Below are positions 1 to 64,000 of a DNA stretch of 64,000 bases, in pieces. Both the position numbers and the translations under genes were made by a program. Under the pieces are notes generated by a model. That model had not been told where the DNA came from, did no database searches, and saw only the letters and a program-made list of their open reading frames with translations. This DNA is from Patescibacteria group bacterium (GTDB lineage Bacteria > Patescibacteriota > WWE3 > UBA101185 > UBA10185): assembly GCA_049322215.1 (NCBI GenBank), contig JBMORU010000001.1, positions 388,023-452,022 of the forward strand, given 5' to 3'. Numbering within the stretch: the first letter of the stretch is position 1; each line of letters opens with the position of its first letter.

Positions 1-8
1 CTATTCTT

Positions 9-1166
9 ATGTTTTATATTGTCTTTTCTAAACTTTTTAGCAGGGAAGCTGCTCTATATGGTGTGATTCTATTTGCTTTTCAACCTTTTGTTGCAGGTTT
101 AGTAAGAAACTTTCATGCTGACAGCACCGTAACCTCTTTTATGCTTATGTCTTCTATTACTGCAATTTACTATTTGGAAAAGACCCGTAAAACTAAATAC
201 ATTTTACTTTCAGGTATTTTTGGCGGATTTGCGTTATTAAGTAAATCAGCTGCAATATATTTAATTCCGTACATTGGGTTTTTGCTTCTTATAGATTTGT
301 TGTTTAACTACAAGCCTAAATTTAGTTTTAAGGCGTTTTTACCTTATGCAAAAATTTACTTAATTTGGATTTTGTCTTTAGCTGCCACATTTTTTGTTTC
401 TTTCCCGGCTATGTGGTTAAAACCCATTGAAATTTTAAGGAGGATTTTTATATATGAAGGTTGGTTTTTAGTTACAGAAGGGCGTGGTGGGGTAAATGGC
501 TTTTTATACTATGCAGAACCCATTAGCCGTATTTTAACTCCATTATTTTTACTGTCTTTCTTTATTGGTACTTCAGTTATAGTTGTTAACTTTAAAGGCT
601 ATAGTCACACAAAAAAGAAGAGAATTTTATACGTAGTTGGTTTTGTTGCTTTTTACTTACTGCAAATGTCCCTTGTTAAGCAAAAAATGGATAGGTATTT
701 GCTGCCTATGCTTCCCTTTGTTGCTTTTGTGGGGGGTGTTGGATTAGAGTATTTAAACACCCTTATTAAGAGCCCTATAGTCAAGAAGGCATTTGCTTTG
801 CTGATACTAGCGCTAAACCTTAGCTTTATTTTGTACTTTTTTCCTAATTATTTGCTTTATCCTAGCGAACCCGGAAAAGATCAGTTTGGATGTTCGTTAT
901 GTAGTGATATTGGTGATTATTTTAATGCTAAACCAAACGGGGCAGACTTAAAAATAGCTACAACCTCAAAAAAAGTTCATAGGTTACGTCCTTTTGTTAA
1001 TGGAAAGGTTTACCACGTTGATGAAGCCTTACCTGAGGGGTGGTCTATTGAGTATGTTGTTGCAGCAACTCAAGAGCAACTGCCAGAAAAATATTCTTAC
1101 TGTGTTTTAGAAACAAGTATAGGTTTCAGAGGTACAGAGTATTGGAATATTTATAGTTGCAAATAA
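9..1166 (+). CDS. Polytopic membrane glycosyltransferase, GT39/ArnT/PMT_2-like (C-terminal part). The frame is open to the window edge, so the gene is probably 5'-truncated.
   Basis: Many predicted TM helices followed by a soluble C-terminal domain. The architecture resembles ArnT/PMT-type lipid-linked sugar transferases. There is no upstream in-frame stop before position 1. Confidence 0.4.
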   Translation: MFYIVFSKLFSREAALYGVILFAFQPFVAGLVRNFHADSTVTSFMLMSSITAIYYLEKTRKTKYILLSGIFGGFALLSKSAAIYLIPYIGFLLLIDLLFNYKPKFSFKAFLPYAKIYLIWILSLAATFFVSFPAMWLKPIEILRRIFIYEGWFLVTEGRGGVNGFLYYAEPISRILTPLFLLSFFIGTSVIVVNFKGYSHTKKKRILYVVGFVAFYLLQMSLVKQKMDRYLLPMLPFVAFVGGVGLEYLNTLIKSPIVKKAFALLILALNLSFILYFFPNYLLYPSEPGKDQFGCSLCSDIGDYFNAKPNGADLKIATTSKKVHRLRPFVNGKVYHVDEALPEGWSIEYVVAATQEQLPEKYSYCVLETSIGFRGTEYWNIYSCK

Positions 1167-1288
1167 TTTTCTTCTTACCATGTTTTTATAAAAACTTAAT
1201 TTGTTTCTTAGGATAATTTATAACAATTGATAACGTGATAGTCTTTGCGCTGTATCTAAAAGTTATTTAATTGGAGACGGAGATCTTT

Positions 1289-1612
1289 ATGAATAAATCT
1301 ACTATTAATCATACTGAAATACGTAATTGGGCAGAAAAGCATGCAGGTAACCCTGCTTTAATTACTCCAATAGAAGTAGAAAACGTACCTATTGGAATCA
1401 GAATAAACTTTCCAGAAACAGCAAACGACAATTTTTTAGCATCTACACAATCCAGAAACATTTCATGGGACGAGTTTTTTAGCGTATTTGAAAAACAAGG
1501 ATTAGCCTTTGTTTACAACACCGAACCCAAAACCGTTGACCCAACTTACTGGTATATGTTTGAGAAACGTTCAGTTTCTTACGATGATCTGCCTATTTTG
1601 GTTTTATCTTGA
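1289..1612 (+). CDS. hypothetical protein
   Basis: ORF with GGAGACGGAG about 8 nt upstream of the ATG at 1289. The ORF track starts earlier, at 1271. No recognisable motif. Confidence 0.45.
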   Translation: MNKSTINHTEIRNWAEKHAGNPALITPIEVENVPIGIRINFPETANDNFLASTQSRNISWDEFFSVFEKQGLAFVYNTEPKTVDPTYWYMFEKRSVSYDDLPILVLS

Positions 1613-1654
1613 TGTTGTATGTAGGTTAAAACAAATAGATGGTAGTATATATGT

Positions 1655-2569
1655 ATGCAAAAAATCATTTCACATTTATGGTATGACAAAGAGGCTAAAG
1701 AAGCTGCTGAGTTTTACGTGTCTCTTTTTCCTAAATCAAAAATTACAAACATTTCGAACTTGAACGATACGCCTTCGGGTGATGTGGACATTGTTTCATT
1801 TGAACTTTGGGAACAACCTTTTATGGCTATAAGCGCAGGGCCTTACTTTAAATTTAATCCTTCTATTTCTTTTATGGTAAATTTTGATCCTGCACAAAAT
1901 GAAAGTGCCTCACAGAAAATTGATGAGATTTGGGAAAAACTTTCTGACGAAGGCGAAATTAGAATGCCTATAGGCAAGTACCCTTTTAGTGAACGCTATG
2001 GTTGGGTAGCCGACAAATATGGTTTAAATTGGCAACTTATACTAACAAACCCCAACGGGGAATCACGGCCTCCAATAATACCTTCACTTTTATTTGTAGG
2101 TGATAAGGCTGGTTTGGCAGACGAAGCTAGGAAATTTTACCTTTCGGTATTTAAAGATTCAGAACCTGGAGCGCTTTTTCATTACGGTAAAGATCAAGAA
2201 CCTAACAAAGAAGGTACAGTTATGTTTTCGGATTTTAGACTTTTTAATACTTGGTTTGTAGCAATGGATGGTGGTGGTGAACACAACTTTGATTTTAATG
2301 AGTCAATTTCATTTATTGTTTCATGCAAAAATCAAGAAGAAATAGATTATTACTGGAACAAACTGTCTGCTGTGCCTGAAGCTGAGCAATGTGGTTGGCT
2401 AAAAGATAAGTATGGCGTTTCCTGGCAAATAACTCCTAAAGAAATGGATGAAATGATGAATAAAGGAACTCCGGATCAGATAAACAGAGTTACGCAGGCC
2501 TTTCTTAAAATGAAAAAGTTTGATATTGAAAAGCTTAAAGAGGCATACGAAGGTCAAGTCAGTATTTGA
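1655..2569 (+). CDS. VOC/glyoxalase-superfamily protein, PhnB-like (the family mis-named 3-demethylubiquinone-9 3-methyltransferase), internally duplicated
   Basis: Two homologous ~150-aa halves: ISHLWYDKEAKEAAEFYVSLF... and IIPSLLFVGDKAGLADEARKFYLSVF... Each half ends in a GW..D.YG.SWQ motif typical of PhnB-like VOC domains. Confidence 0.6.
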   Translation: MQKIISHLWYDKEAKEAAEFYVSLFPKSKITNISNLNDTPSGDVDIVSFELWEQPFMAISAGPYFKFNPSISFMVNFDPAQNESASQKIDEIWEKLSDEGEIRMPIGKYPFSERYGWVADKYGLNWQLILTNPNGESRPPIIPSLLFVGDKAGLADEARKFYLSVFKDSEPGALFHYGKDQEPNKEGTVMFSDFRLFNTWFVAMDGGGEHNFDFNESISFIVSCKNQEEIDYYWNKLSAVPEAEQCGWLKDKYGVSWQITPKEMDEMMNKGTPDQINRVTQAFLKMKKFDIEKLKEAYEGQVSI

Positions 2570-2584
2570 TAGTATACTTGTGTT

Positions 2585-3277
2585 GTGGAAAAACTTCATC
2601 CAATTCAAATAAGAATACTTTTTGACTTACTGTTTGTAAAAGACCTAAACTACGCAAGCATCAAACCTGTGTATATGGAAGGCAGCCAGTTTGTGTTTCA
2701 TATGAACCGATTGATAGTAGAAGGTTTAGTAAAAAAGCGAGGTGCAACTTATAAACTGACCGAAATTGGTAAAGAGTATGCAAATAAAATTGATGCAAAT
2801 TCTTTAGAAATTGCACTTCAAGCAAAGAATACTGCTGTATTTTGCGCTGTGAAAAATGAAAATGAGTACCTACTTTATAAAAGGCAAAAAAATCCTTTTT
2901 ATGGGTGTTATGGGTTTCCCACGCAAAAAATTTTGTGGGGAGAATCTGCTTTGGAAACCGCTGTTAAGGGTTTAAAAGAAGAAACCGGTTTAAAAGCTAT
3001 TACACCACCCCAGTTATTTGCTATTCGTCATTACTTAGTACACTTGGAGAACACGGAAATAGTAGAAGACAAGTTCATGTATTGCTTTTTAATTAAAAAT
3101 CCTATTGGCGATTTAGAACCTAATTCTGAAGGGGATTTTTTTTGGGTTCCTGAGGAAAAAGTTAGTTCCGCAGTAAAAAAACCTCAAGAGGAGTTTTTTG
3201 ATATATTTCAAACTCTAAAATCTTACAAAAGTGACATTTCTTTTAAAGAAATATCTGTAGTAACTAAAAACTTTTAG
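2585..3277 (+). CDS. NUDIX hydrolase with N-terminal winged-helix domain (GTG start)
   Basis: Nudix box GESALETAVKGLKEETGL in the C-terminal half. N-terminal HTH-like segment IQIRILFDLL... Confidence 0.6.
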   Translation: MEKLHPIQIRILFDLLFVKDLNYASIKPVYMEGSQFVFHMNRLIVEGLVKKRGATYKLTEIGKEYANKIDANSLEIALQAKNTAVFCAVKNENEYLLYKRQKNPFYGCYGFPTQKILWGESALETAVKGLKEETGLKAITPPQLFAIRHYLVHLENTEIVEDKFMYCFLIKNPIGDLEPNSEGDFFWVPEEKVSSAVKKPQEEFFDIFQTLKSYKSDISFKEISVVTKNF

Positions 3278-3403
3278 CAGGTACTATTCGCTGTGTCTAA
3301 AGCCAATCACATACTTCTAGGTATAGTCTACTTTACTTTTTAATATCTCCTTTCGCTCATAGTATGAACTCATAGTTCAATACTAATCACAAGGAGAGTG
3401 AAA

Positions 3404-3706
3404 ATGAGCACCAAACCAATTACCCCATCAGGAGTTGGAAAAGCCAAATCAGCCAGTTTACCTGATGTAGTTATAGAGGTATTTAATGAGCTAATTGCAC
3501 AAAACTTTTATGGTGGTTCTGCCAGTGTGAAGCAGAAAGATGCTGTTGCTATGCTAGTAGCTAAAGGTCTAGATCGCAACGAAATTTTTAAGAAAGGATG
3601 GCTAGACGTCGAAGAAGTTTACCGTAAAGCCGGTTGGAAAGTTTACTATGATAAGCCGGGCTACAATGAAAGCTATGATGCTTACTTTAGATTTTCGAAA
3701 CGGTAA
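3404..3706 (+). CDS. hypothetical small protein
   Basis: AAGGAGAG SD 5 nt before the ATG at 3404. The ORF track begins at GTG 3398. Followed by an intrinsic terminator. Moderately G+C-elevated relative to neighbours. Confidence 0.55.
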   Translation: MSTKPITPSGVGKAKSASLPDVVIEVFNELIAQNFYGGSASVKQKDAVAMLVAKGLDRNEIFKKGWLDVEEVYRKAGWKVYYDKPGYNESYDAYFRFSKR

Positions 3707-3715
3707 CTTATACAT

Positions 3716-3754
3716 GGCCTTAAAGATTTTATATGAATTTTTAAGGCCTTTTTT
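3716..3754 (+). terminator. rho-independent terminator (GGCCTTAAA / TTTAAGGCC stem followed by TTTTTT)
   Basis: 9-bp perfect inverted repeat, 15-nt loop, T6 tract. Seen directly. Confidence 0.6.
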
Positions 3755-3775
3755 AGCTTATGCTAGACTACTTTT

Positions 3776-4195
3776 ATGAACATGTTTAAGCCAAAAACGG
3801 CTGAAAATCCAAAAGACTACATTAATCAAATTGATGAACCAAGAAAAAGCGAAATAATAAAACTGCATGAATTTATAAAAAACGCACTACCCGAAATGAA
3901 AGTAGAAATGTTTCATAACATAATTGGTTATGGTTCTTATCACTACAAATCTAAGTCTGGATCCGAAGGTGATTGGTTTACTGTAGGTCTTGCTAGCCAA
4001 AAAAGCTATATTTCTGTATATGTATGTGCTGTTGAAGGCAAAGAATATGTTGCTGAAAAACATAAAGACTGGTTTCCTAAAGCCTCTATTGGTAAAAGCT
4101 GTATAAGGTTTAAAAAGGTTGAGGATATAGATTTACAAAAGTTAGAAGAACTGCTACTGCTTGCTAAAAAAGTTGGTTCAATGAATGGTGTTTAG
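3776..4195 (+). CDS. DUF1801 (YdhG-like) domain protein
   Basis: Sequence pattern typical of DUF1801. Leaderless-type promoter TTAAGG-17-TAGACT-6-ATG upstream. Confidence 0.55.
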   Translation: MNMFKPKTAENPKDYINQIDEPRKSEIIKLHEFIKNALPEMKVEMFHNIIGYGSYHYKSKSGSEGDWFTVGLASQKSYISVYVCAVEGKEYVAEKHKDWFPKASIGKSCIRFKKVEDIDLQKLEELLLLAKKVGSMNGV

Positions 4196-4225
4196 TTTGT
4201 GTTGAAGGCGTTTCGTTATTTTACT

Positions 4226-4243
4226 GGTCGGGGTGACAGGACA
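4226..4243 (-). repeat. 18-bp direct copy of the tRNA-Pro 3' end (TGGTCGGGGTGACAGGAC on the plus strand), 136 bp downstream of the tRNA on its own strand
   Basis: Exact match to 4380-4397. Att-core-like duplication. Confidence 0.7.
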
Positions 4244-4379
4244 TGGGGCTTCGTTTCACTCAGCCTCCTTTTTCACTCATTGCATTCGTTCAAAAGAATG
4301 AACCTCAGCTGAAGCTAAGTTTCAATCCACACACCTACGATGCAAATTTGTTCACCACTTTGTGGTAATCAAATTTCCA

Positions 4380-4456
4380 TGGTCGGGGTGACAGGACTTG
4401 AACCTGCGACCTCCCGGCCCCCAGCCGGACGCGCTAGCCAACTGCGCCACACCCCG
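4380..4456 (-). tRNA. tRNA-Pro (anticodon GGG)
   Basis: Reverse complement CGGGGTGTGGCGCAGTTGGCTAGCGCGTCCGGCTGGGGGCCGGGAGGTCGCAGGTTCAAGTCCTGTCACCCCGACCA folds as a cloverleaf. Acceptor stem 7 bp, anticodon stem TCCGG/CCGGG, loop CTGGGGG, GTTCAAG T-loop. CCA is encoded. Confidence 0.85.
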
Positions 4457-4522
4457 TTATTTCAGCTACACTATTTTAGCACCCTGCTGTACATAATTTA
4501 TAACATATGAAAGAATTCACAT

Positions 4523-4936
4523 ATGACAAAAGCATCCGCACCACAAATTCACTATGCGCACTTTGGAACCCGCTTTTTAGCGTTTATTTTTGATATTGTG
4601 TTTACCTCCGTTTTAAGTGGAACTTTGTTAATTTTTATAGCACCCGATGCTAGTCCGCTTAATCCTTTTCCTATGCTATTTTGGTGGGGATATTTAATTT
4701 TTACTGATGTGCACTACGGATACTCTGTTGGTAAACGCATGTTTGGCCTAAAGGTTGTAAACAAAGATACAGGTGAAAAACTAAATTACTTTGAATCCGG
4801 AATAAGAGAGTCTATAGGAAGAATGTTATCTTCAATTGTTTTGGGAATAGGCTACTTATGGATGCTTTTTGATAAAAATAAACAAACCTGGCACGATAAG
4901 CTAAGCAATAGTATTGTAATAACGATGGAAGCTTAA
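4523..4936 (+). CDS. RDD-family membrane protein
   Basis: RDD-like pattern (R..D..D spacing with flanking TM helices). Three predicted TM segments. Confidence 0.55.
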   Translation: MTKASAPQIHYAHFGTRFLAFIFDIVFTSVLSGTLLIFIAPDASPLNPFPMLFWWGYLIFTDVHYGYSVGKRMFGLKVVNKDTGEKLNYFESGIRESIGRMLSSIVLGIGYLWMLFDKNKQTWHDKLSNSIVITMEA

Positions 4937-4969
4937 TATTAGTTTGTATACTAAACTCCCATCATTTTG

Positions 4970-5239
4970 TTATTTGCATTTGAAAAACCACATGTCGTGG
5001 GGCTTACCTACTGCGTCTTTGGGGGCTTTAGCCTGGCCATTTACGTGCTCGTGAAGAAATACATGTGGATGCGCATCTTTTCTTACTACTTCGATGTTTG
5101 GAGGAATTTGCCCGTAAAATACTCCCGATGCTTTGGCTAATGCTGTATTAAGCTTAGTTCCAGCATTAACTGCTTGGTCAACACGCAACCAAAACTTGCT
5201 GTTGTTTCCGTGAAAGACAACAATTTTTGAATTTACCAT
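4970..5239 (-). CDS. hypothetical small protein
   Basis: Strong SD (AAGGAGAG, 5-nt spacer) on the minus strand. G+C moderately elevated. No motif recognised. Confidence 0.5.
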   Translation of the reverse strand: MVNSKIVVFHGNNSKFWLRVDQAVNAGTKLNTALAKASGVFYGQIPPNIEVVRKDAHPHVFLHEHVNGQAKAPKDAVGKPHDMWFFKCK

Positions 5240-5298
5240 TTTTCTCTCCTTATATTCGTAGATAAATTATTAAAATGATACCCTATAAAATTGTATAG

Positions 5299-5937
5299 TC
5301 AACTTTGGAAGATTAGCTTAAACAAGGGTCGTTGTTGCCCATACGCAAGTTTTTTACCCCAAGAAGATTCGACTTTGGACAATTCTTTTTTGTTTAATTC
5401 ATCAATTTGCTTAAGCCTAAAATTTACTTTTTCAAATTCAGGTACAATTTGTTCTAATATTTGTTCTTTATTCAAGTGTTCAAGGTTTAATCTTTCAAAT
5501 TCTGTGGGTTCTGCTTCGTTTGTGTATCCAAAAATTATTTCTAAGGTGCCTCTTGGCTTAAGTAAGTTTTTAATAAAATTTAACTGAGTTTCGTTAGGTT
5601 TTGCTACAGCTTGTAATAAACTACCCCAGGGTAAATTTATAGTTACTGTATCTGCTATATTTTCAAGTTCTTCAGGTAAGTTTTCTAAGCTTGCTAAAAC
5701 AAACATAACATTTTGCACTTTGCTTCTTACTGCTTTTTTTGAATATTCTTGCAATTGTTTTTCATTTGGGTCTATACCTATATAAAGACTATTTTTGTTA
5801 GCTATAGCATTTTTGTACACAAATCTGCCGTTGCCTGTACCCAAATCAATGTGCGTTTTTTGGTACTTTCTTAACGTTTCTCTAAAATTTTCAGGTTTTT
5901 CTTCTATTAGTTTGTTTCCTTTTACTAGTTTAATCAC
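5299..5937 (-). CDS. 16S rRNA (adenine1408-N1)-methyltransferase homologue, Kam/NpmA family (aminoglycoside-resistance-type MTase)
   Basis: Blocks matching NpmA/KamB as I recall them: HIDLGTGNGRFVYKNAIANKNSLYIGIDP, NVMFVLASLENLPEELENIADTVTINLPWGSLLQAVAKPN, and C-terminal SSWGKKLAYGQQRPLF. This includes the two catalytic Trp positions (PWG and SxW). Length 212 aa matches the family. Confidence 0.75.
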   Translation of the reverse strand: MIKLVKGNKLIEEKPENFRETLRKYQKTHIDLGTGNGRFVYKNAIANKNSLYIGIDPNEKQLQEYSKKAVRSKVQNVMFVLASLENLPEELENIADTVTINLPWGSLLQAVAKPNETQLNFIKNLLKPRGTLEIIFGYTNEAEPTEFERLNLEHLNKEQILEQIVPEFEKVNFRLKQIDELNKKELSKVESSWGKKLAYGQQRPLFKLIFQS

Positions 5938-5965
5938 TATAGTATGTTAAATTAATACCGTACTT

Positions 5966-6796
5966 ATGGAATTATCGCACACAAAACCTGAAATAATAGC
6001 AATTTGGCAACCATTTGGTTTTTCTACTCACATTATTACTAAAAAGGTTTCTGAGTTATTACAAACACCCACCTCACATACGGGAACCTTAGATCCCATG
6101 GCTGAAGGTGTAATAGTTGTTCTTACTGGAGAAAACAGGCATAAAAAGTATGAGTATGCCTCTTGGCTAAAAACTTACGAATTCAACCTAGTTTTGGGGG
6201 TTTCTACCGATAGTTATGATGGATTAGGTTTGATGACTTCTAACTTTATAAAACCTAATTTAACCGAAAATCATATAAATTTAGCACTTGTACAAATAAA
6301 ATCTCAAAAACCATATATACAAACAATACCTCCTTATTCTGCAATTAAGGTTAATGGTAAACCTTTGCATTGGTATGCCCGCAGCAATATGCTTGCTGAA
6401 GTTACGCTTCCAACTCGCTCTGGTGAGATTTACGAGTTGTCTTTGGTTAGCCTAAAAGAGGTGAATCTTGAAAGTGCCCTAAAGCTTATAATAAATCGAA
6501 CTAATCTTGTGACGGGGAATTTACGTCAGCCTGTGGTTTTAGCTCAGTGGGAAAAATTTTTAAAAGACGTTGGGAACCTTTCTACATATGAGCTTGTTTT
6601 GAGGGTCAAGTTAACTAAGGGTCTATATGTTCGCTCGTTGAGTCAGGATATTTGCAAACAACTAGATTGTACCGGCTTTGTCTCTAGTATATCTAGAATT
6701 GATAATGGTCTCTACAATAAAAGCAATTGCGTAACCTTAGAGCAATTATTTGGTTCAAATTATAATAGAGATCAAAAGTTTGATTCAATAACGTAA
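5966..6796 (+). CDS. truB: tRNA pseudouridine(55) synthase
   Basis: TruB catalytic motif HTGTLDPMAEGVIVV. Length fits. Confidence 0.8.
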   Translation: MELSHTKPEIIAIWQPFGFSTHIITKKVSELLQTPTSHTGTLDPMAEGVIVVLTGENRHKKYEYASWLKTYEFNLVLGVSTDSYDGLGLMTSNFIKPNLTENHINLALVQIKSQKPYIQTIPPYSAIKVNGKPLHWYARSNMLAEVTLPTRSGEIYELSLVSLKEVNLESALKLIINRTNLVTGNLRQPVVLAQWEKFLKDVGNLSTYELVLRVKLTKGLYVRSLSQDICKQLDCTGFVSSISRIDNGLYNKSNCVTLEQLFGSNYNRDQKFDSIT

Positions 6797-6907
6797 TTTA
6801 GTTCGTCATTTAGGAATCAGGTTTTATTTAACAGCTATAGTACTTGAACTTATTGGCATACCAAACTAAACTGATTGGGCTTAATACTTAATTTTAGGAG
6901 TAATTAA

Positions 6908-7267
6908 ATGACAGAAGAAATGATTATTAAAAGGCTAAAAATAATTGACGATTTGAGCCAAGAACTAAATTCACTTAAAGAAACATTTGAAGGAATGTTA
7001 GAAGATGACCCTCAATATCAGGATTTTCAGGAGGAAGAAAACAAAATAAAAGAAGAGCGTAAAGAAAAAAAAGACAAAATAATGGCAAATAGTGCTTACA
7101 AAGACGTTAACGAGCAACTCAAAGAAAAAAGACAAGATATAAAAGAAAACAAGGAAGCATTGGCTCAAGAATTAGTAGAATACTATAAAGAGACAGGCTC
7201 TTTAGAGTTTACTGATCAATATGGTGAAACTAAAAGATTAAAATTCTCGGTTCGGCTGATTAATTAG
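6908..7267 (+). CDS. hypothetical coiled-coil protein
   Basis: AGGAG SD. Highly charged K/E-rich helical sequence. Confidence 0.45.
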   Translation: MTEEMIIKRLKIIDDLSQELNSLKETFEGMLEDDPQYQDFQEEENKIKEERKEKKDKIMANSAYKDVNEQLKEKRQDIKENKEALAQELVEYYKETGSLEFTDQYGETKRLKFSVRLIN

Positions 7268-7431
7268 TAAGATTCGATAAAGTTTTGTATTTATGTTATC
7301 ATCGCAGCGATATGTCAATTAAGAAAAAGAAAAAAGAATCACAAAAGAATAAAAGTGTTAGACGTAGTAAGAAGAAAACAAAAAGAGTTTGTTAATATTT
7401 TATTCGTTTAGCTCTTTAAACTTGCTGTCCA

Positions 7432-7926
7432 GTGAAATTTAAATTTCCTAGCAAATATAAAATATACGTACTCATTTTACTGTTATTTTTAGCTTACTTA
7501 TTTCCTAGCTTAACGTTTACAGTAGATAATACCTCTGAATTTGTTGTTTCTCGCGTAATAGACGGGGATACAGTTGAATTATCTAACGGTCAAAAAGTAC
7601 GTTATATAGGAATTGATACCCCTGAAAGTGTTAAACCGGGCAGCCCCGTAGAATGTTATGCTCTTGAAGCTAAAGCAAAAAATTCTGAGCTGGTTTTAAA
7701 TAAACATGTAGTTTTAGAAAGGGATGTAAATGAAGCGGACAAGTATGGTAGGTTACTACGCTATGTTTGGGTAGATGGCTTACTAATTAATGAAATTCTG
7801 ATAAAAGAGGGTTTTGCCCATGCGGTTTCTTACCCACCTGACATAAAGTATCAAGAGCAGCTTCGTTTAGCAGAAAGAGAAGCACGTGATTTAAAAAAAG
7901 GTATTTGGGGGGCTAATTGTGACTAA
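7432..7926 (+). CDS. secreted thermonuclease (staphylococcal-nuclease-like)
   Basis: Signal/TM anchor, then SNase-like motifs VIDGDTVEL...YIGIDTPE and RLLRYVWVDG. Confidence 0.75.
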   Translation: MKFKFPSKYKIYVLILLLFLAYLFPSLTFTVDNTSEFVVSRVIDGDTVELSNGQKVRYIGIDTPESVKPGSPVECYALEAKAKNSELVLNKHVVLERDVNEADKYGRLLRYVWVDGLLINEILIKEGFAHAVSYPPDIKYQEQLRLAEREARDLKKGIWGANCD

Positions 7927-7974
7927 AGATCAGCTACTCAACTATTAGATGAACAGCTGATCCTTAACTAAAGG

Positions 7975-8334
7975 CTAAAAAGATTTAGGTTTTCGTTTTA
8001 GCTCAGTGATGAATGCCCTCAACAAAACATGCCAGCGCCATAATGTTAAGCTTTGAGTCAATTCTTCCTCAGCGTCAAAAAATTCTATGTACGCAGATTC
8101 TCTTAAAATATCTTTTGACACAATAGCTATGTCTATGAAAGCAACTGCTTTGTTAAAGTTTTCCCCTCTAAAAACCCTAACTGCTAATACGCTTTTTTGC
8201 TCATCTTTTGGTAGTAGCAATAGTGTTACTGTGTATATTTCATTTCCCGGCCAAAACTTTAAGTGCTGAAACCATTTTCGTTGTGTTTCTATCACTCTAG
8301 TTGTTATAACCTGTATTTCATTTGTTTCGTGCAT
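7975..8334 (-). CDS. hypothetical protein
   Basis: Strong SD AAGGAGAG 6 nt upstream of the ATG on the minus strand. No motif recognised. Confidence 0.5.
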   Translation of the reverse strand: MHETNEIQVITTRVIETQRKWFQHLKFWPGNEIYTVTLLLLPKDEQKSVLAVRVFRGENFNKAVAFIDIAIVSKDILRESAYIEFFDAEEELTQSLTLWRWHVLLRAFITELKRKPKSF

Positions 8335-8445
8335 ATATCTCTCCTTGTAGCGGTTTTGCTTTGCATTATAGGATAAATAACGAGGCTATCCAAACTTCAT
8401 CACTCAAACTAAGCATTGTGTTTGTATTTGTAATATAATTGGCTT

Positions 8446-10167
8446 ATGGAATTAGCGATTGTAGCTTTTTTGGCAGGTGTTTTAACTGTAGTAACACCTT
8501 GTGTGCTCCCAATATTGCCTATAATTTTAGGGGGTACATTAGCTGACTCTCAAGACAAAAAACGCCCATTTATAATTGTGGCCTCTTTAGGGTTATCTGT
8601 ACTGGCTTTTAGCTTATTGCTTAAGTCCTCTACCTTATTAATAAATATTGACCCCTCTTTTTGGAAGTACTTTTCTGGAGGAATAATTTTAATTTTTGGT
8701 ATTTTTACTCTCTTTCCTAATGTTTGGGAGAAAGTTTCTGAAAAAATAGGATTAGGGGGGTTGGGAAATCTTTTGCAACAGTCCCAAGCCAAAGGCGGAC
8801 GTTTAGGTCAGGTTTTAGTGGGTATTTCTCTTGGGCCGGTCTTTTCTAGTTGTAGTCCCACATATGCTGTTATTTTGGCTGTAGTTTTACCCCAAAATTT
8901 TTCGTCTGGTTTACTTAACCTTATTATTTATGTAGTGGGTTTATCTTTAGCCTTACTGACAATTGCTATTTTTGGACAAGGTGCAATTGCAAAGCTTAAA
9001 TGGGCGGCAAATCCCACAGGCTGGTTTAGAAAAGGTTTGGGCGTTTTGTTTGTAGTTGTTGGTGTGGCTATTATAACCGGTTATGAAAAAAAGTTAGAAA
9101 TAGCCTTATTAGATAACGGGTTGTATGATTTTACTCGATTTGACCAGAAGTTGATTGAGCAGGTAGATATGGGAGAAACGAAAAATAAGCCTGCAATATC
9201 CTCAACTGATAAACTTCATCTTGCTGTAGAAGAGCCTTATCCTGCTCCAGAAATTAGAAATATTGCTCACTGGATTAATTCCGATGGTGAAAGCTTGGCA
9301 CAATTAAAGGGAAAAGTAGTTTTAATAGATTTTTGGACTTACAGTTGTATAAATTGTATTCGTACCCTTCCCTATTTGAAGGCGTGGCATGAAAAGTATT
9401 CTGACGATGGGCTAGTAATAATAGGCTTGCATGCGCCTGAATTTGCTTTTGAGCAAAAAGTAGAAAATGTAGAGATGGCTGTAAAAGATTATGAAATCAC
9501 TTACCCTGTTGGGTTAGACAACGACTTTTCAACATGGCGCGCCTATGACAATAGGTACTGGCCCGCCAAATATTTTATAGATAAAAAAGGTAACTTAAGA
9601 CATTATCACTTTGGTGAAGGTGATTATAAAGAAAGTGAAGAAGTACTTCAGTTTTTGTTATCAGAAGATGGTAGTGCTGTGGATGATTCTATTTCTACCA
9701 ATACACAAGATACTCCTCCTACCATTTCAGGACAGTCTCCTGAAACATATTTAGGCTATGAGCGCGCCAAAAATTTTAAAAACGCTGTAAGATTCAAGAG
9801 AGATGTTCCTTTTACTTACGTTCTCAATGTGGACTTAAAGCCAAATGAATGGTCTTTTGAAGGTACATGGGAAGTAAAAAATGAAAAAAGTGTAGTTATT
9901 TCTGATTCAGCAACTCTTGTTTATAACTTTTCAGCTAAAGATGTTTATTTGGTAATGGGTTCTGAGACTTCTGGTGAGGTTAAAGTTGAGGTTTCGGGTT
10001 ATTCTAACGCCTATGGAGACTCTGTTTCTGATGAGGGTATAGTGCAGGTAAACATGTTTAAGTTGTATCATCTTGTGAGCTTGCCTTCCTTTGATAACAA
10101 TGTGACTATGACTCTCACATTTCCAAAAGGTGTAGAAGTACACGCATTCACTTTTGGGTCAAAATAG
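8446..10167 (+). CDS. thiol:disulfide interchange fusion protein: CcdA/DsbD-type membrane domain plus periplasmic thioredoxin-like (TlpA/ResA-like) domain plus C-terminal domain
   Basis: N-terminal TM domain with the paired Cys of CcdA (CVLPILP... and SCSP). Thioredoxin CxxC WTYSCINCIRTLP. Leaderless-type promoter: TATAAT at 8434-8439, 6 nt before the ATG. Confidence 0.7.
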   Translation: MELAIVAFLAGVLTVVTPCVLPILPIILGGTLADSQDKKRPFIIVASLGLSVLAFSLLLKSSTLLINIDPSFWKYFSGGIILIFGIFTLFPNVWEKVSEKIGLGGLGNLLQQSQAKGGRLGQVLVGISLGPVFSSCSPTYAVILAVVLPQNFSSGLLNLIIYVVGLSLALLTIAIFGQGAIAKLKWAANPTGWFRKGLGVLFVVVGVAIITGYEKKLEIALLDNGLYDFTRFDQKLIEQVDMGETKNKPAISSTDKLHLAVEEPYPAPEIRNIAHWINSDGESLAQLKGKVVLIDFWTYSCINCIRTLPYLKAWHEKYSDDGLVIIGLHAPEFAFEQKVENVEMAVKDYEITYPVGLDNDFSTWRAYDNRYWPAKYFIDKKGNLRHYHFGEGDYKESEEVLQFLLSEDGSAVDDSISTNTQDTPPTISGQSPETYLGYERAKNFKNAVRFKRDVPFTYVLNVDLKPNEWSFEGTWEVKNEKSVVISDSATLVYNFSAKDVYLVMGSETSGEVKVEVSGYSNAYGDSVSDEGIVQVNMFKLYHLVSLPSFDNNVTMTLTFPKGVEVHAFTFGSK

Positions 10168-10180
10168 CGCGGAGTTGATT

Positions 10181-11893
10181 TTACCAGCTACCTCCACCTC
10201 CACCTCCTCCAAAGCCTCCTCCTGACCCTCCGCTAAAACCACTTCCATAACCACCTGATGATCGTGTAGCCGACATTGTTTGTGCTACGCTTGTTCCAAA
10301 CGAGTCTATTGTTGAAGCAAATGCTACTGCGTTAAACGCTTGTGTTCCGGTATACCAGTCGGGGATATTTTCTACCGTTAAATCTTTAAACCTATCTGCC
10401 CAGGTTTTTGTAACTTTAAAGGCAATCGCATACGGAAGCAGTTTTTCAAACATGTACCAATTTTGTTCCTGAAACTCTAACTGTGCCTCCTGTGATGATA
10501 AAAACTTTTTAAGACCCTTTGCATGTATTGTTAGTTCAACGCCTTTTTGTGTTTTTCTAGGCATTGCACTTGCCATTAAAAGAGAAATCACTCCAAAAGG
10601 TATATTTACTGTTATAAGACTTCCCATGCCAATTGCTATCCATGTGGTTCTTACTTTATCTGGATTTTTTACGAATACCCCATTGTTGGTTGTATTGCTA
10701 TAAAGCATTTTAGTAAGTTTTTTATAGTAGGTCGCAAATTTGTATTTCAGCTCGCTTGTTTTTATTTCAGTCTTGTCTTCAAATAACTTTTCCAATAAAT
10801 ATTGCTCATGCTCAGCAAGCTTGTACTTATTCTTAGTAAGATGCAAATCGCTTTTTGTTAAAATATAGTCTTTTGTGTTTATTAAACCCAACATTTTGTT
10901 GTTTTCTTCTTTTATTTTTAAAAACCCTCTAATTGCCAAATCTACTATTGTTGCTGAAATGTCGCTTTGATCCACTTCTTCGTCGATTATTAACCCAACC
11001 TCTGCTGGAGTTAGTCTTACATTGTTGTCTTTAGGTTCATCAAAAAAAACTGGCACTGTGTCTATTGTTGGTTTAGGGTCGCGTCCATACTTAAAGTAAT
11101 AAACTAGAACGCCAATAGGAAGTATGACGTACCAAACTAATGTCATTAAAAGGAATAAGGGGTTCACCTCATCAGTATTTACAGGATTATACTTAGTAGA
11201 CACTTTAGGTGTAAGTGAAATTAAATTTTGGTCAAAGCTTAAAACTGTAGAAATACCTTCTCCCTGAGTTAACGGCTCAGCTGTTTCAAAGTAATATTCG
11301 TTAAACTGTTTTTGTGCGCGTAACGTACAATTTGAATCTACAGAACCTAATTTTCCTGTTATACATTTGGTTTTTATTTTTGCAACATCGATTTCTGCAG
11401 GTAAGTGAAAGGTAGCAGTTGCCTTAATAATTGGAACTTTCCATTCATTGCCTGTTACATTCCAATAAATCTCATCGTGATCACTAAACCTTTCTATGGC
11501 GCCTTCCACTTCATAAGAAATTACATATGTATGTACGCCTGAAATTGTTTTATTTGGGTCACCAATTTTTAAGGATACATTTTGTCCTTTTTTTGACTCG
11601 GTATAGCTATAGGGAGTGTTTTTTTCGTTAACAATACTTAATACTTTAAGTGGCGTTTCAAAGTAGTCTCCATCTTCGTTTTCGAATTTTACTTTTATAT
11701 CGCGAAAAATGCCGTGCCTTTGATTTGTTCCAAAGTCATATGTTATTTCTTCTACAACAGTAACTACCCCAGTATTGCTAACAAACAAATTGGCATTAAA
11801 AAGTAATATCTGTTCAGATTCTTCTGCATAGGCGTTTTTGACTAATCCAAAGCTTAAGAGTAGCAATATCAAAAAAACTAGTGTTTTTTTCAT
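10181..11893 (-). CDS. DUF2207-family membrane protein with Gly-rich C-terminal tail
   Basis: Signal peptide, large extracytoplasmic domain, TM helices, and C-terminal GGSGGGFGGGGGGGSW tail. The architecture is typical of DUF2207. Confidence 0.55.
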   Translation of the reverse strand: MKKTLVFLILLLLSFGLVKNAYAEESEQILLFNANLFVSNTGVVTVVEEITYDFGTNQRHGIFRDIKVKFENEDGDYFETPLKVLSIVNEKNTPYSYTESKKGQNVSLKIGDPNKTISGVHTYVISYEVEGAIERFSDHDEIYWNVTGNEWKVPIIKATATFHLPAEIDVAKIKTKCITGKLGSVDSNCTLRAQKQFNEYYFETAEPLTQGEGISTVLSFDQNLISLTPKVSTKYNPVNTDEVNPLFLLMTLVWYVILPIGVLVYYFKYGRDPKPTIDTVPVFFDEPKDNNVRLTPAEVGLIIDEEVDQSDISATIVDLAIRGFLKIKEENNKMLGLINTKDYILTKSDLHLTKNKYKLAEHEQYLLEKLFEDKTEIKTSELKYKFATYYKKLTKMLYSNTTNNGVFVKNPDKVRTTWIAIGMGSLITVNIPFGVISLLMASAMPRKTQKGVELTIHAKGLKKFLSSQEAQLEFQEQNWYMFEKLLPYAIAFKVTKTWADRFKDLTVENIPDWYTGTQAFNAVAFASTIDSFGTSVAQTMSATRSSGGYGSGFSGGSGGGFGGGGGGGSW

Positions 11894-11914
11894 AAATAGA
11901 TAATCACTAAACTA

Positions 11915-12232
11915 CTAAAGTTCTATGTCATTAATTGCAGCTTCTGCCTCTGACTCTGCCTCAATTGATAACATTAAGTCATCTAATTCTTTTACTGTTT
12001 CATTATCTACTTCTTCAGGTGTGCTTGATGATTCCTCTAATTCAGTGAATTCCATTTCAGTTTCCTCTTCCATAACATTTTCTTCTGTTACGGTTTTGGT
12101 TGAAGGCATTAAAGTTCCTTTTAGATCAGATTTTTTAGCATTAAGAATAACTGCTCCGCCCACTGCCAAAGCTAAAACTATTACTAGCATAATAATTCCT
12201 GATATTCCTTTTTGGTTACTAATATTTTTCAT
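11915..12232 (-). CDS. small single-pass membrane protein with acidic C-terminal tail
   Basis: GAGGAGG SD. One TM helix, then an E/D-rich tail. The start codon overlaps the stop of the upstream gene (TAATG). Confidence 0.55.
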   Translation of the reverse strand: MKNISNQKGISGIIMLVIVLALAVGGAVILNAKKSDLKGTLMPSTKTVTEENVMEEETEMEFTELEESSSTPEEVDNETVKELDDLMLSIEAESEAEAAINDIEL

Positions 12233-12852
12233 TATTCCTCCTCATTTAAATTTGCAGCCTGTTCTCTAATATCTTTAATGTGCTCCCTTACGGTGTCACG
12301 GTAGTACTCCATTATTTCACGTCTTTTATTTCGTGCTTCGTGCAACTTATCTTTTGCCTCTAGCACTAAATCTTTGTAAGCCCCGTCTTCGTTTCCACAA
12401 TCTAAAGCTTGAGTATCGGTTAATATATTTATAAATTCAGTGTATAGCACTGTATATTCGTCTACCAAACCTTCTAATACTACTATGTCATTTTCTAAAT
12501 CTGTTGTATCAAAACCCTTATCTTGAAGCTTAGTTACTATTTCGTTTAGTCTGTTTGTGAAATTCTCGTAATTTTTTAGGTGCCTATCTTTATTATCTTC
12601 AAAGGCGCTTATTCTGTTTGATATTCTTTGTGTGGCCAAGTCGCATCGGTTTTGAACTCTTTGCTGTACTTTGTCTTGAGCCTGTTCTTTTAATTCCATT
12701 TTTTCTTCACGAATTGAATTTTTTTCTTCTGTGGTTCTTTTCGGCATTAAAGAATTAGAGTTTTGACCTTGGGCGTTACTGTATCCCGGAAGCAAAAGTA
12801 AACTAAATACAACGGTAAGCGTTATGAGAGTTAGTTTTTTTAAAATAGACAT
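12232..12852 (-). CDS. secreted coiled-coil protein (signal peptide)
   Basis: N-terminal signal peptide ...LLLPGYSNAQG. Charged helical remainder. First gene of a 3-gene minus-strand operon. Confidence 0.5.
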   Translation of the reverse strand: MSILKKLTLITLTVVFSLLLLPGYSNAQGQNSNSLMPKRTTEEKNSIREEKMELKEQAQDKVQQRVQNRCDLATQRISNRISAFEDNKDRHLKNYENFTNRLNEIVTKLQDKGFDTTDLENDIVVLEGLVDEYTVLYTEFINILTDTQALDCGNEDGAYKDLVLEAKDKLHEARNKRREIMEYYRDTVREHIKDIREQAANLNEEE

Positions 12853-12947
12853 AGTAAAAATATAGGCTAAATTCGTGTTTATATCAATATTTGATATAAT
12901 TCGGCCAATTACAAATACACTTGTTCCGGTAAAAAAGGAGAAAAACT

Positions 12948-13502
12948 ATGCTTAATAAGCTAAATGATCGAGTGACAAGTTTGAAACCTTTGGTACATTC
13001 GGTAGTGAAGTTTGCAAAAAAAGTGAAAAGTATCACATTGCAGCTATTGAAAATTAGAGACGTACGCATTGTTTTAGCCTGTATTGCTGGCTATTTTGCG
13101 CTGTTTTTCATTATGCTGAACATCTCTCTAAACGCTTTTAGAACATACGTTTTTTTGAGTGATGTTGTTTATTGGATGTTTCACTTTGCTGCCTTTGCCT
13201 TAATAGAGTACACACTTAAGCACGCTAAGCTTACTCTGCTTTTTATTAGTGTGTCGGTACTAAGCTGGGCGTCTGCAGCTTTGGTTGGTATGACAATTTT
13301 CGATGCATTAGGTAGCTACTTCGCACTTCGCGCATACGGCGAATACTTACCAATTGGGACATACTTAACTCACATATTGGCTCCCTACGGTTTAATATGG
13401 AAACCATTTCATAGTGTAATCATTTTGCTTGGTCTTCCATTTGCCATTGCGCTTGTTTTGCGTTTCAAACGGGGGCACAGTTTAAAAGTTACTTTAAACT
13501 AA
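12948..13502 (+). CDS. integral membrane protein, hypothetical
   Basis: GGAG SD. About 5 predicted TM helices. Followed by a terminator-like hairpin at 13510-13546. Confidence 0.5.
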   Translation: MLNKLNDRVTSLKPLVHSVVKFAKKVKSITLQLLKIRDVRIVLACIAGYFALFFIMLNISLNAFRTYVFLSDVVYWMFHFAAFALIEYTLKHAKLTLLFISVSVLSWASAALVGMTIFDALGSYFALRAYGEYLPIGTYLTHILAPYGLIWKPFHSVIILLGLPFAIALVLRFKRGHSLKVTLN

Positions 13503-13509
13503 AACCATT

Positions 13510-13546
13510 GGGTGCGAAGTTTTTTAAACAATAAAAACTTCCACCC
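13510..13546 (+). terminator. terminator-like hairpin (GGGTGCGAAGTTTTT / AAAAACTTCCACCC)
   Basis: ~13-bp imperfect inverted repeat with a T-rich left arm. Seen directly. Confidence 0.4.
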
Positions 13547-13572
13547 ATTAACTTTGTTAGAATATTCTAGTT

Positions 13573-16164
13573 ATGTCAGATTTTGAAACCCCAATGATGG
13601 TTCAGTATAAAGAAATAAAAGATGCCTATCCTGATTGTCTTTTATTTTTTAGACTAGGTGATTTTTACGAACTTTTTTTAGATGATGCTAAGGTAGGTGC
13701 AAACGTATTAGGTATAACTTTAACATCACGATCTCGAGGAAAAGACGGCCGAATTCCAATGGCGGGAGTTCCTTATCACGCAGTAAATTCCTACTTATCT
13801 AAATTAGTTAAAGCAGGCCACAAAGTTGCTATATGTGAACAAGTTGGTGACACTAAAGGACCTGATTTAGTTAAGCGAGAAGTTGTAAGAGTTGTAACAC
13901 CCGGTACTCTTATAGACCAAAACTCCCTGGATAAATCAAAAAATAATTATGTTGCTGCACTATGTATAGCAAATAACACAATGGGGCTATCTTTTGCAGA
14001 TGTGTCTACAGGACATTTTCACTCTTTTGAAGAAACTACAAATGAAATTCAAAATGTGTTGTTAGATCACTTTTCTAAATACACACCTGCAGAAATTTTG
14101 CTAAATGATGCTACATATAATGACTCTAAAACGCTAAAGTTACTTACTGAACTTGGTATAAGCATTTACAATTATGCGTCATGGTCAAACTATTCTTCTA
14201 AACCAGAAAAACATTTGTTAACCCATTTTAACCTAACAACTTTAGCCAGCTTTGGTATGGGTAACACTCCTTTAGCCACTGAAACTGCTTCAGTTTTGCT
14301 TGGCTATTTAAAGGAAACTCAAAAGGACAAAGTTTCACATATAAATAAAATAAATTTTTCACCTGCATCTGATTATGTTGAGTTAGGAAGATCTACAATT
14401 TTTAATTTGGAATTATTTTCTACAATAAGAGAAGGAGAAAAGTATGGTTCGCTAATTGGCGTTCTAGATGAAACTCTTACCCCTATGGGAGCGCGTTTGC
14501 TACGCAAGTGGATTGCGCGCCCTTTAACAAATATTTCTTCAATTTCTGCCCGCCAAAATTCTGTGTCTGAATTTTTAGAAAATAGGCAACTAAGAAATAA
14601 CTTACTGGGTGTTTTAAAAGAAATAAATGATATAGAAAGAATTCTTTCTAAAATATCAGTAGGCTTGGGAAATGCGCGTGATTTAGTAAACCTTAAAGAT
14701 TCTTTGATCGCTGTTTTAGAAGTTAAGCAAGTTTTGAATTTAGCAAAATCTTCTTTAAATATGAAACTTAAGGGTTCTATTGATTCAAACTTACAAAAAC
14801 TGGTAGATAAGATACATATCACTATTGTTGATGAACCCCCTATAGAACTTAAGCAAGGAAATCTTATAAAACCGGGTGTTTCTTCAAAGCTGGATGATTT
14901 AAAACGAGGAATAAAAACCAGTCAGGAGTGGATATCTTCTTTAGAAGAAAAAGAAAAGGAGCGAACAGGTATTTCAACCCTAAAAGTCGGTTATAACAAG
15001 ATTTTTGGGTATTACATTGAAATAAGTAAATCTAATTTACATCTTGTACCTGAAAGCTATGTGAGGAAGCAGACTTTAGTGAGTGCGGAGCGTTTTATTA
15101 CACAACGCTTAAAAGAAGAAGAAGAACAAGTTTTAGCTGCTGAAGATAAAATTAATGATTTAGAATATGAAATTTTTTCAAGTGTTGTTGATAATGTTTT
15201 GAATGCCTTACCAGCTATACAAGTAGCTGCAGAAGCAGTAGCCGAGCTAGACTGTCTTGTAAACTTTGCTGTTTTAGCAAAAAACTATAATTATTGTAAG
15301 CCTAATATTAGTACTTCAGGAAATATAAAAATTATAAATGGGCGTCACCCAGTAGTTGAAAGGCTTTTACGTGAGGTGCCTTTTGTTCCAAATGATGTTA
15401 ATTTAAACCATGAAGACCATCAGCTAATTCTTATTACTGGACCAAATATGGCAGGTAAGTCTGTATACATAAGGCAGGTGGGTTTAATAACTCTTATGGC
15501 ACAAATGGGCAGTTTTGTTCCTGCAGATTCTGCTGAAATTTCTGTAGTAGATAAAATTTTTGTTAGAAGTGGTGCAAGTGATTTTATTACATCAGGGTTA
15601 TCTACATTTATGGTCGAAATGGTTGAAACTGCACATATTTTAAATAATTCCACAAAAAACAGTTTAATTTTACTTGATGAAATTGGTAGAGGAACCACAA
15701 CTTATGACGGGGTAAGTATTGCTTGGGCAGTTGCTGAGTATTTAGTAAAAAATCAGCAACCCTTTGCGAAAACCATGTTTGCAACTCATTACCACGAACT
15801 TCAAGATCTCGCTAAGGAAAGTTCTTTAGTTAAAAATTATCAGGTGTTGGCAAAAGAAGAATCTGGAAAACCAATATTTTTGCATAAAGTAGCTCCGGGA
15901 GGTGCTTCTCATAGTTATGGTGTGGCGGTAGCACAGCTAGCGGGAATTCCTGACGTGGTTACCACACGTGCTTTAGAAATATTAAGTACTTTACAGGGTA
16001 AAAGCTTTGAAGATTGGTTGCATGAAGATAGCATTGCAACTGATAACGTTTCCAATGAACTGACCGCAAAATTATCCTCAATAGATGTAAATACACTTAC
16101 TCCAATTGAGGCTTTGTTAAAGCTAAAAGAACTTAAAGAAAAGTTGCAAGATCAGGCGGTTTAA
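13573..16164 (+). CDS. mutS: DNA mismatch repair protein MutS
   Basis: MutS N-terminal mismatch domain (PMMVQYKEIKDAYPDCLLFFRLGDFYELF). Walker A GPNMAGKS. Length 863 aa. Confidence 0.9.
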   Translation: MSDFETPMMVQYKEIKDAYPDCLLFFRLGDFYELFLDDAKVGANVLGITLTSRSRGKDGRIPMAGVPYHAVNSYLSKLVKAGHKVAICEQVGDTKGPDLVKREVVRVVTPGTLIDQNSLDKSKNNYVAALCIANNTMGLSFADVSTGHFHSFEETTNEIQNVLLDHFSKYTPAEILLNDATYNDSKTLKLLTELGISIYNYASWSNYSSKPEKHLLTHFNLTTLASFGMGNTPLATETASVLLGYLKETQKDKVSHINKINFSPASDYVELGRSTIFNLELFSTIREGEKYGSLIGVLDETLTPMGARLLRKWIARPLTNISSISARQNSVSEFLENRQLRNNLLGVLKEINDIERILSKISVGLGNARDLVNLKDSLIAVLEVKQVLNLAKSSLNMKLKGSIDSNLQKLVDKIHITIVDEPPIELKQGNLIKPGVSSKLDDLKRGIKTSQEWISSLEEKEKERTGISTLKVGYNKIFGYYIEISKSNLHLVPESYVRKQTLVSAERFITQRLKEEEEQVLAAEDKINDLEYEIFSSVVDNVLNALPAIQVAAEAVAELDCLVNFAVLAKNYNYCKPNISTSGNIKIINGRHPVVERLLREVPFVPNDVNLNHEDHQLILITGPNMAGKSVYIRQVGLITLMAQMGSFVPADSAEISVVDKIFVRSGASDFITSGLSTFMVEMVETAHILNNSTKNSLILLDEIGRGTTTYDGVSIAWAVAEYLVKNQQPFAKTMFATHYHELQDLAKESSLVKNYQVLAKEESGKPIFLHKVAPGGASHSYGVAVAQLAGIPDVVTTRALEILSTLQGKSFEDWLHEDSIATDNVSNELTAKLSSIDVNTLTPIEALLKLKELKEKLQDQAV

Positions 16165-16187
16165 TAACTGTAAATTCGCTCGTGTAA

Positions 16188-16193
16188 TATAAT
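16188..16193 (+). promoter_or_regulatory. -10 hexamer TATAAT placed 6 nt upstream of the mutL ATG (leaderless-type promoter)
   Basis: cgtgtaaTATAATactcatATG. No SD. Confidence 0.4.
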
Positions 16194-16199
16194 ACTCAT

Positions 16200-17861
16200 A
16201 TGGGAAACATTAGAATTTTGCCCAAAAAGGTAGCTTCGAAAATAGCCGCTGGAGAAGTAATTCAACGCCCTGCTGACGTTGTTAAGGAATTGATAGAAAA
16301 TTCCTTAGATGCTGAAGCTTCTAATATACATTTAAAAATATCAGGAGCTGGTTTAGATATTATACAAGTAAGAGACAATGGTGTAGGAATGTCGGTTGAT
16401 GACTTGGAAAAATGTTTTTTGCCTCATGCTACTAGTAAAATCTTTCATGAAGATGATATTTATTCCATTTCTTCTATGGGGTTTCGAGGAGAAGCTTTAA
16501 GTAGTATTGCAGCTATTAGCCGTACAACAATTCAAAGCAAACCAAATTCTTCAACTGAAGGCAACTTGTTAGAACTAACCGGTGGAATGTTAGAGGGTAT
16601 TTCTCCGTGTGGTATGCCTAATGGTACTATTGTAACCGTAGAAAATTTGTTTTTTAATGTTCCCGTTAGAAAAAAGTTTTTAAAATCAACTCAAGTAGAG
16701 TTTGCCGAAATTCTATCTGTTGTAACTTCTTTGGCTTTATCTTTTCCTGAAGTGGGGTTTACGATTGAGAAAGATGAAAAAGTTGTATTATCGTTGCTAA
16801 AAAATTCAGCACTTGATGACAGAATTAGAGACATTTACGGAGAAGATTTATTTGCTCAATTATTGCCTGTAACTTACGAGGGTTCTCATGTAACACTGCA
16901 TGGTTACATATCAAGACCTCAAGTAACTACCACTAGCTCAAGCAAACAAAGCTTGATTATTAACAACAGAGTAGTTTCAGAAAAGGTTTTGCTTTCTGCA
17001 ATTAGAAACGCCTACGGAACTTTATTACAACCAAGAGTATACCCGGCGTTTTTACTGCATCTTAAGTTTCCTCCAGAGCTAGTTGATGTTAATGTTCATC
17101 CGCGTAAACAAGAAGTGAAGTTTATTAATCCAAAACTTGTCACCGAATCAGTCTCAAGTGCAATTAATAAAGCGTTGCAAGTAAATGACTTAACCTACAT
17201 TAAATCTGGTTTTAGTTTTACTAATGAATTTTTGCTAAAAGATGCCGATTACGTTGCAAATTTAAGAAAACATTCTTCTTCTATTGTCTTGGAAGAAATA
17301 ATACAGGTTCATAATCAGTACTTAATTTCAGAATCAGCTAGGGGCATATACTTAATTGATCAACACGCTGCCCACGAACGCATTATTTTTGAGCAATTGT
17401 TTGAAAAATTTAAGACTACTAACAAATCTGAAGCTATTAAGCTTGATTCCCCTCATATTTTTAACTTATCAAATGTAGAGGCTCTTTTATTAAAAGAACA
17501 CTTGTATGTTTTTGAGAGTATTGGTTTTCGCATTCAAGAATTTGGTTCAAATGCATTTAGAGTCACACAGGTTCCTGTTTTTTATCAAGATAGAAACATT
17601 ACAAGTATTTTGTCAGAAATGCTTGATGATTTAGTTAATGAAGGGTTTGTTTCAGATATAGATATTAAGTCTGAGAGAGCACTTTCATATTTGGCTTGCC
17701 GCAGTGCTATAAAAACGGGCGAAGTGCTAAACCTTGAAACCCGAAAAACCCTCTTAGAACAACTAGCAGAAACTAAAACAAAATATACATGTCCACACGG
17801 TAGACCAGTAAAAATCGAAATTTCTTTAAAAGACTTGGATAAATTATTCAAACGCACATAG
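16200..17861 (+). CDS. mutL: DNA mismatch repair protein MutL
   Basis: GHKL ATPase N-terminus (IAAGEVIQRPADVVKELIENSLDA). Length 553 aa. Confidence 0.9.
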   Translation: MGNIRILPKKVASKIAAGEVIQRPADVVKELIENSLDAEASNIHLKISGAGLDIIQVRDNGVGMSVDDLEKCFLPHATSKIFHEDDIYSISSMGFRGEALSSIAAISRTTIQSKPNSSTEGNLLELTGGMLEGISPCGMPNGTIVTVENLFFNVPVRKKFLKSTQVEFAEILSVVTSLALSFPEVGFTIEKDEKVVLSLLKNSALDDRIRDIYGEDLFAQLLPVTYEGSHVTLHGYISRPQVTTTSSSKQSLIINNRVVSEKVLLSAIRNAYGTLLQPRVYPAFLLHLKFPPELVDVNVHPRKQEVKFINPKLVTESVSSAINKALQVNDLTYIKSGFSFTNEFLLKDADYVANLRKHSSSIVLEEIIQVHNQYLISESARGIYLIDQHAAHERIIFEQLFEKFKTTNKSEAIKLDSPHIFNLSNVEALLLKEHLYVFESIGFRIQEFGSNAFRVTQVPVFYQDRNITSILSEMLDDLVNEGFVSDIDIKSERALSYLACRSAIKTGEVLNLETRKTLLEQLAETKTKYTCPHGRPVKIEISLKDLDKLFKRT

Positions 17862-17913
17862 TGCCAAAACTGCTTAAACACTTCATCCGTACTGTATAAT
17901 TGCCCTGTTTACT

Positions 17914-18996
17914 ATGAAAAGTATAACCATAAAAAACAAAGCATATGATTTTCCCATATTTCTACCAGACGCAACTAGAGCGGTAACTAAGAGTATTGAT
18001 TCAAACGATATGGTGTTTGCCGAGGTAAGGGGTTGCGTGGTTAATACCTACCACTTAATGAGCGAACCCGGTGTTTCGGTTTTAAAACACTTTGGAGGAA
18101 TAAAAGGATTTATGAAGTTCGACGGGTTAGTTGTATCAGACTCTGGAGGTTGGCAGGTTTTTTCTTTAATTCATAGAAATAAAAAAGCGGGTACTATAAC
18201 AGACAAAGGTGTTACTTTTTCTTTAGGTGGGGCCAAGAAAAAACTTTTTACCCCGGAAAAATCAATCCAAGTGCAAATGGATATAGGTTCTGATATTGTA
18301 ATTTGTTTAGATGACTTCAGTCCCCCCGAAGGTGATGATATCGCTATTGAAGAAAGTGTTGTGCGAACTACTAAATGGGCAAAGCGTTGTAGAGAAGAAT
18401 TCGATCGTCAGTGTGAAGTGCGAAAGCTTGATGATTCTTCAAGACCTCACTTATTTGCCGTAGTTCAAGGAGCACGCAGTAAACCCATGCGAGACAAAAG
18501 TGCTACAGAATTGCGTGAAATTGGTTTTGACGGCTATGGTTTTGGAGGTTACCTAATTGACGAAGAAGGCAACTTAGATTTAGATATGATGGAATATCTT
18601 GCAAGTATTATTCCCAATGATTTACCTAAATTTGCATTAGGAACCGGTTCTCCACATGAAATTGCTATGTGCTATCAACTGGGTTGGGATATATTTGACT
18701 GTACTTTGCCTACGAGAGATGCTCGTCATCAAAGACTTTACGTTTTTACTGAAGAACCAAATTCCGTTGATGCCCTGCTTAAAGAAGAAACTTATGGCTA
18801 TGTACAAATAAAACGGGAAAAGTATAGACGCGATGAACGTCCTATAAGTGATTTTTGTGATTGCTATACCTGCAAAAACTATTCAAGAGCTTATCTTCAA
18901 CATTTATTTAGCATAAAAGATACTTCTGCTTTTAGATTAGCTACAATTCACAATTTATGGACTTATAACAAGCTAATAAGTTTACTATCAAAATGA
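17914..18996 (+). CDS. tgt: queuine/guanine tRNA-ribosyltransferase (Tgt family)
   Basis: FPIFLPDATRAVTK, NTYHL, GGWQVFSL, and the zinc motif CDCYTCKNYSRAYLQHL. Confidence 0.8.
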   Translation: MKSITIKNKAYDFPIFLPDATRAVTKSIDSNDMVFAEVRGCVVNTYHLMSEPGVSVLKHFGGIKGFMKFDGLVVSDSGGWQVFSLIHRNKKAGTITDKGVTFSLGGAKKKLFTPEKSIQVQMDIGSDIVICLDDFSPPEGDDIAIEESVVRTTKWAKRCREEFDRQCEVRKLDDSSRPHLFAVVQGARSKPMRDKSATELREIGFDGYGFGGYLIDEEGNLDLDMMEYLASIIPNDLPKFALGTGSPHEIAMCYQLGWDIFDCTLPTRDARHQRLYVFTEEPNSVDALLKEETYGYVQIKREKYRRDERPISDFCDCYTCKNYSRAYLQHLFSIKDTSAFRLATIHNLWTYNKLISLLSK

Positions 18997-19787
18997 GTTT
19001 AGAAAACGAGATTTTAAAAGCACAGCAGTCAAAAAAGTATTCTCACATTTCAGAAACAACCATTAAAAATATATTTGAAACTGAATTTCAAAATATAAAA
19101 AACGAAAAACGTGCGTTAGAAAGTGCAAAGAAAAAATTACACAGAGTGGTTGCCGAGTACTTAGGGGATCTTAATTATGATCAAGCTTTTTTAGAGTTGA
19201 AAACCGCTTATGAAACAAAAAAAGTGGAAGAAATCAAAAATGTGTGCATACAGCTTATGAACGCACATTTCACAACACGAGAGCGGTTACCTATTTTAGA
19301 AGATTTTTACAAAAAAATTTTCGAAACTACCGGAGAGGTTAATTCTATTTTAGACTTAGCCTGCGGAATTAATCCTCTTGCTTTGCCTTGGATGCCTCAG
19401 GTTAAACATTACCATGCTTACGATATAAATATACCTCGAGTTGATTTTATAAATAAGTTTTTAAACTTAAACGAACTGCCTGAAGATGCACAGGCTAAAG
19501 ATGTTTTAGCGAATATTCCATCTGAGCAAGGCGATGTGGCATTACTACTAAAAGAAATACACAGAATGTTTGAACGAAACAAGGCACTAACAATAAAGCT
19601 TTTAGAGGAAGTGCAAGTTAAATGGTTAGTAGTTTCTATACCTGTTTCTAATATGAGAAAAGAATGGGCAATGCCCAAAAAGTATGAAGCTGCCGTTTTA
19701 GCTGTAATTGAAGAGCACAAATGGCCTTATTTTGTTTTAGAATTTGATACAGAAAAGGTATTTTTGATTAATAAAGAAGTGTATTAA
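18993..19787 (+). CDS. 16S rRNA (guanine1405-N7)-methyltransferase homologue, FmrO/ArmA/Rmt family (aminoglycoside-resistance-type MTase)
   Basis: Blocks matching ArmA/Rmt as I recall them: QSKKYSHIS.., KKKLHRVVAEY, TTRERLPILEDFY, SAM motif ILDLACGINPLALPW, YHAYDIN. Length 264 aa. The ATG overlaps the tgt stop (ATGA). Confidence 0.7.
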   Translation: MSLENEILKAQQSKKYSHISETTIKNIFETEFQNIKNEKRALESAKKKLHRVVAEYLGDLNYDQAFLELKTAYETKKVEEIKNVCIQLMNAHFTTRERLPILEDFYKKIFETTGEVNSILDLACGINPLALPWMPQVKHYHAYDINIPRVDFINKFLNLNELPEDAQAKDVLANIPSEQGDVALLLKEIHRMFERNKALTIKLLEEVQVKWLVVSIPVSNMRKEWAMPKKYEAAVLAVIEEHKWPYFVLEFDTEKVFLINKEVY

Positions 19788-19869
19788 CAATGTCGTTAAC
19801 CTATAGTATAATTAGAGAGTATCACAATATAATTTAATCAGTTCACAATTCATAAGGAGTAGATAGATC

Positions 19870-20406
19870 ATGAATCAGCCAATGTATATGCGTATGGCCT
19901 ACATTTTGGACGAAAACGGCGATACCTGTGGGTTTGTTAAACATGCACACAGTAGCGCATCCATTTGCCGTTTGGATTTTTCCTGGGTAAACTCGATGAC
20001 GCAAGATTTGTACAAGGCTTTGGTTGCGGTATATGGAATCTACTATCATGACAATGAGGCTATGACTCAAGGTCATGTTGTAATCCCGCTTTTTGATGGG
20101 GAGATCCGCAACAAAAAAGGCTTTGTTATTTCCCAGGCAAATGCGATTCGACGTCGTTTAGAAGCATCTGCAATGGATGAAGTGGTTCGTCGTGCTATGA
20201 CTGCATTATGCTTTACAGAGGACAGAACTGCTGTTTTGACCTCTATCGGACGTTTGTTGCAGACTTTGCACAAAAACCCTGCAGCTTTCGCCCAGGCCAT
20301 AGAAGAAGTTGACAGTACTGTACCTGAAGATTTTGCCCTGCTCGTCGGCGCCCTTTCGTACCCTGATATGGCACATGTTGTTGGAGCAAAAATTACCTCC
20401 ATTTAG
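19870..20406 (+). CDS. hypothetical protein, G+C-anomalous
   Basis: AAGGAG SD with TATAGTATAAT upstream. Coding region visibly G+C-richer (GCC/CTG/CGT codons) than the flanks. No motif recognised. Confidence 0.5.
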   Translation: MNQPMYMRMAYILDENGDTCGFVKHAHSSASICRLDFSWVNSMTQDLYKALVAVYGIYYHDNEAMTQGHVVIPLFDGEIRNKKGFVISQANAIRRRLEASAMDEVVRRAMTALCFTEDRTAVLTSIGRLLQTLHKNPAAFAQAIEEVDSTVPEDFALLVGALSYPDMAHVVGAKITSI

Positions 20407-20417
20407 TGCTCAATTGG

Positions 20418-20471
20418 TCCTTGATACTTGTTTGTCTAAAAAACTTTACAAGTATCTTGGGCCTTTTTTTT
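20418..20471 (+). terminator. rho-independent terminator between convergent genes (stem GATACTTGT / ACAAGTATC, then T9)
   Basis: Seen directly. Confidence 0.55.
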
Positions 20472-20473
20472 TC

Positions 20474-21406
20474 CTATAAATTCTCGAGTATTGTTTTGGC
20501 TTGTTTCTTGCGGTTTGTTAGTATTCCGTCAGGATCTGGTGTATTTATAACCGCACTGGCGTAAACTTCTGCAAGCAAGGGTTTGTTGCTTTTTGCATAA
20601 ACTGCTGCAAAGCCTAGCATTACTCCGCTATTCCAGACTCTAAGTTTTAAATTACCTTGATCTTTATTGCTCATTTCTTCTTCGTAACCAGCAAATAAAG
20701 CTTGTTGTGCTTCTTGCAACGTCTTTAATGCTTTTTCGTATTCCTTAAGCAAAATCAAAGATTTAGCTTTGTTTCCTAATGGCCATGCTTTATGCGCCTT
20801 TGATCCTGGGAAATTTTTTAACGCGTCATCAAAAAGTTTAATAGATTCTTTAAGTTTGTTTTGTTCTTCAGTACCTTTAAATAGCAGTGCCTCGTCAGCA
20901 ATTAAACTTCCCAAATGCACTTTTTGTATTGCTAACGTTCCTGGCTTTATACTTTTGTCTTTTTTACCTAGTTCAAGAGCTTCTTGTGTAGCTTCCTGTG
21001 CTTGATTCATGTGTTCTTTCTTTTTTTGTGCATTGTTAGTTTTTTCTGCCATAGAAACTAGTGTAATTTTTATATGTCCTAAGACATCCATTACATCTTT
21101 TGTTTCGTTTTTAGCTTTTTCCCATTTGTATACTTGTTCAAACATTTCTAGTGCTAATGAGTGCTTTCCTGACTCACGCAATTCAACTGCGGCTTTTTTA
21201 TACTCATCTTTAGCTTTTTTCCCTGACTTTAGGTCTAGTGTTTTGTTTAAACCTTTATTCTTTAAATCGTTAATAATATAACGAGCTCTCTGTGGCGAAA
21301 TGTTATATTTCAAAGCTAGCTTATTAAAAGAAATATCGGTATTGATGTATTCTTCATACATTTTTTTATTTCTTTCTACTTTATAGTCACTTCTAAAGTT
21401 TTCCAT
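20474..21406 (-). CDS. HTH domain plus TPR-like repeat protein, hypothetical regulator
   Basis: N-terminal HTH (ISFNKLALKYNISPQRARYIINDLK). Helical repeat remainder. Confidence 0.45.
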   Translation of the reverse strand: MENFRSDYKVERNKKMYEEYINTDISFNKLALKYNISPQRARYIINDLKNKGLNKTLDLKSGKKAKDEYKKAAVELRESGKHSLALEMFEQVYKWEKAKNETKDVMDVLGHIKITLVSMAEKTNNAQKKKEHMNQAQEATQEALELGKKDKSIKPGTLAIQKVHLGSLIADEALLFKGTEEQNKLKESIKLFDDALKNFPGSKAHKAWPLGNKAKSLILLKEYEKALKTLQEAQQALFAGYEEEMSNKDQGNLKLRVWNSGVMLGFAAVYAKSNKPLLAEVYASAVINTPDPDGILTNRKKQAKTILENL

Positions 21407-21497
21407 GGTTATTCCTATAAATTAATAGATGTCAGCAGTTTATGTTAATACTTATTAGCTGTCAACTACAGATAATTTATTTGCTTACTGCTAACCT

Positions 21498-21526
21498 TTG
21501 ACAATTTTTTACTGTAACCGTAGACT
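21498..21526 (+). promoter_or_regulatory. sigma70-like promoter TTGACA-17-TAGACT with the -10 ending 7 nt before the ATG (leaderless-type)
   Basis: TTGACAattttttactgtaaccgTAGACTaaaatcaATG. Confidence 0.45.
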
Positions 21527-21533
21527 AAAATCA

Positions 21534-23696
21534 ATGTTGCCTGCTGCCTCTGAGAATTTGAATAAACTTTTCAGCCCAAAGTCTATTGCTGTAATAGGTG
21601 CTTCTCGTAACAAAAGGAAACTTGGCTATATAACAGTAAGAAATATAATTGATGCGGGCTTTGAAGGTACCGTTTATCCTGTAAATCCTAAGGCGGATAA
21701 AATCTTAAATTTGCCATGCTATAAATCTGTTAAAGATTTACCTGAAATTCCTGATCTGGCAGTAATTTCTCTTCCAGCTGAGTTAGTTTTAGAAACTCTT
21801 AAAGAGCTCAATGAAAAAAAAGCTAAAAATGTGGTTGTTTATTCTGCCGGTTTCAAAGAAGTAGGTAGTGATGGAAGCAAGCTAGAAAAAGAGGTTATTA
21901 GGTTTGCAAAAAATAATTCCATAAACTTACTAGGCCCCAATTGTTTAGGTTTTGCAAATACTATAGATAAGATCAACGTTACATTTGGTAAAGTAGTTAA
22001 AACTCCGGGAAACTTAAAACTAATTTCTCAATCTGGTGCAATTGCTGCAAGCTTGTTTGACTGGTTTGAGCATGCTGGTATTGGCTTTAGTGATTTTGTA
22101 ACCTTAGGAAACAAGGCAACCATAAATGAAAATACAATTTTAAGTTACTGGTTAGATTATAAGCATGTGGACAAACATCTTGATAATTCGGTAATTTTTT
22201 CAAAATATCAGCCTATTGGCTTATATTTAGAGTCTATAGTTGATGGTCAAAAATTTTTAGATCTAGCTAGTCAAATAACTCCATATAATCCCATGTTTAT
22301 TTTAAAGCCTGGAAAATCTGCGTCAGCAAAAAAAGCTATGCAATCTCACACAGGGGCAATTGCGGGCGAAGATACTGTTTTAAATGTGGCTCTAGAGCAT
22401 GCAGGTATTATTCGTTGTTTTGGTATGGAGGACATGTTTGATTTAGCGCGCTCTTTCGCCTGGATGGAAGCACCTTCAGGATCAAACGTTGCTATAGTTT
22501 CTAATGCAGGAGGTCCTGCAGTAATAAGTGCAGATTTGGTTTCAGAGGCGGGACTAAATTTAATTCAATTAAGTGAAGAAACTAAAAAAACGTTAGAAAC
22601 GCACTTGCCCCGCGCAGCAAGTTTGCTTAATCCTGTAGATGTTTTAGGGGATGCCCTGGCCGATAGGTACAAGTATGCCCTGGAGGCGGTGTTAAGTGAA
22701 AATGATGTTAATGCTGTAATTGTACTACTCACACCACAGATTATGACTGAAATACAGGAAACTGCGGAGGTAATTGGGGACTTAGCAGGAAAATACCAAA
22801 AACCCATATTATGTGCTTTTATTGGTGGAACTGATGTACAAAAGGGAATAGAGGTGCTGAATACGTTTAGAATTCCTTCTTTTCATTTTCCTGAGCGCGC
22901 TGTACGTACCTTAGCCAAAATGTGGTGGTGGCAAAATTGGACAAACACGCATGCTGAAGACGTGGGAAGTTTTATAAAACCCCAGCCAAATGAGTATGTG
23001 TCAAAAGCTACAGAAAGTGTTTTAACAAAGGCGATTGAAAGAAACAGAAAAGTATTAAATAGCTTTGAGGCAAATGACATTTTAAATATTGTTGATATAA
23101 ACACTCCCCCTACGCGCGAAGTGAAAACTTTAGAAGACGCTAAGGATTTTGTAAGTGCTGAAGGGTATCCTGTTGTTTTAAAGCTATCGTCCCCCTTAAT
23201 TTTGCATAAAAAAGACATAGGTGGAGTAATAACTAACATAAATGATGAAAATGCTTTGGTAGAAAATTTTAGTGCAATAAATTCTACTTTAAATTCTTTA
23301 GCTAAAGAGTTTAAGCAAAACACGAGAGTACAAATTCAAAAACAAGTAGCTGCGGGTATAGAAGTAATTGCAGGAATTAAAAAAGATTCTAGCTTTGGCC
23401 ATGTTTTAATGTTTGGTGCTGGAGGTACTCTTGCCGAACTAATTGAAGATAGAAACTTATGCTTAATTCCGGTTTCAAATGTTGCTGCTCAACGTTTAGT
23501 AGCGCAGTCTAAAATTGGAAAAATGTTAGAAGGTTATAGAGGTGATAAACCATACAATTTAGAGGGGCTTTATTCACTTTTAGAAAAATTATCTAACTTA
23601 GCTGTGTCTGTTCCTGATTTGCAGGAATTTGAAATTAATCCCATTATTATTACTCATGAAAACATTTGGGCTGTAGATGGAAAGGGTGTTCTTTGA
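21534..23696 (+). CDS. acetyl-CoA synthetase (ADP-forming), fused alpha/beta (NDP-forming acyl-CoA synthetase)
   Basis: CoA-binding N-terminus SIAVIGASRNKRKLGYIT, a succinyl-CoA-synthetase-like domain, and a C-terminal ATP-grasp domain. The ORF track starts at TTG 21498. ATG 21534 is preferred. Confidence 0.75.
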   Translation: MLPAASENLNKLFSPKSIAVIGASRNKRKLGYITVRNIIDAGFEGTVYPVNPKADKILNLPCYKSVKDLPEIPDLAVISLPAELVLETLKELNEKKAKNVVVYSAGFKEVGSDGSKLEKEVIRFAKNNSINLLGPNCLGFANTIDKINVTFGKVVKTPGNLKLISQSGAIAASLFDWFEHAGIGFSDFVTLGNKATINENTILSYWLDYKHVDKHLDNSVIFSKYQPIGLYLESIVDGQKFLDLASQITPYNPMFILKPGKSASAKKAMQSHTGAIAGEDTVLNVALEHAGIIRCFGMEDMFDLARSFAWMEAPSGSNVAIVSNAGGPAVISADLVSEAGLNLIQLSEETKKTLETHLPRAASLLNPVDVLGDALADRYKYALEAVLSENDVNAVIVLLTPQIMTEIQETAEVIGDLAGKYQKPILCAFIGGTDVQKGIEVLNTFRIPSFHFPERAVRTLAKMWWWQNWTNTHAEDVGSFIKPQPNEYVSKATESVLTKAIERNRKVLNSFEANDILNIVDINTPPTREVKTLEDAKDFVSAEGYPVVLKLSSPLILHKKDIGGVITNINDENALVENFSAINSTLNSLAKEFKQNTRVQIQKQVAAGIEVIAGIKKDSSFGHVLMFGAGGTLAELIEDRNLCLIPVSNVAAQRLVAQSKIGKMLEGYRGDKPYNLEGLYSLLEKLSNLAVSVPDLQEFEINPIIITHENIWAVDGKGVL

Positions 23697-24910
23697 ACAC
23701 AAAGAAAGTAATCATTGTAGGTGGTGGCTTTGGCGGAATTAAGTGTGCTTTAGATTTATCTTCTAAACATTTGTCTAATACTAAAATAATATTAATAAGC
23801 GACAAAAGCCACTTTGAATATCATGCCGCACTATATAGAGTAGTCGCAGGAAGTTCTCCATTAGAAGTTTGTATTCCCCTAAACGACATATTTAAGGGTA
23901 AAAATGTAGAAGTTATTACAGATAAAGTTTTGAGCATAGATTTAGAAAAAAATACTATGTGTGGCCAATCGGATTGCACATATTCTTATGATTATTTAGT
24001 TTTAGCTTTAGGTAGCGAGACTGCTTATTTTGATATCCCAGGACTGCAAGAAAACTCATTTGGAATGAAATCTATTAATGAAGCGCTACGTTTGAATAAG
24101 CATTTACATAATGTGTTTTCAGAATGCGCTTTAAATATAGAAACGGGAGACACTGAGTGTGCGACACACATTGTAGTTGTAGGTGGGGGCGCTACAGGCA
24201 CCGAGTTAGCGGCAGAACTTGCTATTTACACAAGAGAATTAGCTCAAAAGCATGGTTTAGACCCAAGATTAGTTACTATTGATTTAATTGAACTATCTTC
24301 TCATTTGGTGTCTTTATTGCCTGAAGACGCTTCGTTAAAAATTGAAGAACGTATGAGGTCGCTAGGGGTAAATATATTTCTTAACCGCGGTGTAGTAAAA
24401 GAAGAAGTAGAAAAAGTTTATTTAAAAGATATTGAAATGCGTTCTAAAACGGTTATATGGACAGCCGGAACCCGTGCTAACCGATTGTACAAGGATGTTG
24501 GTTTAGAGGTAAATAAAAAGGGGCAGGTTTCTGTAACAAATCATTTACAAGCTGTAGGGCATAATAATGTATTTGTTATTGGAGACGGCGCTGCTACAAA
24601 TTACTCTGGTATGGCACAAACAGCCTTGTTTGATGGCGAATACGTTGCTGATGTCATATATGCGTTGTTTCAGCAAAAAGAGCCAAAAGAGTATTCTGCG
24701 CCCCCTCCGTTTTATTCTATACCCGTAGGTCGTGACTGGGCAGCTTATGTAAACGGCAGTAAACGTTATTACGGTAAAGTTGGTTGGTGGTTACGTAGGT
24801 GGGTGGATTTTCATGTATTTAGCACTATTCTTCCATTTGAAAAGGCTGTAGTAGCATTTCAAGATGGTAGAACAATTAGTGAAACGTGTGATATATGCAG
24901 TAAAAACTAA
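23693..24910 (+). CDS. FAD/NAD(P)-binding oxidoreductase, type II NADH dehydrogenase-like
   Basis: Two Rossmann GxGxxG motifs (VIIVGGGFGG and VVVGGGATGTELAAE). TTG start overlapping the upstream stop, preceded by AAAGGG. The ORF track starts at 23666. Confidence 0.6.
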   Translation: MNTKKVIIVGGGFGGIKCALDLSSKHLSNTKIILISDKSHFEYHAALYRVVAGSSPLEVCIPLNDIFKGKNVEVITDKVLSIDLEKNTMCGQSDCTYSYDYLVLALGSETAYFDIPGLQENSFGMKSINEALRLNKHLHNVFSECALNIETGDTECATHIVVVGGGATGTELAAELAIYTRELAQKHGLDPRLVTIDLIELSSHLVSLLPEDASLKIEERMRSLGVNIFLNRGVVKEEVEKVYLKDIEMRSKTVIWTAGTRANRLYKDVGLEVNKKGQVSVTNHLQAVGHNNVFVIGDGAATNYSGMAQTALFDGEYVADVIYALFQQKEPKEYSAPPPFYSIPVGRDWAAYVNGSKRYYGKVGWWLRRWVDFHVFSTILPFEKAVVAFQDGRTISETCDICSKN

Positions 24911-24964
24911 GTGTTTTGGTTGTCATTACTTTTTTTTGTTTAATATTTCCTTTACAATAAATTA

Positions 24965-26683
24965 ATGTTAACTGCCTCAAAAAACCCCTTTACAATAAAA
25001 ATAGGAGGCGAAGCCGGTTTTGGTGTTATGTCTGCCGGATTGGTTATTTCGAAAGTTGCAACACGTTCTGGATATTATACTTTTGACTATACAGAATACC
25101 CGTCTTTAATTCGTGGTGGTCATAATGTTATGCAGGTTTCTATATCTGCCGAGCCTGTATCCTCTCAGTTTTACTCTACCGAATTTTTAATAGCCTTAAA
25201 TCAAGAAACAATAAATTTACATAAACATGAACTTCACGAAAGTTCTATAGTTTTGTATGATCCTGAAAATAAAATCGAATGCAGTGATTTACCAGACTCT
25301 GTAATTAAAGTAGAGGTTCCTTTACTACAGATTGTGCGTGATGTAGAAGGAACTTTTGTTATGCGCAACACTATTGCAGTAGGAGCAGCTCTTGCCTTAC
25401 TAGGCGGTAACAAACAACATTTACTTGATTTAGTAGAAGAGCAATTTGGGCATAAAAACGAAGCTATTCTTCAAAAAAACCTATTAGCCTGCGAAAAAGC
25501 ATTTAAATACATTGAGACTAATTATGCAGACAAAATTCATGAGATCTTAAAGCAAAAAAGCAAAGTAACTAAGCAAATTGTAGTTACAGGCAATGAAGCA
25601 ATAGGCTTAGGAGCTATTGCAGGTGGAATGACCTTTGCTGCAATTTATCCTATGACACCAACTTCTAATATTTTACATACAATTGCGCCTTACCAAGAAA
25701 AGTACGGCTATATTTATAAACAGCCTGAAGATGAATTATCTGCAGTAAATATGGCAATAGGTGCGAGTTTGGGAGGTGCACGCGCCATGGTTGCTACCTC
25801 TGGGGGCGGTTTTTGTTTAATGGCCGAAGGATATGGCTTAGCGGGCTTAACCGAGACTCCTTTAGTAATTATTGAGGGTATGCGTGGGGCACCTGCAACA
25901 GGGCTTCCAACTTGGACTGAGCAAGGAGACCTTAGATTTGTTTTGCATGCCCATCAAGGGGATTTCCCTAGAATAGTTTTAGCTGCTGGGGATGTGGAAG
26001 AATGTTTTAATTTATCTATGCAAGCCTTTAATTTAGCAGACAGGTATCAAACTCCGGTTGTTCTTTTAGTAGATAAACATGTTTTAGAAAGCCATCAAAG
26101 TGTTGAACCTTTTGACAGTTCGCATTTTGAAGTTGATCGCGGGCGCTTTACTACTAAGGAAGAAAACGATTATGCGCGTTATCGAGACGCTGAAGATGGT
26201 ATTTCTTTAAGAACAGTGCCAGGGGTGGGGAATCATTTTGTTGCAAATTCCGATGAACATGATCAGTTTGGTTATTCTAATGAAGAAATTGACAATAGAA
26301 ACACTCAAATGAGAAAGCGCATGAAAAAGCTTGAAACCTGTGCTCAAAAAGATATGAAACCCCCCACTTTGTTTGGTCCTGAAGACGCTGAAGTAACCAT
26401 AGTATCTTGGGGAAGTAACAAAGGTGCAATATTAGAAGCATTAAAGTATCTGCCTAATACTAACTTTTTGCATATAACATGGCTAAATCCTTTTCCTACT
26501 GAGGAAATAAAACAAGTTTTGCTAAATGCAAAATATTTAATCAATATAGAATGTAACTATTCAGCTCAATTAAGAGGGTTAATTGCAGAAAAAACTGGTG
26601 TGACCATTTTAGACATTTTTCTAAAATATGACGGTAGACCTTTTTATCCGCATGAAATTATAGAAAAGGTTAAAAGTATATGA
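24965..26683 (+). CDS. 2-oxoacid:ferredoxin oxidoreductase, fused gamma-alpha subunit
   Basis: Gamma-like N-terminus (IKIGGEAGFGVMSAG), alpha core VVTGNEAIGLGAIAGGMTFAAIYPMTPTS. Leaderless-type -10 TACAAT 6 nt before the ATG. Confidence 0.75.
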   Translation: MLTASKNPFTIKIGGEAGFGVMSAGLVISKVATRSGYYTFDYTEYPSLIRGGHNVMQVSISAEPVSSQFYSTEFLIALNQETINLHKHELHESSIVLYDPENKIECSDLPDSVIKVEVPLLQIVRDVEGTFVMRNTIAVGAALALLGGNKQHLLDLVEEQFGHKNEAILQKNLLACEKAFKYIETNYADKIHEILKQKSKVTKQIVVTGNEAIGLGAIAGGMTFAAIYPMTPTSNILHTIAPYQEKYGYIYKQPEDELSAVNMAIGASLGGARAMVATSGGGFCLMAEGYGLAGLTETPLVIIEGMRGAPATGLPTWTEQGDLRFVLHAHQGDFPRIVLAAGDVEECFNLSMQAFNLADRYQTPVVLLVDKHVLESHQSVEPFDSSHFEVDRGRFTTKEENDYARYRDAEDGISLRTVPGVGNHFVANSDEHDQFGYSNEEIDNRNTQMRKRMKKLETCAQKDMKPPTLFGPEDAEVTIVSWGSNKGAILEALKYLPNTNFLHITWLNPFPTEEIKQVLLNAKYLINIECNYSAQLRGLIAEKTGVTILDIFLKYDGRPFYPHEIIEKVKSI

Positions 26684-27546
26684 ATAACGAGGAAAATAAA
26701 AAAAACTTAAAAACACCTAACAAGCCTAATTGGTGCCCGGGATGTGGCGATTTAGCTATTTGGACCGCTTTTAAAAATGCTGCAGCTGAAAAAGACTGGA
26801 ATAACCACAACACTGCCTTTGTAGCAGGTGTTGGATGCCATGGGCATATGGTTAATTTTGTACGTTTAACCGCTTTAGAAGGTTTACATGGTCGTGCTTT
26901 ACCTGTTGCAAGTGGACTGAAAATGGCAAATTCTGATTTAAATGTTTTTGTTTTTTCAGGTGATGGTGACGGTTTGGCCGAAGGGGGAAATCATTTTTTA
27001 CACACCGCACGTAGAAATCATGACTTAACTATGCTTTTACATGATAATGCCGTATATGGTTTAACAACCGGACAAACTTCTCCAAGGTCACCAAAAGGCT
27101 ATATTTCAAAGTCTACACCTGATGGCTCTTTTGAAGAGCCTTTGCACCCTTTAACTTTAGCTATTGCCGTTGGGGCTAGTTTTGTTGCACGTGCTTATTC
27201 GGGGGATATAGAATATTTAACCAAGCTAATCATTGAAGCAAATGAGCATAAAGGATTTGCTTTAATTGATATTCTTCAACCTTGTGTAACCTTTAACAAA
27301 ATGTATTCTCATATTTTTTATCAAAGAAACACCTACTATTTAGATGAAAATTACGATTTTACAAATAAAATGGCAGCTTTAGAAAAATCTATGGAATGGG
27401 AAGAAAACAGAATTCCCTTAGGAGTGTTTTACAAAGTAGATGCGCCATCTTACGAGTCACAAATTCCACAAATTAAAGATACTGCTTTAGTAAAGCAGAA
27501 TATGAGTAAAAGAGATATTTCGGAATTGCTTGAAAAGTTAAGTTAG
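26680..27546 (+). CDS. 2-oxoacid:ferredoxin oxidoreductase beta subunit (TPP-binding)
   Basis: CPGCGD and the GDGDG...N TPP motif. Start overlaps the upstream stop (ATGA). Confidence 0.75.
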   Translation: MNNEENKKNLKTPNKPNWCPGCGDLAIWTAFKNAAAEKDWNNHNTAFVAGVGCHGHMVNFVRLTALEGLHGRALPVASGLKMANSDLNVFVFSGDGDGLAEGGNHFLHTARRNHDLTMLLHDNAVYGLTTGQTSPRSPKGYISKSTPDGSFEEPLHPLTLAIAVGASFVARAYSGDIEYLTKLIIEANEHKGFALIDILQPCVTFNKMYSHIFYQRNTYYLDENYDFTNKMAALEKSMEWEENRIPLGVFYKVDAPSYESQIPQIKDTALVKQNMSKRDISELLEKLS

Positions 27547-28004
27547 TTAGAAATTTCTTCTGCTAAAACTGTAGCCCATGCTGCAGCTTTTGCTTCATTG
27601 TTTGTTTGGTCAAAATAATACCCATCAATTTTTAAAGATGGAACAATCTGTACGCAATTAGCCTTTTTAAAGAAATCTTCAAGAATATCTACAGCACCAC
27701 AAAAATGTAAGTAAGAAGTATCCCCACACCCAAAGAAGGCTACTTTTTTTTCGTTAAGCTTTACCTTTTTTAAGGAATCTAAGAATTCTGAAATTGTTTC
27801 ATGTGGTTGACCTTCTGCATCGTTTACCTTCCAGCTTGGAGATCCAACTAGAATTAAGTCGAAACTGTTTATATTTTGCACATTTACATCGACTGCTTTT
27901 AAGCATGTTATGTCAAAGTTAGCAGTCTTAAGTTCGTTTTCAATTATTTTGCTTGTGAGATAAGTGCTTCCTGAATTTGAAGCATAAACAATGAGCAGTT
28001 TCAT
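27543..28004 (-). CDS. flavodoxin
   Basis: LIVYASNSGST FMN-binding N-terminus. 153 aa. Confidence 0.7.
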   Translation of the reverse strand: MKLLIVYASNSGSTYLTSKIIENELKTANFDITCLKAVDVNVQNINSFDLILVGSPSWKVNDAEGQPHETISEFLDSLKKVKLNEKKVAFFGCGDTSYLHFCGAVDILEDFFKKANCVQIVPSLKIDGYYFDQTNNEAKAAAWATVLAEEISN

Positions 28005-28056
28005 ATATACAGTATAAAGGTAATAAGTTTATATTAAAACTTTTAAGTAGAAAAAG

Positions 28057-28092
28057 GGCTACCAAAAAATGAAAAACAATTTTTTGGTAGCC
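28057..28092 (-). terminator. 14-bp perfect hairpin (GGCTACCAAAAAAT / ATTTTTTGGTAGCC) downstream of the GC-rich ORF and followed on the minus strand by a T-rich run
   Basis: Seen directly. Confidence 0.5.
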
Positions 28093-28184
28093 TTGATGTT
28101 TCTAAAGCTTTCTATGTTGCTGTTGCTTGTGACGGCACGTTAGCTGCTTAAAAAAACTTTAAAAACACCACATAGCGACAGGTA

Positions 28185-28556
28185 CTAAACTTGCACGGGC
28201 TGGAGATCGGTGACCCTGATTGCGGTGCGGCCGTTTGCAGAAATTTCCATTGTTGCTTTCGCATAGGCAAAGTCACGGCCATTCATCCATGCGGGTTCTT
28301 TGCTCGGGGTTTCTACCACAACGGGGGAAAGAGGCCCACCATCACCGCGTTTGCGTCGTTGCGTCCATGGAATGTGGATACCATAGTCACGCATGGGGCA
28401 TAAGCGCAGCACGATGGCTTCTTTGTCCTTTTGACGCGTCAGGGTTACAACACCCGTAACTCCTGCAAGCGCTGCTCCATGAGTCACACCAGCCTGGGTC
28501 AAAACTTCGTCCTTCATTTCACTTTTCTGCGAGCTGTGATCAGTAATTACTCTCAT
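28185..28556 (-). CDS. hypothetical protein, strongly G+C-anomalous (roughly 55% by eye versus about one-third background)
   Basis: Clean ORF with a composition unlike its flanks. Divergent from the MarR gene. No motif recognised. Confidence 0.5.
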   Translation of the reverse strand: MRVITDHSSQKSEMKDEVLTQAGVTHGAALAGVTGVVTLTRQKDKEAIVLRLCPMRDYGIHIPWTQRRKRGDGGPLSPVVVETPSKEPAWMNGRDFAYAKATMEISANGRTAIRVTDLQPVQV

Positions 28557-28722
28557 TTTTGTCTCCTTATCGGTTGTTTACTTCAAATCTTCGATCGAAT
28601 ATTTGCCGTCACTATAGTGGGAAGTATACTATACTTAGGGAAAATTATGCAACTAGGGTAAGTACAATAATAGTTATTGTGTGGTATGCTAAAAAAATGA
28701 TATTTATTACTTATCTGCCTAT

Positions 28723-29175
28723 ATGTCGGAGTATCCTGCAATTATAAAAAGCCTCAGACCTTATAACTTTTACTTATTACACGGTAATGCTCATAAATCG
28801 ATGCATAGAGAGCTTGAGTTTGTTTTATCAAAGTATGATTTAACTCCACCAGAATGGACATTACTTGGTCAGTTAGAAGAAATTGGACCATTAAGACTAA
28901 CAAAGCTTGCAGATTTACTAAATGTACGAATGCCCTTTGTAAGTAATTTAGTTGCTACATTGAAAGATAAAGGTTTAGTAGAAATAGTAGATTCAAATAC
29001 TGACAAACGCGTTAAAATTGCATCTCTTTCAGGGGAGTCACGTAGTAAATTGCCTGAGATTGAGGAAAATGTGCTTATGCATATGACTGATTTATTAAAT
29101 GGTGTTTCGTCTTTAGAACTAGCATCTTACGCTAAGGTATTAAAGCTTATTGCAGCAAACTATAGCGAAGATTAA
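28723..29175 (+). CDS. MarR-family transcriptional regulator
   Basis: Winged-helix pattern LTPPEWTLLGQLEEIGPLRLTKLADLL... Length 150 aa. Confidence 0.7.
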   Translation: MSEYPAIIKSLRPYNFYLLHGNAHKSMHRELEFVLSKYDLTPPEWTLLGQLEEIGPLRLTKLADLLNVRMPFVSNLVATLKDKGLVEIVDSNTDKRVKIASLSGESRSKLPEIEENVLMHMTDLLNGVSSLELASYAKVLKLIAANYSED

Positions 29176-29423
29176 TTTAGTAAATCGTTTAGGTTTAGGT
29201 CTTCTTCAGTTTCTGTGTCTATTTCGTAAACAAAGTCTTTTTTTATATCTACAAATTCGTTTTCTACTTCTTTAATTCTTTCTCTACATTGTTTTATTAA
29301 TTCTTTACCTAGTTTTAATTTTTTTAAACCCTCATCTAAGTCGATTTCTTCTTCTTGAAACCACTTATTTATTTCTTCTAAATCTTTTATAGCTTTCGTA
29401 AAATCAAATTTTTTTGCTGTCAT
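29172..29423 (-). CDS. xseB: exodeoxyribonuclease VII small subunit
   Basis: 83-aa helical protein (FTKAIKDLEEINKWFQEEEIDLDEGLKKLKLGKELIKQCRERI) immediately downstream of xseA. Confidence 0.75.
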   Translation of the reverse strand: MTAKKFDFTKAIKDLEEINKWFQEEEIDLDEGLKKLKLGKELIKQCRERIKEVENEFVDIKKDFVYEIDTETEEDLNLNDLLN

Positions 29424-29432
29424 AGTTTTGTT

Positions 29433-30761
29433 TTAATTTTGTACTTTTGAAATTATTTTTCCATTTGCTAATTCGGTATTTAGTATATCACCCTGTTTTA
29501 CTGATTTAGCATTTTTTAGTATTTTTCCGTTGGAATTGCGGGAAATGCTGTAACCCTGCTTTAGTTTAAGTTTAGGATCAGATACTTTTAGTAAGTTGCT
29601 GTGATTTTCTAGCTTTTTATTAATTTCTTTATACCATGTACCAATGCTCACACTTGTAATTGCCGAAAGGTTTTGTAAGTCTTTTTGAAATGAATGTTTC
29701 GCAAAGTTAAATGCGTATATATTTTGCATGTAGTCTTTTTCTAGTGTTTTAAATGTATTTAATACATGTTTAAAACTCATTATTTGTGAGCTAGCCAAGT
29801 TGTTTACACTAATTTTTATGCTATTTAGCTGTCGTTCAAACTGATTTGTGAGTTCTGTTTCTATTGTTTGTAAGTTGTCACATGTTGTTTTTAAAATTCT
29901 TTTAAATTCTCTTACTAGTGCTGTTTCTAACTGTTTTATTGTTGTGCTTAATTCAATCCAAGGTTCTGCCAATATTTTACCTGCATGTGTCGGAGTAGAA
30001 GCTCTTGCATCTGCAACTAAATCGGCTATTGTCACATCGTTTTCATGGCCTATCGCGGAAATCACAGGTATTTTTGATGCCGCAATTGCACGTGCCACCC
30101 CTTCACTATTAAATGCCTGTAAATTTTCTAAACTGCCTCCTCCTCGTGTTAGTACTAAAACATCTATCTTTTCGGGAAATTCGTTAAGGGTTCTAATGGC
30201 ATTTATTATGCTGTCTATTGATTGGTTACCTTCTACTCTTACGTCATGAAAAAGTATTTTGTATCCAAAATTTCCTAAATGAGTTTCAAAGTCTTTTTTT
30301 GCATCGCTTTTGTCCGCGGTTATTAGCCCTACTGTTTTAACATATTGTGGAATAGGTTTTTTACTTTCTATATCAAAGTATCCTTGTTTTTGAAGTTGTT
30401 CCTTTAATTTTTCAAAGGCCTTGCGTAATGCACCTTCTCCTACCGGGATTATGTTATCTGCTACAAAAGTAAATTTTCCGGTACGCACGTAAATGTTGGC
30501 ACTTCCAAAAATTTTTACTTCCATGCCTTCTTCAAGTTCTATACCTAAAGCACTAAACCGGCTTTTCCATATTAAACAACTAATGCTTGCATCATTTTTT
30601 GCATCAGTTAATGTAAAAAAAACTGTGTTGCCTCTATTTGTAAAAGAGCTTATTTCTCCCTGTATATTAAATTTATATTTTCCTATTACGTCGTTTAGTA
30701 ATTCTATAAATTCAGATACTGAGAGCAAGGGCTCTTTGAATCGGTTAGGTAGTTCACCCAT
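29433..30761 (-). CDS. xseA: exodeoxyribonuclease VII large subunit
   Basis: N-terminal OB fold (LSVSEFIELLNDVIG...IQGEISSF...VFFTLTD). 442 aa. Confidence 0.8.
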   Translation of the reverse strand: MGELPNRFKEPLLSVSEFIELLNDVIGKYKFNIQGEISSFTNRGNTVFFTLTDAKNDASISCLIWKSRFSALGIELEEGMEVKIFGSANIYVRTGKFTFVADNIIPVGEGALRKAFEKLKEQLQKQGYFDIESKKPIPQYVKTVGLITADKSDAKKDFETHLGNFGYKILFHDVRVEGNQSIDSIINAIRTLNEFPEKIDVLVLTRGGGSLENLQAFNSEGVARAIAASKIPVISAIGHENDVTIADLVADARASTPTHAGKILAEPWIELSTTIKQLETALVREFKRILKTTCDNLQTIETELTNQFERQLNSIKISVNNLASSQIMSFKHVLNTFKTLEKDYMQNIYAFNFAKHSFQKDLQNLSAITSVSIGTWYKEINKKLENHSNLLKVSDPKLKLKQGYSISRNSNGKILKNAKSVKQGDILNTELANGKIISKVQN

Positions 30762-30875
30762 AAAAACATTATAGCTTACGTTTGTTGTATAATATGCATG
30801 ATTGCTATTGTTTGCTGGTTACTGTAAAATGCCTTTTCGTGTTTAAGAGTAGGCATTCAAAAGGAGACAAAAAAA

Positions 30876-31279
30876 TGACTACAGCAGCATTGCACACTCA
30901 CACTTTGCGATTATTGATAAATTCTAAGCTTCATCGCTCTTGGGATTATGAGACTGCACCAAACGAAGAGCATTTGGACGTTGGTGCTGTGTTAGCGGTA
31001 ATGATTCCTGTGATTCGACGAAACCTCGAAGGTGAAAAAATAACTATTTCGTTGCAGGATTATTGTCCAACAGCACAAGAAGCAGATACCTCAAGGCGAT
31101 TTATTTTCCCTCCGTTTGCGTTAGAGCGTGTAGTTAAAATGGGAGGCTTAGAGCGGGTCGCAAAAGTTTTGTTATTTATGGTAGGGGCGAGCATGAAAGG
31201 CATTAGTTACTGGTTTAGTCAAGACAGCATTTTTGGACTATTTCTGGTACCTTTTGTTTTATTAGCTCGTTCTCGCTAA
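30876..31279 (+). CDS. hypothetical protein (moderately G+C-elevated)
   Basis: AAGGAG SD 8 nt before the ATG at 30876. The ORF track starts at 30782. Followed by a terminator. Confidence 0.5.
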
Positions 31280-31282
31280 TTT

Positions 31283-31327
31283 CTTTGCCAGAGGTCATTG
31301 TATTTTTGATTTCTGGCAAAGTTTTTT
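31283..31327 (+). terminator. rho-independent terminator (CTTTGCCAGA / TCTGGCAAAG, then T6)
   Basis: Seen directly. Confidence 0.6.
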
Positions 31328-31343
31328 AATCTCATACCTGTTA

Positions 31344-32264
31344 TTAAAACATTTTCTTATACATAAATAATAAAGTAAGTATTATTACGACCAATAAAGT
31401 AATTCCGCCAATCCAAGCGTATGCGAGTGCGTTGTTTTGCAAGGGTAAAGGTACATTCATTCCATAAAAGCTAGAAATAATAGTAGGTATAGTTAAAATA
31501 ACAGTTATAGAAGTTAGCCATTTCATTCTTGTGTTTAGGTTGTTACTTGTAATTGTCGTATAGGCCTCCCTGACGTTTGAAATATGCCTTATGCTTGATT
31601 TTGCAATTTCTATTAACTGACCATTACTTAAAGATAAATCTTCAGCTAAATCTTCATCTTCTTCATAAAGTTTAATTGCATTATCGTAAATAATTCTCTC
31701 AAATACTATGCTTGATGGAACAAGTGCTGCTAAAAATGCATTTAGTGTTCTCTCATATTCAACAAATTTTATAATATCTTTGTTTTCTATTTTTTCTAAT
31801 TTTGAGCTAAAGTTTGTAGCTTGTTTGTTTATTTTGTGAATGTACTTTTTATACTCCTGATTTACTAGTAATAGGGTACGCAGTAAAAATTTTGTTTTTT
31901 GGGTGGTATTAAACTCAACTTTGTTATTTAAAAAAAGTTGAAGTGGCGAGCTTTGATTATTGCAAACTGTTAAAACAAAAGAATCTGATATAGCAATCAT
32001 CAAAGGTGCTGTATATATTTTATCGTTTATTTCGTACACATGTCTTGTAAATATGTATATTATCCCATCTTCTTGCTCAAACCTTGGCACTTCATACTCA
32101 TCAGTTGCATCTCTAATAAGACCTTCTTCGAGGCCATACTTTTTTACAAGCTTCTCAATATCTTTTTCTGTAGGATTGCTAACATATAACCAACTACCCT
32201 TTTTAAATTGTTTGATTTCTTGCAATTCTATATTTCTAATGTTTTTGTAATAAATCTTAAACAT
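31344..32264 (-). CDS. corA: CorA-family magnesium transporter
   Basis: FYGMNVPLP (GMN motif) preceding the two C-terminal TM helices. Confidence 0.8.
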   Translation of the reverse strand: MFKIYYKNIRNIELQEIKQFKKGSWLYVSNPTEKDIEKLVKKYGLEEGLIRDATDEYEVPRFEQEDGIIYIFTRHVYEINDKIYTAPLMIAISDSFVLTVCNNQSSPLQLFLNNKVEFNTTQKTKFLLRTLLLVNQEYKKYIHKINKQATNFSSKLEKIENKDIIKFVEYERTLNAFLAALVPSSIVFERIIYDNAIKLYEEDEDLAEDLSLSNGQLIEIAKSSIRHISNVREAYTTITSNNLNTRMKWLTSITVILTIPTIISSFYGMNVPLPLQNNALAYAWIGGITLLVVIILTLLFMYKKMF

Positions 32265-32346
32265 CGTTTGAAAATTATATTAAACCTATAGAAAAAAAGC
32301 AAACTTTCACACATTTACACGTTTACATTTAGTAAAAAACTACTGT

Positions 32347-32402
32347 ATGATAAATACAACGGGTAGTTAACTTTTAAGATAAAATTGATAGGTTAACTAC
32401 CC
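32347..32402 (+). promoter_or_regulatory. putative attenuator in the ABC-F leader: 7-codon upstream ORF (MINTTGS, 32347-32370) whose last codons lie in the left arm of a perfect 11-bp hairpin (GGGTAGTTAAC 32361-32371 / GTTAACTACCC 32392-32402)
   Basis: Seen directly in the 220-bp leader between divergent corA and the ABC-F gene. Confidence 0.4.
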
Positions 32403-32485
32403 ACTTTGCGTTTTAGACCCTATAAATAACGAAAAAGCTTATTGCTAATTCGTAATATGCTCCTGTTTAGTGATAAAATCAGCCG

Positions 32486-33919
32486 GTGATAATAGGAAAA
32501 AACATATCAAAAACTTATATAGATTCTCCTATATTATCCAACATAGACTTTAAAATAGGTAACGGTATTAAGGTAGGTTTGGTTGGTAAGAATGGTTGTG
32601 GCAAAACTACTTTATTTAGGGTAATAAGTGGTATTGAGGCGTGCGATAGTGGTTCTATAGAGTATGAAAATGAAAAAATTGGTTACTTACCCCAGGAGTT
32701 TAACTTCCCCAATATTTTAGTGGGGGAATTTTTGAAGCAAAAATTAGATTTAACTTGGGAAATGTATAAAGTGGAAAAACTGGTTAGTCAGTTAGAATTT
32801 GTAAACTTTGATATATATCAAGAAATTTATACCTTAAGTGAAGGCCAAAAAATGAAACTAATGTTGCTCAACCTACTTTTAGATAACCCCACAACGCTGC
32901 TTATTGACGAACCAACTAATCATTTAGATATAGAAGGTATTTTGTGGTTTGAAAATTATATAAAAACCTTACAAAAGTCTGTTGTAATGATTTCCCACGA
33001 TAGACAGTTTTTAAATAGTACTGTTAATGAAATTTGGGAAATAGAGAACAGCCAACTTTTAAAGTTTGTAGGAGATTATGATGCGTATAAAGAAAGTAAG
33101 CTTAAGTTAGTAAATAAATGGAATGAAGAATATGTGCGATTTTTAAAAAGAAAAACCCAACTTGAAAACTTACTATCTAGATCGAGAGAAAAAAACATTA
33201 GTCGTAGTGGAAAAGGGGTCCAATCAGTTAAGAAACGTATTGAGCGTGAAATAACCTCTAAAAAGAAAGAAAAGTACGTAAGCAGCAAAATGAATAAAGT
33301 GACTTTTGCTACAGATGTGCGTTCTCAAAAGCTCATGCTTAGTTTTGAAGATGTTACAAAAAGCTACGGAAACAAGCTTGTTTTTGAGAATTTAAACTTT
33401 GAAGTACGTGGGCAAGATAGAGTTTGGCTTTATGGCTCAAACGGTGCGGGTAAAACAACGTTAGTTAAAATAATCATGGCGGAAGAAAAGCCGTCTTCAG
33501 GCCAAGTTACTATCGGAAACAATATTAAAATTGGTTATTTTGCTCAAAAGCAGACACATTTAGATTTTAAAACAAACGTGTTTGATTACTTTATGTCAGA
33601 AACCGGGTGTCCTTATGAAAAGACATTCGGTGCTTTAAAAAGATTTTTGTTTGATGAAACCGATATAAAAAAAAGGGTAGGGGATTTAAGCCCTGGTGAA
33701 AGAGCCCGATTTGCTTTTGCTATTTTCTCTTACAAAGATTATGATTTGCTAATATTAGATGAACCTACAAATCACCTGGATATAGAGACAAAAGAGGTTA
33801 TCGAGGAAAGTTTACTAGAATTTAAGGGTACGCTCATTTTAGTTTCTCACGACAGGTTTTTTGTTGAACGACTTAACATGGATAAAATGTTTAATCTTAA
33901 AGAAATGACTTTTTATTAG
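32486..33919 (+). CDS. ABC-F family ATPase (two ABC cassettes, no TM domain), GTG start
   Basis: Two Walker A motifs (GKNGCGKTT and GSNGAGKTT). Two signatures (LSEGQKMKL and LSPGERARF). Two Walker B motifs (LLIDEPTNHLD and LILDEPTNHLD). Charged interdomain linker. Confidence 0.75.
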   Translation: MIIGKNISKTYIDSPILSNIDFKIGNGIKVGLVGKNGCGKTTLFRVISGIEACDSGSIEYENEKIGYLPQEFNFPNILVGEFLKQKLDLTWEMYKVEKLVSQLEFVNFDIYQEIYTLSEGQKMKLMLLNLLLDNPTTLLIDEPTNHLDIEGILWFENYIKTLQKSVVMISHDRQFLNSTVNEIWEIENSQLLKFVGDYDAYKESKLKLVNKWNEEYVRFLKRKTQLENLLSRSREKNISRSGKGVQSVKKRIEREITSKKKEKYVSSKMNKVTFATDVRSQKLMLSFEDVTKSYGNKLVFENLNFEVRGQDRVWLYGSNGAGKTTLVKIIMAEEKPSSGQVTIGNNIKIGYFAQKQTHLDFKTNVFDYFMSETGCPYEKTFGALKRFLFDETDIKKRVGDLSPGERARFAFAIFSYKDYDLLILDEPTNHLDIETKEVIEESLLEFKGTLILVSHDRFFVERLNMDKMFNLKEMTFY

Positions 33920-33939
33920 GAATTAATTACACTTTCATT

Positions 33940-34494
33940 ATGCTACTGGACATAGGATTAAGTTTAATTTATGTAAAGGTTTTTGCTGAAATTTTTTCGG
34001 TGGAGCTTTCAGGACTCTATGTAGCTTTAAGCGTATTTTTTGGCTTACTTCCCGATATTGACACTCCCATAGAACTTTTACAGCGTGGTCGTATTGGAGG
34101 TAAGGTGCAGGGATTTCATAGAGAGTTAACACATTACCCTCTTTTATACATTCCACTCATTATTTTTGCTTACTTTTACTTTGGTATATTTTGGTTCAGT
34201 TTGTTAACTATAAATATTGTATCTCATTTTATTCACAATAGTGTGTGGACAGGTTGGGGTATAAAATGGTTAGCGCCCTTTTCTCAAATGCGCTATAAAT
34301 TTTTTGCAGATTCAAACGATGGAGAACCAAGCACCAATTTTGTTGCAAGGTGGACACCCCAAGAACTTGAAAAAGTATCCGCAGAATTTGGTAATGACAA
34401 CTGGTTTAAAGAGCAGTATTTAAGTTTGAGTCCCATATTACTAACAGACCTAGCGGTACTTCTTATTGGAATTGCTGTTTTACTACTTCTTTAA
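33940..34494 (+). CDS. integral membrane protein, possibly a membrane-bound metal-dependent hydrolase (DUF457-like)
   Basis: Multiple TM helices with conserved His (HRELTHYP, HFIHNS). Confidence 0.35.
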   Translation: MLLDIGLSLIYVKVFAEIFSVELSGLYVALSVFFGLLPDIDTPIELLQRGRIGGKVQGFHRELTHYPLLYIPLIIFAYFYFGIFWFSLLTINIVSHFIHNSVWTGWGIKWLAPFSQMRYKFFADSNDGEPSTNFVARWTPQELEKVSAEFGNDNWFKEQYLSLSPILLTDLAVLLIGIAVLLLL

Positions 34495-35356
34495 CAAATT
34501 CTAATTTATGTCTTGGTGCACAAATTTCTTCCAAGTTATTTAAATCTGCTGTAGTAACAGCATTGGTGTTAGATGCTGTAAAGTACATAATGGAATTCGG
34601 ATTTTTATTGTGTTCTACGCCTAAAGCATGCCCAAACTCGTGGGCGAGAACATGTATTAGTTCTTCTTTACTACCAAAAATGTATACATCTATCTCCATT
34701 CTATTGGGGTCAAAAATTCCGCCCTCGGGCTTAATTGCGAGCAGGTCATTAAAGGTGTCCACATTGCTGTTTAATTCATTTACTTGTGAGTTAAATGCGT
34801 CAGTTTTAGAATTGAGTTTTTGTGCATTGGCATTTACTTCGTGAACCTCATTTTTAATTTCCTCCTGCCTGTTTATTAAGTCTTCATATACATTTTCAGG
34901 AGCTCCTCCTTTATCATTCCATTCTTTTATTTCGTTGTTTAAAGCGACAAGCTTGTTATTTAGCTCTTCAACTTTTTTTTCGTGTTCTTGTGTTTGGCTA
35001 ATAATTTGCTCTCTGTCATTTACTAATGCTTGCTCAGTTGAGTCTATTGAAGTTACAAGTGATTGTCTTTCGTCATAAACTAAATTCACCTTTAGTTGCG
35101 CATTAATATCTTCTTTAATTAGTGTTTTAGCTAGCGCACTATTCCATATATCACTAGCTTCTTTAGTATTATTTCTAAATTCTTCTTTAGAAATATCAAA
35201 TTCCTTATCTATAACGCCCATTTTATATGTTATTGGTTCATCACAAACAGAATAGTAAGCATGGTTTTTATAAAATTGTTTAATTTGAGTGGGATACAAA
35301 AAATATCCAACGACAGTAACAGAAAGCATTGTTATAAGTAAAAGCAATCTTTTCAT
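34463..35356 (-). CDS. membrane-anchored zinc metalloprotease, metzincin (matrixin-like)
   Basis: HEFGHALGVEHN (HExxHxxGxxH), with Met-turn SIMY downstream. N-terminal TM anchor and a long coiled-coil. Confidence 0.65.
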   Translation of the reverse strand: MKRLLLLITMLSVTVVGYFLYPTQIKQFYKNHAYYSVCDEPITYKMGVIDKEFDISKEEFRNNTKEASDIWNSALAKTLIKEDINAQLKVNLVYDERQSLVTSIDSTEQALVNDREQIISQTQEHEKKVEELNNKLVALNNEIKEWNDKGGAPENVYEDLINRQEEIKNEVHEVNANAQKLNSKTDAFNSQVNELNSNVDTFNDLLAIKPEGGIFDPNRMEIDVYIFGSKEELIHVLAHEFGHALGVEHNKNPNSIMYFTASNTNAVTTADLNNLEEICAPRHKLEFVKEVVKQQFQ

Positions 35357-35456
35357 ACATTAAGATATTAACATATTTCGTTATTATGTCGCTTTACTTC
35401 TAAAAAGCTATGGGGTATAATCTGGCTCAAATCTTTACAATACAAAGGAGATAGCA

Positions 35457-35726
35457 ATGACATTTAAATGTTCTGTAATTCATAACACGCACAAAGCAAA
35501 TGGAGCGTTAAAGAAAAGAGAAACAGACGTTGTACTTATGCGCAAAGGCCAGAATGCTTTTTTAATTCGGCTCTTGGGTTCAGGAAATGGCAAAATTGAT
35601 CGGCAGTTGGCTCGGTTAAATGGGGTAACAAGAGTTGAAGAGGGAATGTTTACCACCTACGAGTTTAAAGGCGGTTTCAAAACACTTCAGCGCTCAATTC
35701 AACAGTTAGGCGGAAATTTTGGCTAA
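35457..35726 (+). CDS. hypothetical small protein
   Basis: AAAGGAG SD. Strong terminator downstream. Confidence 0.5.
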   Translation: MTFKCSVIHNTHKANGALKKRETDVVLMRKGQNAFLIRLLGSGNGKIDRQLARLNGVTRVEEGMFTTYEFKGGFKTLQRSIQQLGGNFG

Positions 35727-35734
35727 CACCTTTT

Positions 35735-35789
35735 AGCTACTGTGCAAATTTAACATTTACAATTTGTGCAGTAGCTCTATTTTTTTTTA
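35735..35789 (+). terminator. rho-independent terminator (16-bp perfect stem AGCTACTGTGCAAATT / AATTTGTGCAGTAGCT, then T9)
   Basis: Seen directly. Confidence 0.75.
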
Positions 35790-35856
35790 TACAAAGAAAA
35801 GACACCTTTCGGTGCCTTTTCTAGTAATTCTCCTGTCCTAGCGTTTATCTATCTTA

Positions 35857-36303
35857 TTAATGCATCCAGCCGCGCCCTTCACCCATGTGTTTTGGACCAC
35901 GTCCTAAATCTAAGTCTTGCAAGTCAATTCCTTCAGATTCAGCCCAAGTTCTTAGTGCATCATTTCCTTGTCTAAAGTTATTTTGCATTTCCCCTCTGGT
36001 AGCATGCATTTCTTCCATTTTTGCAAGAATTGTGCTTTTTTGTTCTTCGGTAAGTTTGCCTTCTTGTACAGCTGCGTTTAGTCTAGTTTCTAGTTCTTGT
36101 CTGCGTTCTGCATGCATGGTTTCGCGTTCCTCTTCCATAAAAGTTTGTACTTCATTAGCATCTAGACCGAATCTTTCAGTTAATCTTTGAACAAAAGGTG
36201 GTAGAGTCTCTGCTGTTTCTGCGGCTACTGTTTTTAATCCTGCAGAGCCTAGTAAACCAATTGAACTTAGTACTAGTATTGGTATAACAATTTTTTTATT
36301 CAT
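35857..36303 (-). CDS. periplasmic LTXXQ-motif stress protein (CpxP/Spy-like)
   Basis: GGAGGTG SD, 6-nt spacer, ATG. Signal peptide. LTEEQ (LTXXQ) motif. Located downstream of a two-component system. The ORF track starts at TTG 36318. Confidence 0.55.
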   Translation of the reverse strand: MNKKIVIPILVLSSIGLLGSAGLKTVAAETAETLPPFVQRLTERFGLDANEVQTFMEEERETMHAERRQELETRLNAAVQEGKLTEEQKSTILAKMEEMHATRGEMQNNFRQGNDALRTWAESEGIDLQDLDLGRGPKHMGEGRGWMH

Positions 36304-36369
36304 GTTATTCACCTCCAAAATGTTAATTAATTACTGGATATAATTTACTAAAGGTAGCTGAGAAACTGC

Positions 36370-37392
36370 TTAAATTTTTTGAGGTATTTCTATAGTGAAG
36401 GTGGTACCTTTGTTTAGTTCACTTGTTACGCTTATAGAACCTTTGTGTAATTTCACTATTTCGTTAGCAATGGCTAGTCCTAGACCAAACCCATGCTTTT
36501 TTCCAGAGTTTCTTGATTTATCTGCTCTATAAAATCTTTCAAATATATGTGGTAAGTCTTCTTTTGAAATTCCTATACCTTTGTCAGAGATCTCTATCTT
36601 TAAATTCCTTTTTTCTTTTGATGTTTTTACAGTAATTGAAGTATTTGGTTTACTGTACTTGACAGCATTGTCCACCACTATAGTGATTAACTGGAGTAAC
36701 CTGGTTTCATTTCCGTATAATTGTGTTTGGTTAATATGTTTGGTTAGGGTAATATTTTTTTCTTTAAGTTTTCCATTTAAGCTTTTTTCTATACTATCAA
36801 TTAGGTTTGTTATATCAAGTAGCTGAAAACTTTCCTTATTAAGTGCTTCTAACTGGCTTTCTTCTAGTAGCGTATTTGATAACAAAGTTAGTTTGTCAGT
36901 TTCCTCAACAACATTTTGTAAGGTTTCTTTTGCTTGTTTTATATTTAGGTTTTTGTCTCTTAGTGTTACTTCTACATCTGTTTTCATGGCGGTAAGAGGT
37001 GTTTTTAACTCGTGCGCTGCGTCAGAGGCAAATCTTTTTTGCTTAATAACAGTTTCTTCTATTGGTGCCAGTGTTTTTCCGGCTAAAAAGTAACCAATGC
37101 TACCAACAGATGCAACTATGATTATATTTATTGCGCTTAGTGTTATTAGTAATTTTTCACTAATGTCTTTTAGAGTCTGTTCTTTTATTTCTTTTTCTAA
37201 TTCCGGAGGTAACCTATTTGGACCATCTCTTAGCTGCCTTAACCTGCTTTGCATTCTAACTTCATGAAAATCTAATGCTCTATTTGTAGCACTCATAACA
37301 CCTGTATAAACGAACATACTAAAACCTAGTGTTATGCCTAGTATTGTTACCATATACCAAAGAGTTAATTTTAATCTTGCTTTTTTAAACAT
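36370..37392 (-). CDS. sensor histidine kinase
   Basis: Two TM helices. H-box [14 protein letters not shown]-lid G-box [13 protein letters not shown]. Confidence 0.8.
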
Positions 37393-37425
37393 TAATTATT
37401 GCTTTCCCTTTTAAGAAAACACACT

Positions 37426-38100
37426 TTATGTGTTGCACTGCAATACATAACCAAATCCTCTAACAGTCTTAATGGTTTTTGTTTTATATGGTTTATCGAT
37501 TTTGTTTCTTAAATAACCAATGTAAACCTCAACTGTATTTGGCAAAACATTTGCATCGTAGCTCCATACGTGTTCAATTATTTGGTCTTTAGTAATTGTT
37601 TTTCCTTTATTTCTAATTAAATACTCTAATAGAGCATATTCCTTTTTAGAAAGATCAACTTTGTCTGTTCCTACTGTTGCAGTGTAATTTAGGGTATCCA
37701 GTTTTATACTACCGCATTCCAGAGTTACACTTTGTGTTTCACTGGGGCGTCTTAGTAGTGCCCTTATTCTTGCTAAAAGTTCCTCAAAAGAAAACGGTTT
37801 AACCAAATAGTCATCTGCACCACAGTTTAAACCTTTTACTTTGTCTTCAGTGGTGACTTTTGCTGTGAGCATTATTATTGGGGTTTTAACATTTTCTTCT
37901 CTTAGAATACTACAAACTTTTATACCATCAATTTTAGGAAGCATTAAATCTAGTACGATTACGTCATAAGGTTCGGTGCTTGCCATATCTAAACCAGTTT
38001 GACCATCAAATACTATATCTACAGAAAATGTTTCTTGTTCTAACCCCCTTTTTAAAGCTTTAGCTATTTTTATTTCGTCTTCAATTATTAACACACGCAT
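37426..38100 (-). CDS. OmpR-family response regulator
   Basis: Receiver MRVLIIEDE...DLMLP and a winged-helix C-terminal domain. Confidence 0.85.
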   Translation of the reverse strand: MRVLIIEDEIKIAKALKRGLEQETFSVDIVFDGQTGLDMASTEPYDVIVLDLMLPKIDGIKVCSILREENVKTPIIMLTAKVTTEDKVKGLNCGADDYLVKPFSFEELLARIRALLRRPSETQSVTLECGSIKLDTLNYTATVGTDKVDLSKKEYALLEYLIRNKGKTITKDQIIEHVWSYDANVLPNTVEVYIGYLRNKIDKPYKTKTIKTVRGFGYVLQCNT

Positions 38101-38141
38101 TTGTCCTATTATAGTAAAGTTTCTGAGAATTTGCTGAGGGC

Positions 38142-38741
38142 TTAAAATTTTTCTGTTCTATTTATATATTCTGATTCTACAAAACCTAATAAAAGCGCAA
38201 AAATGTAGTAGACTGGAGCACCAAAGATTAAAGCAGTAATAAAAGGAAAATTTTCTAAGATAATAATAATTTCCTCCTTAAAACCAATTAGTGGGGCTAT
38301 AGAAATTGCTAAAAGCGTCCAATACAAGCTATAGTTTTTTGCCATTTTAGTAGCAAAAGTAAGTATAGCCACATAAGCTATTATAATAGTTAAATTTGGT
38401 AAGATTTTATCAATTGGTATTTGTGCTGATTCGAAGTTTTTAGGGTAATATTTTTGAATTAAATTGAATTTTTCAAAGATTGTTGCAAATAAGCTAGCTA
38501 CAATTGTACTTAGTATAAAAAATGTTATTTCTTTCCCATTTATAAACTTCTTTTTTTTTAACTTCCTACTTGTGAATGAAATTAAATAGGCGAGTAACCA
38601 AAGAAAAACAAAAGACCAGTTACCTTTCATAATACTTTCCGTAGCAAACATGATTCCTACAATCATAAGCGAAATTATTAAAGCCCCATCTATTATTATG
38701 CTTAAGTTAGAATTATTTTGCTTCATTTCTTGTTTCATCAC
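38142..38741 (-). CDS. integral membrane protein of the ABC-transporter operon, hypothetical
   Basis: About 5 TM helices. Overlaps the upstream ATPase gene end. Confidence 0.45.
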   Translation of the reverse strand: MMKQEMKQNNSNLSIIIDGALIISLMIVGIMFATESIMKGNWSFVFLWLLAYLISFTSRKLKKKKFINGKEITFFILSTIVASLFATIFEKFNLIQKYYPKNFESAQIPIDKILPNLTIIIAYVAILTFATKMAKNYSLYWTLLAISIAPLIGFKEEIIIILENFPFITALIFGAPVYYIFALLLGFVESEYINRTEKF

Positions 38742-39399
38742 TTACTAATTTTCCATCTGCTAGTACTATATTACGATCAGCAATTTTTGCATATTCAGGT
38801 TCATGAGTTACCATTACTAAAGTAAGTCCTTCATTATTTAATTGTTGCAAGGCATCTAATACCACTTTTGAGGTTTGTGAATCTAGGTTTGCTGTGGGCT
38901 CATCTGCAAAAAGTATTTTTGGATTATTTACAATTGCACGTGCAATACTGACTCTTTGTTGTTCTCCGCCTGACATTTGGCTTGGTAGATTATTTATTCT
39001 TTCTTTAAGTCCCAACATACTTAAGGCTTCTTCTGCTTTTTCTTTGGCATCCTTCATGCCGCTGCCTTGCATTAGTAAAGGTAAAAGTACGTTTTCACTA
39101 GCTGTAAGTGTAGGAAGAAGGGCGTAGTCTTGAAAAATATACCCAAGATTTTTTAATCTGTACAAAGTTCTTTCGCTTTTTTGCAAATGAGTTACCTCAA
39201 TGCCTGCTATAAAAACTTTTCCTTCTGTTGGATGGTCTAATAAGCCTAATTGATGCAGTAGTGTGCTTTTTCCAGATCCTGACATTCCTGTTATGGCAAC
39301 AAATTCCCCTTCTTGTATTTCCAGTGTTACATTGTTTAAGGCTGTTAAGCTTCTTGGCCCAATTTTGTATATGCGTGTTAAGTTAGTTGCTTTTACCAT
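38713..39399 (-). CDS. ABC transporter ATP-binding protein (MacB/LolD-type)
   Basis: GMSGSGKSTLL, LSGGEQQRVSIARA, ILFADEPT. Confidence 0.85.
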   Translation of the reverse strand: MVKATNLTRIYKIGPRSLTALNNVTLEIQEGEFVAITGMSGSGKSTLLHQLGLLDHPTEGKVFIAGIEVTHLQKSERTLYRLKNLGYIFQDYALLPTLTASENVLLPLLMQGSGMKDAKEKAEEALSMLGLKERINNLPSQMSGGEQQRVSIARAIVNNPKILFADEPTANLDSQTSKVVLDALQQLNNEGLTLVMVTHEPEYAKIADRNIVLADGKLVSDETRNEAK

Positions 39400-39402
39400 G
39401 TG

Positions 39403-40653
39403 TCATCTTCCCAAAATTGCATCTAATGTATTTTGACTTACTATGTACCGTGCAGGCAAGTAGCCTGCTACTATAGTTGCAATAAATAACGTAATAGTTC
39501 TATTTATGGTTTCGCTATATTCTGCTACTAGTATTCCGTCAGAAAACGGAAAATCTATTGGATTTGCATTAAAGTATGGAACAAGAAATCCATACAAAAT
39601 AATTAAACCGATTGCAGAACCTACTGTTGCATAAAATAAAGACTGAAACACATACGAAATTTCGATTGCTAGCGATGAAATGCCTATTCCTTTAAGAATG
39701 CCAATAAACTTTCGTTTTGTTACAGCTGTTACAAAAATTACTATAAATATTGTAATTGATGCCACAATCAACCCAATTGTCCCAATAACATCACCTAAAA
39801 TTGCGAATGTGGTGACTATATCTTCTACAAAACTAGGTTGATACTCGCTGGGTGTTTCAATTTTTGCAAAGGCACCTACTCCTTTATTTAGGAGTGCTAT
39901 TTTTGTTTGATTGTGTTCGTTTTTTCCTTCGAGACGCAGTACAATTTCTGCTGGTTTAAAATCTTCGTTGCTAACAAACTCTTTAAATAAAGTTTGTGAC
40001 ATTAAAACTCTACTATCTATTTCTCCAACTTTAGCGTTCGCAAAACCAATTACTTTTACTTTCTTAGTAATATTGTTAATCGTAATTTCAACCTCATCAC
40101 CTATATCTACTGTATCTAATGTTGCAGAACTGTCTGATCCGGGGCTTGCAAACTTGCTTACTAAGTCTATGCCAAGTACTATTTCGTTAGTAGAGTCGGA
40201 TTTAAATAATTCACCTTCTCTTATATGGGCGTTTAAATTGATTGTTGTTATTTCTTTAGAGGGATTAATTCCTAACGCTGTTGCAGATATAGAGTCTAGT
40301 TTTTCATCAGACTTTACTCGTTCATTAAAGTTTCCAACCACAACTGATCTCACGGCATATCTTGACGTATAACTTTTCACGTTATTTAGTGTGCTAATTG
40401 CCTCAAGGACTTCACTGTCCTTTTCTATATACTTTTTTGTGCTGAGAGTAGAGATATAAATATCACCGTAGTAGTTTCTTTCATTAGCATTTATAGCGCC
40501 TTGAGGTAATCCAATTAGTATTCCACGAACAAATAAGAGATTTAGAAATGTCAAAACCATTATGAAAATTACGAGTAAATTAGTCAAAATGCTGGACCTT
40601 GTTATTCTTTTGTAAGCAAGAAAATATCCTACTCTTATTGTTGTGAGTTTCAC
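39403..40653 (-). CDS. ABC transporter permease, FtsX/MacB-like
   Basis: N-terminal TM, large periplasmic domain, and a C-terminal 3-TM FtsX-like bundle. Confidence 0.7.
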   Translation of the reverse strand: MKLTTIRVGYFLAYKRITRSSILTNLLVIFIMVLTFLNLLFVRGILIGLPQGAINANERNYYGDIYISTLSTKKYIEKDSEVLEAISTLNNVKSYTSRYAVRSVVVGNFNERVKSDEKLDSISATALGINPSKEITTINLNAHIREGELFKSDSTNEIVLGIDLVSKFASPGSDSSATLDTVDIGDEVEITINNITKKVKVIGFANAKVGEIDSRVLMSQTLFKEFVSNEDFKPAEIVLRLEGKNEHNQTKIALLNKGVGAFAKIETPSEYQPSFVEDIVTTFAILGDVIGTIGLIVASITIFIVIFVTAVTKRKFIGILKGIGISSLAIEISYVFQSLFYATVGSAIGLIILYGFLVPYFNANPIDFPFSDGILVAEYSETINRTITLFIATIVAGYLPARYIVSQNTLDAILGR

Positions 40654-40675
40654 ACCGTAAATTATAACTCAATAA

Positions 40676-40924
40676 TTAGTTTTTTGGTCTTGCTTCAGAT
40701 ACTCTGATACTTCTACCGTCTATTTCTGTTCCATCCATTTCGGATATAGCTTGATCTGCTTGTGCATCATCTTCTAGTTCAACAAAGCCAAAGCCTTTGC
40801 TTCTGCCTGTATTTCTATCAGTAATAACACTTGCGGATACAACTGTACCGTAGTTAGAGAATAGTGATTTAAGACTATCATCAGTAGTACTGTAAGGTAA
40901 GTTACCTATATAAAGTTTTTTCAT
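40676..40924 (-). CDS. RNA-binding protein, RRM domain
   Basis: RNP-2 LYIGNL and RNP-1 KGFGFVE. Confidence 0.8.
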   Translation of the reverse strand: MKKLYIGNLPYSTTDDSLKSLFSNYGTVVSASVITDRNTGRSKGFGFVELEDDAQADQAISEMDGTEIDGRSIRVSEARPKN

Positions 40925-41017
40925 TTTTTTACACCTCCTAAATTAATGTAAGTTAGTACGGTTACTCATTCTAATTTAGAAAGCGTAACATGCGGTATTT
41001 TAGCATAACCACAGAAT

Positions 41018-42556
41018 TTATCTATCAATCAAACTTCTTCCTGTCATATCTTGTGGTTTTTCAAGCCCCATTAAGTCTAATACTGTGGGAGCTACATCAG
41101 CCAATTTACCTCTTGGATATAACCAATATTTCTCTTCAGATATTACAACTAAATTAACAGGTTGGGTAGTATGTGCTGTGTGCGGTTCTTTAGTTTTTTC
41201 GTTAATCATTACTTCACAGTTACCGTGATCTGCTGTAACCAATGCTACACCACCTTTAGCTAGTATTGCACTAACTAATTTTTCTACACATTCGTCTGTT
41301 GTTTCTACGGCTTTAATACCTGCTTCTAAAACTCCAGTGTGTCCAACCATATCGGGGTTTGCATAGTTGACCAAAACAAAACTATAGTCATTTTCTTTAA
41401 TTGCTTTTTCGACTTTTTCTGTAACTTCGTATGCACTCATTTCTGGCTGTAAATCGTAGGTAGCTACTTTTGGTGAATTTACCAATATTCTATCTTCGCC
41501 TTCAAAAGGTGTTTCACGACCGCCATTAAAAAAATATGTAACATGCGGATATTTTTCTGTTTCTGCAGAGTGCAATTGCTTCAAACCGTTTTTGCTTATT
41601 ACTTCTGCTAATGGATTTTTTACTATTTCATATGGAAAAACTATATCGGAGACGTTTAGTCCTTCGTCGTATTCGGTCATAATTACTACATTTAGTTTAT
41701 TTCCAATGTAGTTACGTTTAAATCCACTAAAGTTAGGATCGGTTAAAGCATATACTATTTGACGCATTCTATCTGCTCTAAAATTGAAGAATAAAACTCC
41801 ATCGCCTTCGTCAAAAGTAACTTTTGATTTATTCTCGATTAATGCTGGAAGTATAAATTCATCTGTTATGTCGTTGGCGTGTGAAGCTTTTACTGCATCA
41901 ACTGCTGAAGGAGCTTTTAACTCACAATCTCTTTCGAAAATAGCTTTGTATGCTTTTTCAGTTCTTTCCCATCGTTTATCTCTATCCATAGCAAAATATC
42001 TTCCGCTCACTGTGGCAATTGCTCCACTTCCTAGTGCATTTAGTTTGTCTTGCAGTTTTTTTAAAAATCCTTCGGCACTGTAGGGTGACGCATCTCTTCC
42101 ATCTGTTAGTGCGTGAACAACTACTTGAATATTATTGGCTGTGGCAATGTCTAAAAGTGCAAATAAATGATTTATGTGGCTGTGAACACCCCCATTGCTT
42201 ACAAGACCAATTAAATGCAGTTTTTTATGGGAGCTTTTTAATTTTGAAAATAAATTTGTAAGTGCTGGGTTGTTTTTTAGCGTATCTTTTTCTATGGCCA
42301 TATTAATTTTAGTTATATCTTGATAAACAACTCTTCCACCGCCCAAATTTAAGTGCCCTACTTCTGAGTTTCCCATTTGGTCTTGAGGTAAGCCTACAGC
42401 GGTTCCAGAGGCATCAAGTACCGCCCGTTCATACGTTTTCAACCAATGTGAGAAGTTAGGTGTTTTGGCCTGTGCAATGGCATTGCCGTGTTTTCTAGCT
42501 CTTAAGCCCCAACCATCTAAAATAAACAATCCTACAAGACGCGTTTTTTTGTTCAC
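41018..42556 (-). CDS. gpmI: 2,3-bisphosphoglycerate-independent phosphoglycerate mutase
   Basis: iPGM N-terminus [12 protein letters not shown]. 512 aa. Confidence 0.85.
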
Positions 42557-43860
42557 TTGTTAGCTCCAAATTGCGTAAATGGATTTTTGTATGTTGCTTC
42601 GGTGCCAAGCTCGTGTTCTATTTGTATTAGCCTGTTATATTTGCTGACTCTATCACTTCTACAGGGAGCGCCCGTTTTTATTTGTCCCGTTCCTGATGCT
42701 ACCACTAAGTCTGCAATATAAGAGTCTTCTGTTTCTCCTGACCTGTGGGATATAATAGCCGTCATTTTATTTTTTATTGCAAGGTCTATTGTTTCAACTG
42801 TTTCGGTTAAAGTTCCTATTTGATTTACTTTTACTAGTATTGAGTTTGCAGCTTTCAGGTCTATTCCTTTTTGCAAAAACTTTTTGTTAGTTACAAATAA
42901 ATCATCTCCTACAATTTGCAGTTTATTTTCTAACTTTTGCATCATGAGTTTAAAACCGTCCCAGTCATTTTCTGCCAAGCCATCTTCTATAGAAACAATT
43001 GGATATTTATTTATCCAATCCTCGTATAAGTTCACCATTTGTTCTGAATTTAAAGATTTTCCTTCTGTTTTTAATTCATACTTATCATTTGTATAAACTT
43101 CTGAGGCAGCTGGGTCTAGCGCCAATGAAATTTGTTCGCCTGGTATATAGCCTGCTTTTGAAATTGCTTCTACAAGCATGTCTAATGCTTCTTCATGAGA
43201 TTTAAGCTTTGGCATAAATCCACCTTCGTCTCCAACACCTACTGGTAAATTTTTTTCGAGGAGGATTTTTTTAAGCTTGTGATAAACTTCTGAACCCCAC
43301 CGTATGGCTTCTGCAATGTTTGTTGCGCCGATTGGCATTATCATAAACTCTTGTAAGTCTATTGAGCCAATAGCATGTTTACCTCCGTTTAAAACATTCA
43401 TCATTGGGGTAGGTAATAGCCATTCCTTGTTTTGAGGCCAGTAAAGATTTCGTAAGTATTTGTATAGCGGAATATTTTTTGAGTTTGCAGCTGCTCTGCT
43501 TATAGCAAGAGAAACCGATAAAATAGCATTAGCGCCTAAGTTAGATTTATTTTCAGTACCGTCAACTTCTATCATGGCATAATCTAATGTTTTTTGATCA
43601 AAAGGATTTTGTGTTTTTAAACCTTCTGCAATTTTTAAATTTACATTTCTAACTGCGTTTAAAACACCTTTTCCATTGTATCTTTTACTATCATTGTCTC
43701 TTAATTCTAAAGCCTCATTTGTACCGGTTGAGGCTCCTGATGGTACTAAGGATTCGCCTTTGCTACCGTCAGATAAGTGCACTGTAGTTAAAATTGTTGG
43801 ATTTCCTCTAGAATCTAAAACTTCTATAGCTTTTATTTTTTCAATAGTGACATTGGGCAT
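42553..43860 (-). CDS. eno: enolase
   Basis: [18 protein letters not shown]-terminus. 435 aa. Confidence 0.9.
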
Positions 43861-43947
43861 ACACCAAGTATATTTCAGTTGAGATGCCTTGGCAATTTAT
43901 GCAAATATTTGCTATTCGCGCATGTTATTATATAGATCATCATCAAT

Positions 43948-44295
43948 ATGAATGAGCAACATTTGTTTCAACAATTGCATAACTTTTTTACTAACGTATC
44001 ACAAAATAATGATGCGGGACTTGAAAAGTACTTGCAAAAATTTATTCCTAGCGATTTAGAGCCCAAGGATGAGTGTTGTTTAAAATATTGTGAAAGACCC
44101 AATGGAAGATATTGTCATACGTGCCCTAACCACCCCTTGAGGTCATCTAACATTAACTTTTTACATCCAAAGTACGTTGAGGCAAGTGAGCTCATAAACA
44201 AAAAAGACTATGTAATGTACATAATGTTTTTGTATGTAAATAATTTACCGTATCCTCGAGTGAGCGAACTTTACGAAGTTATTTTAAGTAGTTAG
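43948..44295 (+). CDS. hypothetical Cys-rich small protein (uncertain)
   Basis: ORF in the eno/SulP intergenic gap with a CC..YC...C..C..H cluster. No SD. Overlaps the SulP 3' end by 17 nt. Confidence 0.25.
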   Translation: MNEQHLFQQLHNFFTNVSQNNDAGLEKYLQKFIPSDLEPKDECCLKYCERPNGRYCHTCPNHPLRSSNINFLHPKYVEASELINKKDYVMYIMFLYVNNLPYPRVSELYEVILSS

Positions 44296-46075
44296 TTAGT
44301 TTTTCGTAATAGTAGGCAGTTCTATTTCGACTTATTTTTTTTGCGGTCATAGATTCAACATCTACTTTAGTGTAATGTTCCAAAGGGCAATGTTCTTTAT
44401 CTGTATGAAGATGTAATTTCTCAAGATTACTAGTTATATGCCCTAAAGCCTGACTAGTTGTAGCATAAAAATTTTTTCCGCCAACTTTGTTATAAAAGCC
44501 ACTTTCTTTTATAGTTGCAAGCACTGGATTTTTTAAAGCAGAAAAGTAAATTCGCTTTTTTGCTTGCTTCAAATGATTTACAAGTTCTTCTAGCAAATCT
44601 TCACCAGTTGCATCAATTTCGTTTATTCCTGTTCCTACAAATAAAATGTCTGTTATTTTTTTATGTGACTCTAAATATCTAGTTACTTCATCTTCAAAAA
44701 ACTGGGCGTTTGCAAAAAACAACGGTGCATCTAATCTTACAACTGCAATATTTTCGCACACATCTAAATGAAAAGCCTCAGCATTATGTAAATGTTTGTC
44801 TTTATACAATGATAAAAAAGCTACCTTTGGTTTAGTGTTTTTATAAAAAAAGTATCCTACAGAAAAGAAAACTCCTATTATTACACCTTTTTCAAGCTCA
44901 GGGGCAAAATATAAAGTAGTTATAAAAGTAATTATTGCAGCCCAGGCATCGTATCGATTTATGTGCCACATGACTACAATTTTTTTGAAGTCAAACAAAC
45001 CCACTATAGAAATTAAAATCACTGCGGAAAGCGCAACTTTTGGCAAGTAGTAAATTAAGTCAGTAAAAAAAACAATTGATACCAAAACAGTCAAACTAGT
45101 AAATAAACTCGATAGCCATGACTTAGCACCCGCATCAAAGTTAATGGCAGTTCTTGAAAGTGATCCTGACGTTGGATAGCTATTACCCAAAGCGCCAATT
45201 ATATTTGCTAGTCCTTGCCCTACTAATTCTTTATTTGGGTTAAATTTTTGCTTTGTTTTTAAGGCAATGACTTCTGCTACTGAAATTGCTTCTGTAAAGC
45301 CAATTAGCGCCATAATTGCAGCAGATTCTACTAATGTTTCTAGTACCTTTGCGTTAACCTCAACTTTTGATAAGGGGGTGAAGCCAGAAGGTATTTGTCC
45401 AACAATAGGTGTTTGGTACCTGGTTACCCAAGTAAAAAGTGTACTTAATATTAGCGCTATCAATACATATGGAACTTTTTTGTCTATTTTTCGTAGCATA
45501 TACATGAAACCAAAAATAGCTATGCCGAAATATAGAGTATTAAAATTTGTACCTTGCTGAGCTTTATTAATGACCTCTATAACAGTTTTATATAGACGAT
45601 CTTGATTTTGTACAGTGATTCCAAAAAAAGCTGAGAGTTGCGTGGCGACTATTACCAAGGCGGCGGCGTTAGTGAATCCGTAAATTACTGGGTGAGACAA
45701 AAAATTAGAGAAATACCCAAGTTTGAAAACTCCTGTTATAAGTAAAATTACGCCCATTACAAATGCTAATAGAACAGCATATGTAATGTATTCTTGTGTT
45801 CCCGGTGCTGCTAAGGGGGTTATTGCCGCGAGGGTCATTATAGACATTAATGCTGCGGGTCCTGTAGCTAATTGGGGGCATGATCCAAATAAAGCAGCTA
45901 TAACAGGGGGAAGTAATGCGGCATAAAGACCGTATTGCGGAGGAAGTCCTGCTAATGTTGCATGGGCAAGCGACTGCGGGACAAGTAACAAAGCTACTGT
46001 TATTCCCGCAATCAAATCGTTTTTTACAAAAAATGTATCTATTTTGAATTTTTTAGCTAAAGTACCTTTTCTCAT
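44279..46075 (-). CDS. SulP-family anion transporter with C-terminal STAS domain
   Basis: SulP TM core and a STAS-like C-terminus. 598 aa. Confidence 0.8.
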   Translation of the reverse strand: MRKGTLAKKFKIDTFFVKNDLIAGITVALLLVPQSLAHATLAGLPPQYGLYAALLPPVIAALFGSCPQLATGPAALMSIMTLAAITPLAAPGTQEYITYAVLLAFVMGVILLITGVFKLGYFSNFLSHPVIYGFTNAAALVIVATQLSAFFGITVQNQDRLYKTVIEVINKAQQGTNFNTLYFGIAIFGFMYMLRKIDKKVPYVLIALILSTLFTWVTRYQTPIVGQIPSGFTPLSKVEVNAKVLETLVESAAIMALIGFTEAISVAEVIALKTKQKFNPNKELVGQGLANIIGALGNSYPTSGSLSRTAINFDAGAKSWLSSLFTSLTVLVSIVFFTDLIYYLPKVALSAVILISIVGLFDFKKIVVMWHINRYDAWAAIITFITTLYFAPELEKGVIIGVFFSVGYFFYKNTKPKVAFLSLYKDKHLHNAEAFHLDVCENIAVVRLDAPLFFANAQFFEDEVTRYLESHKKITDILFVGTGINEIDATGEDLLEELVNHLKQAKKRIYFSALKNPVLATIKESGFYNKVGGKNFYATTSQALGHITSNLEKLHLHTDKEHCPLEHYTKVDVESMTAKKISRNRTAYYYEKLTNYLK

Positions 46076-46093
46076 GTTTAATGTGTTTAATTT

Positions 46094-46864
46094 TTAGGCT
46101 CTTGCTAAAGCATGTACTGTTGGGGGTAATTTTCCTGTTACGGAGCCTGTTTCTAGCATATCAATTGCTTGTTGCAGTCTTTGTTGTATTTCAACAGCAC
46201 TTAATTCTTTAAATGCTGCTATATTTTTTGCAAAGTCAGTTTCTAACCGCAGCGCTAATCTTTTAAGTCTCGCAAGCACCATATCACGAGACATTTCGTT
46301 TTGTTCCTGTTCTCCATTATTGTAACTGCTTTCATTAGAGTAACTTAAATAAGATTCGTTAAAGTGGGTGTAGTCAGTTAAAACTTCTGCAAAGTCATGT
46401 GTGCTTTCTGCAAAAGCCGCGCTTAGTTTTGACACTGACTGTTCTTCATTACCCATGCTTGCTAAAACTTCAATACTTTCTAATTTTCGCATATTGGTAT
46501 CAAATTCTTCTAATGCCTCAGTTCCCATTTCTTGGTTGACCCTTTTTCTAGTTGATTCGTAGTTGTACATTTGTCCGCTAAAAACGTCTAACCTTATTGC
46601 TTCTATCTTATCTTCTTTACTAATTTCATCCCCATAGCGCTCAGTATAAAAATCGTAAGCACTTTGAAGCATTTCCTTTGATATTCCTTCTTTATCAAGC
46701 TCATACTGTTCATTGATTTCGTTGTAGAATGCAGAAAACTCAGGGTCAGAGTCAGTTTCATTATTAGGTACAAGGGGTTCGTTTGTTAATGTTTCTTTTG
46801 TATCTGGTTGATTACTTGTTAAGGGTAACTCACTTAAATGTTCTTCATTTTCAGTAATATCCAT
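46094..46864 (-). CDS. hypothetical acidic protein
   Basis: ORF only. E/D/S/N-rich. Confidence 0.4.
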   Translation of the reverse strand: MDITENEEHLSELPLTSNQPDTKETLTNEPLVPNNETDSDPEFSAFYNEINEQYELDKEGISKEMLQSAYDFYTERYGDEISKEDKIEAIRLDVFSGQMYNYESTRKRVNQEMGTEALEEFDTNMRKLESIEVLASMGNEEQSVSKLSAAFAESTHDFAEVLTDYTHFNESYLSYSNESSYNNGEQEQNEMSRDMVLARLKRLALRLETDFAKNIAAFKELSAVEIQQRLQQAIDMLETGSVTGKLPPTVHALARA

Positions 46865-46885
46865 GGAAAAATCATATAGGCTGTG

Positions 46886-47128
46886 TTATGCGTTTGCAAG
46901 CTTAATCTTTTGCTGTCTACTTAATTTCTTAATTTTGTATTCTTCTTTCATAGCTTCTCTTTTTGTATCAAACTTTTTTATGAAAATTAGTTTCACGGGT
47001 AATCTTGGTTTAGTATACTTAGCGCCTTTGCCTTTGTTGTGTATTTCTACACGCATGTAGGGATTTGTAGAATATCCTGTATATAAGGTTGTGTCTTTAC
47101 ATTCAACTATGTAAACGTAGTGTGCCAT
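46886..47128 (-). CDS. GIY-YIG nuclease-family small protein
   Basis: YVYIVEC...LYTGYS (GIY-YIG). Confidence 0.7.
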   Translation of the reverse strand: MAHYVYIVECKDTTLYTGYSTNPYMRVEIHNKGKGAKYTKPRLPVKLIFIKKFDTKREAMKEEYKIKKLSRQQKIKLANA

Positions 47129-47203
47129 ATTTACTTATTTTACATGCTCACAAATTTTAGTATTTAATTTATGTACTAAGCAAACCTATAGAAGTGTGTT
47201 ACA

Positions 47204-48466
47204 ATGGTTAACGCTCTTTGGAAAAAGTATATGAAAGAAAGAAATACAAGAAAAACAGGGAATTCGAAATATTCTCATAATAGTAAATACAGAACTTCTA
47301 ATAATAAGAAGCAAAAATCGTATGGAAAAGGAAACCGCTTTAAAGAAAAAATAGCGCATCACAAATATATTTCAAAAGTAACCTCTTCACAGCCTGAACC
47401 AAACTATGTACCTTCTAAAAATTTTTACGATTTTGGTTTTGATTCTAAGTTAGAACAAAATATTTTAAACCGTGGTTACATTAATCCAACAAAAATACAA
47501 GATCAAACTATTCCACATATTTTAAAAGGCAAAGATGTTTTAGGTATTGGAAGTACTGGTTCGGGAAAAACTGGTGCGTTTTTAATTCCAACTATAAATA
47601 GTGCCCTTAAAGATAAAAAAATGCGCACTTTAATTTTGAGCCCTACCCGAGAACTTGCTAGTCAAATTTATGCAGAGTTTCGTGAATTTGCACAGGACAC
47701 CCCGTTACGTATGGTATTGATAATTGGTGGGGCAAGTATACGAGACCAGGTTCGTTTATTAAAAAATAGACCTGCATTTGTAGTAGCTACACCCGGTCGT
47801 TTAATGGATATAGAAGAAAGAAACAGCATAAACCTTAGTGATTTTAACTGTGTGATTTTAGATGAGGTAGACCAAATGTTAGCAATGGGTTTTGTAGAAG
47901 ATATAAGGGGTATTATTGCCAAACTACCCGCAAAAAAACAAGCCTTGTTTTTTTCAGCAACCATGGGTGTAAAAGAAGAAGCTATTGCGAATAGTTTATT
48001 AAATACTCCAGTAAAAGTTGAAACATATAGGCAGTCTCCATTAAAAACAATTGATCAGGATGTTGTTAAAGTAAAAAACAAAGAGCATAAAATCACCGTT
48101 TTGTATGAACTTTTACAAAAAAGTGAATTTCATAAAGTATTAGTATTTTCGGGAACAAAAGTTGGTGCTGACATGATTTCAGATAAATTACGAAAAAGAG
48201 GTGTAAAAATAGATTCTTTACATGGGGATAAATCACAACACAAAAGGTCTAGAGTTTTGTCTAAGTTTAGACAAGATAAAATAGATGTTTTAGTAGCTAC
48301 TGATGTTGCCGCCCGTGGAATTGATATTCCCGATATTTCACATGTTATAAACTTTGATGAGCCCGCAAGTTATAACGATTATATTCATCGTATAGGTCGT
48401 ACTGGAAGAATAGGTAAAAAAGGTGTTGCTTTAACTTTTGTTTACGATAACTCTAATCGTAGCTAA
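47204..48466 (+). CDS. DEAD-box ATP-dependent RNA helicase with a basic N-terminal extension
   Basis: GSTGSGKT (motif I), DEVD (motif II), SAT, and HRIGRTGR (motif VI). The true start may be the in-frame ATG at 47231. Confidence 0.85.
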   Translation: MVNALWKKYMKERNTRKTGNSKYSHNSKYRTSNNKKQKSYGKGNRFKEKIAHHKYISKVTSSQPEPNYVPSKNFYDFGFDSKLEQNILNRGYINPTKIQDQTIPHILKGKDVLGIGSTGSGKTGAFLIPTINSALKDKKMRTLILSPTRELASQIYAEFREFAQDTPLRMVLIIGGASIRDQVRLLKNRPAFVVATPGRLMDIEERNSINLSDFNCVILDEVDQMLAMGFVEDIRGIIAKLPAKKQALFFSATMGVKEEAIANSLLNTPVKVETYRQSPLKTIDQDVVKVKNKEHKITVLYELLQKSEFHKVLVFSGTKVGADMISDKLRKRGVKIDSLHGDKSQHKRSRVLSKFRQDKIDVLVATDVAARGIDIPDISHVINFDEPASYNDYIHRIGRTGRIGKKGVALTFVYDNSNRS

Positions 48467-49545
48467 AGCTCGCGTTCAATTACCCACTGCGCTGATTGTA
48501 TAAAAAAATCTACTGCTTCTTTATTATAATTCGTCCAACTTTTTGCTTCATTTATAGCCTTTAGAGCGTATGTTTCTGCCTCATTTTGAGCGAAAACATC
48601 TGCTTTGTGCTTTTTCATTATTTCCTTAACTCTATCAATTTGTTTTTTAGTAGATTTTTTGTTTCCCAATATGCTATTTATTTCTTTTTCTTCTGCGGTA
48701 GAACATTTACTCAAAGTATATTTCACTAGTGCTGTTTTTTTCCCTTCTCTTATATCTGATAAAGTAGATTTTCCCAATTTTTTCTCATTTCCAAAAACAC
48801 CAAGTAAGTCGTCTTGCATTTGAAACGCTATTCCCGCTAAAGAAGCGTACTTTCCTATTTTTTTAAAATCTGCTTCAGTTCCATTTGCAATTATTAAACC
48901 TAAATACATAGGGGATATTACTGTGTAGTTGGCCGTTTTAAGATTTGCAAGTTCTGTAATCATTTTTAAAGTTATATCTTTAATTGGATTCGCATCTCTT
49001 TCTAAATCATAAATTTGCCCGGCAAAGGTATTTAAACCTGTTTCAATTTGATTTTGTATAAGCTTTAATTTAATGGGTTCGTTAATTTTTGCCTTTTGAA
49101 GTACTTGCAAGGTTAAGTATGCGGCTATATCTCCTGTCATTATTGCCATTCCTAACGCATCTTTTTCAGAGCCCGTCATTTCTTTAAGGCTATAGTATGT
49201 TGAATTCATACCACGTCTTATTGGTGCGTCGTCTACTATGTCGTCATGAATTAACAAATGTGCTTGTAGTAACTCAATACTTATAGATGCGCTTAATAGC
49301 GCGTCAGTGTCGTGCTTGCTGGTTTTATTTTTCAAAAGTTTGTAGGATTCATATACAAATGCAACTCTTTGCCTTTTTCCTCCGTTTAAAGCTAAATTTT
49401 CAAGCAGTCTTAAACAAGCAGGAATTTGTTTACTGTTTTTTGTTGGAATAAATTCTTTTTTTAGATTATTAAAATACTGAGTAAAATGTGGTTCAAAGCT
49501 TTGCTGATATTTAGTTATTTTCTGGGCAATGGAAGCATCATGCAT
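48463..49545 (-). CDS. polyprenyl diphosphate synthase (trans-isoprenyl diphosphate synthase family)
   Basis: First Asp-rich motif LIHDDIVDD. Second motif FQMQDDLLG. Confidence 0.8.
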   Translation of the reverse strand: MHDASIAQKITKYQQSFEPHFTQYFNNLKKEFIPTKNSKQIPACLRLLENLALNGGKRQRVAFVYESYKLLKNKTSKHDTDALLSASISIELLQAHLLIHDDIVDDAPIRRGMNSTYYSLKEMTGSEKDALGMAIMTGDIAAYLTLQVLQKAKINEPIKLKLIQNQIETGLNTFAGQIYDLERDANPIKDITLKMITELANLKTANYTVISPMYLGLIIANGTEADFKKIGKYASLAGIAFQMQDDLLGVFGNEKKLGKSTLSDIREGKKTALVKYTLSKCSTAEEKEINSILGNKKSTKKQIDRVKEIMKKHKADVFAQNEAETYALKAINEAKSWTNYNKEAVDFFIQSAQWVIEREL

Positions 49546-50300
49546 TAATGTCCTCCACCAAAACGACGTTGGCGGTTAAAGTATGCATCATAAGCATGTT
49601 TCAGTTTTGCTTCATCAAAGTCTGGAAAAAAACAGGGTTCAAAATAAAACTCTGAGTATGCGGCTTGAATTGGCATTAAACCACTTAATCTAATTTCCCC
49701 CGAAGTTCTAATAACGTAGTCTACGTAAGGATTCTGCTGTCCGCTAGTATCTAAATAGCTATTAAAAACGTATTCCTTTAGTTTGGCATCTTTATTGCCT
49801 ACAATCTTTCCTATATCCTCAACAGTTAGCTTGCCGTCTTTAACGTCTTGAGCTATTTTTTGCGTTGCTCTAATAATTTCATCTACACCGCCATAATCGA
49901 GCGCTAGATTTAACACGTAATTAATATTGCTTTCTGTTTTTTGTGCAATTTCAGCTAGTTTTTCTACTAGTTTAGTTGGAAGTCTGTCTTTTCGGCCTAA
50001 GTGATAAATTCTTACTCCTTCTTTCATAGCATCTCCAACAAATTCATCAATGGCATCCATTAACAAATTTACAATGAAATCTAACTCAAGTTTTGGTCTA
50101 TGTAACCAGTTTTCAGTGGATAATCCCCAAATAGTTAGGGTGTGAATGTTTAGTTTTTTTGAGGCTTTGGTTAATTCTATAATTCGGTTCATGCCCTTTT
50201 TGTAACCTTCTGTTGCCTTTACACCATTGGCATCTGCCCATCGAGAATTGCCATCGGGGATCACTGCTAAGTGATTAAGGTTTTGTTTTTCTTTTGCCAT
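49545..50300 (-). CDS. uppS: isoprenyl transferase (undecaprenyl-diphosphate synthase family)
   Basis: HLAVIPDGNSRWA cis-prenyltransferase motif. Overlaps the downstream polyprenyl synthase start. Confidence 0.8.
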   Translation of the reverse strand: MAKEKQNLNHLAVIPDGNSRWADANGVKATEGYKKGMNRIIELTKASKKLNIHTLTIWGLSTENWLHRPKLELDFIVNLLMDAIDEFVGDAMKEGVRIYHLGRKDRLPTKLVEKLAEIAQKTESNINYVLNLALDYGGVDEIIRATQKIAQDVKDGKLTVEDIGKIVGNKDAKLKEYVFNSYLDTSGQQNPYVDYVIRTSGEIRLSGLMPIQAAYSEFYFEPCFFPDFDEAKLKHAYDAYFNRQRRFGGGH

Positions 50301-50351
50301 AACTGCGATGTTAGCAGTTTTAAACTAAAAGTTCAATTTGCATATGCTTAC

Positions 50352-51041
50352 TTATCTTATACCGCAGTATTCAACATTTTTTGTAACGTGACTTGCAATT
50401 TGGCTTAGTTCTTCGTCTGTATATGTAGTGTAATTTTTGTATTTTGAATTTAATGTTTTGGTTGGAACAAACTTTTGCAAGTAGTATTTTTTTGCACCTA
50501 AGATTAAGTTGCTTATTTCGTATATGTCTGCTGGAGATAAGTCTTCTTTTACAACAGTAGTCCTAAACTCATAAGATATATTTGATTTCATTATCAATTG
50601 TATACTTGTAGTTATTTTTGCTTTTATGCCAAGTTCTTTGGTTAAGGTTTTATATGTTGTTAGTGGTGTTTTTATATCCATAGCAACATAGTCAATTAGT
50701 TTGTCATCAATAAGCTGCTTTAGTGTATTTGGATTAGACCCTTGAGTATCAAGCTTTACCATATATCCTAAGTCTTTGATTTTTTTAATAAACACTATTA
50801 AGTCTTTATGTAAGGTAGGTTCCCCTCCTGTTATTACTACTCCGTCTAGTTTACCCTTTCTTGTGTGCAAAAAGTCAAAGAATTCGTTTTCAGGTATTAT
50901 TTTTGCTATTTTACGTGCGTCTAGTAGCTCTGGATTATGGCAATACCCACAGGCAAAATTACAACCTACTGTGAATACAGTACATGCAACTTTACCTGGG
51001 AAATCGATCAAAGTGGTTTTTTGTAATCCGCCTATAATCAT
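50352..51041 (-). CDS. nrdG: anaerobic ribonucleotide reductase activating protein (radical SAM)
   Basis: CNFACGYCHN radical-SAM cluster motif. Overlaps nrdD by 4 nt. Confidence 0.8.
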   Translation of the reverse strand: MIIGGLQKTTLIDFPGKVACTVFTVGCNFACGYCHNPELLDARKIAKIIPENEFFDFLHTRKGKLDGVVITGGEPTLHKDLIVFIKKIKDLGYMVKLDTQGSNPNTLKQLIDDKLIDYVAMDIKTPLTTYKTLTKELGIKAKITTSIQLIMKSNISYEFRTTVVKEDLSPADIYEISNLILGAKKYYLQKFVPTKTLNSKYKNYTTYTDEELSQIASHVTKNVEYCGIR

Positions 51042-53131
51042 TTTTGTTGAACATTAAAGCTTTTTCTACGTACATATTCAGCTTGTTTCCCATCGTTCCA
51101 TTGTGCTAGTGGCCTTAAATATCCTACTATTCTGGAGTAAACTTCACACACGCTATCACATTTTTCACAAGTTACGTGCTCTCCGCTTAAGTACCCATGC
51201 TCTGGGCATACACTAAATGTGGGTGTAATACTAAAGTAAGGAAGTTTATAATTATTGCAAACATTTTTAACGAGCGACTTTACTGATTCCAAGTCGTTTA
51301 TTTTTTCTCCAACGAATAAGTGCACTACTGTACCTCCGGTATATTTAGTTTGAAGATTATCTTGCAAATCTAAATAACCAAATATGTCATCTGTAAAATT
51401 TACAGGTAAATGGGTGGAGTTTGTATAAAACGGAGTGTTAGCTTCGTGTGCAATTCCCGCGGCTGTTACTATGTCGGGGTATCTTAAAGCATCAGCCTTA
51501 GATAGTCTGTACGATGTACTTTCGGCGGGGGTTGCTTCTAAATTGTAGTTGTGTCCAGTGTCTTCAATGTAATGATCTAGTTTATCAAGCATAAAGTTCA
51601 TTACTTCTTCTGCAAATGCGTTTCCTTCAGGTGTAGTTATATCTTTACCTAAAAAGTTTACACATGCTTCGTTCATACCAACTAAACCAATTGTAGAAAA
51701 GTGATTACTCCAGTATTCGCCAAATTTTTTGTGGATATTTCTCAAATAAAACTTTGTGTATGGGTACAAATCTTTTTCTGTAAACTTTTCTAGCGTATGC
51801 CTCTTAATTTCTAGAGATTCTTTTGCTATATCCATTATTTCTTCAAGTAGTTCCAAAAACTCTTTTTTAGTTTTTGCTTTATAGCCAATTCTCGGCATAT
51901 TAATGGTTACAACACCTACTGATCCTGTAAGCGGGTTGGCTCCAAATAAACCACCTCCTCTTACTTTCAGTTTAGTATTGTCTATTCTTAAGCGACAGCA
52001 CATTGATCTTGCATCTTCAGGGTTTAAACTTGAATTAATAAAGTTACTGAAGTAGGGGATTCCATATTTCGCAGTAACTTCCCATAGTGAATTCAGGTTT
52101 TTATTATCCCAATCAAAGTCGTTTGTAATGTTTATTGTAGGGATTGGAAACGTAAACACTCGCCCCGAATTATCACCTTCTGCCATTAGTTCTAATAAAC
52201 ATTTGTTTAACATGTCCATTTCTTTTTGAAAGTCTCCATAAGTTTCACTTTTGTATTCACCACCTACTACAACATTTTGGTCTTTGTAAATTCCTGGAAC
52301 TTTCAAATCTAGAGTAATATTAGTAAAAGGTGTTTGAAACCCTACTCTAGTTGGAACATTAACATTAAACAAAAATTCTTGTAGAGCCTGACGAACCTCT
52401 TTTTCACCTAAGTTGTCGTATCTAATAAAAGGGGCAAGTAAAGTGTCAAAGTTTGATAGCGCTTGCGCGCCTGCCGCCTCTCCCTGTAATGTGTAAAAAA
52501 AGTTTACTACTTGCCCTAGTGCACTTCTAAAGTGTTTAGCAGGGGCGCTTTCAATTTTTCCTGCAACACCCTTAAAACCTGATAACAGTAAATCCATTAA
52601 ATCCCAACCAACACAATAAACTGCAAGTAAGTTTAAGTCGTGAATGTGATAATCGCCATTTAAGTGAGCATCTCTTACGTCTTCAGGATAAATTTTGTTT
52701 AACCAGTAAGTTTTTGTTACTTCAGAGGAAACATAGTTATTTAGACCTTGCAATGAATATCCCATATTGCTGTTTTCTTTTACTTGCCAGTCTAGTCTAT
52801 CAAGGTATTGATCCATTAATGTTGTAGAAAATTTTGAGGTTATTTCTCTAAGTTGGCGTCTTTGCTCTCTGTATAAGATATACGCCTTTGCGGTTTGTTT
52901 AAACGATGATGCAAGTAATACTTCTTCTACTATGTCTTGTATTTGCTCAACTGAAGGAGTTTTTTCTTTAATTGTTTCTTGAGCTATGTTTAGTGTTTTT
53001 AAAGCTAGTGTTCTTGCTTTTGCGCTCTCAAACTCTCCGGTTGCTTCGCCTGCTCGTGTAATAGCATTTACAAGTTTTTCAAAATCAAATTTATTAACTC
53101 TGCCATCTCTTTTTTTGATAGTTTTATACAT
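51038..53131 (-). CDS. nrdD: anaerobic ribonucleoside-triphosphate reductase (class III) with N-terminal ATP-cone
   Basis: ATP-cone N-terminus. C-terminal Zn Cys cluster and glycyl-radical motif CEVYSRIVGYLRP. Confidence 0.85.
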   Translation of the reverse strand: MYKTIKKRDGRVNKFDFEKLVNAITRAGEATGEFESAKARTLALKTLNIAQETIKEKTPSVEQIQDIVEEVLLASSFKQTAKAYILYREQRRQLREITSKFSTTLMDQYLDRLDWQVKENSNMGYSLQGLNNYVSSEVTKTYWLNKIYPEDVRDAHLNGDYHIHDLNLLAVYCVGWDLMDLLLSGFKGVAGKIESAPAKHFRSALGQVVNFFYTLQGEAAGAQALSNFDTLLAPFIRYDNLGEKEVRQALQEFLFNVNVPTRVGFQTPFTNITLDLKVPGIYKDQNVVVGGEYKSETYGDFQKEMDMLNKCLLELMAEGDNSGRVFTFPIPTINITNDFDWDNKNLNSLWEVTAKYGIPYFSNFINSSLNPEDARSMCCRLRIDNTKLKVRGGGLFGANPLTGSVGVVTINMPRIGYKAKTKKEFLELLEEIMDIAKESLEIKRHTLEKFTEKDLYPYTKFYLRNIHKKFGEYWSNHFSTIGLVGMNEACVNFLGKDITTPEGNAFAEEVMNFMLDKLDHYIEDTGHNYNLEATPAESTSYRLSKADALRYPDIVTAAGIAHEANTPFYTNSTHLPVNFTDDIFGYLDLQDNLQTKYTGGTVVHLFVGEKINDLESVKSLVKNVCNNYKLPYFSITPTFSVCPEHGYLSGEHVTCEKCDSVCEVYSRIVGYLRPLAQWNDGKQAEYVRRKSFNVQQK

Positions 53132-53250
53132 CTAATAGCTCCTAAATAAATCATTTACTTGTAAGTTTGGGCAGTATTGTTTTTTGGATTTTGACCAAAA
53201 GTTGTAAGTTATTTAAGATTACGCTAGTTCTTTTTTTTAAAAAAGGGTTT

Positions 53251-53703
53251 TTATAAAGAAGATATAGAAACAAGGTGGTTAAGGAATAAAAACAAAGTTC
53301 CCCACCAGCCAAAAAAAGAAATTATAAAACTAAGTGTTATAGAAATTTGCATAGAAGTTGGAAGTAGCTCTTCTGCTCTTCCATCCCTTTCTTGTTTTAA
53401 AAGTTTTGGGCTAATCCAAAAACTTAAAAAGCAGCCATTTAAAATTAACAGTGCAAAAATCCCCCAGTGAATGTAGGCTACATGTGTAATTCCTGTTAAG
53501 TTGTAGAACAGAGTGGCTCCAATTAGTGCTAAGATAGTTCCTAGCCATATAAGAGGTTTAGTCACTTTGTGGGCAGTTATGGTGGCGCGTGTCCAGTAGG
53601 GTGAGTTTCTGCCCAAAAACCCGTGAGTATCAATTACAGTTACAGCGCCTAGTCCTACAATATAGCCACCTATTAAAATAAACAAACTGATTACTTCTTC
53701 CAT
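53251..53703 (-). CDS. integral membrane protein, hypothetical (tandem paralogue)
   Basis: 4 TM helices. Shares a GLGA.TV.D...T.H........LNG.F pattern with the adjacent gene. Confidence 0.45.
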   Translation of the reverse strand: MEEVISLFILIGGYIVGLGAVTVIDTHGFLGRNSPYWTRATITAHKVTKPLIWLGTILALIGATLFYNLTGITHVAYIHWGIFALLILNGCFLSFWISPKLLKQERDGRAEELLPTSMQISITLSFIISFFGWWGTLFLFLNHLVSISSL

Positions 53704-54266
53704 TTGCCCATTCTATAAATGTTTTTCTCTAGCAGGAAACAAAAGGCTGTTCCTGCAAATAGTACTAAAAAGTACACACTCATAATTTGAATATAGTTGT
53801 ATCCATAGCCTTTGTTTATGGCTAAGAATAAAGCAGAATACCAGGAGGTTAAAGAAATAGCACCCGCTATTAATGTTTTTAGTCTTATCGCATGCTCTTT
53901 TTTGCTTATTTCTTTGTTAAAGCTGATTTTTCTAAGATTAGGTATTATTTTTTTATGCATAAAAATGCCGTTTAAAACTACAATGGCTACTATTGTTACT
54001 TTAGCTAAAAAACTGTCTGCATGTAGAAGATGTTCCATATTTGCATAAAACATTGTTAGTCCTGATAAGGTGAATAGCGCTATACCTGCCCATACCAAAT
54101 GTGTAACTGCCGTAATTGTATTGTACTCACTTTCTGTTATTTTTAAGTCTTTTATTGATCTAATAAACAAATAGTCAGAAACTGTAGCAGCGCCTAATCC
54201 TATTATAAACCCTATGAAATGAACTTTAAGAAATAGTGCGTAATTGCTTAGTATTACTTCTTGCAT
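53691..54266 (-). CDS. integral membrane protein, hypothetical (tandem paralogue)
   Basis: See 53251-53703. Overlapping start/stop. Confidence 0.45.
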   Translation of the reverse strand: MQEVILSNYALFLKVHFIGFIIGLGAATVSDYLFIRSIKDLKITESEYNTITAVTHLVWAGIALFTLSGLTMFYANMEHLLHADSFLAKVTIVAIVVLNGIFMHKKIIPNLRKISFNKEISKKEHAIRLKTLIAGAISLTSWYSALFLAINKGYGYNYIQIMSVYFLVLFAGTAFCFLLEKNIYRMGKWKK

Positions 54267-54273
54267 TATTTAA

Positions 54274-55074
54274 TTATAAATTACTTTTTTCTATATTTAA
54301 GCTTTGAATGAATTTAACTATGCCATTTGCAATTCCTTGTGCGGGTACTTCTGGGCTATTTATTAGCATTGTTGCCTCTTTGTAATTTGTCATAAATCCT
54401 GTTTCAACTAAAACTCCTGGCGTCATGGGGTGTATTGCGTGCTCGTATCTTCTGGAATTAAATGCATAATATCTAGTCATATTTCTTGTTATGTTTGGGT
54501 CTACGGGCAAGTTGGTTATTTTCCCATATTCCTCTTGAAGATAATTTGAGAGTTTTTGAGCATTTCCTGTGCGATCTCTTTGATATGCGGCGGTTTTGTA
54601 ACCATTAACAATTGGGTTTACGTTTCCATCAGCGTGTATTGATATAAAAGCATCTGCCCAGTAATCTACTGGAACAGTAGCTGGGAGTATGTCTACTATA
54701 TAGCCTTGCTCTTCTAAAATTTTGGCTGTTTCTTCAGCTATTTTTAAAACTACCTTCCACTCTGCAACTCCCTGGCCACTAGTTCCTCCTCCATTTTTTC
54801 TTATTCTTGTTTGTTCTTCTGGCATTTCATCGGTTTTCCAGTGCCCTGCTTGCAAGCCTATTTTAATAGGGCCGTTTGGGCGGGTCCAATTATAGTACTC
54901 ATCAAAAAAATTAGTTGGGGTTTCGCTTTCTTGAATATCTTCAACATATGGTGGTGCTCCGTAGTCTTTGGCATTTTTATACAGGCCAAAAGCCCAAATT
55001 GCCCCTAGTATAAAAGTTATGGCAAAAAATAAGGTTAGTAGTTTATTCATGAAGTAAAAATAGTCTTTGGGCAT
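54274..55074 (-). CDS. N-acetylmuramoyl-L-alanine amidase (Amidase_3-like), membrane-anchored
   Basis: N-terminal TM. GLQAGHW...SIHADGN pattern resembling the Zn-ligand positions of Amidase_3. Confidence 0.5.
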   Translation of the reverse strand: MPKDYFYFMNKLLTLFFAITFILGAIWAFGLYKNAKDYGAPPYVEDIQESETPTNFFDEYYNWTRPNGPIKIGLQAGHWKTDEMPEEQTRIRKNGGGTSGQGVAEWKVVLKIAEETAKILEEQGYIVDILPATVPVDYWADAFISIHADGNVNPIVNGYKTAAYQRDRTGNAQKLSNYLQEEYGKITNLPVDPNITRNMTRYYAFNSRRYEHAIHPMTPGVLVETGFMTNYKEATMLINSPEVPAQGIANGIVKFIQSLNIEKSNL

Positions 55075-55167
55075 TATACCATTATACTTTTTTAGAGTAG
55101 CAGCTCTTACAAAGTTCTTACCTGATGTTACTTAAATTTTAACTGCTTTTTCTTATCGTTACAGTGT

Positions 55168-55812
55168 ATGAGCAGTAGTTTTAGTCAAAAAAGACAAAGC
55201 ATGGTAGCTAAACAACTTATTTGCAGGGGAATATCCGATAAGCGTGTTTTAGAAGCTATGCAAAAAATTCCCAGGGAAGAATTTGTTCCTAATGTTCATA
55301 GAGATTTAGCTTACGAAGATGCTCCTTTAGAGATTGGGTTTGGCCAAACTATATCTCAGCCCTATGTTGTTGCGCGCATGTGTGAACTTTTAAATCTTAA
55401 AGGTGATGAAAAAGTTTTAGATATTGGTTCTGGGTCAGGCTATCAAGCTGCCGTCTTATCTAAAATAGCGGATCAAGTTTTTGCTGTTGAAGTTATTCCA
55501 GAGCTTGTGTCTTCAGCCAAAAATGTTTTTTCCAAGTTAAATTATGACAACATAACTGTTGTGGTAAAAAATGGAAGGTTAGGTTTAAGTGAGTATGCTC
55601 CTTTTGATGCTATTAAATCTGCTGCTGCCTCAAATGGGGTACCTGAAATTTGGTTTACCCAACTTAAAGTTGGGGGTCGCATAGTTGCCCCCATAGGAAA
55701 AAGCTTCCATCAAAATATTGTGAAATACACTAAAACAGAAACCGGAGTACACGAGGAAATATTTGAGGGTGTAAGGTTTGTCCCTTTAATAAATACTAAC
55801 AAAAGCTTATAA
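55168..55812 (+). CDS. pcm: protein-L-isoaspartate O-methyltransferase
   Basis: VLDIGSGSGYQAAVL SAM motif. LKVGGRIVAPIG. Confidence 0.8.
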   Translation: MSSSFSQKRQSMVAKQLICRGISDKRVLEAMQKIPREEFVPNVHRDLAYEDAPLEIGFGQTISQPYVVARMCELLNLKGDEKVLDIGSGSGYQAAVLSKIADQVFAVEVIPELVSSAKNVFSKLNYDNITVVVKNGRLGLSEYAPFDAIKSAAASNGVPEIWFTQLKVGGRIVAPIGKSFHQNIVKYTKTETGVHEEIFEGVRFVPLINTNKSL

Positions 55813-55870
55813 GTCTGATTTGAAGAAAAGAGTTGCTAACTAATTTTTAGAATTTTATTACAGCATAAAG

Positions 55871-55905
55871 GGGTGCATAAGTACTGTGAAAGTTCTTAAG
55901 CACCC
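55871..55905 (+). terminator. hairpin between convergent genes (GGGTGCATAAG / CTTAAGCACCC)
   Basis: Seen directly. Confidence 0.4.
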
Positions 55906-55914
55906 GGTATTTAG

Positions 55915-56271
55915 TTAAGGCATTGGTGTAGGTGGTTTATTGCCTTTGAAAGCCTTAATCCATGCTTCAAAGTTTTCAGGTGAACACGAGTAAAAATCTC
56001 GTGATTCGTCCCATTCTCCAGGAGCGTATTCCCATACAATTTTAAGCTTTGCACGTGGATGTGGTGTTTTATACTTGTTCCAATGTTCAAGTGCTGCCTT
56101 TGGACCTCCCCAGAATGCTGCGACAATAACGTCAACGACACCTTTTGCTTCTACCCCTTCAACCAATATCCTAACTTTTTCACCAAACTTAAGGCTTTCA
56201 GGCTTTCTTCCAACTACCACTACTTTAGCCTGTGATCCGTTTGGTTCTTGTCGTGTGTGAAAAGTACCCAT
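55915..56271 (-). CDS. hypothetical protein (moderately G+C-elevated)
   Basis: ORF only. Confidence 0.4.
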   Translation of the reverse strand: MGTFHTRQEPNGSQAKVVVVGRKPESLKFGEKVRILVEGVEAKGVVDVIVAAFWGGPKAALEHWNKYKTPHPRAKLKIVWEYAPGEWDESRDFYSCSPENFEAWIKAFKGNKPPTPMP

Positions 56272-56349
56272 TTATGTAACTCTCCTTTTTAATATGTTGA
56301 TTTGTGGGGGTATTGTATTACTTTAGTTAGTGGTTAGCAAACTAAAGGA

Positions 56350-57108
56350 CTACTCTTTTATATAGGTTGTTTGAATTGAAATAGCAATAACAAACTGGTT
56401 TTGTTTTGTTATGCCTTCAAAAACCTCATAAACATCTTTGAGGTCTTTTTCTTCATATGTTACTTCTACTCCGGCAGTTCCCGATGTTTCTTTTTGTGTA
56501 TATTCAAAACTCTTTAAATCATGTGTAGCTTTTTCTGCTAAATTTATTTCTAGTGTTTGTCCAACTTTTAAGTAAGTTGCAATTGAAGAGGGTAAGTTTG
56601 ATACGTAATATGTGCCTTCGCTATTTATAAGTTTTGCGCCGTGGTTTTTATCGTAATATTCCATAAGTGATTCCATGGGATATTTGTCGGTATGTGGAAG
56701 ATACTTCCAACCTAAATTAACAAGACCGTCTTCAAAGCTAAACATAGTTTCTTTAAAATCCTCGTTAAAACCATAAAATTTGGTTATTTTATAAACACAT
56801 GTGTTTGAGTATGCATCTGTTCTTTTCCAGCTACTTTTTCCTTTGTGGCATCTATCATGTGAAGATGTTGCATATTCAGTAAACAGTTTTAAATCATTTA
56901 TTTCAGCAAAAGTTTTATAAATATTTTGTCTTGCCGTCGCACGTTGTGTTATTGCTTGTTTTCCATAAGGATTAATTGGAGGTTTAAGGTTTTGGATTGC
57001 GCCTTTAATGCCACCGTTAAAAGCGATCAATGCTAAAGCGTAGATAAGGGCACAAACCAAAAGAATTGTGATAGCAATTACTAAAGGTAGTTTGATTTTC
57101 TTTGGCAT
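56350..57108 (-). CDS. membrane-anchored hypothetical protein
   Basis: N-terminal TM anchor. No motif. Confidence 0.45.
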   Translation of the reverse strand: MPKKIKLPLVIAITILLVCALIYALALIAFNGGIKGAIQNLKPPINPYGKQAITQRATARQNIYKTFAEINDLKLFTEYATSSHDRCHKGKSSWKRTDAYSNTCVYKITKFYGFNEDFKETMFSFEDGLVNLGWKYLPHTDKYPMESLMEYYDKNHGAKLINSEGTYYVSNLPSSIATYLKVGQTLEINLAEKATHDLKSFEYTQKETSGTAGVEVTYEEKDLKDVYEVFEGITKQNQFVIAISIQTTYIKE

Positions 57109-57150
57109 TGTGGATTACTTTAGCCTTTCTTTATTTATTTACTATTTCAG

Positions 57151-57855
57151 CTACTGCTCTACAATTTTTTCTAACGTTTTTTGCTTTACGCCAGGTACAT
57201 CGGGATATTTTTTGTGTTGGTAGTATTCGTATGCAATTGGAATAAAAGAGAGACCAATAATTGCAAATACGGCATAGTGAAAATTTTCTTGAATTATTGG
57301 CAAATTACCAAAAAAGTATCCAAGAAGAGTAAACAAAGTTACCCATAAAATTCCTCCGGTGACATTATATGTTATAAATTTACTGTAATGCATGTTTCCA
57401 ACACCGGCTACAAATGGTGCAAATGTGCGTATAATAGGTACAAAGCGAGCAAGCATAATTGTTTTGGCTCCATGTTTTTTATAAAATTGCTCTGTCTTAT
57501 CTATATGTTCTTGATTTATAAACTTTATCTTAGGATTATCTACAATTTTGCGTCCAAATGTGTGTCCAATCCAATAGTTTGCGGCGTCGCCTAAAACGGC
57601 TGCAATAATTAAAAGAAGAATAATTCCTAAAATATTAAAAGATCCCAATGAAGCAATAGCTCCTGCGGCGAATAATAGCGAGTCCCCAGGAAGAAATGGT
57701 GTTACGACAAGACCTGTTTCTGCGAATACTATTAAAAACAGAATCCCATAGGTTAAGGTTCCATATTGGTTTACAAGCTCTATTAAATGAGTATCCAGGT
57801 GCAATATAAAATCGATAGCGTTTTGAAAGTACTCCATGGTAAGTAATAATAGCAC
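57151..57855 (-). CDS. DedA-family membrane protein
   Basis: VTPFLPGDSLLFAAG and ARFVPIIRTFAPFVAG DedA signatures. Confidence 0.75.
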   Translation of the reverse strand: MLLLLTMEYFQNAIDFILHLDTHLIELVNQYGTLTYGILFLIVFAETGLVVTPFLPGDSLLFAAGAIASLGSFNILGIILLLIIAAVLGDAANYWIGHTFGRKIVDNPKIKFINQEHIDKTEQFYKKHGAKTIMLARFVPIIRTFAPFVAGVGNMHYSKFITYNVTGGILWVTLFTLLGYFFGNLPIIQENFHYAVFAIIGLSFIPIAYEYYQHKKYPDVPGVKQKTLEKIVEQ

Positions 57856-57863
57856 TTTGTTTA

Positions 57864-58352
57864 TTATAAAAATAGATAACTAATTATTGAAGCTGCGACT
57901 ATAGTAAGAAAATTATATGTAAAATGTGCAAGCACACATTTTTTGTAGCCGTTGTTTTCTCTTATGAACCTCCAAAGAAATATTCCTAAAGCCAGTTGGG
58001 GAAATCCCAGATTTATTCCTGGGGTTCCTAGTGAATGCATTAACGAAAATACTACTGCAATTAAAGTTCCAAATAACCAGTAGTCAATTTGGGCTAATTT
58101 CTTTTTCCATAACTTATAAGGAATTAACCTAAATAACAGTTCTTCTACAGCAACAACAACTAACCCGTAGGTGATCATTGTTATAAATACCATTAAATAA
58201 TTACCTTCAGTTATAAGGTTAACTATTTTTTCATTTCCACTTTTGGGCAGAAAAAAATCAATTTTAAAATAAAGTAAGATATATGAAATTGATAAAACAA
58301 TAGTTGTAAATAAAACAGTTTTATACAAAGTTTTCAAATAAGTGGTTTCCAT
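57864..58352 (-). CDS. CPBP-family intramembrane metalloprotease (CAAX protease / Abi)
   Basis: EELLFR motif and a downstream FxxxH in TM helices. Confidence 0.65.
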   Translation of the reverse strand: METTYLKTLYKTVLFTTIVLSISYILLYFKIDFFLPKSGNEKIVNLITEGNYLMVFITMITYGLVVVAVEELLFRLIPYKLWKKKLAQIDYWLFGTLIAVVFSLMHSLGTPGINLGFPQLALGIFLWRFIRENNGYKKCVLAHFTYNFLTIVAASIISYLFL

Positions 58353-58411
58353 ATTTTATAATAGTAGCATTCTTCTTTTTTAATTTAATGAGTTACTGAT
58401 ATATTGTTTAT

Positions 58412-59971
58412 ATGGAGTTAAATAACAATGTAAACGATGCTAAAGAAAGTACTTTTAATACGACTGCAAATATTGATAACTTAAACATTCCTATTCCAGG
58501 CCCTCCTAGCAATAACTCTGGTCTAAAATTTAAAAAAAGAAAAACTTTTATATTAGTTCTTCTAGTAAGCGTATTTGCAATTTGGCTTATAAAAAATTTT
58601 TCACAAAAACAAAATAATTCAACAAAGGTTGGTAGTCCTGCATTTACCTCTGATAGCGCGAACAACGCTGCAAAAGAAGATATATCTTTTTCTACCAAGC
58701 CACAAAATGACTACAATGCTACTCAAGTAAGTTTTGTACAAAAACAACAAACTCGTTCGAGCCCGATTAAATATAATACTGTGAGTGTTAATACTAATGT
58801 ACCTTCTATAAAAAACCGAGTAATTCCTGCTAATGAAATAAGTTTCATTGTTTTAAACAATATGGTTTTGCTAAGGTCATCACTTAACGCATTAGAAAAA
58901 GCTAATTGGCCTATGAATGGTGATTACGCCAAACCTATTAATATAACCTACAAAGATTTGGATCTTTCCGTAGACCAGCTTCGAGAAGTAATTGTTGTAG
59001 AAAAAGCAAAAGCACAAGAAAGAGAGCTTCCCCCGGAGCTTGAGAGTTTATACACATCGGCAGCAGCTTCCCGTGAATTAAACGCCTTAACAAAAAAAGC
59101 ATATGCAGAATATTTGTCTTATTTGCAAGCTGTTGGTGTGAATTCAATTTATATAGATGAAATGCAAAATATTGTACCTAACACAAACGAAAGAATATAC
59201 TTTATTGACAATTTGCAAATACCCTCAAGCTCGTTTGCTATGCAAGATTCCTCAGGTGCTGTTGAAGATTATTCTAAGCGTGTAATTGAAATCACTAGCG
59301 GTAGTTTATTTAATAACACAAAGTTTTTATATAACTCTCGCGTTTTAGGTGAAGTTCCTACTAATTCTACTGATTTAAATTTTTACTATAAAGAGTTACG
59401 TGACATGGCTCTTAGATTAAGTGTTTATCATGAAGCTACACATGTTTTGCAACGCGCTTACATGACTGTTCATGCCCCCATAGAAGCACGTAAAGGTCAG
59501 CATATTTACTTAGATGCAAATAAAACATTAATGGATTTAGATAAAGCAGACAAATGGCAGTGGTCAAAATATCCACGCGAAAAAGAATTTGAGGAACTAA
59601 CGCGTACTCAAGAAAGCCAAGCTGATGGAATAGCTTTTGAAGTTTTAACCAACGTATATGATATGAATACCAAGCAGCGAGATGCTCTTTGGACACATTT
59701 TTTTAGTAGACTCGACCCTACTTGGGAAATCATACAAGACATTAAGGTGTTATTTGAGCAAAACTGGCCCGATATGAGCTACAAAGTTGGAATAGGTGGT
59801 TCACTAGATGACGCCTTATTTAACTCATTTCCTGGAAGCTTAGAAGATAAAACAGTGTTGAAGCAAACTTTACGCTCTTCATCAAGTTTAGACAAAGACG
59901 CCGGCTATAATGACCCTTTACGCCCTGAAGAGACTTATGCTTTTTGGGAACTTTTAAAGGTTTTCGAATAG
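58412..59971 (+). CDS. membrane-anchored protein with HExxH motif (putative zinc metallopeptidase)
   Basis: TM near residue 45. YHEATHVLQ (HExxH). Leaderless-type -10 TATATT 6 nt before the ATG. Confidence 0.5.
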   Translation: MELNNNVNDAKESTFNTTANIDNLNIPIPGPPSNNSGLKFKKRKTFILVLLVSVFAIWLIKNFSQKQNNSTKVGSPAFTSDSANNAAKEDISFSTKPQNDYNATQVSFVQKQQTRSSPIKYNTVSVNTNVPSIKNRVIPANEISFIVLNNMVLLRSSLNALEKANWPMNGDYAKPINITYKDLDLSVDQLREVIVVEKAKAQERELPPELESLYTSAAASRELNALTKKAYAEYLSYLQAVGVNSIYIDEMQNIVPNTNERIYFIDNLQIPSSSFAMQDSSGAVEDYSKRVIEITSGSLFNNTKFLYNSRVLGEVPTNSTDLNFYYKELRDMALRLSVYHEATHVLQRAYMTVHAPIEARKGQHIYLDANKTLMDLDKADKWQWSKYPREKEFEELTRTQESQADGIAFEVLTNVYDMNTKQRDALWTHFFSRLDPTWEIIQDIKVLFEQNWPDMSYKVGIGGSLDDALFNSFPGSLEDKTVLKQTLRSSSSLDKDAGYNDPLRPEETYAFWELLKVFE

Positions 59972-60001
59972 TTTTGTATATTGGCAAAAATCTAGTACTC
60001 T

Positions 60002-60793
60002 ATGCACATGCAAAACATGGAAAAAAATTTGAAGACCGTTATGGAGCTTACCAAAGTAGATAAAAAGTATGTTGTAAACGAGTGTTTATCAAAGTTCAAT
60101 AGTATAAATTTAGACCTTGATGCTTTGACTGAAAACTTGCGTAAAAAACATCCTGCGTTATTTAGTAGATCTGTTTCGCAACAGTCAACAGAACAAAACA
60201 AAGCAAATATTCAAACTACATTGACTTCACATGCAAAATTAATTGGTAATTTTAAAAATACTTCCGAAATTGAAAGTTATTTAGAAAATGCGCATGCCAC
60301 AAAGGTGTCCATAGAAGTAGAATTAAAAAGTTTTATTGATAAAGAGAATATATGTATTAGCAGTAGAGTAAAGTCACCAGAAAGCATTAAAAAAAACATT
60401 GAAAATGAAAATCCTTTTACACTAACTGATGTAGTTGGTTTTAGATTAATTCCTGTTTCTAATGAGCATTTTGTTAACCTTTTAAGTGACCTAGAAACTA
60501 AACTTTCTAAGCTTTTATTTAAAATAAACATACTTTCATATTCAAAAGAGGAGGCTATACAAAACATTGGTGAAAATTCTGTTCACTACAAAAGCATTCA
60601 TTATCATATTGTTGAAGGTAACTACATGTGTGAAATTCAAGTTCGTGGGAAATATACTGATATATGGAGTGAACTTTGTCATATTGGACTATATAAACCA
60701 CAGGTTGATTTAACCTCAAAACAGTCAAAAGCTTTGTTAGATTTTGGCTATATTACCAATACCGTTGATTTCTTTGAGTTTTTAAATAGCTAA
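60002..60793 (+). CDS. RelA/SpoT-homologue small alarmone synthetase (synthetase-only RSH)
   Basis: Syn motifs RVKSPESIKK, DVVGFRLI, YKSIHYHI and EIQVRG...IWSELCHIGLYK. N-terminal ~105-aa extension. The start could be ATG 60008 or 60017. Confidence 0.75.
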   Translation: MHMQNMEKNLKTVMELTKVDKKYVVNECLSKFNSINLDLDALTENLRKKHPALFSRSVSQQSTEQNKANIQTTLTSHAKLIGNFKNTSEIESYLENAHATKVSIEVELKSFIDKENICISSRVKSPESIKKNIENENPFTLTDVVGFRLIPVSNEHFVNLLSDLETKLSKLLFKINILSYSKEEAIQNIGENSVHYKSIHYHIVEGNYMCEIQVRGKYTDIWSELCHIGLYKPQVDLTSKQSKALLDFGYITNTVDFFEFLNS

Positions 60794-60810
60794 TATTAAA
60801 TAAAAGATAA

Positions 60811-60848
60811 AAGGGGAACATTTTTTTAAGAATATTCCCCTTGTTTTG
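60811..60848 (+). terminator. hairpin between convergent synthetase and hydrolase genes (AAGGGGAA / TTCCCCTT, T-rich tail)
   Basis: Seen directly. Confidence 0.45.
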
Positions 60849-61295
60849 CTAAAAACCTAATCTAAGGGTGCGCATGGTTGTAAGAAAGAATTTTTCACGT
60901 TTATACATAGCTATTCTTTTTAAATGCCACTTTTCGGGTTTGGGGATTCGCGTTATGTCAATGTTATGTGTTAAGTCTGCAATTTTAACGTTTAATGCCA
61001 TTTTGGGTCCAAAGGCAATTTTCAAAATGTATGAAATGCGAGATTCCGCTTCTGCCTTTGTGAGCAAACCAAGTGCGTGTATTATTTCTAATGAAAACCC
61101 AGCATCCAAAAGATTTTGTGGTGTTATTTGAGTATCTTCAATAACATCATGTAAAACTGCGCAGATTTTTGTACTTGTGCCTTCCACATGATTCATAACC
61201 CATAAAACGTGATGTATGTAAGGATTACCCCCTAAGTCGGTTTGCCCCTCGTGTAGCTTTTTAGCTAAGACAATAGCTTTATCAAGTGTGCTCAT
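60849..61295 (-). CDS. HD-domain small alarmone hydrolase, (p)ppGpp hydrolase-type
   Basis: KLHEGQTDLGGNPYIHH, AVLHDVIEDT and KIADLTHNI match the Rel/SpoT hydrolase domain. AAGGAGAG SD. Confidence 0.75.
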   Translation of the reverse strand: MSTLDKAIVLAKKLHEGQTDLGGNPYIHHVLWVMNHVEGTSTKICAVLHDVIEDTQITPQNLLDAGFSLEIIHALGLLTKAEAESRISYILKIAFGPKMALNVKIADLTHNIDITRIPKPEKWHLKRIAMYKREKFFLTTMRTLRLGF

Positions 61296-61503
61296 TGCTA
61301 ACTCTCCTTGGTATTGGAAAAGCCTCTTTTTATATTTGTTTGATTGAGTTTACGAAATCTTATAGCACGATGTTGGTAGTGTCAAATGTGCATACTTGCT
61401 ACTTTGCTGGTATTCGTATTGCTTCTTTTAAAAAGGCTTTTAGAGGGTGTGGTTATTTGGTTAAAAATGTAATAAAGCGATAACCTTTGTTAGTTTTATT
61501 AAT

Positions 61504-62256
61504 GTGTATTATTCTTTAACTATGCAGAAAGGTTTTACACCTCTTATTATAGTTTTGTTAATTACCCTCGTTTTGGGCACTCTGGTTTTGTTGTATAAAC
61601 TTTTGCCTAATGCACACACTACTCCTGAGGTGAATAACACCATAGTTTTTAAAGAAACGCCTCCAGAGCCCCTAAAGCAGGAACTTCTTGAATTTAAGGC
61701 ATCTGATTTTAAATTTCCCTCAGAAAAAATTAACTCAATATCTTCTGTTGAATCATGTGGCACAGGGTGTCATTCAAAGTATGCAGTCGAAATAGTAGAC
61801 GGAATAATTACAAAAACAAATTCCTCTAGAGTAGCAAGCAATGAAACAAAGAATAATTACACTTGTACTATAAATGAAGATGCTTTGAATAAGTTAAATT
61901 TATTATTTAACCAGGCTAGTGCTGATATTAAAATGTCAGAAAGTGATGTTAGTTTATCTTGTTATCAGGGAGGATTTGGAAAATGTTTTGACTTAGCTAT
62001 TGGAGAAGATCAATATAAATTTTATGTTGACGCTCAAAGTAATTTAACTTCTTTTTCATGTTTTGACCCTAGTAAATGCAAAAGTGCTGAAGGTTATTTA
62101 TATACTTATGACGAAAATGGGCGTATTAAGTATAGAAGCTATGCATTCGAAAACTTTGAGTTTGGGGAGTTTATACAAGATCTTATTATGGGTGCTGGGG
62201 AAGACGCAAACAACTACTGCATAAGTGACTCAGTTAAACTAGATATAGTTCAGTAA
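61504..62256 (+). CDS. membrane-anchored Cys-rich extracytoplasmic protein, hypothetical
   Basis: N-terminal TM. 9+ Cys in the soluble part. The start may be 61525. Confidence 0.45.
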   Translation: MYYSLTMQKGFTPLIIVLLITLVLGTLVLLYKLLPNAHTTPEVNNTIVFKETPPEPLKQELLEFKASDFKFPSEKINSISSVESCGTGCHSKYAVEIVDGIITKTNSSRVASNETKNNYTCTINEDALNKLNLLFNQASADIKMSESDVSLSCYQGGFGKCFDLAIGEDQYKFYVDAQSNLTSFSCFDPSKCKSAEGYLYTYDENGRIKYRSYAFENFEFGEFIQDLIMGAGEDANNYCISDSVKLDIVQ

Positions 62257-62328
62257 CGGTAGGGAAAAGCCTAAGTTAATCTAAGCTGAGTATTTCGGTT
62301 AAGCGGCATTAAGCACACCTTTTGTGAT

Positions 62329-62646
62329 TTAGTTACCCCAATTTGTAAAAACACCTACAGCAAGTTCTGCCCATACCCAAAGGAATAACAGAATTAATAG
62401 AATCCCTAAAGCTAACCTATACTTTTTTGAAACTTTTCTTGCAATTAGAACAAATGTGCCTCCCGCGCCAAATATAAGAGTACCCATTACTACAAAGTCA
62501 AAAATATCCCAATTAAGCACTTCGTAGCTACTTCCAGGATCGAGTAAAGGTATTTTGAATGACATTAGTAAAAAAGGAATTGTAAGTAATAGAATTGTTA
62601 AAAGAGCTACCCAAATGAGTTTTTTGTTTGTGCTGGGTTTATTCAT
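62329..62646 (-). CDS. small integral membrane protein, hypothetical
   Basis: 3 TM helices. Confidence 0.4.
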   Translation of the reverse strand: MNKPSTNKKLIWVALLTILLLTIPFLLMSFKIPLLDPGSSYEVLNWDIFDFVVMGTLIFGAGGTFVLIARKVSKKYRLALGILLILLFLWVWAELAVGVFTNWGN

Positions 62647-62886
62647 ATGAGTATATTATAGCAATTATAAGTGTATAGACTGATCCGGCACGAATCAGAT
62701 TAAATTTTTCTTTTTAAGTTCTTCTTTAATGCTTTTGGGCATATCCCTGCATTTACAATGCTTAAAATGTTCAAAATGCCATTTTACTCTGTCTTCAAAT
62801 GTGGGGTTTTGAGGCATTTTATTGTTAAGATGCCATTTTTTATTAAGTTTCATAAATTTAGTATAAGCTGTTTTTTTAGGGTAAGT

Positions 62887-62960
62887 TGGCTGGGGAACAG
62901 GGAGTCGAACCCCAATTTCCGCATCCAGAGTGCGGCGTGCTACCATTACACCATTCCCCA
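62887..62960 (-). tRNA. tRNA-Gln (anticodon CTG)
   Basis: Reverse complement TGGGGAATGGTGTAATGGTAGCACGCCGCACTCTGGATGCGGAAATTGGGGTTCGACTCCCTGTTCCCCAGCCA. U1-A72 acceptor typical of tRNA-Gln. Anticodon stem CCGCA/TGCGG with loop CTCTGGA. CCA encoded. Confidence 0.8.
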
Positions 62961-63068
62961 ATAAATACATTGTGGAATGATGGTAGCAAAGCGTCACACC
63001 ATTCCCCAATAAGCACTAGAATTCTAGCATAAAACTAAGTTTTATTTGGTAACCTGCTTTTATGGGTT

Positions 63069-64000
63069 TTAGGAGTTTTTTGCGTTTCTTAGCGCTCTGT
63101 ATCTTTGAGTGGGGTCCAGTAGTTTTTTACGAAGTCTCAAGCTTTCAGGAGTAATTTCAAGTAACTCATCATCTTCTAAAAAGTTTAGTGCTTGCTCTAA
63201 ACTTAACTTAAGTGGGGGAGTTAAAATTATTGCTTCATCTTCACCTGAAGATCTTGTATTTGTAAGGTTTTTACCTTTACACACATTTATTTCTAAATCT
63301 TGTTCGCGTCCGTTTATCCCCACTATCATTCCACCATAAACCATTTCTTGTGGACCTATAAATAATGGGCCTTTTTCTTGCGCTACGTTTAATCCGTAAG
63401 ACATTGCTTTTCCTTTTTCAGTTGCAATTAAAACTCCTTTTCTAAGTTTTTTAGGGGTACCTTGCATGTGTTCGTATCTTAAAAAGCTTGAGTTAACTAT
63501 TGCTGTTCCTTTAGATATTGTCATTAGTGTACTTCTTAAGCCTAATAAATTACGTGTGGAAATTTCGAATATTAATCGTGTGTATCCAGTTTCATCCATA
63601 TCATGTGAAATCATTTGTGCGCGTCTTTTACCTAATTCGCTATTAATTCCACCTACGTATTCTTCTTCTACATCAATTGTTAACTCTTCAATTGGTTCCA
63701 TTTCTACACCATCTATTTTTTTTGTTATTACTTGAGGTTTTCCAACTTCTATTTCAAAGCCTTCGCGTCTCATATTTTCTAAAAATACTGATAAATGCAA
63801 TTCTCCTCGTCCTGATAAAATATATTGTCCGTTTGCATCTATTTCAAACTTCATTGCTACATTAGTTTGAAGTTCTTTTTCTATTCTGTTTAAAATTTGT
63901 CTGCTTGTTAAAAATTGACCTTCTGTACCCTTTAGTGGAGAAGTATTGGCTCCCATTGAAATGCTTAAAGTTGGTTCTGCAATTTTCATTGAGGGTAAAG
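63069..64000 (-). CDS. typA: translational GTPase TypA/BipA, C-terminal portion. The gene continues past the window end.
   Basis: EF-G-like domains III-V and the BipA C-terminal domain. No in-frame stop before position 64000. Confidence 0.7.
   Translation of the reverse strand, partial: LPSMKIAEPTLSISMGANTSPLKGTEGQFLTSRQILNRIEKELQTNVAMKFEIDANGQYILSGRGELHLSVFLENMRREGFEIEVGKPQVITKKIDGVEMEPIEELTIDVEEEYVGGINSELGKRRAQMISHDMDETGYTRLIFEISTRNLLGLRSTLMTISKGTAIVNSSFLRYEHMQGTPKKLRKGVLIATEKGKAMSYGLNVAQEKGPLFIGPQEMVYGGMIVGINGREQDLEINVCKGKNLTNTRSSGEDEAIILTPPLKLSLEQALNFLEDDELLEITPESLRLRKKLLDPTQRYRALRNAKNS

Follow-up and report, generated by a model that had tools for sequence, protein, structure and literature searches.

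An open reading frame (ORF) on the minus strand at positions 28185-28556 is most probably a real protein-coding gene, and we read the locus as a whole as a genuine, lineage-restricted orphan that was acquired horizontally, forms its own transcription unit, and would be co-repressed along with the divergent gene of a MarR-family regulator. We give this combined reading slightly better than even odds (a probability of roughly 0.55). Composition, junction integrity, coding signals, the lack of homologues, and the absence from relatives are direct results, whereas the origin, the transcription unit, and the regulation are what we infer from them and from the layout of the locus. Positions refer to the window, i.e., the whole stretch of 64,000 nucleotides that was analyzed; its GC content is 34.6%, and the contig that contains it, 1.11 Mb long, is from an uncultured Patescibacteria group bacterium. 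The NCBI record carries the ORF as ACOZAO_02195, annotated as hypothetical. The gene and its surroundings comprise the following features.

28185-28556, minus strand: orphan coding sequence of 123 aa, with ATG start and TAG stop, from the ORF listing
28166-28500, no strand: GC-rich block of 335 bp, from a maximum-likelihood change-point fit and GC profiles
28563-28568, minus strand: Shine-Dalgarno sequence AAGGAG, read in the sequence, 6 nt upstream of the first ATG
28047-28092, minus strand: intrinsic terminator of the orphan gene, stem-loop plus tail, CUUUUUCUAC
27543-28004, minus strand: native flavodoxin gene downstream of the orphan, with TATACT 6 nt upstream of its ATG
28723-29175, plus strand: gene for a MarR-family regulator of 150 aa, divergent from the orphan; the protein has no cysteine

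Composition of the orphan ORF

The ORF has a GC content of 0.527 (52.7%; GC1 0.613, GC2 0.468, and GC3 0.500), whereas among the 66 remaining window ORFs of 100 aa or more the mean is 0.349, with an sd of 0.030 and no value above 0.451. The resulting deviation of z = +5.9 bears out the preliminary description of this gene as far richer in G+C than any other in the window. The excess extends to third codon positions, where the GC3 of 0.50 stands 4.6 sd above the window mean of ∼0.27, and the nativeness of synonymous codon choice is the lowest in the window (z = -5.7). Other ORFs, among them 55915-56271 (GC3 0.277) and 35857-36318 (GC3 0.234), have raised GC1 and GC2 and a low GC3; thus, high GC elsewhere in the window comes with no rise at third positions. 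Two other orphans with elevated GC in the window are unrelated to this one. The change-point fit assigned 55.2% GC to the block at 28166-28500 versus 32.8% outside of it, with a log-likelihood ratio (LLR) of 27.7. The boundaries are therefore as sharp as had been described, but their supposed match to the ORF holds at one end only: the left edge (support 28161-28198) coincides with the stop codon, whereas the right edge (support 28493-28546) falls 10-63 nt within the ORF. It follows from the position of the right edge that the first 13-19 codons, the ribosome-binding site, and the promoter are native-like in composition.

The divergent promoter region and the MarR neighbour

The protein encoded at 28723-29175 is a bona fide member of the MarR family. 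It matched PF12802 with 42.6 bits (cut-off 27) and PF01047 with 41.2 bits (cut-off 24.6), its residues 23-146 align to residues 18-141 of PDB 3oop, and SlyA along with other MarR chains also matched. When the 150-aa start is used, this alignment covers both the N-terminal and the C-terminal dimerisation helices, which is not the case for the start chosen by PGAP (28801), from which a shorter form of 124 aa results. The NCBIfam profiles for HpaR, SlyA, and OhrR matched below their equivalog cut-offs, and because the protein contains no cysteine it is not a thiol sensor of the OhrR type. A homologue search at a strict E-value cut-off of 1e-10 returned only the protein itself. MarR-family repressors (MarR, OhrR, and SlyA) typically autoregulate by binding palindromes that overlap the promoter elements of divergent genes. 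The spacer between the orphan and marR contains four palindromes.

28590-28599, no strand: palindrome TTCGATCGAA, in what would be the orphan's 5' untranslated region, absent from the preliminary description
28610-28619, no strand: palindrome CACTATAGTG, with the -10-like hexamer TATAGT on the plus strand (28613-28618) and on the minus strand (28616 to 28611)
28622-28636, no strand: palindrome AAGTATAcTATACTT, 15 bp with arms and centre of 7-1-7, holding back-to-back -10-like TATACT hexamers
28664-28680, no strand: palindrome ACAATAAtagTTATTGT, 17 bp (7-3-7), in the predicted marR leader or promoter-proximal region, unique in the window

Three of these had been noticed before and lie where they were reported; two of them extend further than was described, to AAGTATAcTATACTT (within which the 8-bp palindrome AGTATACT is nested) and to ACAATAAtagTTATTGT, and the fourth, TTCGATCGAA, had been missed. 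The accompanying remark that they are of the size expected of MarR operators is right for the 15-bp and 17-bp palindromes, but those of 8 and 10 bp would by themselves be too short for a MarR dimer. The excess of palindromes over chance is modest: seven with arms of at least 5 nt were observed versus 1.7 in dinucleotide shuffles (p about 0.009), the longest arm gave p about 0.10 in the same comparison, and the palindrome density of the spacer ranks fifth among the 27 intergenic regions of the window.

A position weight matrix trained on the window's own start-proximal -10 boxes gave TATAGT in CACTATAGTG scores of 4.77 (plus strand) and 5.14 (minus strand), both above the 99.5th percentile for the window. 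In AAGTATAcTATACTT, TATACT scored 6.77 on the minus strand (28628 to 28623) and 6.32 and 7.47 on the plus strand (28625-28630 and 28630-28635, respectively), and two of these three hexamers are in the top 0.1% of scores in the window. The best -10-like hexamers of the spacer, on both strands, thus fall exactly inside CACTATAGTG and AAGTATAcTATACTT. For each of the pairs 28613-28618 (plus) with 28616 to 28611 (minus) and 28625-28630 (plus) with 28628 to 28623 (minus), the transcription starts predicted in silico are ∼21 bp apart. Bacterial bidirectional promoters have been defined by divergent starts separated by 7-25 bp, with 18 bp the commonest spacing, and palindromic symmetry is the look of such a promoter (PMC10268837); the predicted spacing of ∼21 bp is within that definition. 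The simplest reading of CACTATAGTG and AAGTATAcTATACTT is that of a bidirectional promoter whose -10 elements are symmetric and stand back to back. The spacer resembles bacterial bidirectional promoters that arise from -10 symmetry (Warman et al. 2021, as summarised in PMC10268837; PMC12825309) in having near-palindromic TATAGT and TATACT elements on the two strands between divergent genes. The canonical bidirectional promoter has a spacing of 18 bp and reciprocal -7T and -11A positions, whereas the elements here are offset differently, with predicted spacings of 21-26 bp.

Dependence on a -10 element seems to be the rule in this window. A TATAAT-like hexamer ends 5-8 nt (usually 6 nt) before the start in 32 of the 67 window ORFs, versus 14.7% of control ATGs, and a Shine-Dalgarno core precedes only 11 of the 67; leaderless, -10-driven expression therefore seems general, and about half of the genes look leaderless. 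The orphan gene is among the exceptions that use a Shine-Dalgarno sequence. Its transcription would start at a -10-type promoter within the palindromic core at 28611-28636, with a predicted leader of about 48-60 nt and Shine-Dalgarno-dependent translation. Being symmetric, this promoter core would probably also fire rightward toward marR. The best candidate to serve at once as the core of a shared promoter and as the operator for MarR is AAGTATAcTATACTT. If a MarR dimer occupied AAGTATAcTATACTT, the palindrome at 28664-28680, or both, the two -10 boxes would be occluded, and MarR would in this way keep marR and the orphan gene repressed together until released by a ligand. From the divergent orientation alone, control of the orphan by MarR, the local repressor of the preliminary description, is plausible.

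The strongest competitor to this scheme, which we rate somewhat below even odds, accepts the gene as real and takes the palindromes to be symmetric -10 elements and nothing else, with the MarR protein leaving the orphan unregulated and having its operator elsewhere. The coincidence of the top-scoring hexamers of both strands with CACTATAGTG and AAGTATAcTATACTT speaks for this view, as does the divergent start spacing within the 7-25 bp range (PMC10268837). The apparent -10 dependence of promoters in this genome and the unexceptional palindrome density (5/27) are also in its favor. It fits less well with the operator-like sizes of the 15-bp and 17-bp palindromes, with the fact that the latter contains no strong -10 element to explain it, and with the usual autoregulation of MarR-family proteins through palindromes over divergent promoters. 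Co-repression by MarR would have parallels in marRAB, ohrR-ohrA, slyA, and hucR-uricase, where a winged-helix MarR gene is likewise divergent from a small neighbour. Such MarR-target pairs likewise share a short spacer with palindromes over predicted -10 elements. The known pairs control efflux, detoxification, and oxidative-stress targets, whereas the target here would be an orphan; and unlike those pairs, the marR-ORF arrangement was found conserved in no other genome and so leaves no phylogenetic footprint, with its regulation deduced from sequence.

Transcription unit, coding signals, and protein product

The preliminary description placed a perfect 14-bp hairpin downstream of the ORF, and the structure is present as described, with two fully complementary (100%) 14-nt arms (28057-28070 and 28079-28092) that include five G-C pairs and enclose an 8-nt loop. 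It has a folding energy of -18.9 kcal/mol (z = -6.0) and is located 92 nt past the stop codon of the orphan. The minus-strand sequence that directly follows the hairpin, CTTTTTCTAC, is the U-rich tract characteristic of an intrinsic terminator. Neither the hairpin nor the palindromes have a second copy in the window, so they do not represent a repeat family. The orphan transcript would end at this terminator (28092 to 28047), ahead of the flavodoxin promoter. The flavodoxin gene forms a separate transcription unit, since a TATACT of its own lies 6 nt upstream of the ATG, as is typical of leaderless genes.

Among open shuffled frames, just 0.17% equal the codon periodicity of the orphan frame (χ2 = 18.95), which lies inside the 5-95% range of native coding sequence (12.6-51.8, for native chunks of 372 nt). 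The length of the frame is not significant on its own, since at least 120 open codons were present in 17.7% of dinucleotide shuffles of the block. Two single-nucleotide polymorphisms (SNPs) distinguish the ORF in two strains of this organism (28374 and 28290), and both are synonymous changes at third codon positions, although this is a very small sample. The translation-start region shows no more structure than its shuffled counterparts. Our assignment of 28185-28556 as most probably a real gene rests on the Shine-Dalgarno sequence, the periodicity, the synonymous SNPs, and the terminator, together with the lack of an Rfam match and of excess folding that are described below. Pfam searches of the remaining five frames of the block matched no family, which speaks against the block being a piece of some known gene that is read in a different frame or on the opposite strand.

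The predicted product has a mass of 13.5 kDa and a pI of 9.5 and is hydrophilic on average; inspection by eye revealed no signal peptide or membrane segment. An alternating hydrophobic pattern suggests beta strands, and the product would be a small, basic, probably beta-rich cytoplasmic protein. Comparison of the 123-aa sequence with Pfam, PHROGs, NCBIfam, PADLOC, and PDB sequences gave no match, even at E ≤ 1-10. Two homologue searches, together covering ∼15 billion proteins, identified no homologue. In the word-indexed search of 5.8 billion clusters the sole match was the orphan protein itself, and phmmer, run exhaustively against 1.84 billion representatives, returned the protein itself and three weak matches near E = 1e-4; the latter were rejected as artefacts, being long repeat proteins in which short repeated matches sum to the score. 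Searches of phages, plasmids, IMG/VR, and JGI metagenomes gave no match other than one by tblastn at E = 0.8. A single-sequence AlphaFold prediction made with no alignment was uninformative (pLDDT 34.9), no internal duplication was found in the protein, and literature searches with the sample and locus-tag accessions returned nothing relevant.

We consider it unlikely that the block is a non-functional remnant, i.e., a foreign scrap of ∼335 bp left at a break in synteny, with a frame that is open by chance. The openness of the frame would allow this (p about 0.18 when taken alone), as would the complete lack of homologues, the low-confidence structure prediction, and the location of a composition edge within the ORF. 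A chance frame would, however, have to show a periodicity that only 0.17% of open shuffled frames attain. It would also have to begin exactly at an ATG that is the first available and is preceded at optimal spacing by a canonical Shine-Dalgarno sequence, be followed by a dedicated terminator, and have acquired only synonymous changes at its two SNPs. Furthermore, the other five frames provide no Pfam match as the source of such a scrap.

Origin of the gene and less probable explanations

The flavodoxin gene next to the orphan belongs to a module shared with relatives. The closest flavodoxins (58%, 53%, and 50% identical) are encoded in the same series of genes for flavodoxin, OFOR-beta, OFOR-alpha, and ADP-forming acetyl-CoA synthetase (ACS), but the gene upstream of flavodoxin differs from one relative to the next (cation ATPase, DsbD, or DUF378). 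Neither the orphan ORF nor the MarR gene is present at that locus in these flavodoxin-OFOR-ACS relatives. On the other side, the best XseA among 185,579 GTDB species genomes is 47% identical, and xseAB alone is syntenic. The nearest relatives are thus distant (at most 58% identity for flavodoxin and at most 47% for XseA), and the lineage is poorly sampled. Because the upstream genes differ among relatives and none of these has the ORF there, the ORF occupies a synteny break-point and is limited to one species-level lineage; the orphan would now sit with the native flavodoxin-OFOR module on one side and marR-xseBA on the other. It is present in two strains that are 0.45% apart.

Given its unameliorated GC3 and its restriction to one lineage, the gene was probably acquired horizontally, and the donor would be an unsampled organism of about 50-55% GC. 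The proposal that it is a recently acquired cargo gene divides into two parts. Acquisition agrees with the foreign GC content, GC3, and codon usage, with the lack of homologues, and with the absence from the nearest relatives. Cargo, in the sense of a mobile element, found no counterpart in the surroundings: within 10 kb on either side of the ORF there are no integrase or transposase Pfam families, no tRNA flanks it (those of the window are 24 kb and 34 kb away), and no flanking direct repeats or target-site duplication were found around it. A 9-nt inverted repeat, GTGACGGCA/TGCCGTCAC, is situated exactly 48 nt beyond each end of the ORF and cannot be extended; we rejected it as a mark of insertion because about two such repeats per kb are expected by chance. 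An orphan of foreign composition is a known kind of thing, and orphan genes with odd composition are common. Horizontally acquired ORFans and genomic islets are likewise short, lineage-restricted, atypical in composition and codons, and located at breaks in synteny. In most bacteria, the tendency among foreign and orphan genes is toward a higher AT content. In contrast to the usual ORFans, this one is GC-richer than its host and is a solitary gene accompanied by neither mobility genes nor a tRNA anchor nor repeats at its flanks.

The composition edge inside the ORF suggests a variant that we regard as improbable, in which the gene was born in place as a chimera. Here, the foreign GC-rich piece of ∼335 bp (28166-28500) would have landed beside a native bidirectional promoter, and an open frame in it would have been joined to a ribosome-binding site, start codon, and first 13-19 codons that were native, to give a new, expressed protein under MarR control. 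The locus would then be an instance in which a reduced symbiont genome made a gene out of captured DNA, and the protein would have no known protein as its ancestor.

More doubtful still is the idea of an old native gene that owes its composition to constraints on amino acids or expression, with no transfer involved. Both known strains have the gene, mobility signatures are absent, and the 5' end and regulatory signals are native in composition, all of which would suit such an origin. Third codon positions, however, are those least constrained by protein sequence, and it is there that the ORF lies 4.6 sd above the window mean (GC3 0.50), whereas other ORFs with raised GC1 and GC2 have kept a low GC3. 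An ancient native gene had also been considered in the preliminary description; the ORF was absent from the relatives that retain the flavodoxin-OFOR module, as it was from every other relative examined and every database searched.

A structured non-coding RNA gene with an incidental ORF is very unlikely. GC-rich islands in AT-rich genomes are often structured RNA genes, and the block resembles them in being a discrete island of 53-55% GC and 335-370 bp in a 35% GC genome. Its GC content is near that of the stable RNAs of the window (58-72% for tRNAs), its size (∼340-400 nt) is like that of RNase P RNA or tmRNA, and the openness of the frame is not significant. Unlike such RNA genes, the block has no covariance-model match and no excess stability but does have codon periodicity and a ribosome-binding site. 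Rfam searches at the gathering score for the whole window and at E ≤ 10 for 27950-28800 gave no match within the block, and ARAGORN found no tmRNA; these strict and permissive searches thus recognised no known RNA family in the block. Folding of the entire block did not exceed that of shuffles (z = +0.67 on the minus strand and +0.08 on the plus strand), and windows of 120 nt, scanned along each strand, had z values between -1.2 and +2.1 and were equally devoid of signal.

If the preferred reading, a horizontally acquired orphan under MarR co-repression, is correct, a genome-reduced Patescibacteria lineage has gained one more orphan and has wired it to one of its few transcription factors. Accessory genes of this type may play a part in how these bacteria live as symbionts. 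The locus would offer a compact test case in an uncultured phylum, with one regulator, one target, and a palindromic promoter of ∼80 bp, and could be used for studying both MarR control and bidirectional promoters driven by -10 elements. On present evidence the orphan locus raises no new question and offers no clue to what the gene does.

An assembly or binning chimera, for which the only argument is the sharp change in composition itself, can practically be dismissed because the block amounts to 335 bp within a 1.11-Mb contig with native sequence on either side and has the same junctions when its own run is assembled separately and in another run's contig, which differs by 10 SNPs. Across two sequencing runs, three contigs carry the orphan gene with an identical protein sequence, and exact look-ups of MarR and XseB returned only those same contigs. 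Logan contigs from the two runs, including an assembly of the source's own run, have an identical arrangement. The 2237-bp contig of ERR15087771 matches the window with 99.55% identity, with differences at 10 of its 2237 positions, and it spans xseA-xseB-marR-ORF-flavodoxin with the junctions on both sides unchanged. Since these junctions recur in an independent run, the locus is not the mis-join against which the preliminary description had cautioned.

Start-proximal candidate promoter elements and translation signals

Within the window, 32 of the 67 ORFs of at least 100 aa carried a TATAAT- or TATACT-like hexamer ending 5 to 8 nt 5' of the start codon, most often at a distance of exactly 6 nt, as compared to 14.7% of control ATGs. 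These -10-like hexamers were often accompanied by an upstream TG. A Shine-Dalgarno core was detected at only 11 of the 67 ORFs. On the basis of sequence, these frequencies point to widespread leaderless mRNAs and to promoters dominated by the -10 element in this Patescibacteria genome. The following starts exemplify the hexamer.

Plus strand: 8446, 16200 and 24965
Minus strand: 28004, 30761, 38100 and 40653

The start of marR and an overlapping short ORF

The start codon of marR, the divergent neighbor of the orphan gene, is ambiguous; PGAP assigned a 124-aa protein starting at 28801, and another gene caller assigned a 150-aa protein starting at 28723. Residue 23 of the longer form is where the alignments to MarR profiles and to PDB 3oop start, which favors the 150-aa protein as the predicted product. 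Neither a Shine-Dalgarno sequence nor a start-proximal -10 box was found at either of the two starts. On the plus strand at 28682-28747, an extended -10-like element, TGgTATGCT (28682-28690), is followed 6 nt on by an ATG at 28697, a spacing that corresponds to the leaderless geometry typical of the genome studied. From this ATG runs a 16-codon ORF (MIFITYLPICRSILQL), which extends across the start of marR in a different reading frame. In inverted orientation, the stretch surrounding this ATG (28693-28715) is an 83% match to positions 28538-28560, where the orphan gene starts.

Additional ORFs of elevated G+C content

Two other ORFs displayed elevated G+C content together with low scores for native codon usage.

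19870-20406, plus strand: ORF with a GC fraction of 0.451, second lowest in the window for native codon usage
30875/30782-31279, plus strand: ORF with a GC fraction of 0.40, fourth lowest in the window for native codon usage

Neither ORF matched Pfam, PHROG, or NCBIfam, a PADLOC search of the two returned a single, very weak match, and neither is related to the 123-aa orphan ORF. The first also possesses a Shine-Dalgarno core. Both may be further foreign orphan genes.

The flavodoxin module and the flanks of the orphan gene

The module at 21498-28004 encodes flavodoxin, the beta and alpha subunits of 2-oxoacid:ferredoxin oxidoreductase, and ADP-forming acetyl-CoA synthetase, with a pyridine-nucleotide disulfide oxidoreductase as an occasional extra member. 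Its gene order is kept in loci of distant Patescibacteria relatives (L016, L017, and L018), and its flanks are unconserved. When window positions 27864-30100 were compared with the corresponding contig of a second strain (L002), the SNPs were unevenly distributed: five (at 27911-27984, three in third codon positions) lay in the first 94 bp of the flavodoxin gene, and only five in the other ∼2140 bp, where both marR and the 166-bp ORF-marR spacer were free of SNPs. This uneven spread suggests a recombination boundary between the flavodoxin and orphan genes, or a local hot-spot. A perfect 9-nt inverted repeat (GTGACGGCA/TGCCGTCAC; 28129-28137 and 28604-28612) flanks the orphan ORF, each copy exactly 48 nt beyond one of its ends; because about two such repeats per kb are expected by chance and this one does not extend further, it is probably a coincidence.
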